Below, piece after piece: positions 1 through 64,000 of a DNA stretch of 64,000 bases. Below the pieces are notes generated by a model that saw only the letters and a list, made by a program, of their open reading frames with translations, was not told where the DNA came from and made no database searches. Position 1 is the stretch's first letter. Each line of letters starts with the position of its first letter. The DNA is from Hypanus sabinus (Eukaryota): the NCBI RefSeq assembly GCF_030144855.1, contig NC_082712.1:12152001-12216000 (forward strand), given 5' to 3'. The position numbers and the translations under genes were made by a program.

Positions 1-3000
1 TTTGCTGCACTTCTATAGAATCTGTGTCCACATCTCAAGTAAATGCAGATGCAAAAAATAATTAAAATCTCCACCATTTGTTTTTGCTCCACAGACTGAT
101 TAGCAATCTGGCCCTCCAGAGGATCTATTTTGTACATTGTAATCCTTTTGCTTTTAATATATTGCTGAAACTCCTAGGATTTTGCTTCACAGTTCCTGCT
201 AGAGTAACGTCATGCCTTCTTTTAGCCTCCCTGATTACTTGCTTATGTGTCTCTTGCATTACTTCTACTCCATAAACTTCTCATTGTTCCTTCCTTGTCA
301 TACGGGGGGGGGGGGGCTTTGGGAATGGACCCAAATGCAGGACACAGACACTGAAGTACTAGGAACAGGATGGGACAAAATTAAAGGACAGGACAGGTCG
401 CAGACTAGGCTAGGGAAGCAGGACCAGGTCGAGGGACTGGGAACAAGGAGCCTGGGCATGGACTCCAAGCCTGAGACTGGACAAGGACCCAGAACCTGGG
501 TCTTGACTTGGGCTTGGACCACAAACCAGGTGAAGACGTAAGGAGGCCTGGGATCTTGGAGCTTGAGGCTGTGGTCTTGAAGGCAGACTAGGAACCGTAC
601 ATCAACATAAAGCCAGGGCTTATCCATCGACAAGCCGGGACTCCTCTTTAACAAGACACTAACATGAGATTGGAAAGTACATAGACACAGAGCCGGGACT
701 TGACCTTCGACAAGCCAGGACTCAACTTTCACTTCACACCAAGGTGGGACAGGTCCACCCATCAGATAACGGCAGAACTGCCAGACTTACCCGACGGAGG
801 CAAGGACAAGGCAAGACTGATTCCCCCTGCAGGGCAACAGCAGAACAGCCTGACTTAACCCACAGAGGAGAGGACAAGACAGGACAGGTCATCCCGCAGG
901 GCAACGGCAGAATGGCCTGACTTACCCCACAGAGGAGAGAACAAGACAGATCATCCCACAGGGTAATGGCAGAACAGCCTGACTGACCCCACAGGGTGAA
1001 GACAGGAAGAGACAAACATCAAAGAATGACAGACAGTTCCATCTCTGCATCAGGGATGCTCCAAGTCCCAGTTACGGCCATCAACCTCGGCTGGCTACAG
1101 AAACAACCGGATCCCCACCCAGCTCGGAGAGGCTGACGGCCACCCAGCTGGCCCGGGTAGCAGCTGAATCCATACCGCAATGACAGCTCCAACTACTGAC
1201 AGCAAGACTCCAAGAAGCCATGGTTCTCCAACGCGGCCTAAAGCTGGCAAGTGGCTGTTCTAGCCTTCCACCAGCCATTTGCTCCCAGGGAATCTTGACA
1301 AGACAACCCCCCAAACACACTCAATCCCAGGACCACTTATATATCCAGCCCCAAGATGAGCATCAGGTGCTGATGGTTAAGTCCAACCAAAACAAGGGAT
1401 AGCCGGAGGACCCAGAGTCTGGAGTCTGCGGACCGGACCGTGAACTGGAATGTGGACTTCGGACCGGACCGTGACATTCCTGCCTTTACCTGCTATGCAC
1501 CTTCTTTCTTTCTCTTAACCCGGGCCTCATTATCCCTTCAAAACCAAGATTCTATACATGTGTTCTCTTTACCTTTTATTCTGACTGATACATTCAGGCT
1601 TTGTGCTCTCAAAAGTTCGCTTTTGAGCCCTCCCTCCACCTCTCACTTACCACATGCACATTTCCTAAAAAATACCCTGTCCCAATCCAGACTTGCCAGA
1701 TAATTTCTGATACAATCAAAATTGGGCTTACTCTAATTTAGAATCTCAATCCGCAAACTAGACCCATCTTTATGCATATATACTTTGAAACAAGCTAATG
1801 GCTTTAAGGTGGCTAAATGCAGTGTTCCCCTACAGAAACTTCTGTCACCTGCCCTATCTCATTCCCTAACAGCAGATCCTATCACACGCTCTCATTGGGA
1901 CTTCCACGTTATGATGAAGATAACTTACTTGAACACAAACTTTATCCCATCTAGTCCTTTTATCGCATGGGATCCCCAGTCAATAAGTGGAAAGGCAAAA
2001 TCACCTCCTATACCAACCTTATGTTTATTGCAACAGTCTGCGATCTCTTTACATCTAAATCCCACAGACTGTCAGATGGTATGTAATATCACCCCATTAA
2101 CGTAGTCATAACTTCTTATCTCTCAGTTCCACCCATAGCGCCTCTCCAGACGAGTTCACCAGTCTATCCTGACGTCCCACTGCCGCGACACTTGCTCTGA
2201 CTAGTAACTCCACACTTCCTCCTTTAACCCTTCCCACTCTGTTACATCTAAAACAACAAAACCCCTGAATATTAGGGTGCCAGTTCTGCTCCTCCTGCAA
2301 CGAAGTTTCTCTCGTGGCTACAATGTCATAATTCCAGGATCTGATCTATAGCCTGAACTCATCCACCTATTTTATGATACTTCTTGCATTGAAATATACG
2401 CAGCTCAGAACATAGTCGCACCATGCTGAACTTTTTGATTCCCGACTTTGAGGTTTTTCATCATCTGTTTCCACAACCTCTCCACTAATTGTTCTGGCAG
2501 ACTATTTTCCATTCTACTGCAACTCTAGTTTAAACACCACTGTGCACCATTAACAATCCTTCCGGCTAGGATGTTAGTTCCACACCAGTTTAGGTGCTAA
2601 CCCTCCCTTCTATACCAGTCCACTTTCCTTCCAAGAGATCCCAGTGATCCAAAAATATTTTGCCTTCAATCCTACATCAACTCCTTACCTACGGGTTAAA
2701 CTGTATAATCATCTAGTTCTGGTGTCACTAGCCCGTGACACGAATACCAATCCTAGGATCACAACCTTGGAGGTCCTGCCCTTTAACTTAGCAGTTATAC
2801 TGAAGGACACCCTGCCTTCCCACATTAGAGAAGAGGACCATTCAATTGCCCTGCCTGGAATCACTACTGCCCCAGCTGAGCCAATGTAAAGAAGGGGTGA
2901 GGGAAACATTTCTTTTTCACTTTTTCTGACCGAGGCCTCGAAGAGGTAAAGCCTCAGGATCACCACTCTGACTCTGTCCACTCCGACGATCGCTGCTGTG

Positions 3001-3050
3001 CTTGCCCCTGACTTCCTTTAATTTGCTTTTCCTAATTAATTATTTGGTCA
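1..3050 (-). mobile_element. Degraded CR1 LINE (ORF1 esterase end plus APE/ORF2 remnants), interrupted by a solo LTR at 296-1476
   Basis: APE-like fragment 2106-2300 (IQGFCCFRCNRVGRVKGG..ALWVELRD); ORF1 SGNH-region fragment near 2709-2981 (TSKVVILGL). The sequence appears continuous across the LTR TSD. Confidence 0.7.
296..1476 (-). mobile_element. Solo Gypsy-type LTR with internal tandem-repeat expansion
   Basis: Termini TGTCA (296) and TGACA (1476); 5-bp TSD TTCCT at 291-295 and 1477-1481; TATATAAG on the minus strand near 1340; 3' motif TGCATTTGGGTCC shared with the LTRs ending at 13327 and 16837; about 4 copies of a ~60-bp unit at ~770-1010. Confidence 0.8.
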
Positions 3051-3309
3051 CAGCTGTAAATAAACTAGCGCGGTTGTGGTCTTTTCTAACCGTTAGTGAG
3101 CCTGAGTGAAATTCCCTCTTTTCAAGCTGCTGATCTCACGAACGGTCACTGGTCAATGATGCAAAAAATACTGTCACGTGTTGCCACTCAAAATCCTGAA
3201 TACCAACAAACGTCGTTAAGTGAAGGCAGCTCTGACGGAATTCTTTGCTCGTCCTCAGGGCTGAGGGGTTTATGGATGGTGGTAATTAGTGTCAAGTCTG
3301 GCTGGGGTC

Positions 3310-4052
3310 TGTTACGAATTCCCGTAACTGGATCACTGACCAGCAAATATAGAGAGGTCCGTTGAAATCTATTTTTAAAAGTATTTATTGATAAAGGGCA
3401 CAAAAATAAGATTAATGCAAACATACAGATAATATACATCGTCAATACTAAATCTAAGCGCGGGTATAATAATAGCCAATAAGTAATAGCTCTATTGTTG
3501 TCTAGGGGTTAATATATTGTCCGGTGGAAAGGTAACAGTCACTATCAGTTCGTTCAAGCTGCAGCGTTGTTGGGTTTAAAAGTGATGCGGTTTAAACTTG
3601 CCCCAGGTCTTTTAAGATGCCAATCCGTTGAGTCAGGGGAGCGGGCTTCCCCGTTGTTAGCTGAAAGCTGTTTTCCGTGGTTCCAGCCACGGAATCGAAC
3701 GCACGTGGCTTCCTTCAGATGACTTCCTGCTGTTACGTGGTCGCTTAACGTTTCTTCTGGTGCGTCTGAAGGGGTTGTTCCCCAGACCCTCTTTTATACT
3801 TCCTCACGGGGTCTCCGATGTCAATCAGGTCACTCCCTCCCTCAACCAGCCCACTATGCCTGAGGGCGTTCACGTAGTATAGTAGCTCAATCCACAAATT
3901 GGTCACCAAGAGACAATGACCGTGTCCAGTAGCTTTACATCGCCGGGGAAACGAGCCAGCCTGCACGTCTCTTTTCCCCTTTCCTGGGTCCCTTTACCCA
4001 ACCCAACAGAGATCTTGCGATTCTCACAAAGGAGGGGGCTACGGACGTAACA
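3310..4052 (-). repeat. 3' LTR of the Gmr1-like element (743 bp)
   Basis: Direct repeat of 8968-9729, differing by a 9-bp and a 10-bp indel and scattered substitutions. Confidence 0.95.
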
Positions 4053-4180
4053 CCCCCTTTCTTCAGTGCATTTTTTACCATCGGAAAAAAACGAATTAAT
4101 ACAGAGTCTTACAGGGTGTTAGAATCTAACACAACACCAAAGTTTTTTTTTCTACAGAGTAATGCAGTTATACACTCAAT

Positions 4181-5137
4181 TCAGCATCTAGATAAACAAT
4201 CCGCGAGCACATTATCACTTCCTTTAATATGCTGTATCTTAATATCGAACTCTTGCGGCATCAGACTCCAACTCAATAACCTCCTGTTTTTATTTTTCAT
4301 ATTGGCCAGGAATACCAACGGGTTGTGATCGGTATAGACAAATACGGGTTTTTGCGCTGGACAAATGTACACTTTGAAATGTTGTATCGCCAACACAAGG
4401 GCCAACAATTCTTTTTCCACGGTAGAGTAATTCTTCTGGTGTACATTGAGCTTCCGAGAGAAATATGCTACCGGGTGCTCCACTCCATCCCCTGCTTGCT
4501 GTAAGAGGACTGCTCCGGCAGCCTCATCACTCGCGTCCGTCGCCAGGGAGAAGGGTGCTAACAAATCGGATGCTTTTAAAAAAAGGGTTAATGGCACAAT
4601 ATGGCTTTTAACTTTTCAAAAGCATTCTGATAAGAACGGCCCCACTCAAATTTTTCCTCCTTCCGTAGGAGTTTTGTAAGTGGGAGAGCAATATCCGCGA
4701 AAGTTTTACAGAATTTCCGATAGTATCCCACCAAGCCCAAAAACCTCCTCAGGGCCCTTTTATTGGAGGGTACAGGGACCTCAGAAATAGCCTGTATCTT
4801 CGCCCGCACAGGAGCCAACTGCCCCTCTCCCACCACATACCCCAAGTATGTGATCATGGCATGACCAAATTCACTCTTTGCGAGGTTTACCGTAAGTTGG
4901 GCTGCCGACATTCTTTTAAACAGATTTTCTACCGCCTCCAGGTGCCCCCCCCCCCCCAGGTGTCACTCCAAACTACCACATCGTCAAGATAAGCCTTGGT
5001 GTGGCTTAGCCCCTTTATCACAGTGTCTATCATCCGCTGAAATGTCCCTGGTGCATTTTTCATCCCAAACGGCATAATGTTGTACTCGTACAACCCGGAT
5101 GGGGTGACAAAGGCTGAAATCTCTCGAGTCCTGTCCG
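4181..5137 (-). pseudogene. RT C-terminal part and RNase H of the Gmr1-like pol (frameshifted)
   Basis: ORF 4588-4911 (NLAKSEF..YLGYVVG..LRRFLGLVGYYRKF); ORF 4181-4597 (LATDASDEAAGAVLLQ..PVAYFSRKL..YSTVEKELLA..VYTDHNPL..NVLADCLSR). Confidence 0.9.
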
Positions 5138-6970
5138 TTAAAGGAACGCACGAGTACCCTTTAACAAGTCAATTTTAGTGATGTACCTCGCCTTCCCCAG
5201 TTTATCAATGCAATCATCCACCCAGGGGATAGGGTAAGCGTCTGTCTGGGTGACAGCTTTTACCTTTCGATAATCGGTACAGAATCTTATGGTACCGTCC
5301 GGATTTGGGACAACCACGCAAGGAGAAGGCCACGCAGAAGAGGATTCGCGGATTATCCCAGCAGCTAGCATATGTTCAATCTCCTTTCCTACTAGCTGGC
5401 TCTTTTCGGAATTCATCCGATAAGGGGCCTGTTTTATAGGCGGTGTCGAGGTAACTATCACATCATGTTTCGTCCCACTACACCTTCTTGGGACGTCTGG
5501 ACATAAGTCTTTATGCCGGTTAATGAGCTGTGTTACCTGCTCCCGCTGTTCAAGCTTTAAGTGGCTAACTTTATCCGCAAGGCTTTCTAATATAACCGAG
5601 TTCTCCAGTCTGGTGGGTACTATACGTATCTTTTCAAACCGCTCTGGTTCCTCCTTACCCCTCCCCTCTACCTCATCGGTTTTCATAACCGCACCGACCA
5701 CCGCGGGGGTGGTTTCATGGTACCCTTTCATCATGTTCACGTGAACTAACTGGGTCGGCTTTCGCCGATCGGGGGTATCAATCACGTAATTCAGCGAGTC
5801 TATTTTCTTATACACTGTATATGGTCCTTGAAACCTCGCCTGAAGGGGGTGGGTAACTACCGGAAATAGGACCAAAACCTTGTCGCCCACGTGAAACTCT
5901 TGCTCTCTCGTTCCTTGGTTATACCACTTTCTCATTTTTTTTTCCTGGGAGTCTTTAATGTTTTCTCTTGCTAAGGCGCATACTTTATGCAGCCTTTCCC
6001 GGAATTTCAGAACATAGTCGATCACACTGACTTGAACGGTCGGGCTGGACCACTTTTCTCTCAGGAGGGTTAGAGGGCCCCTGGGCCGGTGACCGAAAAC
6101 AAGCTCAAACGGACTGAACCCCAGAGAGCCCTGAACTGTATCCCTTACGGCAAATAACAGAAGGGGTAAAGCATCATCCCAGTCCCGAACGTTTTCCTGA
6201 CAATAAGTTTTAATCATGGTCTTTAGTGTAGCGTGGAATCTTTCCAACGCTCCTTGGGATTCCGGATGGTATGCAGAGGCTAAAATTTGTTTGACCCCCA
6301 GCTGGGTCATCATCTGCCGAAATGCTCTGGACGTGAATGTACTCCCCTGATCCGACTGTATCTCCTTAGGCAGCCCCACAGTGGTAAAGAATTTAATGAG
6401 AGCCTTCACCACCACGGAAGTCCTAATATTACCCAGAGGCACAGCCTCTGGAAATCGCGTAGCGGCACACATCAGGGTTATGATATACTGCCGCCCACTC
6501 GCAGTTTTAGGTAAAGGACCCACAAAATCCACAATGACTCGGGAGAAAGGCTCCTCACACGCGGGGATGGGTCGGAGGGGTGCCTTAGGGATAACTTGGT
6601 TCGGCTTACCCACCACCTGACATGTATGACACCTTTTACAATACTTAGTAATATATTTTCTCAGATTTGGCCAATAGAACTCTCTGATAACCCGATCCAC
6701 TGTCTTCGTTATTCCCAAAAGCCCACCCAAGGGTCCCTTATGAGCTAAGTTCAAAATTTCGTCCCGATACACTTTCGGGACTACTACCTGATGTACCACC
6801 GCCCAGTCCTCATCGACCGGCACCGCTGGGGGCCTCCATTTTCTCATCAACACACCCTCTTTCAGGTAGTAACCCTTGGGCTCTGTCTCAATCTCAGAAA
6901 GAACTGACTCTCTCAATGCTACCAGCTCCTCGTCACCTTCCTGTTCCCGTACAAACTCTCTTCTTGCCAA
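5138..6970 (-). CDS. Integrase (zinc-binding domain, DDE core, GPY/F module) followed by the RT N-terminus
   Basis: 610-aa ORF: RCHTCQ; RVIVDFVGP / IQSDQG / QGALERFH DDE triad; RFQGPYTV; then PPIKQAPYR..RFCTDYRKV..KIDLLKG. The second His of the HHCC motif reads Leu (GGLLG). Confidence 0.93.
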   Translation of the reverse strand: MARREFVREQEGDEELVALRESVLSEIETEPKGYYLKEGVLMRKWRPPAVPVDEDWAVVHQVVVPKVYRDEILNLAHKGPLGGLLGITKTVDRVIREFYWPNLRKYITKYCKRCHTCQVVGKPNQVIPKAPLRPIPACEEPFSRVIVDFVGPLPKTASGRQYIITLMCAATRFPEAVPLGNIRTSVVVKALIKFFTTVGLPKEIQSDQGSTFTSRAFRQMMTQLGVKQILASAYHPESQGALERFHATLKTMIKTYCQENVRDWDDALPLLLFAVRDTVQGSLGFSPFELVFGHRPRGPLTLLREKWSSPTVQVSVIDYVLKFRERLHKVCALARENIKDSQEKKMRKWYNQGTREQEFHVGDKVLVLFPVVTHPLQARFQGPYTVYKKIDSLNYVIDTPDRRKPTQLVHVNMMKGYHETTPAVVGAVMKTDEVEGRGKEEPERFEKIRIVPTRLENSVILESLADKVSHLKLEQREQVTQLINRHKDLCPDVPRRCSGTKHDVIVTSTPPIKQAPYRMNSEKSQLVGKEIEHMLAAGIIRESSSAWPSPCVVVPNPDGTIRFCTDYRKVKAVTQTDAYPIPWVDDCIDKLGKARYITKIDLLKGTRAFL

Positions 6971-6978
6971 GGGTAGGT

Positions 6979-7485
6979 CTACCTCCCCCCGTTTTTTCTC
7001 TCTCTTTCCTCCCTACTCTCCGGTTTGCCTTCCTCTGACCCTCGTTGGTACAGAGTCGGCAAAAACGTCTCGGCCAAATCGACACTGGCCGGACTTAAAC
7101 TGCTCTCTGTCTCGGCTGCCTTTTTCGCCATGCTGCGAGTGACCGCGCATGCGGGATAGATCTTGGAATCTGGGGGCGGGGCCTCAACCCTCACAGGCTT
7201 GTTTGTCAGCTTCAAGGCTGCACCCACCTTTCCACCCGCCAAGTCGTTACCAAGAAGGACGTCCACGCCTTCCCCCGGCAACTCCGGCAGTACCCCCAAT
7301 TCCACTGGCCCAGACACCAGCTCACAATTCAGAATGACCCTATGCAATGGCACCACGTCGCTCCATTTTCCTATGCCTCTCAGGGCTACCTCTCCCGCCT
7401 GAGGACCAAAATCTAGCACCTTACTGCTAATCAATGACAGCTCAGCCCCCGTGTCTCTCCAGATCCGTACTGGAACTGGGGTGCC
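6979..7485 (-). pseudogene. Aspartic protease region of the Gmr1-like element
   Basis: In frame with gag after a single TGA at 7486-7488; reads GTPVPVRIWRDTGAELSLISSKV (DTG active site) and later GVDVLLGNDL. Confidence 0.85.
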
Positions 7486-8453
7486 TCACTCTTTCACAGA
7501 CACTGTTCCTTTTGAACTAAACGTCTCACGCCCCTCCTGTACCCCCTCTACCGGGGGCCCTCTCGTCGATTTGCTGATCGACGCAATACAGCCTATAGGT
7601 ATGGCTGCTTTCCCTTTTCTTGGCTCCTTCCTCGGAGCGGGGCATCTAGATGCAATGTGACCCACCTTTCCACAATTAAAACAGGTCAAGCCAGGAAACC
7701 TCCTGGCTTCTGGCCTGTCCTCCTCAATTTTACCGCTAGCTCCCAGATGAGTTTCTCCCTTAGCCGGCGGGCTTTCCCTACCGTTCCCACGGGCTCTCGG
7801 GTAACTTTTAGTCGAGGAAAACTTTGTCTTGTGGGTTAGGGCATATTCATCTGTGAACCTAGCGAATTCTGAGATGGACTTATTCGGCTTCTCATTCAAA
7901 TACGTCCGGATATCCTCCGAAACACAACCTTTAAATTCCTCAATCAGAATTAACTCCCTGAGACGCCCATAATCCTCTTCCACTCTCTCAGCGGTGCACC
8001 ACCGGTCCAAGAGCACATCCTTCTCATAGGCAAACTCGGTATACGACTGATTCCACCCTTTCCTTAAATTTCTAAACTTTTGTCTAAACGCCTCAGCTAC
8101 TAGCTCATAACTCCGGAGAATGGCCGCCTTTACTTTGTCATTACTCTCCTCCTCCATGGCCAACGCCGTATCTGCCCGCTGTGCCTTCCCCTTTAACACA
8201 CTTTGTAACAACGCCACCCACTGACCTCTGGGCCACTTCTGATTCACGGCCACCTTTTCAAAAAGCAAGAAATAACTATCCACATCCATCTCCTCGAACG
8301 GAGGTACTAGCCTCGACTCTTGACTAACATTGAACCGCTCCTCTCGGTCTGACCCCGGAACTCGTGGCTCCTGCTGTAACTTCTCCATCTCCAAGTCATG
8401 TTTCTTCTGTTTCTCTTTTTCACCTGCTTCCAGCTGTATTAACCTCATTTCGT

Positions 8454-8523
<70 letters not shown>

Positions 8524-8851
8524 CCCTTTCCCTCTCTTGCTCTCCCTCTTTCACTCTCTCAGCTGCCTCCAGCTGCTTTAACTTAATTGCATGTTCCAAC
8601 TTTAATTTCTCCAACTCTAACTGAGCCGTCCCACTAGCGGGTGCCTCTTCAGGGATATTTTCCAATACCTCAGCTACAAACACATTCTTCCCAATATAAC
8701 ACTGAGTTACTGCCCTTCGCACCTCCCGCTTTTTCATGGACAACCTCATCCCTACGAGGTTTAACTCCTTCGCCAATTTTATCAAGTCCGATTTGGAGGC
8801 CACCTCCAGCGCCTCCAGAGTCGGGTTTTCTATAAGTTCACCCACGTCCAT
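7486..8851 (-). pseudogene. gag with SCAN-like capsid region and CCHC knuckle; frameshift at the (CT)n microsatellite
   Basis: ORFs 8420-8851 and 7486-8448 are in different frames; EAFRQKFRNL..RLRELILIEEFK..EFARFTDEY resembles SCAN; CFNCGKVGHIASRC knuckle. Confidence 0.88.
8457..8521. repeat. (CT)n microsatellite, about 32 units, inside gag, encoding (ER)n
   Basis: Seen directly; translates as ERERERER in ORF 8420-8851. Confidence 0.97.
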
Positions 8852-8967
8852 CTTTGCTGGTTTCCCGTCTGGCTACCCGCGTAACCAGATCCAAGTTTTG
8901 GACTTACAATCCCGATTCACTGGCCTCCCAATTTGGTGTCAAATCTCGAGACGAGAACCCCAACTTT

Positions 8968-9729
8968 TGTTACGAATTCCCGTAACTGGTTCACTTATCA
9001 GCAAAGATAGAGAGGTCCGTTGAAGTCTGCTGGTACTATTTTTAAAAGTACTTATTGATAAAGGGCACAAAAATAAGATTAATGCAAACATACAGATAAT
9101 ATACATCGTCAATACTAAATCTAAGCGCGGGTATAATAATAGCCAATAAGTAATAGCTCTATTGTTGTCTAGGGGTTAATGTATTGTCCGATGGAAAGGT
9201 AACAGTCACTATCAGTTCGTTCAAGCTGCAGCGTTATTGGGTTTAAAAGTGATGCGGTTTAAACTTGCCCCAGGTCTTTTAAGATGCCAATCCGTTGAGT
9301 CAGGGGAGCGGGCTTCCCCGTTGTTAGCTGAAAGCTGTTTTCCGTGGTTCCAGCCACGGAATCGAACGCACGTGGCTTCCTTCAGATGACTTCCTGCTGT
9401 TACGTGGTCGCTTAACGTTTCTTCTGGTGCGTCTGAAGGGGTTGTTCCCCAGACCCTCTTTTATACTTCCTCACGGGGTCTCCGATGTCAATCAGGTTGG
9501 GGGTGTGCACTCCCTCCCTCAACCAGCCCACTATGCCTGAGGGCGTTCACATCGTATAGTAGCTCAATCCACAAATTGGTCACCAAGAGACAATGACCAT
9601 GTCCCGTAGCTTTACATCGCCGGGGAAACGAGCCAGCCTGCACGTCTCTTTTCCCCTTTCCTGGGTCCCTTTACCCAACCCAACAGTGATCTTGTGATTC
9701 TCACAAAGGAGGGGGCTACAGGCGTAACA
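8968..9729 (-). repeat. 5' LTR of the Gmr1-like element (762 bp)
   Basis: Direct repeat of 3310-4052; followed on the minus strand by the PBS-like sequence. Confidence 0.95.
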
Positions 9730-10139
9730 GGTCACATTGATATACCCTGAAGACCAAAGAGATTTTGGCACGTTGGTCCTCATAAATCAAAGTATTGAGT
9801 ACAAGAATTCGCATGTTATGTTCAAGTTGTATCAGATGTAAGTGTATTTGTGCATTTCTGGTCACCATCCTGCAGCCAAGATATCAATAAGTTTGAAAGA
9901 TTGCCCAAAAATGTGTTGGTCTTGGGGACCCGAGCGACAGGGAAAAGTTAAGTACGTTAGGACCTTATTCTCTGAAGTGCAGGAGAATAAGAGGACATTT
10001 GATAGAGCGATACAAAGCTATGAGAGGAATAGAACAGGTCCATCCATCCGCCAAAAGCAGAACCTCCAAGTGACACAACATTTGAAATCTGATTTCCAAC
10101 CTGTTCTGACATCTCAGTCTATGGCCTCTTTTTCTGTCA

Positions 10140-10570
10140 CAATGAAGCCACCCTCAAGATGAGGAGCAACACATTATATTCCATCTGGGAAGTCTCCAAC
10201 CTAAAGGCATGAATATTGATTTCTCCTTCTGGTACAAAAATTCCCCCCACCCCTGTTCTATTCCCCAGTCGGAACTCTTACTTCTTCTCAACTTATCTAT
10301 CACCTACCCCTGGTGCCCTTTCTCCTTCCCTGTCTCTTATGGTTCACTCTCCTCTCCTGTCAGGTATCTTCCTCTCCTGCCCTTTGTCTTTCCCACCCAC
10401 CTCGCTTCACCTATTACTTTCCAGCTATCCTTCTTCCCCTCAATCCACATGTTCATTCTGGAGCCTTCCGCCTTCCATTCCCGTCCCGAAATGCCGACGG
10501 TTTGTTCATTGTCACGGACGATGCCTGTCCTGCTGTGTTCCTCCTGCATTTTGTGCATGCTGCTTTTGAT
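10140..10570 (+). mobile_element. Penelope-like element 3' fragment
   Basis: Degenerate EEQHxIFxLGSLQPxGMNIDFS (GIY-YIG C-terminus), followed by a pyrimidine-rich tail and the typical terminal motif. Confidence 0.6.
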
Positions 10571-11268
10571 TTGCAGGATCTGTGAAATTCCAAGTGTTAT
10601 GGACAGGGTAAATGCAAGGAGGCCTTTCCCCCGGAGGACGAGCGCGATCAGAACTAGACGTCAGGATACCGGGTGAAGGGTGAAATGTTCAGAGTGAATT
10701 TGTGGGAATGTTTTTTACTCAGTATGTGGTGAGAACGTGGATGGACTGCCAGCGTAAGTAGCGGATGCGGGGTCAATTTCACCCCCTTATGCGGATGTGA
10801 GGGGTGTGAAGGGCTGTGGTACCACTGAATTTCCATGGGACTAGGCAGCACAATTGTTCAGCATAGACTAGATGGACCGATTGGCCCGCTTATGTGCTGT
10901 ACTGTTCAACTGTTGTCAGGGCAAGAGGCTTATTTCACAATAGGTCCATTGAGATGTCCCATCGAAGCTGACCTTGAGCCTGGTGGTCGGTGATTTCAGG
11001 CTCTGGCATCTGGAGAGGACAGATGAGAGGACCTCCGGGGTATTCGGGCTGTTTGGTTCTGCTGGCCCTTTACCGAGCCGAAGTCCGCAGAGGGGAAGCT
11101 GGTTCCTGAGATGTGCTGAGCTGTGTCTACGGATTCCTATGGTTTCGTGCAGAGTAATTGCCACAGCAAGGCATTATATATCCAATGCTTTCTATTGTGC
11201 ATCGATAAAACTTGTAATCTACATCGCGAGCGCGCAAACATTCTTTGTTTGTGCGCTGCATTTGGGTC

Positions 11269-13289
11269 TGTGGTAAGCTATGTATACCTGTCTGGACACG
11301 CCCCTCTGCTGACTGCTCCTGTGGCTTCTCCCACAGACCCCTGTATAGAGGCGATTGGGGCACTGCTCCTTCCTCAGACTCCGAGATGTCGTGCTCCCTT
11401 TTACTGCTAATAAAAGCCTATCGTTCACTTCCAGTCTCCGAGAGTTATTGATGGTGCATCAATTTTATTAGCAGCAATTTTAAAACATGGAGAGCATTTT
11501 ATGACCAGACAGATTGGGATCTCGACCCTCATCCCAGGAAGGTGGCGACACTTTTGAACTCTGGCTATCAAGCTTCCAATCGTACCTGGAGGAGATTCAC
11601 GTGACCGATCCTGCCACGATGAGGGTCTACTCCATGATCAGAGACAAAACGGACTACCGGGGTGCGGTGGATGCCCTCAAAAGGCAATACCGGCAGCCGG
11701 TGAACACCGTCTATGCAAGACATTGCTCAGCGATGCGGCGGTAGCAGGCCCGTGAGTCGAGCGCTGAGTTTGTCCAGGCCCTACAGACACTCTTGCGGGC
11801 CTGCGACTGCAGGGGATTGATGGTGGAACAGCATGCGGAGCTGCTGGTAAGAGACGCCTTCGTTACAGGGATCAGGTCAGTGCACATGTGCCAGCGCGCA
11901 GCTCGACCGGCTATACGCCCTCCATGCAGATCTTTGCCACCCGAAGGTAACCCAACATTAGCATTTCGTGTAGTCCGGGAACCTCCCTTACTCCCTTGAG
12001 GAAATCAAGATGATGACCAGGGACGGCCAAGTCTGCGCTGAGTGCAAACCGCACTTCTACCATCCTGAAAAGGCACAATTTATCAAGGCCACCCGCCCCT
12101 TTGAGCGACTGAGTGTTGACTTTAAGGGCCCCCTTCCCTCCACCGACTGCAATGTCTACTTTCTTAATATTATCGACGAGTACTCGGGGTTCCCCTTTGC
12201 CATCCCCTGCCCTGATACCTCTGCCACGTCCGTCATAAAAGCCCTGCACCGGTTCTTCACTCTGTTCGGATATCCCTGTTATATCCACAGTGATAGAGGG
12301 TCCTCGTTTATAAGTGACGAGCTGCACCATTACCTGCTGGCTAGGGGTATTGCTACTGGTAGGACCACAAGCTATAATCCCCTGGGGAATGGACAGGTGG
12401 AGAGGGAAAATGCCACGGTGTGGAAGGCCACACTCTTAGCCCTTAGGTCAAAGGGATTGCCGGTCTCTCAATGGCAGGAGGTCCTCCCCGAGGCGCTCCA
12501 CTCCATCCGCTCCCTGTTATGCACGTCCACCAATGCCACCCCTCATGAGCGACTCTTTTCTTTTCCCAGGAAGTCTGCCACTGGGACCACCCTACCGGCT
12601 TGGCCGATGTCCCCAGGGCCAGTGCTGCTCTGGAAACATGTGAGGAGCAATAAGTACTCCCCGATGGTCGAGAGGGTTCACCTACTTCATGCGAACCCCC
12701 AGTATGCCTACATGGTCTTACCTGATGGGCGGGAGGACATGGTCTCTGTCCGCGACCTGGCGCCCACAGGAGCACCAGACCCCTACCCCGAACACTCCAC
12801 GGTGACTATGAACCCCGTACCCACGAGAGACCGTGCACCCCAAGCCCTACACAGACTCCTCACGACACTCCCATACCGGCTGCAACGCACACGCATGAGG
12901 GATTACTGATGCCTAACGGGCTGGCACCTCAAGTCAGGCCAGAGCCAGCAAAACCACCATCTCCGGTGCAATCACCACCGGTGCTCCGTAGATCGCAGCG
13001 ACAGACTCGACCGCCTGATAGACTTGACCTGTAAATATACTTGTAAGAAACTTCGCCCCGTGGGGACTCTCTTTTAAAACAAAGGTTGGGAGTGAATGTG
13101 ATAAACTATGCATACCTATCTGGACACGCCCCTCTGCTGACTGCTCCTGTGGCTCCTCCCACAGACCCCTGTATAAAGGCGATTGGGGCACTGCTCCTCC
13201 CTCAGTCTCCGAGATGTCGTGCTCCCTCTTGCTGCTAATAGAAGCCTATCGTTCACTTCCAGTCTCCGAGAGTTATTGATGGTGCATCA
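11269..13289 (+). mobile_element. Internally deleted Ty3/Gypsy element with 193-bp LTRs (gag remnant and integrase; PR/RT/RH lost)
   Basis: LTRs 11269-11461 and 13097-13289 (TG..CA); 5-bp TSD GGGTC at 11264-11268 and 13290-13294; purine-rich tract before the 3' LTR; degenerate gag at 11487-11900. Confidence 0.92.
12010..12909 (+). CDS. Retroviral-type integrase core (rve) of the short-LTR Gypsy element
   Basis: 299-aa ORF: RPFERLSVDFKGP, IIDEYSGFPFA, IHSDRGSSF, GNGQVEREN (DDE triad); CAEC at the N-terminus. Confidence 0.88.
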   Translation: MMTRDGQVCAECKPHFYHPEKAQFIKATRPFERLSVDFKGPLPSTDCNVYFLNIIDEYSGFPFAIPCPDTSATSVIKALHRFFTLFGYPCYIHSDRGSSFISDELHHYLLARGIATGRTTSYNPLGNGQVERENATVWKATLLALRSKGLPVSQWQEVLPEALHSIRSLLCTSTNATPHERLFSFPRKSATGTTLPAWPMSPGPVLLWKHVRSNKYSPMVERVHLLHANPQYAYMVLPDGREDMVSVRDLAPTGAPDPYPEHSTVTMNPVPTRDRAPQALHRLLTTLPYRLQRTRMRDY

Positions 13290-14100
13290 GGGTCCTTCCC
13301 CAGCAGCCTTGCTCCTACATTGTGACAGAGCGCTCTCGCCGAACATGGACCCAGCAGACACAAACACTGTTTTTTCAAACTCTCGTCAGCCAGAATCCCG
13401 CACAGAGTGCAATTCAAGACAGTGACTCAAAGTCCCAGTTATCACTTTAGCCACGGGGTAAATACGTCAGTTATATAAGGGCAAGGTGTTGTTCTGTTTT
13501 GCCCGCCGACCAAAACCCTCTTCACCACCCGGGTCATTGATAATCCGGGCAAACCTGTTGGTCGCCTGGAGGCTCCCATTGGGGGGGGGGGGGGGTGGAT
13601 ACTGTCAGGGTCCGGATTGGGTTCACTTTAAATTTACCTTGTTTGTGTTACGATCCGACCGTTGGATCCTTGTTTTCCTTTAATTCCTGGTTTTCCCGTG
13701 TCCCTTGGGCTTGGTGATTAAAGGCAATTTACTCGCGACCGAACCGGCAGTTTATAAGTTTCCGGCTTCAGCCGTTCAGCGAGTGAGTGTTAACGAAGCT
13801 GGTGTGAGTCAAAGTCATCCAGCCGGAGCAAGCCACGTCTCCTCCTGAAGGAAGTACCAGCAATCCCGAGCAGGTCCGGCAAGGTTAACCCGCCAGGGTG
13901 AGTCAAGAGCTCACCGCTGCTTGGGGCAAACGTGCCCAGTTTTAGTACCGTCTATCGCTGTGTTGTCTCCGTATCCATGTCCTGTGTTTCAAAGGGGTCC
14001 TGGCCCTGTGTCAAGAAGAGTCCCGACTCTGTCCAGTGCCTAAGGAGGATTCCATGCTCAATGCTTTCTATCCTGTGTCTGAGTCTGTCCCGTGAATAAG

Positions 14101-16480
14101 AAACAGAGAAAATAGGTGCAGGAGTAGGCCATTCGGCCCTTCGAGCCTGCACCGCCATTCAGTATGATCATGGCTGATCATCCAACTCAGAACCCTGTAC
14201 CTGCTTTCTCTCAATACCCCTGGATCCCTTTAGCCACAAGGGCGTATCTAACTCCCTCTTAAATATAGCCAATGAACTGGCCTCAGCGGTTTCCTGTGGC
14301 AGAGAATTCTGCAGATTCACCACTCTCTGTATGAAGAAGTTTTTCCTCATCTTGGTCCTAAAATGCTTCCCCTTTATCCACAAGCTGTGACCCCTCGTTC
14401 TGGACTTCCCCAACATCAGGAACAATCTTCCTGCATCTAGCCTGTCCAATCCCTTTAGAATATTATATGTTTCAATAAGATCCCCTCTCAATCTTCTAAA
14501 TTCCAGTGAGTATAAGCCTAGTCGATCCAGTCTTTCTTCATATGAAAGTCCTGCCATCCCAGGAATCAATCTGGTGAACCTCCTCTGTACTCCCTCTATG
14601 GCAAGAATGTCTTTCCTCAGATTAGGGGACCAAAACTGCTCACAATACTCCAGGTGTGGTCTCACCAAGGCCTTGTACAACTACAGTAGAACCCCACTGC
14701 TCCTGTAGTAGAATCCTCTTGCTATGAATGCCAACATACCATTTGCCTTTTTCACCACCTGCTGTACCTGCATGCCCACCTTCAATGACTGGTGTACAAT
14801 GACACCCAGGTCTCGTTGCACCTCCCCTTTTCCTAATCGGCCACCATTCAGATAATAATCTGTTTTCCTGTTCTTGCCACCAAAGTGGATAACTGCACAT
14901 TTATCCACATTAAATTGCATCTGCCATGAATTTGCCCACTCACCTAACCTATCCAAGTCACCCTGCATCCTGCTCACAAGTAACACTGCCACCCAACTTC
15001 ATGTCATCTGCAAACTTGGAGATGCTGCATTTAATTCCCTTGTCTAAATCATTAATATATATTGTAAACAACTGGGGTCCCAGCACTGAGCCTTGTGGTA
15101 CCCCACTAGTCACTGCCTGCCATTCTGAAAAGGTCCTGTTTATTCTCACAGTTTGCTTCCTGTCTGCCAACCAATACTCTATCCACATCAATGCCATACC
15201 GCCAATACTGTGTGCTTTAAGTTTGCACACTAATCTCCTGTGTGGGACCTTGTCAAAAGCCTTTTGAAAATCCAAATATACCACATCCACTGGTTCTCCC
15301 CATCCACTCTACTAGTTACATCCTCAAAAGGTTCTATAAGATTTACCTTTCACAAATCTGTGCTGACTTTGTCTGATGATTTCACTGCTTTCCAAATGTG
15401 CTGTTATCACATCTTTCATAACCAACTCTAGCATTTTCCCCCCACACCGATGTCAGGCTAACCGGTCTATAATTCCCCAGTTTCTCTCTCCCTCCTTTTT
15501 TAAAAAGTGGGGTTACATTAGCCACCCTCCAATCCTCTGGAACTAATCCAGAATCTAAAGGGTTTTGAAAAATTATCAGTAATGCATCTGTTATTTCTTG
15601 GGCTACTTCCTTAAGTACTCTGGGATAAAGACCATCTGGCCCGAGAGACTTATCTGCCTTTAATCCCTTCAATTTACCTAACACCACTTCCCTACTAACA
15701 TGTATTTCCCTCAGTTCCTCCATCTCACTAGACCCTCGGCCCCCTACTATTTCCGGAAGATTATTTATGTCCTCCTTATTGAAGACAGAACCAAAGTAGT
15801 TATTCAATTGGTCTGCCATGTCCTTGTTCCCCATGACTGTTTCTGACTGTAAGGGACCTATATTTGTCTTAACCAATCTTTTTCTTTTCGCATATCAATA
15901 AAAGATTTTATAGTCAGTTTTTATGTTCCCTGCCAGCTTTCACTCATAATCTTTTTTCCCTTTTCCTAATTAAGCCCTTTGTCCTCCTCTGCTGGACTCT
16001 GAGTTTCTCCCAGTGCTCAGACGTGCTGCTTTTTCTCTTACCCAAGGAGTCTCGCACGACAAGATTGCTAACTAACCCTTCCTCATTGCTCAATGCCCAG
16101 TCTAGAATGGCCTAGTCTCTAGTTGGTTCCTCAACATGTTGGTTCAGAAAACCATCCCGCATCCCTTGTTCACCCTGGAGCTATGTCTCTGTGATCCCAA
16201 CTATATCATATTCATGAATAACTATCTGCACATTCAATTCATCCACTTTGTTACGAATGCTCCTCGCATTGACACACAAAGCCTTCAGGCTTGTTTTTAC
16301 CACATTCTTAGCCCTTATACAATTATGTTGAAAAGTGGCCCTTTTTAATTTTTGCCCTGGATTTGCCTGTCTGCCACGTTTACTTTTCACCTTACTACTT
16401 TTTGCTTCAACCCTCACTTTACTCCTCTCTGTCTCTCTGCACTTGTTCCCATCCCCCTGCCACATTAGTTTAAATCCTCC
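14101..16480 (-). mobile_element. 5'-truncated CR1 LINE (APE C-terminal part and RT)
   Basis: ORF fragments with [45 protein letters not shown]; flanked by the near-identical 8-mer TGAA(T/C)AAG at 14093-14100 and 16481-16488. Confidence 0.92.
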
Positions 16481-17539
16481 TGAACAAGAGTTCCGGCTCC
16501 ATGTCTTGTGTCTAAGGAGCAGACCCCGCTCAGTGTTCTATGTCCTGTGTTTAAGTATCACGTCCTGGCTCCAAGGTCCGCGATCCGAGATCTGGCTGCG
16601 ATGTCCCAGCTCCAAGTCCTAGCCCAGACCCTGAGTCCCAGCCTAGTCCAGGGCCAGAGTCTTTGTTCATTACACCTATTCCCAGTTCCACTTTGCTCTC
16701 CTTGATTTCTCTCTGTTCTATCCTTGCGTCACGGCTCTCCTTGTAAGTAGTAATAAACTCTATTTAGTTAACCCGACAAAATGTGTTTGTCCTGCATTTG
16801 GGTCCTTCCCCAGCACCCTTGCCCCCACATTGTGACACCCTCCATGACTTCCTCCTTCTCTGCAGCCGTGCCACTATCTCCGATCAGCAGTGTCATGGCT
16901 TCATCTCTTTTTCCTCCTTCCCTGTCCTTTCGGAAACATCTAAAGCCTGGCATTCGAAGTAGCCATTCCTGCCCCGAGCCATCGAAGTATCTTTAATGGG
17001 CACAACATCTCAGCACTGATCCACATTCTAAGCTCAGCCGCTGTGTTTGTGAATCGTTCATTAGTGGAACGGGAAATACTGGAAAACATTTTACAGGACA
17101 AAATTTATTATCAGCGATGAAGCAATAGTGGTTTGAGGCAAATTTACACTCCAGAAGAACAATTCCAATGAAACCACAAGTACAAATCCAATCAGAAAGG
17201 AAGCCAACTAGTATGGCAAAATGTCATGAGCATTCTTCAGGACTGAGAAGGAAGGGGGGAAGGTGCTAGAGTGTAAAGGTGGGGGTAGGGGAGGGCCAGC
17301 AGGAAGCTGAGAGGTGAAGCCAGATGGCTGGGGAAGGTCAAGAGCCGAAGAAGAAGGAATATGATAGGACAGGAGAGTGGACCAGGTTTCAGGGGTCATG
17401 AAGAATGTGAAGTTACCATTGTTAATGAGAAGGTTCTTGGGAACCGAAAGGTCTGAAGGTAGAAAAGTCATCTGAACCACATGGTGTACACACCAGAGTT
17501 TTGAAAGGGGTGGCCGAAGAGATCTTTGAGTCATTAGTA

Positions 17540-18300
17540 ATGATCCCACAAGAAACACCAGGTTCTGGAATGATTCCGGAAGACTGGAAAATTGCAAATA
17601 TCACTCCACTCTTCAAAAAGGAGAAGAGCAGAAGAAAGGAATTTATAGGCCACATGATAGCATAGCATGTAGTCAGCAGTTTCCTCAAGGTAAAATCTTG
17701 CCTGACAAGTATATTTGAATTTTTTTGGAGAAAGTATGAGCAGGATAGACAACGGAAAATTAATTCATCTTGTGTACTTGGATTTTTGGAAGTCCTTTGA
17801 CAAGATGCCACACATGGAGCTGTGTAACAAACTACTCGCCCATGGTATTACATCGAATATCCTAACATGGATAAAAGAGATCAGGGTATGAAGGGTCCCG
17901 AAACATCGACTGCGTACTCTGTTCCATAGATGCTGCCTAGCCCACTGAGATCCTCAGGCATGAAGGGAGCCTTTTCTGGTTGGCTGACGGTAACTCGTGA
18001 TATTGCACAGAGCCCATTACATTATATGTTAATGACTTGGATGATAGTATTGTTGGCTTTGATGCAGACTTTGCTGATGATACGAAGATATGTGGAAGGC
18101 AAGGTGGGTTTGAGGAAGTGGAGCAACTACAGAAGGACCCAGACAGATTAGGAGAATGGGGAAACAAGTGGAGATGGAATGCATTGTCGGTAAGTGTATG
18201 GTCATACACATTGGCAGAATAAATGAAAGGCTAACTATTTTTTTAAATGGGGTGAAAATAGAGAAAATACAAAAAAATACAGCGGAGCAAAATGACTTGG
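17540..18300 (+). mobile_element. Degraded CR1 RT fragments with a Penelope-end insert near 17880-17950
   Basis: WKIANITPLFKK, FDKMPH and FADDTKI motifs in broken frames. Confidence 0.7.
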
Positions 18301-18359
18301 GAGACCTTGTTTAAGATTCCCTCAAGGATAATTTCCAGACTGAGACTCAGAAAAGATGA

Positions 18360-18560
18360 CCAGTGCAGGTCTACCTCACACCTACTCACTGTCTTCTCCT
18401 GTCCATACTACACCAACCACTGCCACTGGGCTATAAACGTGCAGGAGCAGTGTGGGGCTAAGTGCGTTGCATGCTGCCATGGCTGGGGCTCGAACTGATG
18501 ACCTTCAGATCGCGAGCCCAAAGCCTTAACCAATTGGCCACACGCCCCTCTCACTGTCTT
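18360..18560 (-). mobile_element. tRNA-derived SINE
   Basis: Minus strand has an A-box-like TGGCCAATTGGTT and a B-box-like AGTTCGAGCCC with tRNA-like spacing, then a non-tRNA body. Confidence 0.6.
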
Positions 18561-19017
18561 AAGCCCAATAGTGATTGCTGTCTGTGCAGCATTTACCACC
18601 GCCTTAATTCGGCCTCTATCTACGATCGTTCTCCGGTTCTACATATTTGGCATGTTCAGTCCAGAATTCTGAAACAGGTTGTAGAGTGAATCTAGGAAGA
18701 GGCCAATTAAAGACAAATAACATTTCTTCACGTGGAACATGGTGTTCTCGTTGGATCTCGTTGCGTCTGCACCTTGTGGTTGGAAAACCGGTCTTCTCAG
18801 TCTCCTGCGGTGGATCAGTCTCGTCGCTTTCTGTGGACAGAACGAAACGGTTAACACGAATCTAGATCATACAATGACACCACATCCAACTCCCTCCCCC
18901 AATTCACTTATAACCTTGGAAAGGATTTGGCTCGAGACGTGAATGGGTATTCTCACAGAATAAATTTTGTCGTCAGTATCAGTGTTTGATAACAAAACTG
19001 GAGATGAGCCCAAACAT

Positions 19018-19087
19018 TTATTCAGTTGGAAACTTTACGGTGACATAACAACATAGGTCATGTTGTTGACAGGAAGATGGTCTTCGG
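19018..19087 (-). CDS. Candidate terminal cytoplasmic exon of the Ig receptor gene
   Basis: Acceptor atattatcctatag|; phase-2 reading (S)RRPSSCQQHDLCCYVTVKFPTE* is compatible with the TM exon; AATAAA overlaps the stop. Phase-1 reading gives EDHLPVNNMTYVVMSP*. Confidence 0.3.
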
Positions 19088-20425
19088 CTATAGGATAATA
19101 TTGATAAAATAGTGTAGTACTTAGATTCAGACCGTAAGAGCATATGAAATAGCGTCAGACTTTTCAAATCCAGCCCTTCTATTCTGCTCTGCTATCCCAT
19201 CGTGGTTGATTTATTATCCCTAACAACCCCATTCTCCTGTCCTCATCCCATCATCTTTGACACCCTTACTATTCAGGAACCCATCAATCTCTGTTTTAAG
19301 TATTCCCACAGGCATTTATGGCTGTAAATTCCACAGATTCAGCATCCTCTGGCTCTGGAAATCCCTCAGAATATCCATTCTAAAGTAAAATCCTCTATGA
19401 ATGGCAGAGTGAATTTAATCCTGTCTGTGACTCAATTTCTAGGATACAGGTATTTGAATATCAGATTTCTTGGGATGAACCTGGAAGAGAGGGAAGTGGA
19501 TACAAAAATCATAGGAACTAAGTAAATGAAACGTGTTGGGGACAGTAACAGATCGAGGCTGTAATTTAAGGAGGAAACTGATTATCAATGATATTAGAGA
19601 CATGGAAATCATTTGAATACTTTTCAGTGTTAATATGTTTGAAGTTGATACACTAACAGTTTAAACTGGATTATTGTGGAGGGAGATGGCTACAGAAATT
19701 CAGTCGAGTGCAAAATCTCTGAGGGATTTCGCCTCATGGACTAGTCTTGTGTAGACCAAGAGACCAAATTCACCCTGGGTTGACTACACTACCTGATCCC
19801 AAGTGCACTTGGGATGGCTAGAGTCGAAACTTTCCCGTATTGTTGTTTCTTCTGGGTTCCAGAGTGTCCTTTTGTGCACATCAACATTAGATTTGTAATT
19901 AGAATGTAGAACATTCCAGCACAGTACAGGCCCTTCGGCCCTCGGTGTTATGCCAACCTGTCAGCCTTCTCTTAGCTCAATCTATTTTTTATCATTTTGT
20001 TATTTACAGATACAACGGCCCACCAAGTTGCGACACCCAGAAACTCAGGGATGTAATCTCAGCCTAATCACAGGACGGTTCTCAATGAACAACTAATCTG
20101 ATAACTGGAACATCTTTGGACCATGGGAGGAAGCCAGAGCACCCGGGGAAACCGACGTGCACATGGGAAGAGCTCACATTCTTTCTAACAAAGGGCGCCA
20201 GTTGCCCTAACCCTTTCCTCTAGTTCTGCCAAAGGGTCTCTGCCCGAAACGTCAATTGTACTTTTTCCATAGATGCTGCCTGGCCTGCTGAGTTCCTCCA
20301 GCATTTTGTGTGTATTGCTTTAATTTACAGCATCTGCAGGTTTTCTCTCATTTGCTCCTACATATCCATAAATTTGTCTATCATTTGGTGGCTGTTTAGC
20401 GGGTACGTTTAATCCGAAAGGAATC

Positions 20426-20576
20426 TCAGAATGCTAAATAGTCTACAAACTCTTCTGAAGGAGTCTCTCTTATGATGCAACGAGTATTTTCTACGGTGCT
20501 CCCACAAACAGCAAACGACAAGTATTGACTGGGTCGACTCAAGTATTTGAGCCAGTTCCCAACGTCCACCGACTGT
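20426..20576 (-). CDS. Candidate cytoplasmic-tail exon (after a 62-nt intron) with Tyr motifs
   Basis: Acceptor attctctcag|; phase-2 compatible; open for 49 codons: (R)QSVDVGNWLKYLSRPSQYLSFAVCGSTVENTRCIIRETPSEEFVDYLAF*. The intron is unusually short. Confidence 0.35.
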
Positions 20577-20638
20577 CTGAGAGAATCGGATTTCAGTCAC
20601 GTCACGGCAAGAGCCTTCAGCATTAGTACATACAGTAC

Positions 20639-20741
20639 CTGAGTTTGTCACAGTAGAGAACGGCACCCATCACTAAAAGGGCGAGAGTTTTCAGTCCGAG
20701 TGGGCTACACAACATCAGCACGGTTTCAGAAGCGCCTGTCC
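20639..20741 (-). CDS. Transmembrane exon with intramembrane Lys (DAP12-type activating receptor)
   Basis: Acceptor ctctctcactttctcttcag|, phase 1; (G)TGASETVLMLCSPLGLKTLALLVMGAVLYCDKL(R); donor AG|gtactg. LGLKTLALL resembles the Siglec-15 TM LGFKALLLL. Read-through gives RYCMY*. Confidence 0.8.
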
Positions 20742-21029
20742 CTGAAGAGAAAGTGAGAGAGGTCAATCCAGACTCAGGCAAAGGGGGAGAGACCAATAAT
20801 GTGGACTGATTAAAATCTGTCGCTGTGCAGATGAATTTATCATTCAGCAGATTTTTACTAAAGATGATAACTTGTGTGTGAAGGAATAAAAAAAGGGTAT
20901 TAATAAGAATGTAGAGATCAGAGTGACAAGAATTAAACATTTGTACAAAAAGTTTTAACCTGTAGTGAGCCCATAGATCATAAGGTACAGGAGCAGGTCT
21001 GGGCCATTCGGTCCATCGAGATTTATCCG

Positions 21030-21540
21030 CCATTCCATCATGTCCAGTTTGTTATCATGTTTGCTGTTGTGTGCTGGGGCAGCAGGCTGAGGGTAGCAAA
21101 CACCAACAGAATCAACAAACTCATTCGTAAGGCCAGTGATGTTGTGGGGGTGGAACTGGACTCTCTGACGGTGGTGTCTGAAAAGAGGATGCTGTCCAAG
21201 TTGTATGCCATCTTGGACAATGACTCCCATCCACTCCATAATGTACTGGTTAGGCACAGGAGTACATTCAGCCAGAGACTCATTCCACCGAGATGCAACA
21301 CTGAGCGTCATAGGAAGTCATTCCTACCGGTGGCCATCAAATTTTACAACTCCTCCCTTGGAGTGTCAGACACCCTTAGCCAATAGGCTGGTCCTGGAAT
21401 TATTTCCACTTGGCATGATTAACTTATTATTATTTAATTATATATGATTTTATATTGCTATATTTCTACACTATTCTTGGTTGGTGCGGCTGTAACAAAA
21501 CCCAATTTCCCTCGGGATCAACAAAGTATGTCTGTCTGTC
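21030..21540 (+). mobile_element. Rex1/Babar-like LINE 3' fragment
   Basis: ORF 21057-21386: VVCWG..RINKLIRKAS..KLYAILDNDSHPLH..RHRKSFLPVAIKFYN. Confidence 0.8.
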
Positions 21541-21999
21541 TGTTATTCTTCTCAACTCCATTCTACTGCCATCTCCCATAAAATTTGATGTCCTTTCTAA
21601 TCAAGAAGTTCTCAACCTCCACTTAAAGACCACGATTTGACCTTCACTGTCATTTGTGGCAACAAGTTCCTCAGATTCACCACCGTCTGGCTGAATAATT
21701 TCCCCCCAACTCTGTTCTAAAGGGACATTGTTCTATCCTGAAGCTGTGTCCTCCGGGTGCTCCGGTTTCCTCCCACAGTCTAAGGACAGACCGGCTCATC
21801 GGTTAATTGGTCATTGTAAATCGTCGTGGGTTCAATAGGTGGGTTTCTGGGTGGTGTGGCTCGTTGGGTCGGAAGGGCCTGTTCCGTGCTGTATCTCTAA
21901 ATGAATAAACAAATAAATAATGAGGTGGAGAGTCCATCTTATCGTACTGGGGGACCACTCCGTAGTTATAACTGTAGGATAAAAGCTGTCCTTCAGCCT

Positions 22000-22600
22000 G
22001 GTGGTCCGTGCATCCAGGCTGTTGTATCTTCTGCCCAGTGGGAGAGGGCCGAAGAGAGAATGTCCAGGGTGGATGGGAGGGTCTCTGATTTTGCATTCTG
22101 TTTCACAGAGATGGTGAGAAGTGCAGACAGAATCCACGGTGGGGTGCTGGCTTCTGCCTTGATGAAGGGGTTAACCTGTGAGGAGAGATTCAGTCGCCCG
22201 AGACTATACTCTCTGGAGTTCAGAAGAATGAGAGGCGAATTGAGAAACATACAAAATTTTGAAAGGGATAGATATGATAGAAGCAGGAAAGTTGTTTCCA
22301 TTGGTAGGTGAGACTAGAACTAGGGGGCATTGCCTCAACATTCGGAGAGAAGATTTAGGATGGGGATGAGGAGAAACTGTTTTTCCCAGAGAGTGGTGAA
22401 TCTGTGGAATTCTCTGCCCAGTGAAGTATTTGAGGCTTCTTCACTAAATATATTTAAGAAACACTTAGATAGGTTTTTACATAATAAGGGAATTAAGGGT
22501 TTGGGGGGAAAGGTAGGGAGATGGAGCTGAGTTTACAGACAGATCAGCCATGATCTTATTGAATGGCGGGGCAAGATCGATGGGCCGGATGGCCAAATTC
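22000..22600 (+). mobile_element. L2/Rex fragment (minus sense) joined to a CR1 3' end (+)
   Basis: LYSLEFRRMRG and FSQRVVNLWNSLP motifs, plus the CR1 3' UTR. Confidence 0.7.
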
Positions 22601-24990
22601 TGCTCTTATTTCTTATCTTCTTATGGATCAATGTGACAGGTTGAGCCCTGTGATCGTGTCCTGTCTGCCTCCTCCCCCTGACATTCTGCAGAATCGCAAT
22701 CGGGATTAGGATAATTTCACCGGCTTGTGTTTTGTGCAGCAGTACATTGCGATCATCATCATCGGTATGTGCTGTGTTGTGTGATGTGGGCAATCACAGT
22801 CTCTTAACCATGATGAACACACACAAAATGGTGGAGGAACTCAACAGGCCAGGCAGCATCTCTGGAGAAGAGTAAACAGCTGAAGTTTCAGGCTGACCCC
22901 TTCATCAGGACTCACACCGTGCAGAACAGGCCCTTTCATGAGTTCCGATGCAGAGTCTCAGCACAAAACATCGACTGTTTACTCAATTCTGGTGGGAGGA
23001 ATGTTTGAAATTCTGAGATTGATGTGGCTGTTGGGCTGTAGTTTATTTTGCTCTCCTTCAGTTTCTGTTTTCTTTCTTGTTGCTGATTGGTGGGTTGGGG
23101 TTCTAGAGGGTTGATGGATTGTTCTTTGTGTGAGGGAGGGGTTAGGGATTGATGTTCCTGTTGCTGATTGGTGGGTTGGGATTCTAGAGGGATTATGTAT
23201 TGTTTTTTGTGTGAGGGAGCATTTACGGATTGGTGTCTGATGTTCTTGTTGGCTTCTCTGTGTGGGTGATCTGTGTGGGGAGAGGGTGTTGGGTTTGGTG
23301 TTGTCGGCCCTATATTTTTTGAGAGGGAGGGGGTTGGGGTCTTGGGGCTTTTGATCTTCTGACGATTGTCTTCCAGGTGGGTGATCTGTTTGGCTTTTCT
23401 GCGAGGGAGGGAGGCGGGGAGGGTTTGAGGTTTGAGAGATTTTTCTTTTCTCTTTCGTCTGGTGGGGTTGATGTCTTTTCATGTAACAAATCCCATGGTT
23501 TGTCTGGATATCATGGTTATCTGGAGAAGGTGAATATCAGAGTTGTATTCTACATGCAAACTTTGACAATAAAATGAACCTTTGATCCTTTCCCCATAGA
23601 CGCTGCCCGGCCTGCTGAGTTCCTCCAGTATTTTGTGTGTGTTGCTCTGGAGTTCCAGCAACGGCAGATTTTTTCCTGTTTATGACCATGATTGTTCTTG
23701 GCAATTTTTCTGCAGAGGTGGTTTCCATCACCTTCTTCTGAGCAGTGTCTGTCCGGGATGGGTGAGCCCAGCCATTATCAATACTCTTCAGAGATTGTCT
23801 GCCTGGTGTCAGTGGTCACATAACCAGAATTTGTGATCTGCACCAGCTGCTTGTATGACCATCCACCACCTGATCCCATGGGTTCACGTGACCCTGATCG
23901 GGGGCGAAGCAGGGGCTACACCTCTCCCAAGGGTAAAGTGAAGATGAGTGGAGGGAAGGAGTGACTTACACCTCCCTTGGTAAAGACGTATCTTCACCCT
24001 GACACCCTGTTATACATTGCAATACATATTAATTAAAAACTGTAAATTTCAATAAGAAATATATACCTACATGTATAATTTTAAATTAAATAAGTAACAC
24101 AAAAGAGGGAAAAATAGGGAAGAAAGTGAGCTGGTCCTCACTTTTCTGATTGTCCATTCAGAAATCCGACGGCAGAAAGGAAGAAGCTCTTCCTGAAACG
24201 TTGAGTGTGCATCTTCTCTGGGAAGCTTCCTGATCCTCCGTTAGAACTCCACTCATTCCTCCCAAGCTCAGGCAAGGCCCCGCCAGGGGGTCCATTGAAG
24301 TTCTGGGGGCCGCCCTGTGTGAAGGACCGTCTGAGATGGAGTTGTGGTGGGGAAATGGAACTCATCACCAGCTGAGGCTGGGAGTGGCCGATATAACATT
24401 CATCCCTGGAGTCTGGACACAGAATACAATGGATGCTGGAGGTTCCGACCCATCCCTGAACACTGCAGAAGATGCCGAGATGGTGTGGGAGAGAGCAGAG
24501 GCCTCTGTGGACGTGCTGGAGTCCGTCGTGGGTTGGGGACAGGCCCCTCCCATCGGTGCTGCCTTCCTCTTTTGCTCAGTGCTGCCCCCAGTGTTCACTT
24601 AGTGAGAGACAAGCTGGACCAGGACAATATCCAATCTACCATCCAGCTCCAAGCCAGACCACTCAGGAACTTGGGCAATATTATGTCTTTTTGTGACTGT
24701 ATGCTTTTCTGCCTCGTAACGATGTGTACTGTGTGCTGTTGCTACTCTGCTTTACACTTTGTCCTGGAGGAACACTGTTTTGTTTTGCTGTATGCACGTG
24801 TGGCTGATTGACAATTAAACTTGAACTTGAATGTGGCGACGGGTTCTTTTCCGGGTCTGATCTACAGTCAGATCTCACTCGGGGACAGACAGATAAACTC
24901 GGGGGTGGGGATTGATTAGAGAAAGGATAATGGTAGCAGGCTTCCCCCCACCCTCCCCATACCCTGCAGAATGTGTCAGTGGTTTCTTAC

Positions 24991-25386
24991 CTGGGGTGAC
25001 CTGCAGCTGGATCTCACTCTGGATCACATGCATATATGGGGGTTTGACGCGGTCTCCGCGAGGCCAATGATAATAATCATGCTGGCTTTTCCTGAACTCA
25101 GCCAGACACAGGTAGCTGTGACTGTCCTCCACTCTCAGCTGCTTTATCCTGGTCGAGGCGTTTCCCAGCTCTGGGTCCCCGACGAGCTTGTACCGCGTCA
25201 CTCCGTTTTCCACTGCCCACGATCCGTTTTCATAATGCCTGAAGGTGACGATGTGTCGGTAGGGATCCTTCCTCATCCACGTCACCGTGTGTGCGGTGAG
25301 GTTCTGCGGGGGCCGTGTGAACACACAGGGTAACGTGGCCGAAGCTCCTTCAGTCCCGTTCAGCACTGGAACACTCTCGCCGGGAG
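24991..25386 (-). CDS. Ig V-set exon 2 (Siglec-15-related, lacks the essential Arg, extended FG loop)
   Basis: Acceptor tgtccttccctcag|, donor G|gtaaga; 396 nt, phase 1-1; ATLPCVFTRP, TVTWMR, RYKLVGDP, EDSHSYLCLAEF; no stop codons. Confidence 0.9.
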
Positions 25387-25674
25387 CTGAGGGAAGGACA
25401 GGTGCCTGAATATATCAGTTAACCCCCACCAAACATGTTTAACCACTGACAAAATTTCCAGCCAACAAAGCAATAAATACTCCCCTCCGTGACCACCCAA
25501 AGGAAAAGACCCCCACATGTGTCTCACTCATTGCAAACTGTTCAAACTAGGGAAACTCTTTCGAATATAAAACAGCCCCATCGGACTGGAGGCAGAGAAG
25601 CCTAAATCTCACACCACCACGTTCAGGAACAGCTAATTCCCTTCAGACATTCAGTTGTTGAACCAATTGACACC

Positions 25675-26505
25675 ATCACTAATCAGTGGAGTGTAACAAG
25701 ACCAATCAGTACAGTCTAACAACACCAATCAGTACAGTCTAACAACACCAATCAGTACAGTGAAACACTGGCCATTACAGTGAAACAGCACAGATCAATA
25801 CGCTGTAACAACACCAATCAGTACAGTGTAACAACACTGATCAGTACAGTATAACACCAATCAGTACAGTGTAACAACACTAGCCATTACAGTGTAACAC
25901 CACCAGTAGGTACAGTCACTGTACGACGTCACTTCAGTGTAACAACACTAATCAGTACAGTGTGATAACACTAATCAGTACAGTGTAACAACTCTAGTCA
26001 GTACAGTGCAACAATACTAATCACTATAGTGTGAATACACTAATCAGTGCAGTGTAACAACACTAGTCACTACTGTGCAATAATGCTAATGACTGAAGTA
26101 TAACAACATTAACCAGTACTGTGTAAGAACATCAGTCACTACATTGTAACAACACTAGTCACTGTAGTGTGACCACTCTATTCACTAAAGTGTAATAACA
26201 CTACTCACTGCAGAGTAACATCTCTAGTCACAACAGCATAACACTAGGCATAACAGTGTCATAGCACTAGTCACTACAGAATTATAACACTACTCAGTAC
26301 AGTGTAAAAACACTAGTCACTGCAGTATAACAACACTAATTAGTACAGTGTGACAACACAATCACCACAATGAAACAACACCAGTCAGTATTGTATAACA
26401 ACACTAGTCACTATACTGTTACAGCCTAATCAATACAGAGTAATAATACTGATCAATACAGTATAACAACACCAGTCAGTCCAGTGTAATGGCATTAGTC
26501 ATTAA
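25675..26505. repeat. Degenerate ~23-bp minisatellite (consensus about AATCAGTACAGTGTAACAACACT), about 35 copies
   Basis: Recurrent CAGTACAGTGTAACAACAC units, seen directly. Confidence 0.9.
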
Positions 26506-28061
26506 CTTATTAACTTAGCTGTGGGAATATTTTGCATTATGAGCTGTGTGTGATGTGATACCGTAGATGTTTTCTGGGTGCATTGTGCTCCAGAGGAACG
26601 CTGTTACATTTTGTTGTGGAGATGTACAGTCAGATGACAATGAACATGATCTTCATCTGTACTTGAATCTCTTCTACACTGAATCCACTCCAGTGTGATA
26701 CTTACCTTACTGAAAGTGTTCAACAACCTGAGCTGGTGTGTTTGACAGAGAATTCTACAGTGAATCCTCTCCAGTGTAATACTTAATGTACTGAAAATGT
26801 TCAACTTTCTTATGTTTTGTGAGTGCACCTTGATCCGGAAGAAGGTGGTTTCACTAGAACACTAGAATACTACAACACAGTACAGGCCCTTCAGCCCTGG
26901 ATGTTGTGCCGACCCATATATTCCTTTAAAAAAGTACTAAACCCACACTACCCCGTAACCTTCTATTTTTCTTTTATCAATGTGCATGTCCAAGAGGCTC
27001 TTAAATACCCCAAATGTTTTAGCCTCCTCCACCATCCCTGGCAAGTCATTCCAGGCACCCACTACCCTCTAATAAAAAAAAACTTACCCCAATGTCTCCC
27101 CTAAACTTCCCTCCATTAACTTTGTACATATGCCCTCTGGTGTTTGCTATTGGTGCCCTGGGAAACAGGTACTGACTATCCACTCTATCTATGCCTCTCA
27201 TGATCTTTAGACCTCTATCAAGTCCCCTCTCATCCTTCTAAGCTCCAAAGAGAAAAGTCCCAGCTCTGCTAACATTGCCTCATAAGACTTGTGTTCCAAT
27301 CCAGGCAACATCCTGGTAAATCTCCTCTGCACCCTCTCCATAGCTTCCACATCCTTCCTATAATGAGGTAACCAGAACTGAACACAATACTCTAAGTGTG
27401 GTCTCACCAGAGATTTGTAGAGTTGCAACATGACCTCTCTACTCTTGAACTCAGTCCTCCTATTAATGAAGCCTAGCATCCCATAGGCCTTCTTAACTAC
27501 CCTATCAACCTGCGCAGCGACCTTGAGGGATGTATGGATTTGAACCCCAAGGTCCCTTTGTTCATCCGCATTCTTAATTAACTGACCATTAATCCTGTAC
27601 TCAGTCTTCTGGTTTGTCCTTCCAAAATGCATCAACTCACACTTATCCGGATCGAACTCTATCACCGACCTCCAGGCAGAATACTTTCCTTCCACTACTA
27701 CCCTCTGCTTTCTTCTTGTAAGCCAATTTTTTATCCAAACAGCCAAGGTTCCACTGATCCCATGCCTCATGACTTTCTTGATGAGTCTCTCATGGGGGAC
27801 CTTGTCAAATGCCTTGTTAAAATCCATGTAGACCACATCTACTGCCCTACCCTGATCAATTCCTTTTGTTACCTCTTCAAAAAACTCAATCAGGCTTGTG
27901 AGGCACAACCTTCCCTTCACAAAGCCATGTTCACTATCCTTGAGTAGACTGTACTTCTCCAAATACTCGTAGATCCTATCCTTAAGAATCCTTTCCAATA
28001 GTTTTCAGACCACTGACATAAGACTCACCAGTCTATAGTTCCCAGGATTCTCCCTATTACC

Positions 28062-30835
28062 ATTTTTTTGTAATTTTTTTATTGAAGTTCATCATCAAAC
28101 AAACATTTCCATAAGATGTATTTCAGACATTGTGCATATATATCATATAATCATATATATCACAAATCACATAGTATTTATCTGAGGTATACCCTTATAG
28201 AAAAGAGAGGAAAGAAAAAACAAGCAAAAGGAAAAAAACCATGTATAACTAGGGAGTGATCTTTTTTTACAACATATTCATGAGCTTTGGAAAGCCGAGC
28301 CACACTGCATCCAATTTTTCATCCAGGCGGTGTACGATGTGCTTCCAAGCCCATCAAACCTGCACACATGGGGCAAAGCAGAGCCATCAGTGTGCTCACT
28401 GTGTTCCAAGCGAGGAACCCTGGAGCACATCCTCAGCAGCTGCACAAGAGCACTAGGTGAGGGACGGTACCGATGGAGGCATGAAGACCATCACTGAAGC
28501 CATCAGCACAGGAGTGGAGTGGGCAAAGCGGTCCTGACCCTCCAAGCAGACCATTGCCTTTGTAAGAGCTGGAGAGCAGCCAATAGCCGCCAAAAGAACA
28601 TCTGCAGGTATCCTGACCTCTGCAAGAGACTGGCAGCTGTTGGTGGACCTCGAAAGGCAGCTGAATTTCCCCAACCATATTGCTGCCACCACCCTGTGAC
28701 CTGACATTGTCCTTGTGTCTGAGCCTACGAAGCTGGTGGTGATGCTGGAGCTGACAGTCCCATGGGAAGATCACTTGGAAGAGGCCTTTGAAAGGAAGCT
28801 ATCTAAGTATGCAGGACTGGTCAGCAACTGCCAGCAGGCTGGATGGAGAGCAAGGTGTCTCCCAGTGGAAGTTGGTTGTAGGGGATTTGCAGCCCATTCC
28901 TTAGCCAGAGCCGATGGCAATTTGGGCATCGAGGGAGAGAGGAAGTGGACAGCCATCCACAGTACCACCGATGCGGCAGAGAGGACCTCAAGGTGGCTGT
29001 GGCTCAAGAGAGTGGAGCCATGGAGTCATGTGTAGCTAGCCATCTGGACACAAGCTGGGGTCTGATCAGCCCCGGCTGGGTCACCTGGAGGAGGGTGTAT
29101 GATGTTGAAAAACCTGAAACACCCGATGATTCCAGGAACATCACTGATGATGTGTCCAGAAGCATCAGTAGATGTATGTACACGGATTGATTTGTGAGAA
29201 TAAAATCAGGCCTATGAGGCATTATGTAGTTAAACCATTTTTCCCAGTATGAATCAAATTGTTCCAGCTTATGATTAACAGATGCTGTTATCTTCTCCAT
29301 TTTGTAAATGTCCATTGTAATTTCCATCCATGCATTTAAAGTTGGGCTCTCCTGTGATAACCATTTCCTAGGAAGAGTCTTTTTACCAGCCACCAACGGT
29401 ATATTCATTAAACGTTTATCTCTTTTCAACCATTCTTGAGGTATATATCCAAAATATATGATCTTTACTCTCTAAGGATATTTCACATTTAAAGGTGTCT
29501 TGAAGGGCATTGTGTATCCCCCTCCAATAGTCTTTGATAACAGGGCAGTCCCAAAAAATATGATTTGCATTTTGATTTCCACAATTTCTCCAGCAAACAG
29601 GGAGGTTACTATCATAATGGGATTTCTGAGAGGGTGTAATAAAATATCTTATCAAGTTTTTCCATCCAAACTCCCTCCATTTCTGTGAACTGGAACACTT
29701 CCATTGATATCTCCATATTGTCCATTCTTCCTCAGATATAATTATCCCTCCTTCCTTCTCCCATTTTGTTTTAATGTATGAAGTCGAATGTATTTTAAGA
29801 TTTGACAACCCCTTATGCATGCTTGAAATGATTCGACTACTATTATCTGAATTATATGTTTTTCTAAATAGCTCTATCAAGCATGTACTTGCCTTGGTTA
29901 TATTTTTAAGCATCTTATTAACATATTGTCACATCTGTAAATACTGATAAAAATCTTGTTTTTTCTGTTTCTCTTTAAGCATTTCAAAACTGAACAGTGT
30001 TCCTTCTTTTATTATGTTGCAAAGAACTGTTATTCCTTTAGCTGTCCAGCCCTTAAATCTAGCATCCAATTTATTTGGTGTAAAATCCGAGTCATATGCA
30101 CACCATTTAAGAATTGCAATATCATCCTCTAGATTATATTCCATATTTGAAGAATCAATTTCACCCATGGGTTATCAATAGTATTTATGTACCTTTGCAG
30201 GGTGTTATCAGCCAAAATTGCTTGTATGGGGATCAGAAGTGCCCGCTCCTCAATGGTTTTTCCATTGAGTGTCATACGATGGGTTATACCAACATATCAC
30301 AGCTGTCAACAGTGCTGCAAAATAATAATCTTTAAGAGAAGGTGGGCCCCATCCCCTCTTTTCCTTTGCTAATTGCAAAGTTTTGAGACTAACTCTAGGC
30401 CTTTTACTCTGCCAAATATACCTTGATAACATCTTGTTCATTGAATTGATTTTGATTCATCTCTATTGGTAGGGTCTTAAAGAGATATAACAGTCTGGGC
30501 AGTATATTAATTTTAATAGACTCAATCCTTGAACTTCAACTGAAAAAAGGAATCTGGTTCCATCTTGCCACATCTTCCTTACTTTTTTTTATTTAAAGGC
30601 TGATGATTACATTCTGATAATTTTGCCAAATCTTTTGGCATAATGATGTACAAATATTTGAAAGACTCTGTGTGCCATGTCCAGGGATATCGACTTTCAA
30701 TTTCTCTTAGTGGGCTATAGTTATATGAAAGTAATTGGGTTTTATCTATGTTGATCTTGTATCCTGATAATTGACTATATTGTTCAAAGGATTGCACTAA
30801 TTTAGGTAAAGAGTATGTTGGTTGCCCTAGGTGGA
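28062..30835 (-). mobile_element. 5'-truncated L1/Tx1-clade LINE (ORF2 RT C-terminus and zf-RVT), split by HERO
   Basis: Poly-A tail (T-run at ~28063-28081); 11-bp TSD TCCCTATTACC at 28051-28061 and 30836-30846; fragments SGYKINIDKT, GWGPPSLKDYY, CWRNCGNQNANHIFWDC. Confidence 0.9.
28281..29186 (+). mobile_element. 3' fragment of an RLE-type (HERO/NeSL/R2-superfamily) non-LTR retrotransposon
   Basis: CSLCSKRGTLEHILSSC..GRYRWRH CCHC knuckle; PDIVL..VVMLELTVPWEDHLEEAFERKLSKY..VEVGCRGF restriction-like endonuclease motif. The host L1 rejoins as catattca|ttgatttg. Confidence 0.85.
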
Positions 30836-31970
30836 TCCCTATTACCTTTCTTAAACAAGGGAATTACATTTGCCATTCTCCAATCCTCCGTCACCTCCCC
30901 TGCAGCCAAGAGCATTCAAAGATCATAGCTAATGCTCCTGTGATCTCTTCTCTCACTTCCTTCAGCAACCTGGGGTATATCACATCCAGCCCTGGGGACT
31001 AATCAATCTTGATGTTTTTAAGAAGATCCAATACTTCTTCTTCCTTAATCTCCACATTGTCCAGCACACAGGCCCACTCTACTTCGATCTCATCCTGATC
31101 AAGGTCCTTTTCACTTGTGAATACTGAAGCAAAGTATTCATTTAGGACCTCCCCAACCTCCTCCGCGTCCAGGCACATGTTGCCTGCTTTATCCTTTAGG
31201 GGTCCCACCTTCATTCTTGTCACCCTTCTGTTCTTCACATATGCATAGAACACTTTGGGGTTCTCCTTAATCCTACATGCCTAGGTCCTCTCATGCCCCC
31301 TTCGAGCTCTCCCATGTCCTTTCCTAAGCTCCTTCCAGGCTACCCTATATTTCTCATGAGTCCCTCCTGCTTCCTGCTTCTTATATCTAACATATGCTTC
31401 CTTCTTCCTCTAGACGAGTTGCCTCACGTGTTTTGTCAGCCACGGTTCCCTTTTCCTACCATTTTTTCCTTGTCTCAGTGGGACAAACCTATCCTGAACC
31501 CAGCACAACTGGTCCCTAAACTTCTCCCACATTACTTCTGTGCTTTCACCCTTGAACATCTGTTTCCAATTTACTCTCGCTAGTTCCTACACCATCCCTT
31601 CATTATTAGCCCTTACCCAGTTAAGCACTTTCCCATTTTGTCTGTTTTTATCCTTTTCCATAGCTCTGCTGAAGCTAAGGGAGTTGTGGTCACTCTCACC
31701 AAAATGCTCCCCCACCAAGAGGTCTGTCACCTGACCAGGTTCATTACCCAGAACCAGATCCAGTTAAGCCTCTCCTCTCATCGGCCGGTCCACATACTCT
31801 GTCAGGAATCCTTCTTGAACACACCTGACAAATTTAGCCCCATCTATCCATCTTGCAGTCAGGAGGTGCCAGTCAATAGACAATAGACAATAGACAATAG
31901 GTGCAGAAGCAGATCATTCGGCCCCTCGAGTCTGCACCGCCATTCTGAGATCATGGCTGATCATTCACTA

Positions 31971-34961
31971 TCAATACCCAGTCCCTGCCTTGTCCCCATA
32001 TCCCTTGATTCCCCTATCCATCAGATATCTATCTAGCTCCTTCTTGAAAGCATCCAGAGAATTGGCCTCCACCGTCTTCCGAGGCAGTGCATTCCACACC
32101 TCCACAACTCTCTGGGAGAAGAAGCTCTTCCTCAACTCTGTTTTAAATAACTGACCTCTTATTCTCAATCCATGCCCTCTGGTACTGGTCTCTCCCAACA
32201 TCTGGAACATATTTCCTGCCTCAATCCTATCAAATCCTTTAATTATCTTAAACGTTTCAATCCGATCCCCTCTCAATCTCCTCAATTCCAGCGTGTACAA
32301 GCCCAATCTCTCCAATCTTTCTGCGTAAGACAGCCCTGCCATCCCAGGAATCAACCTAGTGAATCTACGCTGCACTTCCTCAACTGCCAGAATGTCCTTC
32401 CTTAAACCTGGAGACCAAAACTGTACACAATATTCCAGGTGTGGTCTCACCAGGGCCCTGTACAAATGCAAAAGGACATCCTTGCTCTTGTATTCAATTC
32501 CCCTTGTAACAAAGGCCAACATTCCATTTGCCCTCTTCACTGCCTGTTGCACTTGCTCATTCACCTTCATTGACTGGTGAACTAAGACTCCTAGGTCTCT
32601 TTGCATTTCTCCCTTACCTAACTCTACACCGTTCAGACAATACTCTGCCCTCTTGTTCCTGATTCCAAAGTGGATAACTTCACATTTATTCACATTGAAT
32701 GACATCTGCCAAGTATCTGCCCACTCACCCAGCCTATCCAAGTCTCCCTGTATTCTCCTAACGTCCTCTTCGCATGTCACACTGCCACCCAGTTTAGTAT
32801 CGTCAGCAAACTTGCTGATATAGTTTTCAATGCCCTCATCTAAATCATTGACATAAATCGTAAAGAGCTGTGGTCCCAATACAGAGCCCTGTGGTACCCC
32901 ACTAGTCACCTCCAGTCAGTCCGAGAAACACCCATTCACTGATACCCTTTGCTTTCTATCTGCCAACCAGTTTTCTATCCATGTTGAAACCCTGCCCCCA
33001 ATGCCATGAGCTCTGATTTTACTCACCAATCTCCTATGTGGCACCTTATCGAATGCCTTCTGAAATCTAGGTATACAACATCCACTGGCTTACCCTCATC
33101 TAACATCCTTGTTACAACCTCAAAAAACTCCAACAGATTAGTCAAGCATGATTTGCCCTTGGTAAATCCATGCTGGCTCAGCCTAATCCTATTTCTGCCA
33201 TCTAGATGTGCCACTGTTTCGTCCTTAATAATGGACTCAAGCATCTTCCCCATGACTGACGTTATGCTAACAGGGCGATAGATCTCCATTTTCTCCTTCC
33301 CTCCCTTCTTGAAAAGTGGGATAACACTAGCCACTCTCCAACCTTCAGGAACTGATCCTGAATCTAAGGAACATTGGAAAATGATTACCAATGCATCCGC
33401 AATTTCCTGAGCCACCTCTTTTAGAACCCTTGGATGCAGACCAAACGGACCCGGGGATTTATTAGCCTTCATTCCTACCAGTCTACTCATCACAGATTCT
33501 TTCCGAATGTCAATCTGTCTCAATTCCTCTGATATCTTATGACCCTGGCCCATCCATACATCTGGGAGATTGCTTGTGTCCTCCCTGGTGAAGACAGATC
33601 TAAAGTACGCATTAAATTCTGTTGCCATTTCCCTGTTTCCCATAACAATTTCTCCCAATTCATTCTTCAAGGAGCCAACATTGTTCTTAACTATCTTCTT
33701 TCTCTTCACATAGCTAAAAAAAGCTTTTGCTATCCCCTTTTATATTCCTGGCTAGACTGAGCTCATACCTGATTTTTTCTCTCTGTATTGCTTTTTTAGT
33801 TAAGATCTGCTGTTCCTTAAAACTTTCCCAATCATCTGTATTCCCACTCATCTTAGCCCTGTCATACTTCTTTTTCTTTAATGCAATACAATCTCTGACT
33901 TCCTTTGTCAACCACTGTGGCCCCTTCCCCCTCTTTGAATCCTTCCTTCTCATTGGAATGAACTGCTTTTGCATCTTTTGTATTATGCCCAAGAATATCT
34001 GCCACTGCTGATCCACTGTCTTTCCTGCCAGGGCATCCGCCCATTTAACTTTGGCCAGCTCTTCCCTCATGGCTCCGTAGTCTCCTTTATTTAATTGCAA
34101 CACTGACACCTCTGATCTGCCCTTATCCCTCTCAAATTGTAGATGAAAACTTATCATGTTATGATCACTACATCCTAATGGCTCCTTTACTTCAAGATCA
34201 CTTATCAATTCCTGTTCATTACACATCACCAAGTCCAAAATAGCCTCGTTCCTGGTTGGCTCAAGCACAAGCTGTTCCAAAAATACATCCCTTAGACACT
34301 CCACAAACTCCCTATCCTGGGGTCCAGCACCTACCTGATTCTCCCAGTTCACCTGCATGTTGAAATCTCCCATAACGACTGCATTACCTTTAGCACATGC
34401 CAATGTTAACTCCCTAATCAACTTGTACCCAATATCCATGCTACTGTTTGGGGGCCTGTACACAACACCCATTAGGGTCTTTTTACCCTTACTGTTCCTC
34501 AGCTCAATCCACACAGACTCTACTTCCCCTGTTCCCAAGTCACCTCTTGCTAAGGATTGAATCTCATTCCTCACCAACAGGGCCACCCCACCCTCTCTTC
34601 CCATATTTCTGTTTCTACGTTAGCACGTATACCCTGGTACACTCAATTCCCAGGCCTGATCCCCTTGCAGCCATGTCTCCGTTATCCCAACAATATCGTA
34701 GTTCCCCATTTTCATCCGAGCTTCAAGCTCATCTGTCTTATTTCTGACACTACGCGCATTCAAGTATAGAATTCTTAGCCCATTCCTCCTCTCTTTGTTT
34801 AAAACACTGTCTACTGTACCTAACCCAGCTCCTTGAACTTCCATCGGGCTAATTGCACCCTGAATTTTGATGACCTTCTCAAGATCACCCAAACCTTCTA
34901 CACATTTAACCCCATGCTCCTTCTGACCAACCCTCTTGATCTGGATCCCTGCCCCCTGCAC
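31971..34961 (-). pseudogene. CR1 ORF2 (APE endonuclease and RT) with a few stops/frameshifts
   Basis: [54 protein letters not shown]. Confidence 0.93.
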
Positions 34962-34963
34962 AT

Positions 34964-35935
34964 CTAGTTTAAACCTCCCCCCCCCCCAGCAGCACTGGCA
35001 AACACTCCTGCAAGAATGTTAGTACCCCTCCGGTTCAGATGTAGACCGTCCCTTCGAAACAGATCCCAATGTCCCTGGAACAAAGACCAATTATCCAAAA
35101 ACCTGAACCCTTCCTTCCTGCACCATGCTCTCAGCCTCGTATTAATGTGCATAATCATTCTATTCTTCGCCTCACTCGCACGTGGCACAGGTAGCAATCC
35201 CGAGATTGTCACCCTGGAGGTCCTGCCTTTCAGCTTCACTCCTAACTCCCTGAACTCTCTAAGCAGGACCCCCTCACTCACCTTACCTATATCGTTGGTC
35301 CCTACATGGACCACTACATCTGGGTTCATGCCCTCGTTCTCAAGAATAGCCTGCACCCGATCTGAGATGTCCCGGACCCTGGCACCAGGGAGGCAACATA
35401 CCATCCGAGACTCCAGATCTGCCCCACAAAATCTCCTATCTGTCCCCCTAACTATAGAATCCCCTAAAACTATCGCTCTCTTCTCTTCCCTCCTCCCCTT
35501 TCTAGTTGAGGGTTCAACCTCTGTGCCAGAGGCAGGACCACTACAACTCATTCCTGGTAGGTCATCCCCATCAACAGTATCCAGTACGGTATACTTATTG
35601 TTAGTGGGAATGGCCGCATGGGTGCTCTGCTCTCTCTGCCTGCTCCCCCTGCCTCTCTGGACCGTCACCCATCTGCCTACTTCTTGGTTTTTTGGTGTGA
35701 CTACCTCCTGATAACTCCTATCTATCTCTGCCTCTGCCTCCCGAATGATCCGTAGTTCATCCAGCTCCCGCTCCAACTCCCTAACTCGGGCTGATAGGAG
35801 CTGCAGCTGGACGCACCTCTTGCAGGTGTGGTCATCAGGGACAACTGTGTTGACCCTGACTTCCCACATACTGCATTCGGAGCACACCACTCCCCCATAC
35901 CTGAACTGGATTAATAGAATAAGTCTAAAAAGCAC
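34964..35935 (-). CDS. CR1 ORF1: Cys-rich zinc-finger/coiled coil plus SGNH/GDSL esterase domain
   Basis: Uninterrupted 323 aa: CSEC..CKRC, RVRELERELDEL, IVLGDSIVRG, CLPGA, VHVGTND, DGLHLN. Confidence 0.92.
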   Translation of the reverse strand: MLFRLILLIQFRYGGVVCSECSMWEVRVNTVVPDDHTCKRCVQLQLLSARVRELERELDELRIIREAEAEIDRSYQEVVTPKNQEVGRWVTVQRGRGSRQREQSTHAAIPTNNKYTVLDTVDGDDLPGMSCSGPASGTEVEPSTRKGRREEKRAIVLGDSIVRGTDRRFCGADLESRMVCCLPGARVRDISDRVQAILENEGMNPDVVVHVGTNDIGKVSEGVLLREFRELGVKLKGRTSRVTISGLLPVPRASEAKNRMIMHINTRLRAWCRKEGFRFLDNWSLFQGHWDLFRRDGLHLNRRGTNILAGVFASAAGGGGGLN

Positions 35936-36075
35936 CTAGCGACCTTACCTTCTTCCCCTCAGCGAACAATCACACAGGCTTACCGAAGTCCCCTTACGCC
36001 GAAGCCCACTTAGCCAAAGCCCAAGACTCTGCTTCCACAGACTCCGCTGCCCGCTCTGAAAAGATGTCCTGCCTT

Positions 36076-36930
36076 TTAAAGTGCGCGCTCGACGCACAAC
36101 GCACATATTCCCACAATATGAGGGAAGTTGAAATCACCCATAACTACAACCCTGTATTTCCTGCACCATTCTGAAATCTGCCTGCTTATCTGCTCCTCAT
36201 TGTCCCAAAGGCCATTTGGGGGCCTATAGACTACTCCCAGCACAGTGATTGATCCCTTCCTATTTCTGATTTCCACCCACACCGACTCAATGGACACTCC
36301 CTCTGCAGCGTCCTCCCCTCTATAGCCGTGATACTGTCCCTGACCAGTAATGCGACCCACCCCCCCCCCCCCCACTTTCTACCTGCCGTCCTGTTCCTTT
36401 TAAAACACCTAAACCCTGGTACCTGCATCAGCCAATCCTGCCCTTCCTCCAGCCAAGTTTCAGTAACGGCCACAACATCGTAGTTCCATGTACTGATCCA
36501 TGCTCGAAGTTCATCCCCTTTATTCCTAATACTCCTAGTATTGAAATAGACACATCTCAACCCCTCTAACTGGCTACATTTATGTTTTGTCCCCTGCCTG
36601 TCCTTCCTCACCAACTCAGAACACATAGCATCATGCCCTTGTACTTCTACCCTAATCTCTGCACTCACATTCTGATTCCCACTCCCTGCCAAACTAGTTT
36701 AAACCCTCCCCAATAGCTCCAGCAAACCTGCCCGCCAGGATATTGGTCCCTTTCCAGTTCAGGTGCAGCCCATCCTTTTTGTACAGGTCAGACCTTCCCC
36801 AGAAGAGATCCCAATGATCCAGAAATCAGAACCCCTGCCCCCTGCACCAACTCTTCAGCCACGCATTCATCTGCCATAACTTCCTGTTCCTACCCTCTCT
36901 GTCTCGTGGCACAGGCAGCAGTCCCGAGAT
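36076..36930 (-). mobile_element. Older CR1 fragment (ORF1 end and APE)
   Basis: VVISGLLPVP..WCRGQGF; CVYFNTRSIRNK..VTETW; VYRPP..VMGDFNFP. Confidence 0.85.
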
Positions 36931-37344
36931 TACCACCCTTGACGTTCTGTATCTGTATACAGTCAGATGGCAATAAACTTGACCTTGATTGCCGCTTTTC
37001 TGATGCAACGCTCTGTGCCTGTGTTGCTACGGCAACTGGATTTTCACTGCACCTGTGCAGACACGTAGGCAGACGTGCAATGAAAATCGTCCCTGCAGCA
37101 GCAAGTAAGTTCAGTTCCACTCCGCTCATTACAGGAAGGATGAGGAAGCTTTCGAGAGGATGTAAAGGAGATCTACCAGGATGCTGCCTGGACCAGAGAG
37201 GATGTTTAATGAGGAAAGGTTGAGCGAGCTGGAGACTTTCTCTTGGGAGTGAAGAAAGATGAGAGGCGACTTGATAGAGGTGAACAAGATGATAAGAGGC
37301 ATAATCGAGCAGACAGCCAGAGACTTTTCCTGGAAAGTATTGGG

Positions 37345-38154
37345 GGGATGTCAGAGGTCAGAGTTGACTTTTTAATGAGACACACAAGACACACAGGAGA
37401 CACACGATGCCAGAGGCAAGGAGGACACTGGTGAGCTTTGTGTGCTCATGACGAGGGTGGGGTTTCTGCTCACAGTGTGGACAAAGGAACGCTATCGGTG
37501 TGTTTAACCCTCGACTGGGTTGATAGCGTTTCCATGGAAACATTCCCCTTTTCTGTGGTCACAAGTTGGTGACTGTAAGTTTCGGGAGCAGGAGGACGAC
37601 GTGGAGGATCGGCATCTGCAACGGCATTTGGAAGACAAACCCACTCTCCATCTCTCTCTCCAACTCCACTCAAATCAAATTCCAGAACTGAACTGATTAC
37701 TTACCATACCACCATAAGACTGTATCATATAATCTCCTGAGCTGGGAAGCTTGGGATCCTTATTTACTTATATATATACACACATATACTCTGTGTGGTG
37801 AACTACATATACCTGTCTGGACACACCCCTCTGCTGACTGCTCCTCTGGCTCCTCCCACAGACCCCTGTATAAAGGCGATTGGAGGCACTGCTCCTCCCT
37901 CAGTCTCCAGGATGTTGTGTGGTTGTCTCTTGCTGCTAATCGTGGTCTCTTGCAGCTAATAAAAGCCTATCGTTCGCCTCCTGTCTCCGAGAGTTATTAA
38001 TGGTGCATCGCTCTGCTAACCTGTTTACCTTATTTTGTTTTGTATTACTTTATTCCCGTAATTACTAATAAAATAGAGTTTATAATGAAAGTCTCAGACT
38101 CCAGGTGTATCTGTTTCTGCTGGTTCTTTTTAACCTGTTACGGGGTACGTAATA
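37345..38154 (+). mobile_element. Probable solo LTR (related to 54371-54940) hosting a nested short solo LTR
   Basis: 3' end ..CTGCTGGTTCTTTTTAACC..GGGGTACGTAATA resembles the end of the 54371-54940 LTR. The 5' boundary and TSD are not resolved. Confidence 0.5.
37794..38010 (+). mobile_element. Solo LTR of the short-LTR Gypsy family
   Basis: Homologous to 11269-11461; 5-bp TSD CTCTG at 37789-37793 and 38011-38015. Confidence 0.92.
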
Positions 38155-38727
38155 CGGGTAAAACAATATTGTTATGGAAACAGCAATGGAGAATCCTTCG
38201 ACATCTGAGTGTGACGGTATTCCTGAGTCCCACTCGGGAATTGTATGACTGACAGCAGTGAAAACCGAGAGGAAGCTACTGACACGATGAAGGAAGCCCT
38301 GAATGCTGTCAGAGATGGAGGCCCTTCATTGCTGACTGAAATGGCAGCAGCGTCACGGACCGGGGAGAGAGGGGGAGGGAGAGAGGGAGACAAAAAGAGT
38401 AAGTGTGTGTGCGTGAGAGAGAGGGAGGTAGAGAGACACGGAGACTCTCAGACAGGTACATGGATGTTATAGAAGTGGAGGGCTATGTGGGAGGCAAGGG
38501 TTAGATTGATCTTGGAGCAGGTTTAAGGGTCAGCACAACATTGTGGGCTAAAGGGTCTGTATGGTGCTGTTGTTCTATGTGCTAGTGCACATGACAATCA
38601 CATCTATTTGACATGATTATCCTGCAAAATGTACTTGCAAATTATGAATAAAATAAGTTTTCAGGGAGATAAAATGTGAAATGATTAGTGTAGATTTACA
38701 ACTCAATGCTTAAACATCGATCCTCAC

Positions 38728-39111
38728 CTCCCACAGACAGATTTGTTAGAAGCACCGTTCGAAACTTGCCAACATTGAGCTCCACCCGGCACCAATACCG
38801 ACCACCGTCACTCCGGTTCAGTCGCTCCACCATTATCGAGGCATCTCTCCGACTGAGGTTCCCCACGAATCCGAACCGCCCTCCTCCAGCCTCCTGTGTC
38901 GTTGTATCGCACCAGGAGCGGCCAGAACCGGGATATGTGCAGTTAAACACCAGTTTTTTAGCACCTGGTTCCCCTCTGTACCAGATCACGGAGCCGTTCA
39001 GTGCGACACCAGGAGGTGGGTGGGTGAAAGTACACGGTAACACAGCGGGAGCCCCTTCCTCCGCAGAGACCACATCAGCGCCGGACATTGACCAACCATA
39101 TATCGAATCGT
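38728..39111 (-). CDS. SIGLEC15-like: Ig V-set exon 1, Siglec-15-like, sialic-acid-binding Arg retained
   Basis: Acceptor tctctgcag|, donor G|gtgagg; 384 nt, phase 1-1; WSM..VSAEEGAPAVLPCTFTHP..WYRGEP..VFNC..WC..GRFGFVGN..VERL..YWCRVE matches human Siglec-15 as recalled from memory (WSM..VSAEAGDAAVLPCTFTHP..WRAGEP..VFRC..LC..GRFRLLGN..VERL..YFCRVE), including the extra Cys pair. Confidence 0.93.
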
Positions 39112-39115
39112 CTGC

Positions 39116-39330
39116 AGAGAGAGAGATAGTGAGAGTGTATGTGAGTGAGTGAGTGAGTGAGTGAGTGAGTGAATGAGAGAGAGAGAGAGAGTGTGTGTGA
39201 GAGAGAGAGGGAGTAATTGAGAGACAGTGGATGAGAGAGAGAGGGAGTAATTGAGAGACAGTGGATGAAAGAGAGAGGGAGTGAGTGAGAGAGGGAGAGA
39301 GAGTGTGTGCATGTAAGTGAGGGAGATAGA
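39116..39330. repeat. Compound (GA)n/(GAGT)n microsatellite forming the pyrimidine tract upstream of the V1 acceptor
   Basis: Seen directly. Confidence 0.9.
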
Positions 39331-40039
39331 GAGATTTGAACAACAAACAATCTGCTGAAGGAATTCAGCTGGTGTAGCTGCATCTGTGGGTGTGAAAGGA
39401 TGTTAAAGATGTTGGTTTGCATCGGGACTGATAGAGGAGTTGAGAGGGGTGAGACAGGAGTCTGAGGCGATTGAGGATTGCGAAGGGGTGAGACAGAATA
39501 CTGTGAGAGATGGACTGAGGAGGGTGAGATAAGAGTCTGAGGTGATTGAGGATTGAGGTGGGGTACAAGGTTAAGGGCAGGTTGTGCTGGGTAGGGAGGG
39601 GAAGGGGGATGGGAGATGTGGTAGGTGGTGAAAGATGGAGAAGAGGGAAGGAAAGGAGATTCAGATGGAGAGAGGTGATTGTAATCAGTTGTTTGAGGGA
39701 GGGCCACCAAGGACTCACTCTCCAGCCTGATACTCTGAGATGAGAATGGGACCCACTGGGGGAGATGCGTCTGGCAGGTGGAATCAGGTCAAGAGTGGGG
39801 AAGGTGGGGAATGTGGGTGAAAATCTGAGAAACAGACCTGGAGTTTCACTACAGTCACGAGTGGATCTTCAGATGTCAGTGGGCCTGACGACCATCAAAC
39901 CAGGGGAGTGGGTTACAGACTGGGCCCTGACATGGGGGAGGGGAATCAGAATCAGCTTTAATATCACCGGCATCTGTCGTGAAATTTGTTGTTTTGCCAC
40001 AGCTGTACAGTGCAAAGCATAAAATGAAAACTATTATTT

Positions 40040-41280
40040 ACAATAAATATATATAAAAGTTCAATTCGATAAGCAGTGCAAAGGTTTTGCTGTTGTCCGG
40101 GTGAGCCAAGGCCACGTGAGAAGCCAGTGAGATTGCATCCACTGTGGACCTGTTGTGGTGACGGGCAAATTGCCATGGGCCCAGGCTCTTCCTGAGGCAG
40201 GAGTGGATTCCAGCCAAGACCAACCTCTCGAGACATTTCATGGCAGTAGATGTGAGTGCCACTGGGTGATGGTTGTTAAGGCAGCTCACCCTGCTCTGCC
40301 TGGGCACCGACCGGTCTGATGTCACCCTTTTGAAGCAGGTGGGGGCCTCTGACTGCAGCAGTGAGGGATTGAAGATATCCTTCATCTTTCCCAACAGTTG
40401 ATCGACACAGGCTTTCAGCGATCTTCCAGATACACCAGCAGGGCCTGACAACTACATGATCAGTAATGGATAGTCAGGACTGGGAACAGGCTGTGATCCA
40501 TAGGAGGGTCCAGACTGGGGGGTTTATATGTGCAATAATGGATACTCAGGAGTGGGCTACACGCTGCGGTTGGTGCTGTAGAGACCGGAGTGGGGGTTAC
40601 GTCAGAATCAGAATCAGATTTAATATAGAAACAATAGAATAGACAACGAGATTGCATCACTGGCATATGTCATGAAATTTGTTGTTTTGAGCAGCAGTTC
40701 AAGGCAATGTATAATAATAAAATCTATAAATTGCATATAAAATAAGGAAAAGAAATAAACAAGTTGGGCAAAAAGAGTGAAAAAAATACTGAGGAAGAGC
40801 TCATGGATTCATTGACCATTCAGAAATCTGATGGTGGAGGGGAAGAAGCTGTTCCTGAGTCGGTGAGTGTGTGTCTTCAGGCTCCTGTACTCTGGCAAAT
40901 TTCTACAGATATACCTGCTGAGTGTTCTAACTGGCGGAGGGGAAGAAACTGATCCTGAATCGGTGAGTGTGTGTCTTCAAGCTCCTGTTCCTCCTCCCTG
41001 ATGGTGGCAATGAGAAGAGGGCATGTCCTGGGTGCTGGGTCCGTAATGATGGATGCCGCCTTTTTGAGGCGTTGCATTTTGAAGGTGTCCTGGGTGCTGG
41101 GGACACCAGTGCTCACGATGGAGCTGACTGAGTTTGTAAGTTTCTGCTGGTCTTTCTGATCCTGAGCAGTGGCCCCACCAGACCAGACGGTGATGCAGCC
41201 AGTTAGAACGCTCCCCAGGTATCTCTGTAGAAATTTGCCAGTGTCCCTGGTGACAAACCAGTTCACCTCAGATTCTTATT
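40040..41280 (-). mobile_element. L2/Rex-like LINE fragments
   Basis: PVALTSTAMKCLERLV..QFA..RSTVDAI; YLGSVLTGCITVW..LKKAASII. Confidence 0.75.
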
Positions 41281-42079
41281 GAAATATAGAGCGTTACAGG
41301 CTGGGGTCGAGTCAGGGTTTCGGGGGTTTGTCATTGTCGTCTGTTCCCTGGGGCCGATGGCTTTTACAATCCTGCCACTTCATTTTCAGGTGGGGAAGTG
41401 ATTGGAGAATCGGGGGCACCAGTTACGGAGAGGAGAGCTCTTGGAATTAACTCGGAGTGACGGAACAGTTGCAGCATTCAGGAGGACATTCAGCCCATTG
41501 AGTTCATACTGGCCCTGTGTAATAACAACCCAGCCAGTCCCTCTCCCCTCACCATCAGATTCTGGCATCTTTCACCTTCCTTTCCAGTCCTGGTGAAGGG
41601 CCCCAGGCCAAAATATTGACTGTTATTCCCCTCCATAGAAGCTGCCTGAGCTGCTGAGATCCTCCAGCATTTTGTGTGTTACTCACGTTGTGGTAGATCG
41701 TGATGTCAGAAGTTCATTTTTATTACCTGATAATGGGAAACAGAATGGCTCCGTGAACCTCAGGCACCTGGTGAGCCAGGGAGGGAACAACCGGGATTTC
41801 TCAGTAGCAGATGATCATAGATTTACTGTATTTAACACGAGAACATAGAACACAGAGCAGTAGAGCACAGTCACAGGCCCTACGGCCCACAATGTTGTGC
41901 TAAACCAATTAAATTAGTGACCAACTAAACTAAACCCTCTGCCTGCACAACATCCGTTTCAATATCCAAAGTCTGTTCATGTGCTGATCTAAATGTCTCT
42001 TAAAAGCGCCTCATGTATCTGCCTGTAACACCTCCCCAGGCAGAGCATTCCAGTCACCCGGCACTGTCTGTGTGAAACA

Positions 42080-44870
42080 TTTACCCCTCAGATCCCCTCT
42101 AAACCCCTTTCACCTTCAACGCAGGCCTTTGGTATTAGACATTTCAACCCTGGGAGGAAGATACTCTCTGTCTGCTCTCTCTGTGCCTCTCATAATCTTA
42201 CAAACTCTATCAAATCTCCCCTCAGACTCTGTCGCTCCAGAGAAAACAACCCAAGTTTATCGAACTTCTCATTACAGTAAACGCCCTCTAAACCAGGCAT
42301 CATCCTGGTGAACCTCATCTGTACCCTCTCCAAAGCCTCAACATGCCTCCTACAGTGGGTGACCAGAACTGTACACAATACTCCAGATGTGGCCTAGCTA
42401 GAGTTTTATAAAGTTGTAACATAACTTATTGACTTTTGCCTGGGTGGAGGAGGGGAAAGGACACCGAGAATAAGAATCAAGAGGTTATGGTCATTGAGGG
42501 GGATCTCATTGCAACCTATTGAATATTGATAGGCCAAGATGGAGTGGATATGGAGAGGATTGTTCCTGTAGTCGGTTTGAATATTGATAGGCCAAGAGAG
42601 AGTGGATGTGGAGGAGATTGTTCTTATAGCCGGTTCGAATATTGATAGACCGAGTTAGAGTGGATGTGAAGAGCATCTTTCCTATAGTCATTTGGTGGAA
42701 GAACATCTGAGATTCCATCGGCGGGGGGGGGGGGGGGCTCCATCCTGACAGCATCAGCATCGATTTCTCCAAGTTCCAGTAATTACTCCTCCCTTCTCTC
42801 TTCTCTCTGATATCATTCCCATTCTGGTTACTCTCTTGTCACTCCTCTTCTCCTCACCTGCCTATCACCTCCGTTCCCCTCCTTCTATCTCACCTGGTCT
42901 CACCTCTCACCACCATCTTGTACTCCTCCCACTCCCCTCACCTTTGTATATTGTCTTAGAACACAGAACATAGAAATTTACAGAGCATTACAGGCTCTTC
43001 ATACCACAATGTTGTACCGACCATTGAAACCTACTCTAGACAATGCCTGGAATTTCCCTAGCGCATAGTCCTCTATTATTCTAAGCTCCATGTACCTACC
43101 TAAGAGGCTCTTAAAAGACCCTGTTGTACACTTTCATCAACACCTCCGACAGTGCATTCCACGCACTCACCACTCTCTGTGTGAAAAACTTACTCCTGAC
43201 ATCACCTCGGTACCTATTTCCAAGCACCTTCAAACTATATCCCCTTGTTTTAGCCATTTCAGCCCTGGGCAAAAGCCTCTGGGTATCTACAAGTTCAAAG
43301 CCCCTCGTCATCTTATACACCTCTATCAGGTCACTTCTCATCCTCGGTCACTCCAAGGAGAAAAGGCCAAGTTCACTCAACGTATTCTCATAAGGTACAC
43401 CCTCCAATCCAGGCACCATCCTGGTAAATCTCCTCTGCCCACTCTCTATACTATCCACATTCTTCCTGTAGTGAAGTGACCAGAACTAAGCACAGTACTC
43501 CAAGTAGGGTCTGACCAGGGTCTTATAACGCTGTAACATTACCTCATGGCTCTTGAACTCAATCCCACATCTGATAAATGCCAACACACCATATACCTTC
43601 TTAACAACACTATCAACCTGCACAGCAGCTTTGAGTGTCCAATGAACTCGGACCCAATGATCTCTTTGATCCTCCACACTGCCAAGAATTACCATTAATA
43701 GTATATTCTGCCATCATATTTGACCTACCAAAATGAACCACTTCCCACTTATCCAGGTTGAAGTCTTTATGCCTCTTCTCAGCCCAGTTCTGCATCCTAT
43801 CAATTTCCCACTGTAGCCTCTGAAAGCACTTCACACTATCCACAACACCTCCAACCTTTGTGTCATCAGCAAACTTTCTAACCCATCCTTCTACTTCTTC
43901 ATACAGGTCACTTAAAAATTACAACGAGGACGGGAGCCAGTACAGATCCTGGCGGAACTCCACAGTCCACCGACCTCCATGCAGAACATGGACCATCTAC
44001 GTCACCCTTTGCCTCCTGTGGTCAAGCCATTTCTGGATCCACAAATCAAGGAAAAAAACACCCAGTAGAGTTATTGCCCCTTTCTGTTTGTGACCTCCAC
44101 CCACACTAACTCCGTAGACCATCCCTCCATGACTTCCTCCTTTTCTGCAGCCATGACACTATCCCTAATTAGCAATGTCATGCCCCCACCTCTTTTGCCT
44201 CCCTCTCTGTTCTTTTGGAAACATCCAAAGCCTGGCATACTCAGCAGCCATTCCTATTCCTGAGGCATCCAAGTCTCTGTAAGGGCCACAACGTCAATAT
44301 ATTGATCCAAACTCTAAGTTAATCGGCATTGTTTATGATACTCATTGCATGAAAATAGACACATCTCAAACCAAAAGGCTGAGTGCATCTTTGCTCTAAC
44401 ATCTGCCCATCCCTCCTCACAAACTCACTACTGTCTCTACTTGTGCTCCAACCTCCCCATCCTCTGCCGCTTCACTTCGGTTCCCAACCCCCTGCAATTC
44501 TAGTTGAAACCCTCCCCAAAAGCTTTAAGAAACTTCCCCACCAGGATATTGGTCCCCCTCAGATTCAAGTGCAACCCGTGCTCTTTGTACACGTCATGCC
44601 TGCCCCAGAACAGGTCCCAAAGATCCAAAAATCCTTCAGCCACACATCGATCCTCCATCTCATTCTATTCCTAAACTCACTGTCGTGTGGCACAGGCAGC
44701 AATCCCGAGATTACTATCTTTGAGGTCCTGCTTCCCAGCTCCCTTCCGATCTCCCTGTATTCTGTCTTTAGGACCTCCACCCTTTTTCTGTCTTTGTCGT
44801 TGGTACCAATATGTACCACGACCTCTGGCTGCTCACCCTCCCATTTCAGGATATTGTGGACTGCCCCCGT
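42080..44870 (-). mobile_element. Cluster of CR1 fragments (3' ends, RT C-terminus, APE/ORF1 remnants) with a Penelope fragment near 42680-42950
   Basis: LERVQMRFTRM, YKTLVRPYLEYC and VHIGTND motifs. Confidence 0.8.
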
Positions 44871-47149
44871 CCTTTCCAGCCCAAATCGATGACTGTATAT
44901 TCCTCTCAGTAGTTGATGCCTGATCTGCTGAATTCCTCCAGCATTTCCTGTGTGTTACTCCACAGGGCACAGCTTCAGCTTAGAGGGACGTACCTTTAGA
45001 ATGGAGATGAGGAGGGATGTCTTTAGCCAGAAGGGGTTGAATCTGTGGAATTTATTGCCACAGAAGTTTGTGGAGGCTGTCATTGGGTGTATTTAATGCA
45101 GAGGTTAATAGGTTTTTGACTTCTAAAGGCATCAAAGGTTACATGCAGAAGGCAGGAGAATGGAGTGAAGAGGGATAATAAATCCTTCTAAAATTTCGAG
45201 TTGCTACAGTAATAGTGGATAGTGTTACGCTGTTACAGAGCCAGCGACTTGGATGGAACTTGATGAAAGGTCTTGGCCCAAACCTCAACAGTTTATTCCC
45301 CTCCATAGATTCTGCCTGACCTGCTGTTTCTCCAGCATTTTATGTGGCTCTGGATTTCCAGCATCTGTCAAATCTTTTCTGTTTGTGCTTTTGCATGGAG
45401 CCAGCCTGAGGTCAATGGGCAGAATGGCCTTTTAAAAGGGCTACAACCAGCGCTCAATGCCATCAAGCAGTAAAACCTCTCGTTTCAATGCATTTCAGTG
45501 GAATCTGTGACAGTTTTGCAAACATCAATGTTTAGCTTCCCCAGATCTAACCGCACGCCTGGAGATCTTGCATCCTTTACAGACAGGGTAAATGCAAGCA
45601 GGCTTTTTCCACTGAGGATGGGTGGGACTACAAACAGAGGTCACGGGTAGAGGGTGAAAGGTGAAAATTTTAAGAGGAACTCAGAGGGTGGTGAGACTGG
45701 AATGAGCTGACAGTATAAGTGGTGCATAGAGCTCAATTTCAACATTTAAGAGAAGTTTGGACAGGTACACTGAAAGAATATGGAGGGTTATGGTCCCGGT
45801 GCAGGTCTATGGGAGTTGGCAGATTAAATGGTTTCAGCATGGCCCAAATGGGCCAAAGGGCCTGTTTCAGTGCTGTACTTCTCTATGACTCTATAAACAA
45901 CAAGGCTTCATTGGGAGGTTGAGATGGGGATCCAACTATGACCATGTCGACCAAGACAGAGTTACTTACATTCCCAGAGCAGAACTGACTAATATGAGAG
46001 GGTCTAATATTAAGTTGACTGGCAGAAAGTATAGGGAATAAGTTTTTGACAGAGTGTGGTGGGTGTGTGGAACATCCAGGTGGTAGTAGAGGCTGAGACA
46101 TTATGGACACTTAGATAGACACATTGATAAAAGAGAAATGGAGGGTTACGTGGGAGGGAAGGGTTAGATTGATCTTGGAGCAGGATAAAAGATTGGAGCA
46201 ACATTGAGAGCTGAAGGGTCTGTACTGTGCTGGACTGTCCAGTGTTCTCTGCATCCTTTTGGTATTCAATAGATGGCCACAAGTGTGAAGCAGAACAAAA
46301 CCATTGTTACTCTGGATCCAATGCAGCACAAAAATATAATAAAGTAAAGAGCACAATAATAATAACACAATAAATATAAACACTGTACATATGATAGTTT
46401 CTATACATAGGTTGATATATAGATTGACAGATAGACTTTATGTCCATAAAGTGACTCCAGCCTCAGGAGTGTCTGTACTTCAGGTGACTGACAGGAAATG
46501 ATAAAGTTGTCATTCATATGGAACTTTATGTATATACAATCAATCCACGTATATAAGCTGTCTAATGTACTAATACTTACTGTGTTCTTTAGTATTATAA
46601 ATTATTATGTTATTCTTCTTCAACGTCAATATAACATCCCAACTCTGTACTCAATATGTCTTCACCAACATCTTGTACAACTACAACATCACACAACCCA
46701 GGACAACAGTAACCACATGAGCACCCAGTCAGTACTCCCTCCTTCCACCGCCAGCGCACAGTGGCCGCGGTGTGCGCCGTCTACAACACGCAACGCAGTT
46801 ACTCGCCCTGCTATTCCAGCAGCCTCCACCTCTCCACATCAGGGTATCGGGTGGATGTGAACACCACCACCCGCTGGCTCCCCTCCCAAGTATATTCATT
46901 TACTGAGACTCAATGCAGAATAGGCCCCCTCCGGCCTTTTGAGCCGTGATGCCTAACAACCCGAGCCTAATCACGGGACAATTCACAAAGACCAGTTAAC
47001 CCACCAACCAGTAGATTGTGGGAGAAAACCAGAGCACCTGGAGGAAACCCATGAGGTCACAGGGAGTTCAGCGTTCAATGCATATATAGATTATATAACT
47101 TTGAGATTTGTCTCCTGACAGGCAGCCACAGAACAAAGAAACCCAAAAG

Positions 47150-48240
47150 AACCCGTCATTGCTACAGTCCTGATAGATAAGTTACAGAACCTGGGCCTCA
47201 GTACTTCCCTCTTCAACTGGATCCTCGAATTCCTAACCGGAATGTCACAATCTGTGCAGATTGCTAATAACATCTCCATCTCACTGACAATCAACTGGTG
47301 CGCCTCAAGGATGTGTGCTTCGCCACTGCTCAAGTCTCTCTACACCCATGTCTGTGTGGCTCAATCACCATCTATAAATTTGCTGACAATACAATCATTG
47401 TTGGTAGAATCTCGGGTAGTGATGAGAGGGCGTACAGGAGTGAGATATGCCGATTAGTGGAGTGGTGTCGCAGCAACGAACTTGCACTCAACGTCAGTAA
47501 GACCAAAGAGCTGACCGTGGACTTCAGAAGGGTAAGACGAGGGAACACAAACCAATCCTCATCAAGGGATCAGAAGTGGAGAGAGTGAGCAGTTTCAAAT
47601 TCCAGTGTGTTTCAAAACATCGGAGGACCGAACCTGGTCCCAACATGTCGATGTGATTACAAAGAAGGTACGACAGCGGTTATATTTCACCAGGAGTTTG
47701 AGGAGATTTGGTATGTCATGTAATAGTCTCTACAGATGTACGGTGGGGAGCATTCTGACTGGCTGCATCGCCGCCTGGGATGGGGGGTGGGGGGCTACAG
47801 CATAAGATGGAAGGAATCTGCAGAGAGTTGTAAAGTAACTGGGCGCCATCATGGGCTCGAGCCTCCGTAGTTTCCAACACATCTTCGAGGAGTGGTGCCT
47901 CAGAAAGGCAGCATCCATCATTAAGGACCCCCATCACCCAGGACATGCCCTGTTCTCGTTGCTACCACCAGGCAGGAGGTACAGGAGCCTGAAGACACAC
48001 ATTCAGTGATTCAGGAACAGCTTCTTCCCTCTGCCATCCGATTTCTGAATGAACAATGAACCCTGAATACTACCTCATTACTTTTTTATTTCTGTTTTGG
48101 TGCTATTATTTAACTACTTTATACACATATATACACTTACTGTGATTCAGTTTTTCTCTGTTATTAGGAATTGCATCGTACTGCCGCCACAAAGTCAACA
48201 AGTTTCACAACATATGTCGGTGATATTAAGCTTGATTCTG
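47150..48240 (+). mobile_element. L2/Rex-like LINE RT and 3' end
   Basis: LQNLGLSTSL, QGCVL-like, IYKFADxTIIVG..AYRSEI, LNVSKTKEL..DF motifs. Confidence 0.8.
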
Positions 48241-48665
48241 ATTCTGAAGGCCGTCGAACAGCCAATGTGCAAAGGGGAAAGATCGTGAAAACAATAAAAA
48301 TAAGCAAATAGCATTGAGAACTGAAGAACGTACAGACAGCGGCGAGAATTGAACCTGGGTCACAGGGAATGTAAAGCATCACGCTAACCACCACACTACA
48401 GCTTCGCTCCAAATTCATCACCACCCAGGCTTGGAATTGTGCCCGGCCTTTAACTGGGATCAAACTTGGACGTCTCTTCCCAATAGTACTGGGGTTCATC
48501 GTCACCAGAAGGCAGTCCAGCCTAGCACTCAGGGAAGGACAGGGTCCGAACGCCAACCCTCCACGGGCAGAACCAACGTCCAAATAGATCGCGCTGCGCC
48601 ACAAAGTAAAACGAGCCTTTAGGAGAGAGACAACGGGGAGACAGGGGACAATGGAAAACACCTAC

Positions 48666-48726
48666 TGTATCCCCGGACTGAGACGGACAACAGGACGGTG
48701 CAGAGACAAACCCGGAGAGAGAGCAT
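48666..48726 (-). CDS. Signal-peptide (leader) exon of the Siglec-15-like gene
   Basis: ATG at 48726: MLSLRVCLCTVLLSVSVRGY plus 1 nt, donor A|gtaggt (phase 1); basic residue, hydrophobic core, then V-R-G cleavage-like end; lies in unique, non-repeat sequence. Confidence 0.8.
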
Positions 48727-48789
48727 TTCCAGCGCTTCAGTGTGGAGTCCTCTCACACTTCAGTTCTTTCTTCATTCTCTCGCTGAAAT

Positions 48790-48900
48790 ACAGAAGCTGC
48801 TCGATTTGCTGCTTCACTTCCTCAAAAAAATTCTCAGCCACTGTCGAAGTTAGTAGCTGGCAGGAAGTCATTTCAAACACAGTGCACTTTCTCATGACGG
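48790..48900 (-). promoter_or_regulatory. Putative TATA-less myeloid-type promoter with ETS/PU.1 motifs
   Basis: GAGGAAGTGAAG at 48812-48823 (minus strand) and CAGGAAGT at 48861-48868, about 90-140 bp upstream of the leader ATG. Confidence 0.45.
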
Positions 48901-48947
48901 TAGTTACAAACTCTTCGCATTTACTGGAAGCAAATTTTATGCGAGTA

Positions 48948-49017
48948 CGATGCTGTGGGAAAGTCTTAGGCACTTACATATATATAGCTTGGTGCCAAAG
49001 ACTTTTGCACAGTCCTG
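48948..49017. mobile_element. Tc1/mariner-type MITE (short hairpin)
   Basis: Imperfect inverted repeats ..AAGTCTTAGGCAC / GTGCCAAAGACTT.. around an AT core, preceded by TA; second copy at 49864-49928. Confidence 0.7.
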
Positions 49018-49039
49018 CAGTAATTTGCAAACACCAGAT

Positions 49040-49200
49040 TCTGCAAGTCCAGAGCAACACACACAAAATGCTGGAGGCACTCAGCAGGTCGGGCAGGAGG
49101 GGAGTGAACAGTCGATGTTTCAGGCTGAGACCCTTTCATTTCGATCCTGAAGAAGGGACTCGGCTCGAAACGTTGACTCTGGGCTCTTGTCACTAGATGC
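49040..49200. mobile_element. Head-to-head Penelope-like termini with hammerhead-like cores
   Basis: CTGAAGA-AGGGACTCGGCTC-GAAAC-GTT at 49147-49174 (+) and a degenerate inverted copy at ~49110-49144. Confidence 0.55.
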
Positions 49201-49863
49201 TGCTTGATCTGCCGACATTAGGGTTAAGATGAGGGTTGAAGTGTCCAATACCAGAGGGCATTGAAGGTGAAAGGGGGGTAGGCTCAAGGGGGCCGTGAGG
49301 GGTAAGTTTTTTACTCAGAGGGTGATGGGTGCCTGGAATGCCCTCCCTGGTAGGGTGGTGAAGGCAAATACATTGGAGGCTTTTAAGAGACGTTTGGGTA
49401 GGTGCATGGGTGTGAGGAAGGTGGAGAGATGGTGGTGGGGGGGGGGGGGTTGATTTACTTTTTAGTTGGTTCAGTGAACATTATGGGCCGAATGGCCTGT
49501 TCCTTCACTGTACTCTTCAATGTTCTCTGTTCTGTGGCATTTGTGAGTGATGATAAACCTGATGCTGATAGGGGACTCGATTGTGGACTGATAGTGGGAA
49601 AGGGGACAGGGAGGGGGCAATCATGGCTGGGAAAAGGGGAAGGGAGCGGGAAACACCAGAGAGACATCGTGTAGTGATCGGTAAAACAGTTGTTTGGAAT
49701 CAGATGATCTTGGCGTCTCAGGTCTGGGGGTGTCTGCACCCACAACATCCCCTGCCCCAGCACTCCTTCTCTGCCCCCGTCCCACACTTCATCCTCACCA
49801 TTCCCAACAGCTTTTGCTTCCACCAGATTTACAAACTCTCTCTCCGCTCCACGTTGACAAATA

Positions 49864-49928
49864 CAGAACTGCAGAAGTCTTTGGCACCCCAGCTATATAT
49901 AGGTGTCTAAGACTTTTGCACGGAACTG
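49864..49928. mobile_element. Tc1/mariner-type MITE
   Basis: TA on both sides; TIR AAGTCTTTGGCACC / GGTGTCTAAGACTT. Confidence 0.75.
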
Positions 49929-51219
49929 TAGAATTTCCAGAGAATTCTGCAGGAGGCTGGATAGAAAGTCATAGAACAGGATAGCACGGGAAAAGACATT
50001 TTGGTCCACAAACTACTTAAACTCGTAATTGAATGCTTAACTAAACTAACTGCTTCTGCTACACCAAGTCTATATCCCAAACCACAATTCATGCATCAGT
50101 CCAAGAGTCTCTTAAACGCCTCTACAGAATCTGTCTCCCCCCCGCCCCCCCAACCCCGGCAGTGCGTTCTGCACACCCACCACTCTCTCTGTAAAGATAC
50201 ATTTGTCCCCACACCCCCTTTGAACTTACCCCCTCCCAGCTGAATCACACACCCTCTGGTATCAGACATTCTTCAGCCAGACAGTCGTGATTCTGTGAAA
50301 TTCATTGCCACAGACGACTGTGGGAAGCCAAGTCACTGCGTATATTTGAAACGGAGTCTGATAGTTTCTTCATTAGGAAGTGTATCAAAGGTTACAGAGA
50401 GAGGGCAGGAACATGGGGTTGAGGGGGAAACTAAATCAGACATAATGGAATGGGGGAACAGACTCAATGGACCGAATGACCTAATTCTGCTCCTATATCT
50501 TCTGACCTTACAGTCCAATTCCTAGAGTGAACAGGGATAAGATACATGGATCTGGCAATTGAAATTAGTGGGTGAGGTCAATGGGAAAGAAACCATAAAG
50601 CAAAGGACTGGAGGGGGAGAACTGACCAGGAGGAAGAGGTCCTGCAGATAACTGGACACAGGCGGAGTTAGTGTCCAGGGTTTCACCGAAGGCAGTGTGA
50701 CCATCATCACGGGGGCACAGGAGACTGCAGATGCTGGAAACAAAATGCACCGCAGGAACCCCGGATTCAACATTCAACATTCAAATTGTTTCATATCATT
50801 TCCAGTAGACAAGTGTAAAGGAGAATGAAATAACTGTCACACTGGGTTCAAAGCAACACGAAAAAACACTGAGATAAAGAACACAATAATACAAAAAATA
50901 CACAAAATAAGTATAAACGCATAAGATAGTTTCTATACACAGATCGGTTGTGTGTCCATAAAGTGACACGAGGCATAGGAGTGTGTGTACATAAGGAGAT
51001 GTCAGGAAATAATGAAGAGGTGGTGGTGGGGGTGTGGAGAGGGGAGGGGTTGATCAGACTTGCTGCTTGGGGAAAGTAACTGTTTTAGAGTCTGGTTTTC
51101 CCAGTGTGGTGCTGATGGGAGTGGGACAAACAGTCCATGAGCGAGGGGTGGGTGGGTGTGAGATCATTCATGGTGTTACCTGGTCTTTATTGGCACATTT
51201 CTGTGTATATATGAGTTTG

Positions 51220-52010
51220 ATGCTGGGTAGGCTGCTGCCAGCAATGCGTAAGGCAGTTTTGACTACCCGTTGTAAAGGGTTACTGTTGTTATAGCTGAGA
51301 GTGGTAATACGGACAAGCTCCCACTACCTATTAAATGCTCCCAATGGCGTCTGCCTCAAATGGCCTCTGACAACGAACTCCAGCTCCTGCCCTTCACGTG
51401 TGGCTCAGCTACTAAACCCAGAGGAACCGTTTCTAATGACAGGTGAAGGGGCATATGTGGGTTACAGACACTTTAAAACCAGTTGCTTTGGGCAGATGGG
51501 GCTTGTCAGCCGTGGTTGGCAGCTCATCTAGGAGAGGGAAAACTCTGATCTCAAATCTCCACCCTGTGGTGAACTATGTGCCTGTCTGGACACGCCCCCT
51601 GCTGACTGCTCCTGTGGCTCCTCCCACAGGCCCCTGTATAAAGGCGATCTGCAGCCTGACACTCGGCCTCAGTCTCCAGGACATGGTATGATGGACACTC
51701 ACTCCTGGTTCCTTCTTCCAGTCAATAAAAGCCGATATCTCGCCTTTCATCTCAGTGTGAGTTATTGATGGTGCATCACACCCTTTGTGACTGTACTCAC
51801 TCATGAGGAAGGCTTCGGGAGTAAACCCCCAAGATGAAATTCTGGAGCTGGAGTCCATCAGGCAGATCTACATTAAGTTCAACACTGACTGGCAACTCCT
51901 CGATGCAACTGGTGCCAAACTGTACCAGTCTCTGCCATTCCTTTGGGTTCATCAGATGCTTGGAGAGGGGGAACAACACCCCTGTTAAATATACATAATG
52001 ACTCAGCCTC
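51220..52010 (+). mobile_element. Dispersed repeat, probably RTE-derived 5' fragment, interrupted by a solo LTR; related copy in the opposite orientation at ~53130-53580
   Basis: Shared GGAAGGCTTCGGGAGTAAACCC..GGTGCCA motif in both copies. The family assignment is from memory. Confidence 0.5.
51565..51778 (+). mobile_element. Solo LTR of the short-LTR Gypsy family
   Basis: TGTGGTG..TGCATCA; TSD CACCC at 51560-51564 and 51779-51783. Confidence 0.92.
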
Positions 52011-52019
52011 CATAGCTGC

Positions 52020-52860
52020 CTACGGCAACAAACTCTACAGATTCACCACTCTCTGGCTAAAGAATTTCCTCCTCATCTCTGTTCTAAAAGGATGCCCCTC
52101 TATTCTGAGGCTGTGTCCTCTGGTCTTAGACTCTCCACCATAGGAAACATCCTCTCCACATCTACTCTACCGAGGCCTTTCACCATTCGATAGGTTTCAA
52201 TGAGGTCACTCCTCATTCTAATGAAATCTGGTGAATACAGGCCCAGAGACATTAAACACTCTGAATGTGACAAGCCATTTAATCCTGGAATCATTTTCAT
52301 GAACCTCCTTTGAACCCTCTCCAGTTTCAGCACATCCTTTCTTAGATCAGGGGCCCAAAACTGCTTCCGATATTCAGAGGAACAAACAGAAGATTCTGTG
52401 GATGTGAACAGGACACCCAGATGCTATGTTGCCTCCCAGATGCCAGAGTCAGGGGCATCACGGATTGCGTCCACAGCTTTATGTAGAGGGAGGGAGAGCA
52501 GCCAGACATTTTGATACATATTGGTACCAATGACATCGGAAAGAAAAGCAAAGAGAAAATTTAGACAGCTCGGTAGAAAGCTGAGAAGCGGGACCTCCAG
52601 GGTAGTAATCTCTGGATTGCTGCCTGTGCCACGCGGCAGTGATGGTAGAAACAGGATGATTTGGTAGATCAATGTGTGGCTGAGAAGCTGGGGCAGGGGG
52701 CAGGGCTTTGGTTTTGGGTTATTGGGATCTCTTCTGGGGGAGGTATGACACTTCAAAAGTGACGGGTTTCACCTGAACTCAAGGGAAATCAATATTCTCA
52801 CGGGCATGTTTGTTAGAGCTGTAGGGGAGAGTTTAAACTAATTTGGCAGGGGGATAGGAA
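52020..52860. mobile_element. CR1 3' fragment (minus) abutting a CR1 ORF1 esterase fragment (plus)
   Basis: LERVQRRFMKMIPG; CCLPDARV, IHIGTND, VVISGLLPVP. Confidence 0.8.
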
Positions 52861-52894
52861 CTGGAGTTCAGGGACTCAGGATAGGATGGATGGT

Positions 52895-53089
52895 TGATGC
52901 AACATCAATAACTCTCGGAGACGGGAGGCAAAAGATAGGCTTTTATTAGCTGAAAACATGACCACGACATCTCGGAGACTGAGGGAGGAGCAGTGCCTCC
53001 AATATCCTTTATACAAGGGTCTGTGGGAGGAGCCACAGGAGCAGTCAGCAGAGGGGCGTGTCCAGACAGGTATAACATAGTTTACCACA
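52895..53089 (-). mobile_element. Solo LTR of the short-LTR Gypsy family
   Basis: Reverse complement of the 193-bp LTR; TSD ATGGT at 52890-52894 and 53090-53094. Confidence 0.92.
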
Positions 53090-53599
53090 ATGGTAAAAAA
53101 GCAAAGATTGCATGCAGTCAGACTGTCAGGAAGGGCAGGCAGCCATCAGGGTGAGTGTCAGTGCATTAGGGGTGCAGAATCAAAAAGGGTAGCAAATACA
53201 ATAGGCAGCCGTCAATCCCAGGGGATGATGGGTTTGTGCCTCTGGTGGACTGTGTCTTCTCCGGGGTGTAAGCCTGGGTGGGAAGATTTGAAGAATCAGC
53301 TGTTTCCCATGCAGCGGGTTCCCCATCTCCACGTCACTGATGGAGTCCAAGGGAAGGGCAAACACCGATACAGCCTGGCACCAGTGTCATCCCTGGGGTT
53401 GCCAGAGTGAAGTTGTAAACAACATCAAACTGCTTTAAGGACCCTGGCTACGGATTTCTTCCTCAGGGTTTACTCCCGAAGCCTTTCCCATAGATGGGTA
53501 CGGCCACAAGTAATGAAGGCCTAAAATCAGAGTTTTCCTTGTCCTCGGCAGGCTGCCGTCCAAGGCTGATGAGCCCCACCTGTCTGAAAAGCAAATACA

Positions 53600-56500
53600 G
53601 TACTCAAAGTGTTATATCACAATGTACTGAGAATAAGAAATGAGGTGGATGATCTTGTTGCACAATTACAGATTGTCAGGTATGATGTTGTGTCCATCAC
53701 TGAATCATGACTGAATGATGATTGCAGTTGGAAGCTGAATGTCCAAAGTTACATGTTGTGTCAGAGGGATATGAAGGTAGGCAGAGGGGGTGGTGTGACT
53801 CTACTGGTAAAGAATGGCATCAAATCAGTAGAAAGATTAGGGAACTGGAGCTGGAGCTGAATGAACTTCGGATCATTTGGGAGGCAGAGGCAGAAGTAAA
53901 CAGGAGTTACAGGGAGATCGTCACTCCTCCGAGTCAGGAGACAGGAAGCTGGGTAACTGTCAGGAGAGGGAAGGTTAGACAGAATGAGTAGAGCACCCCT
54001 GTGGCTGTTCCCCTCAATAATAAGTGTACCATTTTGGATACAAATGGTGGAGATGACCGACCAGGGACAAGTTGCAGTGGTTGCATCTCTGGCACCGAGA
54101 CTGGACCCTCAGCTCAGAAGGCAAGGAGAGAAAAGAGGAGAGCTGCAGTGATAGGGGATATGATAATTAGGGGGACAGATAAGAGGTTCTGTGGGAGAGA
54201 TTGAGAATCCTGGATGGTCTGTTGCCTCCCGAGTGCCATGGTCCGCGATATCTCGGAATGAGTTCTCAGTATTCTCAAGAGGGAGGGTGAGCAGCTGGAT
54301 GTTGTGGTCCATGTAGGGACCAATGATGTGGATAGGAAGAGTGAGGAAGTCCTGAAAGGTGACTTTAGGGTGTGACTGGGTCCTGAATTGACCCTATGAA
54401 CTATGCTCTTAAAAAGAAAGAGATAGAGAGAGGTGTCCAACACAGAGACCTTGTTATTAAGAGAGAGAGAAGTGAAGAGTGCTCGGAAGATTGATGTTAT
54501 GGTTTCTCGGCAGTTTGTTTTCATTTCCACAAGGACAGTGGCTGCTTGTACGTTCTGACAGAGAGAGAAGGGCAGAGCAGTTTGATGGACAGCTGGTGTT
54601 CAGCATGCTGAAATAAATACCAGGTCAGCTGCTGGTGTCGGACACACACGGTTTTGGACACTGGATGAGCTTGTTGTGCCTACAGGAAGGTGGGTTTCTG
54701 GAGGGTCAATTCGGGGAAATTGATCAGTGACTCTCGCAGTGCAGAAAAGCTGTGATAAAAATATAATATAATATAAATATAATATAAAATATATAATCAT
54801 TGTTAACCCGTTTGATATATCTGCATTTATATCTCTGTATTGTGTAGTTACTAATAAATAGCATTGGTTTGTAGCAGTACCAGACTCCACAGTGTTTCCT
54901 ATTTCTGCTGGTTCTTTAACCCATCACGGGCTACGTGACAAGGGAGTTAGGCACCAAGTTAAAGGACAGGACCTCCAGGATAGCAATCTCAGGATTCCTA
55001 CCAGTGCCACGTGCAGGCGGGTTTAGAAATAGTAAGATAGCACAGATCAACACGTGGCTGAAGACATGGTGCAAGAGGGAGGGCTTCAGATTTATAGATA
55101 TTGGGAAGTCTTCCAGAGAAGGTGGAAACTGATCCAGCAGGATGGTTTACATCTGAACTGGAGGGTAACAAATATTCTTGCAGGTAGGTTTGTTAGAGAG
55201 GCTCCAGTGGATTAAAACTAGATATGAGGCGGGAGGGGAACCAAAGTGTAGGAACAGATGTATGGGAGAGCAAGAAAAAGGAGACAGTAAAGTTCATTGT
55301 ACTTTAAGAGATAAACAGAGAGGAGGAGGTGGACAATTTCTTAAATGTATTTATTTTAATGCTAGGAGCATTGTAAGAAAGTTGGATGAGCTTAGAGCAT
55401 GGATTGATACCTGGAAATATGATGTTGTACATATTAGTGAAACATGGTTGCAGTAGGAGTGTGATTGGCAACTAAATATTCCTGAATTTCATGCTTCAGG
55501 TGTGATAGAATCGGAGGGACAAGAGGGGGAGGTGTTGCATTGCATGTCAGAGAAAATATTACAGCAGTGCTCTGGCAGGATGGATTAGAGGGCTCATCTC
55601 AGGAGACTATTTAGGTGGAATTGAGGAATGGGAAAGGTGTAGTAACACTCATAGGGGTGTATTATAGACCACCTAATGGGGAGCAAGAATTGGAGGAGCA
55701 AATTTGTATGGAGATAGCAGATATTTATAGTAAGCATGAGGTTGTGATTGTGGGAGCTTTTGATTTTCCACACATAGACTGGGAAGCCCATTCTGTAAAA
55801 GGGCTGGATGGTTTGGAGTTTGTAAAATGTGTGCAGGACAGTTTAGTCCTAGCAGTACCAACTAGAGAAGGGGCAGTGTTGGATCTCCTGTTCGGGAATG
55901 AGATAGGTCAGGTGATGGAGGTATGTGTAGGGGAGCACTTCAGGTCCAGTGATCAAAATGCCATTAGTTTCAATATAATTATGGAGAAGGTTAGGACTGG
56001 ACCCAGGGTTGAGATTTTTGATTGGAGAAAGGCTAACTTTGAGGAGATGCAAAAGGATTTAGAAAGAGTGGATTGGGACAATTTTTATGGGAAGGATGTA
56101 ATAGAGAAATGGAGGTTATTTAAGGTGAAATTCTGAGGGTACAGAATCTTTATGTTCTTGTTAGGTTAAAAGTTTGAGAGAGCCATGGTTTTTAAGGGAT
56201 ATTGAAAACTTTGGAAAAAGAGAGATATCTACAATAAATATAGGCAGCATGGAGTAAATGAGGTGCTTGAGGAATATAAAGAATGTAAAAAGAATCTGAA
56301 GAAACAAATCAGAACAGCTAAAAGAAGGTACGAGGTTGCTTTGACAATAAGGTGAAAATAAATCCAAAAAGTTTCTACACTTATATTAATAGCAAAAGGA
56401 TAGTGAGGGATAAAATTGGTCCCTTAGAGAATCAGTGGACAGCTAGTGTGCGAAATTGAACAATTTCTTTTCATCGGTATTCACTAAGGAGAAGGATATT

Positions 56501-58170
56501 GAATTGTGTAAGGTAAGGGAAACAAGTAGGGGAGTTATGGAAACAATGATGATTAAAGAGGAGGAAGTACTGGTGTTTTTAAGGAATATAAAATTGGATA
56601 AATCTCCAGGTCCTGACAGGATGTTTCCCTAGGACCTTCAGGGAGGTTCGTGTAGAAATTGCAGTGGCTCTGACAGAAATATTTCACATGTCTTTAGAAA
56701 TGGGTTTGGCGCTGGAGGAATGGTGTATTGCTCATGTTGTTCCATTGTTTCAAAAGGATTCTAAGAGTAAACCTAGCAATTATAGGCCTGTAAGTTTGAT
56801 GTCAGTGGTGGGTAAATTAATGGAAAATATTCTTAGAGATGGTATATATAATTTTCTGGATAGACAGGGTCTGATTAGGAACAGTCAACATGGATTTGTG
56901 CGTGGAAGGTCATGTTTGACAAATCTTATTGAATTTTTTGAAGAGGTTACTAAGAAAGTTGACGAGGGTAAAGCAGTGGATGTTGTCTATATGGACTTCA
57001 GTAAGGCCTTTGACAAGATTCCACACGGAAAGTTAGTTAGGAAGGTTCAATCAGTCGGTATTAATATTGAAGTAGTAAAGTGGATTCAACAGTGGCTGGA
57101 TGGGAGATGCCAGAGAGTAGTGGTGGATAACTGTTTGTCAGGTTGGAGGCCGGTGACTAGTGGTGTGCCTCAGCGATCTGTACAGGGTCCAATGTTGTTT
57201 GTCATCTACATTAATGATCTGGATGATGGGGTGGTAAATTGGATTAGTAAGTATGCAGATGATACTAAGATAGGTGGTGTTGTGGATAATGAAGTAGGTT
57301 TTCAAAGCTTGCAGATAGATTTAGGCTAATTAGAAGAGAAGGCTGAAAGATGGCAGATGGTGTTTAATGCTGATAAGTGTGAGGTTCTACATTTTTGTAG
57401 GACAGGTCAAAATAGGACATACATGGTAAATGGTAGGGCATTGAAGAATGCAGTAGAATAGAGTGATCCAGGAATAATGGTGCATAGTTCCCTGAAGGTG
57501 GAATCTCATGTGGATAGGGTGGTGAAGAAAGCTTTTGATATGCTGGCCTTTATAAATCAGAGCATTGAGTATAGGAGTTGGGATGTAATGTTAAAATTGT
57601 ACAAGGCATTGGTAAGGCCAAATTTGGAGTACTGTGTACAGTTCTGGTCACCAAATTATAGGAAAGATGTCAACAAAATAGAGAAAGTACAAAGAAGATT
57701 TACTAGAATGTTGCCTGGGTTTCAGCACCTAAGATACAGAGAAAGGTTGAACAAGTTAGGTCTTTATTCTTTGGAGCATAGAAGATTGAGGGGGGTCTTG
57801 ACAGAGGTATTTAAAATTATGAGAGGGATAGATAGAGTTGACGTGGATAGGCTTTTTCCATTGAGAGTAGGGGAGACTCAAACAAGAGGACATGAGCTGA
57901 GAGTTAGTGGGCAAACGTTTAGGGGTAACACGAGGAGGAACTTCTTTATTCATTGAGTGGTAGCTGTGTGAGCTTCCAGTAGAAGAGGTAGAGGCAGGTT
58001 CAATATTGTCATTTAAAGTACAATGGGACAGGTATATGGACAGGAAAGGAATGGAGGGTTATGGGCTGAGTGCAGGTCAATGGGACAAGGTGAGAGTAAC
58101 ATTCAGCAAGGACTAGACAGGCTGAGATGGCCTGTTTCTATGCTGTAATTGTTATATGGTTATATGGTTG
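53600..58170 (+). mobile_element. Near full-length degraded CR1 (ORF1 esterase, APE, RT, 3' UTR) with a solo LTR in ORF1
   Basis: IRELELELNEL, VIGD, VHVGTND; YFNARS, YRPP, NYRPVSL, SKYADDTK, YKALVRPNLEYC. Confidence 0.9.
54371..54940 (+). mobile_element. Solo LTR (570 bp)
   Basis: TGTGA..TGACA; 4-bp TSD AGGG at 54367-54370 and 54941-54944; the CR1 ORF1 frame rejoins across it (DFR|ELGTK). Confidence 0.9.
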
Positions 58171-58179
58171 TAAGATGTG

Positions 58180-61100
58180 ACATTGGTTCAGAAGACATTG
58201 AGTCCTTGTGGCTTTAGTTATGAAACTGCAAAGGTAAAAGGACCCTGATGGCAGTTAAATACAGGCCTCCAAACAGTAGTTGGAATTTGGAATACAGATT
58301 ACAAAAGAAGAAAGAAAAAGCATGTCAAAAGGCCATTTTATGATAGTCATGGGAGATTTTAACATGCAGGTCAATCGGGAAAATCTGTTTGGTAATGGAT
58401 CTCAAGAGAGTGAGTTTGTTGAATACCTGAGTGATGGCTTTTTAGAGCAGTTTGTCATTGAGCCGACTAGAGAATCAGCTCTACTGGATTGGGTGTTATT
58501 TAATGAACTGGAGGTGATTAGGGAGCTTAAGGTAAAAGAACCCTGAGGAAACAGTGATCACAATATGATTGAGAGTTCATCTTGAAATCTGAGAGGGAGA
58601 AAGTAAAGTCTGATGTAGCAGTATTTCAGTGGTGTAAAGGAAATTATTGTGGTATGAGAGAGAAGTTAGCCAAAGTAAATTGGAAGGAGAAGCTGGCAGG
58701 GATGACAGCAGAGCAACAATGACATGAGTTTCAGTGCAAAGTGAGGAAGGTGCAGGGTAGATGCATTCCAAAAACAAAGCAAATCTCAAATGGCAAAATA
58801 TACAATTGTGGTTGACCAGGGAAGTCAAAGCGAATGTAAAAGCAAAAGAGAGGGCAAGAGGCTGAGTACAGAGGAATGGTGGACAACTTTGTTGAGTGGT
58901 GTGGGCTGGATCACCTGCAGCTCAACATCACCAAGACAAACGAGTTGGTGGTGGAGTTTAGGAAGGTGAAAGCACCCTGCATTCCCATCTCCATCAGGGG
59001 AACAGGTGTGGAGGTCGTCCAAGACTACAGATTCCTGGGAACTCACATGGACAATAAACTGGACTGGACTAAAACTACAGTAGCTCAGTACAAGAAGGGA
59101 CAGAGCCGACTATACTTCCCGAGGAGGCTCCAGTCATTCAACGTCTACAGTACTCTGCTGCAGATCTTCTAGAACTCAGTGGTGGCCAGCATTCTACTCT
59201 GCATTGTGGTCGCTGGGGCAGCAGGGTGAGAGCAGCTGATGCTTAGAAGATTGATAAGCTTGCCAGGAAGGCTGGTTCTGTTCTGGGGGTGGAACTGGAT
59301 CCCCTGGTGGCTGTCTGAGACGATGATTATGCTGAAGCTACGGAGCATTATGGACAATCCTTCTCACCCCTCCATGACATATGGGACAAAGAAAGGAGGT
59401 CCTTTAGTAACAGAGTGATTCCACCGAGGTGAATCACTGAATGCCACAGGAGATCCTTTCTCCCTCTGGCTCTAAGTCTCTACAAATCCAGCTCCTTAAC
59501 TATATTAGTATATGGTTGCATTGTTCATCTGTATTTTCCGCTGTTAATTTTTAATGCACATTTTGTATTTTTTAATATCCCAATGCTTACATTTTGTATT
59601 TTAAGATTATATTTCTGACTGAGCAACCTTGCAACAATAATTTCCTTTGGGATAAATTAAGTGTTATCTTATACAAGAAAGCAAAAATGAGCAGGAAGAT
59701 AGAGGATTGGGAAGCTTTTAAATACCTAAAAAAGTCATCAGGGGTTAAAGATGAAATATAAAGCAAGCTAGCAAACAGTATCAAGGTGGATAGAAAAAGC
59801 TGTTTTCAAGTACACAAAACATAAAAGAGAGATGAGAGTAGATACAGGACCACTAGAAAATGAGGCCAGAGAGATAGTAAGGAGATGGCAGGTGAACTAA
59901 ATGAGTATTTTGGAAGACACTAGCATTGAGCCAGGTGTTGGATAGTGTGAGGGAAGAGAAGTGAGTGCAATTACTATTATCAGGGAGAAGATGCTCAAAA
60001 AGCTGAGAGACCTAAAGATACATAAGTCACGTGGACCAGATGAACTGCACTCAAGGGTTCTGAAAGGTAATGGTAAAGATTGCAGAGGCATTTGTAATGA
60101 TATTTCTGGCATGCTTCTGGAAGACTGTAAAATTGCAAATGTCACTCCACTCTTTAAGAAAGGAGGGAGTCAGCAGAAAGGAAACAATAGACAATTTATC
60201 GTCACCTCAGTGGTTGGGAAGATGTTGGAGTCAATTGTTATGGATGAGTTTATGGAGTACTTGGTGACACAGGACAAGATAGGACAAAGTCAGCATGGTT
60301 TCCTTCAGGGAAAATCTTGCCTGACAAATCTTTTGGAATTCTTTGAGGAGATTAGATGTAGGATAGATAAAGTGGATGCAGTAGATGTTGTATATTTGGG
60401 TTTTCAGAAGGCCTTTGACAAGGTGTCACTCGTGAGACTGCTTACCAGGTTAAGAGCCATGGTATTACAGGGAAGCTATTGACATGTTTAGAGCATTGGC
60501 TGATTGGTAGGAGGAAGAGAGTGGAAATTAAAGATTCTTTATTTGTTGGCTACCAGTGACTAGTGGTGTTCCACAGGGGTCGGATTTGGGACTGCTTCCT
60601 TTTATGCTGTATATAAATGATTTAGATGATGGAATAGTAGCTGTGTTGCCAAATTTGCAGATGATATGAAGATTGGTGTAGGGACAGATAGTGCTGAGGA
60701 AACAGGAAGGCTGCAGAAGGATTTAGACAGGTTAGGAAAACTGGCAAGAAATTGGCAAATGAAATACAATGTTGGTAAATGTATGGGCATGGTAAAAGAA
60801 ATAAATGTGCAGACTATTTTCTAAACAGAGAGAAAATTCAAAAATCTGAGATGCAAAGAGACTTGGGAGTCATTGTGCAGAACACCCTAAAGGTTAACCT
60901 GCAGGTAGAGACAGTGGTGAGGAAGGCAAATGCAATGTTAGCATTCATTTCAAAAGGTCTAAAATACAAGAGCAGGGATGTGATGCTGAGGCTTTATAAG
61001 GCACTGGTGAGGCCTCTCCTTGAGTATTATGAATAGTTCTGGGCTCCCTATCTAAGAAAAGATGTGCAGGCATTGGAGACTCATCAGAGGAGGTTCACAA

Positions 61101-61580
61101 GGATGATTCTTGGAATGAAGTGGTTATCATATGAGGAACATTTGATGACTCTGGGCTTGTATTCGCTGGAATTTAAAAAGGATGAGGGGAATCTCACCGA
61201 AACCTTTAAAATGTTGAAAGCCCTAGACAGAGTAGATGTGGAAAGGATGTTTCCCATGGTGGGGGAGTCTAGGACAAGAGGGCACAGCCTCAGGATAGAT
61301 GTGTGTCCATCTAAAGCAGATGTGCAGAGAAATTTCTTCAGCCAGAGGATCATGAATTTGTGTTATTTATAACCACAGATAGCTGTGCTGACCAGGATGT
61401 TGGATGTATTTAAGGCGGTGATTGGTGGGTTCTTCATTCGCCTTGACATGAAAGATTACTGGGTGAAGGCTGGGTAGAAGTGCTGAAGAGGGAACAAGAA
61501 GTATCAACCATGATTGAATGATGGAGCAGACGCAATGGGCAGAATGGCCTAATTCTGTTCCGATGTCTTATGGTCTTATT
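58180..61580 (+). mobile_element. Degraded CR1 ORF2 with a Rex1-like LINE fragment inserted at ~58862-59690
   Basis: VMGDFN, ANVTPLFKKG, YKALVRP motifs; insert contains LQLNITKTNELVVEFR and GQSRLYFPRRL. Confidence 0.85.
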
Positions 61581-61589
61581 TTCTAATTG

Positions 61590-63650
61590 TAGAAACATAG
61601 AAACATAGAAAACCTACAGCACAATACAGGCCCTTCAGCCCACAAAGTTGTGCCGAACATATCCCTACCTTAGAAATGACTAGGCTTACCTATAGCCCTC
61701 TATTTTACTAAGCTCCTTGTACCTATCTAAAAGCCTCTTCAAATACCCTATCCTATCAGCCTCCACCACAGTTGCTGGCAGCCCATTCCACACACTCACC
61801 ACTCTCTGAGCAAAAAACTTACCCCTGACATCTCCGTGGTACCTACTCCCCAGCACCTTAAACCTGTGTCCTCTTGTGGCGACCATTTCAGCCCTGGGAA
61901 ACAGCCTCTGACTATCCACATGATCAATGCCTCTCATCATCTTGTACACCTCTATCAGGTCACCTCTCATCCTCCGTTGCTCCAAGGAGAAAAGGCTGAG
62001 TTCACTCAACCTATTCTCATAAGGCATGCTCCCCAATCCAGGTTAGAATCTTGTAAATCTCCTCTGCAGCATTTCTATGGTACACACATCCTTCCTGTAG
62101 TGAGGCGGCCAGAACTGAGCACAGTACTCCAAGTGGGGTCTGACCAGGGTCCTATATAGCTGCAAAATTACCTCTCGGCTCCTAAATTCACTTCCATGAC
62201 TGATGAAGGCCAATACACCATACGCCTTCTTAACAACAGAGTCGGCCTGCGCAGCTGCTTTGAGCTTCCTATGGACTCGGACCCCAAGATCCCTCTGATC
62301 CTCCACACTGCCAAGAGTCTTACCATTAATACTAAATTCTGCAATCATGTTTGACCTACCAAAATGAACCACCTCACACTTATCTGGGTTGAATTCCATC
62401 TGCCATTTTCAGCCCAGTTTTGCATCCTATCAATGTCCCACTGTAACATCTGACAGCCCTCCATACTATCCACAACACCCCCAACCTTTGAGTCATCAGC
62501 AAATTTACTAACCCTCCCCTCCACTTCCTCATCCAGGTCACTTATAAAAATGTTCATAAATACTGCCTCTCAGGATCTTCTCCATCAGCTTACCAACCAC
62601 TGATCCAAGACTCACTGGTCTATAATTTCCTGTGGTATCTCTGCTCGCTTTCTTGAATAAAGGAACTACATCTGCAACCCTCCAATCCTCTAGAAGCTCT
62701 CCCATCCTCATTTATGATTGAAAGATCATCGCCAGAGGCTCAGCAATCACTTCCCTTGCCTCCCACAGTAGCCTGGGGTACATTTTGTCTGGTCCCAGCG
62801 ACTTATCCAACTTGATGCTTTCCAAAAGCTCCAGCACATCCTCTTTCTTAATATCTACATGCTCAAGCTTTTCAGTCTGCTGCATGTCACCACTACAATC
62901 ACTAAGATCCTTTTCCATAGTAAACACTGAAGTATTCATTAAGTATTTCTGCTATTTCCTCTGGATCCATACACAATTCCCCACTGTCACACTTGATAGG
63001 TCCTTTTCTTTCACGTCTTATCCTCTTGCTCTCCACATACTTGTAGAATGCCTTGGGGTTTTCCTTAATCCTTCCCGCTAAGGCCTTCTGATGGCCCCTT
63101 CTGGCTCTCCTAATTTCCTTCTTAAGCTCCTTCCGATCAAATCTGACCATCTCTTTACTCTGTAATCCCCTTTGCTCCACTGGAATACTGATACATCTGG
63201 CTTCCACCTCTTCTCAAATTTCAGGGTGAATTTGATTATATTATGATCACTTGTACCTTAGGGTTCTTCTACCTTAAGCTCTCAATCAATTCTGGTTCAT
63301 TGCACAATACCTAATCCAGAATAGATGATCCTCTGGTGGGCTCAGCGACAAGCTGATGTAAAAAGCCATCTCGTAGGCACCCTGGAAATCCCTCCTCCTG
63401 GAATCCAGCACCAACCTGATTTTCTCACTCTATTAGCGTATTAAACTCCCTCATAACTATTGTAACATTGCCCTTTTGGCATTCATTTTCTAACTCCCAG
63501 TGTAATTTGTAGGCCATGTCCTTACCTTTGTTTGGGCGTCTGTATACAACTGCCATCAGGCCGTTTTGAACCTTGCAGTTCCTTAGTTCTATCCACAATG
63601 ATTCAACACCTTCCGACCCTCTGTCACCTCTTTCTAATGTTTTTGTTTCA
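61590..63650 (-). mobile_element. CR1 LINE with internal deletion (APE remnant, RT pieces, 3' (TTCTATGT)-like tail)
   Basis: ORF fragments 62902-63207, 62712-62939, 62345-62557, 62043-62399 and 61686-62036; AGAAACAT repeats at ~61590-61610. Confidence 0.88.
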
Positions 63651-64000
63651 CTTTTTACAACAGAGCAACGCTTCCCACTCTGCGTTGGCCTCGTGACCGC
63701 GGGGGTTTCCTCCAGTTTCCTCCCACAGTCTAAAGACACACATTTAGTAGGTTAATTGTTCACTGTTGAGGGCTGCTCCTTCCTGTTGGAACAAGTGACA
63801 GGGGGAAGGGTTGATGCTTTGTGGCTGCTTTGGAGTAGAGGGGGTGGGGGGCTTTGGGGGCTAACATTTTACAAAATTTCCTTCTTCTGTTTTTTTCATG
63901 GATGTCTGTGAAGAGTAAGAATACTGTAAACTCTTACTGTCTCTCTTCTGATTTTCAGTTCCCTTCTGATTATTTGTAATCGGCCTGGTTTTTATTGGTA

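What the first reader, a model, noticed from the sequence alone, without database searches (positions are those of the whole stretch)
24991..25386. Second V domain lacks the sialic-acid Arg and has a germline-encoded long, aromatic/His-rich FG (CDR3-like) loop
Seen: the F-strand reads YLCLAEF, against YWCRVEL in V1, so the essential Arg is Leu. The extra Cys pair of V1 is absent. From the F-strand Cys to the exon end is 39 residues (RKSQHDYYHWPRGDRVKPPYMHVIQ..) against 21 in V1. The exon is intact with strong splice sites. Known: that Arg is required for sialic-acid binding in Siglecs, and long CDR3 loops are a binding strategy of shark VNAR. Inference: V2 may bind a protein or pathogen ligand through a protruding loop, giving a two-specificity receptor.
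Basis: partly seen in the sequence, partly recalled or inferred. Interest (0 to 1): 0.75.

Follow-up and report, generated by a model that had tools for sequence, protein, structure and literature searches.

The report
Stingray Siglec-15-like receptor, long-looped V2
This exon encodes the second, non-sugar-binding antibody-like domain of a stingray immune receptor descended from Siglec-15. Its unusually long surface loop is real, specific to rays and skates, and the fastest-changing part of the domain, which hints at a second binding site without proving one.

Summary
Window 24991-25386 (minus strand) is an intact phase 1-1 V-set exon. Its F strand reads YLCLAEF, with Leu where Siglec-15 has the essential Arg. 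It has no extra Cys pair, and 19 residues lie between the F and G strands.

It is exon 3 of a five-exon gene: signal peptide, V1, V2, a transmembrane segment with Lys, and a short tail. The spliced 319-aa product is identical to Hypanus sabinus RefSeq XP_059829792/XP_059829795.

V1 (E 2e-19) and V2 (E 7e-11) both match human Siglec-15 best among solved structures. The gene belongs to a multigene family found across sharks and rays. Members have a V1-V2 ectodomain and either a Lys-bearing transmembrane segment (activating type) or a tail with an ITIM-like motif (inhibitory type).

V2 never carries the Arg. The long loop is a ray and skate trait (median 17 residues against 5 in sharks). Among close relatives it differs at 51% of positions, against 8-21% elsewhere in the domain. 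AlphaFold2 models it as a flexible, low-confidence hairpin.

A second, non-sialic recognition surface is plausible but unproven. I could not compute dN/dS and saw no expression or binding data. I rate it a new variant of a known kind, of moderate interest.

The parts
48666..48726 (-). Exon 1, coding part: ATG and signal peptide (MLSLRVCLCTVLLSVSVRGY), donor ACA|gtaggt, ends in phase 1
   Evidence: tblastn of homologues, 86% identity to P0007 residues 1-21; sequence read; spliced product identical to P0233
48334..48418 (-). Alternative first coding exon used by RefSeq isoform X1 (MNLERSC...)
   Evidence: Exact match of the isoform X1 N-terminus (P0171/P0232) to the window
38728..39111 (-). Exon 2: V1, a Siglec-15-like V-set domain with F-strand Arg (CGG 38786-38788), A-strand Trp and the extra Cys pair
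   Evidence: Pfam V-set E 1e-11; PDB 7zoz Siglec-15 E 2e-19
24991..25386 (-). Exon 3: V2, the reported V-set domain. Leu replaces the Arg, there is no extra Cys pair, and it has four N-glycosylation sequons
25037..25093 (-). FG loop of V2, 19 residues (RKSQHDYYHWPRGDRVKPP), between F strand ...CLAEF and G strand YMHVIQSEIQLQVT
   Evidence: Translation; AF2 secondary structure and pLDDT; family alignment
20639..20741 (-). Exon 4: transmembrane segment with Lys (AAA 20689-20691; ...PLGLKTLALLVMG...) and start of the short tail
   Evidence: tblastn; sequence. A similar Lys-bearing transmembrane motif occurs in bird Siglec-15 P0088
18815..18830 (-). Exon 5, coding part: KRRD and stop codon
   Evidence: Pattern search with acceptor; completes identity to P0233

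Best explanation
Shown: the exon encodes domain 2 (V2) of a 319-aa type I membrane receptor of the Atlantic stingray, RefSeq LOC132396283 or LOC132396285. The protein runs signal peptide, V1, V2, transmembrane helix with a Lys, then a short tail. V1 keeps the Siglec-15 lectin hallmarks: the F-strand Arg, the A-strand Trp and the extra disulfide pair. V2 is a diverged copy of the same kind of V domain that has lost all three. The gene belongs to an elasmobranch-wide multigene family descended from a Siglec-15-like ancestor, with activating-type and inhibitory-type members that share near-identical ectodomains. The 19-residue FG loop is a ray and skate elongation of a turn that is about 5 residues in sharks. 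It is the most variable part of V2, and AF2 models it as a flexible hairpin with tip HWPRGD.

Inferred: V2 cannot bind sialic acid in the canonical way. The Lys-bearing transmembrane segment probably couples to a DAP12-type adaptor, as in Siglec-15. The loop most likely forms or tunes a second, non-sialic contact surface at the V1-V2 elbow, possibly together with the neighbouring BC loop. On this reading, paralogues differ in ligand specificity mainly through this loop.
For: Gene model and identity. The spliced product is identical to XP_059829792/795.

Siglec-15 kinship: V1 E 2e-19 and V2 E 7e-11 to PDB 7zoz, each the best hit. The V2 family profile gives Siglec-15 as the best hit whose score rests on one matched domain. 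V1 and V2 are 32% identical, E 6e-13. The transmembrane motif PLGLK resembles bird Siglec-15 PLGIK.

Family: 90 homologues in 16 genera of sharks, skates and rays. The activating P0220 and inhibitory P0186 of the same species are 88% identical up to the V2 exon boundary and unrelated after it.

Arg status: V2 has Leu in 48 and Gln in 6 of 54 sequences, never Arg. V1 has Arg in 36 of 54.

Loop length: batoid median 17 (n=52) against shark median 5 (n=28), Mann-Whitney p 4e-13.

Loop variability: among 28 myliobatiform V2 domains, p-distance is 0.51 in the loop against 0.08-0.21 in the other six segments. Comparing the window with its eight closest homologues, loop differences exceed the rest at Fisher p below 0.05 in five of eight.

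Loop type is kept across genera and signalling types: HWPRGD in the window, HWPKGD in the inhibitory-type H. akajei P0169, and HLPNGD in P0219.

V2 outside the loop is more conserved than V1 (p-distance 0.377 against 0.454), so V2 is under constraint and not decaying.

AF2: pLDDT 87 overall. F strand is 89-98, G strand 118-130, with a mini-hairpin between them (Y104-Y105 paired with R112-V113) at pLDDT 57-69.
Against: - I have no binding, expression or selection data.
- dN/dS could not be computed because paralogue DNA was not retrievable.
- FG loops are often the most variable part of a V domain under relaxed constraint alone.
- The Tyr runs (YY, YYY, YYYYY) lie on TAT repeats in the window, which suggests replication slippage, a neutral source of length change.
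- Low pLDDT means the protruding hairpin is not established.
- By Ig topology the loop lies next to V1, so it could be an interdomain strut.
- The three near-identical loci (LOC132396281/283/285) have identical V2 loops.
- The shark-versus-batoid test treats related sequences as independent.
- RefSeq models are predictions, and a paralogue has a predicted isoform that skips V2 (P0222).
Confidence: 0.5

Rival explanations
1. Neutral spacer. V2 replaces the C2-set domain of Siglec-15 as a stalk that holds V1 away from the membrane. The long loop is a tolerated, slippage-prone insertion that drifts freely and contacts no ligand.
For: Low pLDDT in the loop. Tyr-run length variants sit on TAT repeats. 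Loop lengths range from 2 to 23 within batoids, so short loops are tolerated. Shark homologues manage with 5 residues. V2 is membrane-proximal.
Against: Length stays near 17 across Myliobatiformes. The loop flanks (RK.xH and V[KT]PP[YF]IH) and subtype motifs such as [HY][WL]P.[GR]D are conserved between genera and between activating and inhibitory forms. This is not expected of free drift. The rest of V2 is more conserved than V1.
Confidence: 0.3
2. Architectural or cis role. The highly conserved C-C' face of V2 mediates receptor dimerisation or association in cis. The FG loop flanks that interface or buttresses V1, and so sets the presentation of the V1 sialic-acid site rather than binding a ligand itself.
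For: The C-C' segment TVTWMRKDPYRHIVTF is the most conserved part of V2 (p-distance 0.083). The closest folds are nectin-1, PVR, CAR, CRIg and JAML; the first three of these are known to pair through the GFCC' sheet (my own knowledge). The two-domain model has pTM 0.84, and the sequence shows only about six residues between the last strand of V1 and the first strand of V2. Both suggest a fixed interdomain arrangement.
Against: A structural interface would be expected to conserve the loop, yet it is the most variable segment. The PVR-family signature motifs are absent from the sequence (read directly). No multimer model was run, and I could not inspect coordinates.
Confidence: 0.15
3. V2 still binds sialic acid, or another acidic sugar, in a non-canonical way that uses the basic residues and Tyr/His of the loop.
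For: V2 keeps the equivalents of Siglec-15 Y87 (DPY) and of the HDRY segment (HDYY) that contacts sialic acid in the human protein. The loop has five basic residues.
Against: The Arg is absent in every V2 examined and the A-strand Trp is missing. The HDY motif is confined to Myliobatiformes; it is absent from skates, electric ray, sawfish and sharks. It is therefore probably not an inherited lectin feature. R143A abolishes binding in Siglec-15 (PMC10264397).
Confidence: 0.04

Closest known systems
Siglec-15 (human PDB 7zoz; bird orthologue P0088)
   Same: It is the best solved-structure match for both V1 and V2. V1 shares the F-strand Arg, the A-strand Trp, the canonical B-F disulfide plus an extra Cys pair, and a Lys in a similar transmembrane motif with a short tail.
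   Different: Siglec-15 is V-set plus C2-set. Here domain 2 is a second V-set domain without the Arg. V1 has a shorter F-G region that lacks the HDRY segment. The gene is one of many paralogues that include ITIM-type inhibitory forms, whereas Siglec-15 is a single conserved gene in tetrapods (the last point is my own knowledge).
CD33-related Siglec paired receptors such as Siglec-5/14, and Arg-mutated Siglecs such as Siglec-12 (my own knowledge)
   Same: A rapidly evolving multigene family, with activating and inhibitory pairs that have near-identical ectodomains and recurrent loss of the essential Arg (18 of 54 V1 domains).
   Different: Those Siglecs have V-set plus C2-set domains and the unusual Siglec disulfide pattern. 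By sequence, CD33 matches V1 only weakly (E 2.5e-9).
Lungfish Siglec-15 isoform X2 (P0029) and skate V2-type plus C2 proteins (P0051, P0015)
   Same: They show that the Siglec-15 V exon has been duplicated in tandem in other lineages. They also show that Arg-less V2-type domains occur beside a Siglec-15-like C2 domain in skates.
   Different: In lungfish both V domains keep the Arg and a C2 domain follows. In the skate proteins the V2-type loops are short (about 7 residues).
JAML (V-V ectodomain, PDB 3mj6/3mj9)
   Same: It is the best Foldseek match to the two-domain model. It is one of the few receptors with two tandem V-set domains.
   Different: TM-score is only 0.41-0.46 at rmsd 11 A with 15% identity. 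This is a resemblance in architecture only.
KIR, Fc receptors and cytokine receptors that bind at the interdomain elbow (my own knowledge)
   Same: In these two-domain receptors, ligand contacts come from the BC and FG loops at the top of domain 2. In the wider family alignment the BC and FG loops of V2 have the highest column entropy.
   Different: Those domains are C2, I or FnIII type, there is no sequence relationship, and no elbow contact has been shown here.
Shark VNAR long CDR3
   Same: A long, Tyr-containing loop in the CDR3 position of a V-type domain in a cartilaginous fish.
   Different: The loop here is germline-encoded in one exon, with no V(D)J joining, no J-like FGxG motif and no loop Cys. 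The domain is membrane-proximal in an innate-type receptor.

Membership tests
Siglec lectin V-set domain (applied to V2) | Conserved Arg on the F strand that forms a salt bridge with the sialic-acid carboxylate | tested here: not met
   Leu aligns with the Arg of CRVEF (R143) of 7zoz. It is never Arg in 54 family members.
Siglec lectin V-set domain (applied to V2) | N-terminal position in the ectodomain, with an A-strand aromatic residue (W44 in Siglec-15) | tested here: not met
   V2 is domain 2. Its A strand, PGESVPVLNG, has no Trp.
Siglec lectin V-set domain (applied to V2) | V-set fold homologous to Siglec V domains | tested here: met
   Pfam V-set E 3e-13. Siglec-15 is the best PDB sequence hit, E 7e-11. 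The AF2 model is a V-set sandwich.
Siglec-15 orthologue (applied to the whole gene) | V1 with Arg, the extra C'-C'' disulfide pair and the A-strand Trp | tested here: met
   Alignment to 7zoz, E 2e-19. Features as listed in PMC10264397.
Siglec-15 orthologue (applied to the whole gene) | Second domain of C2-set type | tested here: not met
   Domain 2 is V-set. I found no C2-like exon between V2 and the transmembrane exon.
Siglec-15 orthologue (applied to the whole gene) | Lys in the transmembrane helix and a short tail (adaptor coupling) | tested here: met
   Lys codon at 20689-20691, tail DKLRKRRD. Adaptor binding itself cannot be tested here.
Siglec-15 orthologue (applied to the whole gene) | Single-copy, one-to-one orthology (synteny) | not testable with these tools
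   Only this 64-kb window is available, and chromosome DNA was not retrievable. Many paralogues per species argue against simple orthology.
Paired activating/inhibitory Ig-superfamily receptors | Activating form with a basic transmembrane residue, and an inhibitory counterpart with an ITIM and a near-identical ectodomain | tested here: met
   The window gene is the activating type. P0220 and P0186 are 88% identical up to the V2 boundary. The P0186 tail has VIYAAV. Signalling was not tested.
Rearranging antigen-receptor V domains (VNAR, Ig, TCR) | CDR3 made by V(D)J joining, with a J-encoded FGxG motif in the G strand | tested here: not met
   Loop and G strand are contiguous in one germline exon. 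The G strand YMHVIQSEIQLQVT has no FGxG.
Sialic-acid binding activity of V1 | Demonstrated binding to sialosides | not testable with these tools
   This requires recombinant protein.

The most novel reading that the evidence does not exclude
Rays and skates may have turned domain 2 of a Siglec-15-derived receptor into a germline-encoded repertoire of CDR3-like loops. Dozens of paralogues per genome would each carry a different long FG hairpin that recognises a protein (pathogen or host) ligand. In the same chain, V1 would read sialic acid as a self signal. The result would be an innate detector that reads self and non-self together, in matched activating and inhibitory versions. In the window's subtype the hairpin tip reads RGD (KGD or NGD in the sister genus), so an integrin-type ligand is one concrete possibility.
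Probability: 0.12. Interest if true: 0.85.

Novelty: new variant of a known kind. Interest (0 to 1): 0.55.

Why it matters
Siglec-15 is regarded as the ancient, conserved, single-copy Siglec. This locus shows that in cartilaginous fishes its V domain and its Lys-bearing transmembrane module seeded a large paired-receptor family with a V-V ectodomain.

In that family the second V domain gave up sugar binding. In rays and skates it acquired a long, rapidly diversifying loop in the CDR3 position. If the loop binds ligands, this would be a germline route to variable protein recognition built on a lectin scaffold. It would sit in the lineage where rearranging antigen receptors are oldest.

It also gives a defined set of natural loop variants for testing how paired receptors diverge. 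In my searches of the held paper library I found no paper describing this family. In databases the proteins carry only automatic names.

Tried and rejected
(1) dN/dS in the loop. The look-up of encoding contigs returned no DNA for the chromosome-scale assembly and all close paralogues sit on similar records, so I made only protein-level comparisons.

(2) Earlier scan notes. Look-ups by place and by words returned nothing.

(3) Literature on elasmobranch Siglecs or skate MDIR receptors. I found nothing relevant in the held library. MDIRs (my own knowledge) are CD300/TREM/pIgR-like. Here the best match whose score rests on a single domain is Siglec-15 rather than pIgR, so I did not file the gene there.

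(4) A C2-set exon downstream of V2. None was found between 16000 and 24990.

(5) Reading HDYY as the inherited HDRY sialic-contact segment of Siglec-15. I rejected this as the likelier reading because sharks, skates, electric ray and sawfish lack the motif. The short turn seems ancestral and the long loop derived.

(6) Two separate tandem genes rather than one V1-V2 gene. I rejected this. Homologues place V2 at residues of about 150-280 after V1, and the spliced model equals a RefSeq protein.

(7) Fold searches for a specific structural relative of V2. They gave only generic V-set neighbours.

(8) Geometry of the loop relative to V1. I could not inspect model coordinates or PAE.

(9) RGD as an integrin motif. 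It is not conserved: NGD, KGD, NRD and TRD occur in the closest relatives. It stays as a note only.

Full report
WHAT IS AT THE COORDINATES

On the minus strand, window 24991-25386 is a 396-nt open exon. A pyrimidine tract and AG precede it, and CAG|gtaaga follows it. It is in phase 1 at both ends, the usual arrangement for Ig-domain exons.

The translation is a V-set domain (Pfam PF07686, E 3e-13). It has a B-strand Cys, a C-strand Trp and the F-strand motif YLCLAEF. After the F-strand Cys come 38 residues plus a split codon.

A second V-set exon lies upstream at 38728-39111, also phase 1-1. It reads YWCRVEL, has two extra Cys, and has 20 residues plus a split codon after the F-strand Cys.

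GENE MODEL AND IDENTITY

tblastn with homologues found by a full HMMER scan, together with direct reading of splice sites, gives five coding exons on the minus strand:
- signal peptide, 48666-48726
- V1, 38728-39111
- V2, 24991-25386
- a transmembrane exon with a Lys, 20639-20741
- a four-codon last exon, 18815-18830

All junctions are canonical. The introns are 9.6, 13.3, 4.2 and 1.8 kb. The two longest contain LINE reverse-transcriptase and endonuclease fragments.

The spliced 319-aa product is identical, residue for residue, to XP_059829792.1/XP_059829795.1 of Hypanus sabinus (LOC132396283 and LOC132396285). It differs at one residue from the LOC132396281 product. [quoted passage not shown]

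V1 and V2 are therefore two domains of one predicted mRNA, not two genes. The gene exists in three near-identical copies. Both RefSeq isoforms keep exon 3. I saw no primary expression data.

HOMOLOGY

Among all PDB chains, human Siglec-15 (7zoz) is the best match for V1 (E 2e-19) and for V2 (E 7e-11). A profile of 83 V2 domains ranks pIgR and CD276 above Siglec-15, but their scores are sums over several weakly matching domains. Siglec-15 is the best match that rests on a single domain. V1 and V2 are 32% identical.

The Siglec-15 structure paper (PMC10264397) lists these features: R143 on strand F, the C64-C142 and C95-C104 disulfides, and sialic-acid contacts from W44, Y87, V150, R153, Y154 and E155.
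- V1 keeps the Arg, the Trp and the extra Cys pair.
- V2 has Leu at the Arg position and lacks both the Trp and the extra pair.
- V2 does keep the DPY and HDYY segments that align with Y87 and with HDRY.

The transmembrane motif PLGLKTLALLV resembles PLGIKVLILLV of bird Siglec-15 (P0088).

THE FAMILY

A search with a complete homologue returned 90 proteins from 16 genera of sharks, skates, electric rays, sawfish, stingrays and mantas. Most have V1 at about residues 25-150 and V2 at about 150-280.

Two C-terminal types occur. One has a Lys-bearing transmembrane segment and a short tail. The other has a neutral transmembrane segment and a long Tyr-rich tail ending in an ITIM-like VIYA[AE]V.

In H. 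sabinus, P0220 (activating type) and P0186 (inhibitory type) are 88% identical up to the end of the V2 exon and unrelated after it. This is the signature of paired receptors.

In a 54-sequence ectodomain alignment, V2 has Leu (48) or Gln (6) at the Arg position, never Arg. V1 has Arg in 36 and another residue in 18. Loss of the lectin Arg in V2 is therefore ancient and fixed. A third of the family has also lost it in V1.

Related architectures exist elsewhere. Lungfish Siglec-15 has V-V-C2. Skates have proteins that combine V2-type domains with a Siglec-15-like C2 domain.

THE LOOP

I defined the loop as the residues between the conserved CL[AV]E[FY] and the conserved [YF][IM]H[VL].Q.E motif. 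It is 19 residues in the window.

Length:
- Across 83 V2 domains, sharks have 4-9 residues (median 5, n=28).
- Batoids have 2-23 residues (median 17, n=52).
- Mann-Whitney p is 4e-13, with the caveat that related sequences are not independent.

Because shark V2 loops (4-9 residues) and the skate V2-plus-C2 proteins (about 7 residues) are all short, the long loop looks like a derived batoid feature.

Variability:
- Among 28 closely related myliobatiform V2 domains, mean p-distance is 0.51 in the loop.
- The other six segments score 0.08-0.21. The C-C' segment is the most conserved at 0.083.
- Between the window and its eight closest homologues, the loop carries 5-8 differences in 14-19 sites against 10-22 in 112. 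The excess is significant at p below 0.05 in five of the eight comparisons.
- In the wider family the BC loop is the second most variable segment.

Constraint:
- The loop flanks are conserved.
- Loop subtypes are kept across genera and across signalling types: HWPRGD in the window, HWPKGD in the inhibitory-type H. akajei P0169 (85% identical ectodomain), and HLPNGD in P0219.
- V2 outside the loop is more conserved than V1 (0.377 against 0.454).

Composition: His is enriched about twofold in batoid loops. Aromatic residues are only slightly enriched.

STRUCTURE PREDICTION

AF2 with family alignments gave confident models:
- V1-V2: pLDDT 86.7, pTM 0.84.
- V2 alone: pLDDT 87.1.

In both models the F strand ends at R98 or K99 and a long continuous G strand begins at Y117 or M118. 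Residues 99-117 form a low-confidence excursion (pLDDT 57-69). It contains a two-residue ladder, Y104-Y105 against R112-V113, and the tip HWPRGD.

Fold searches returned only generic V-set neighbours: nectin-1, PVR, CRIg, CAR and JAML. I could not inspect coordinates, so the position of the hairpin relative to V1 is unknown.

HOW IT MOST LIKELY WORKS

Shown:
- the domain identity and the loss of the lectin residues;
- the receptor architecture and the paired family;
- the lineage-specific elongation and hypervariability of the loop.

Inferred:
- V2 does not bind sialic acid canonically.
- The Lys-bearing transmembrane segment recruits a DAP12-type adaptor, as in Siglec-15.
- The loop, which by Ig topology lies at the V1-proximal end of V2 next to the BC loop, forms or tunes a non-sialic contact surface at the interdomain elbow. 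KIR, Fc receptors and cytokine receptors use the same loops of their second domains (my own knowledge).

I give this about even odds. The main rival, at 0.3, is a tolerated, slippage-prone spacer loop with no ligand role. A structural or cis-association role gets 0.15. Non-canonical sugar binding is unlikely.

COMPARISON, NOVELTY AND LIMITS

The gene works like, and descends from, Siglec-15. It fails the defining V-plus-C2 architecture and is one of many paralogues, so I do not file it as the Siglec-15 orthologue.

In evolutionary style it resembles the CD33-related Siglec pairs. The VNAR comparison is an analogy only.

The proteins are in RefSeq under automatic names, and I found no description of the family in the held literature. 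I rate it a new variant of a known kind, interest 0.55.

Missing evidence: codon-level selection tests (DNA not retrievable), transcripts, binding data, and the geometry of the loop.

Noticed in passing
window 18815-48726 (whole gene): RefSeq lists three loci (LOC132396281, LOC132396283, LOC132396285) whose products are identical or differ by one transmembrane residue (Val or Met). The window matches the 283/285 sequence. These are either very recent segmental duplicates of a roughly 30-kb gene or an assembly duplication.
   Followed up: partly
window 25052-25060 (minus strand, V2 residues 109-111): The predicted hairpin tip reads RGD, the classic integrin-binding tripeptide, within HWPRGD. 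The closest relatives have KGD, NGD, NRD or TRD, so RGD itself is not conserved and may be chance.
   Followed up: partly
window 25067-25081 (minus strand): The HDYYH codons read CAT GAT TAT TAT CAT. Paralogues have YYY or YYYYY at this spot, which suggests triplet slippage as one source of loop length change.
   Followed up: no
window 25677-26489: A tandem array of about 36 copies of a 23-bp unit (CACCAATCAGTACAGTGTAACAA) lies in intron 2, about 290 bp upstream of the V2 exon.
   Followed up: no
window 39116-39303: A (GA)n/(GAGT)n-type microsatellite runs up to the acceptor of the V1 exon.
   Followed up: no
window 48334-48418: An alternative first coding exon is used by RefSeq isoform X1 (MNLERSC...). 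It does not look like a classical signal peptide, so isoform X1 may be a prediction artefact or a non-secreted form.
   Followed up: no
P0222 (H. sabinus LOC132396566 isoform X2): This predicted isoform of an inhibitory paralogue joins V1 directly to the transmembrane exon and skips V2. The V2 exon is phase 1-1, so skipping keeps the reading frame. V2 inclusion may be regulated.
   Followed up: no
P0177, P0001, P0187 (Hemitrygon akajei) and P0215 (Mobula hypostoma): These gene models carry two V2-type domains in tandem, each with a different FG loop. They are either real V2 exon duplications or merged neighbouring genes.
   Followed up: no
window 27210-28004, 31974-32915, 33717-34619 (minus strand); 5141-7012 (minus); 11974-12906 (plus): The gene's introns contain LINE reverse-transcriptase and endonuclease ORF fragments. 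The region downstream of the gene contains retroelement integrase ORFs (Pfam RVT_1, Exo_endo_phos_2, rve).
   Followed up: partly
A1 alignment, V1 position after the F-strand Cys: 18 of 54 family members have lost the essential Arg in V1 as well (His, Asn, Gly, Gln, Tyr, Lys or Ser). A third of this Siglec-15-derived family is therefore probably not a sialic-acid lectin at all.
   Followed up: partly
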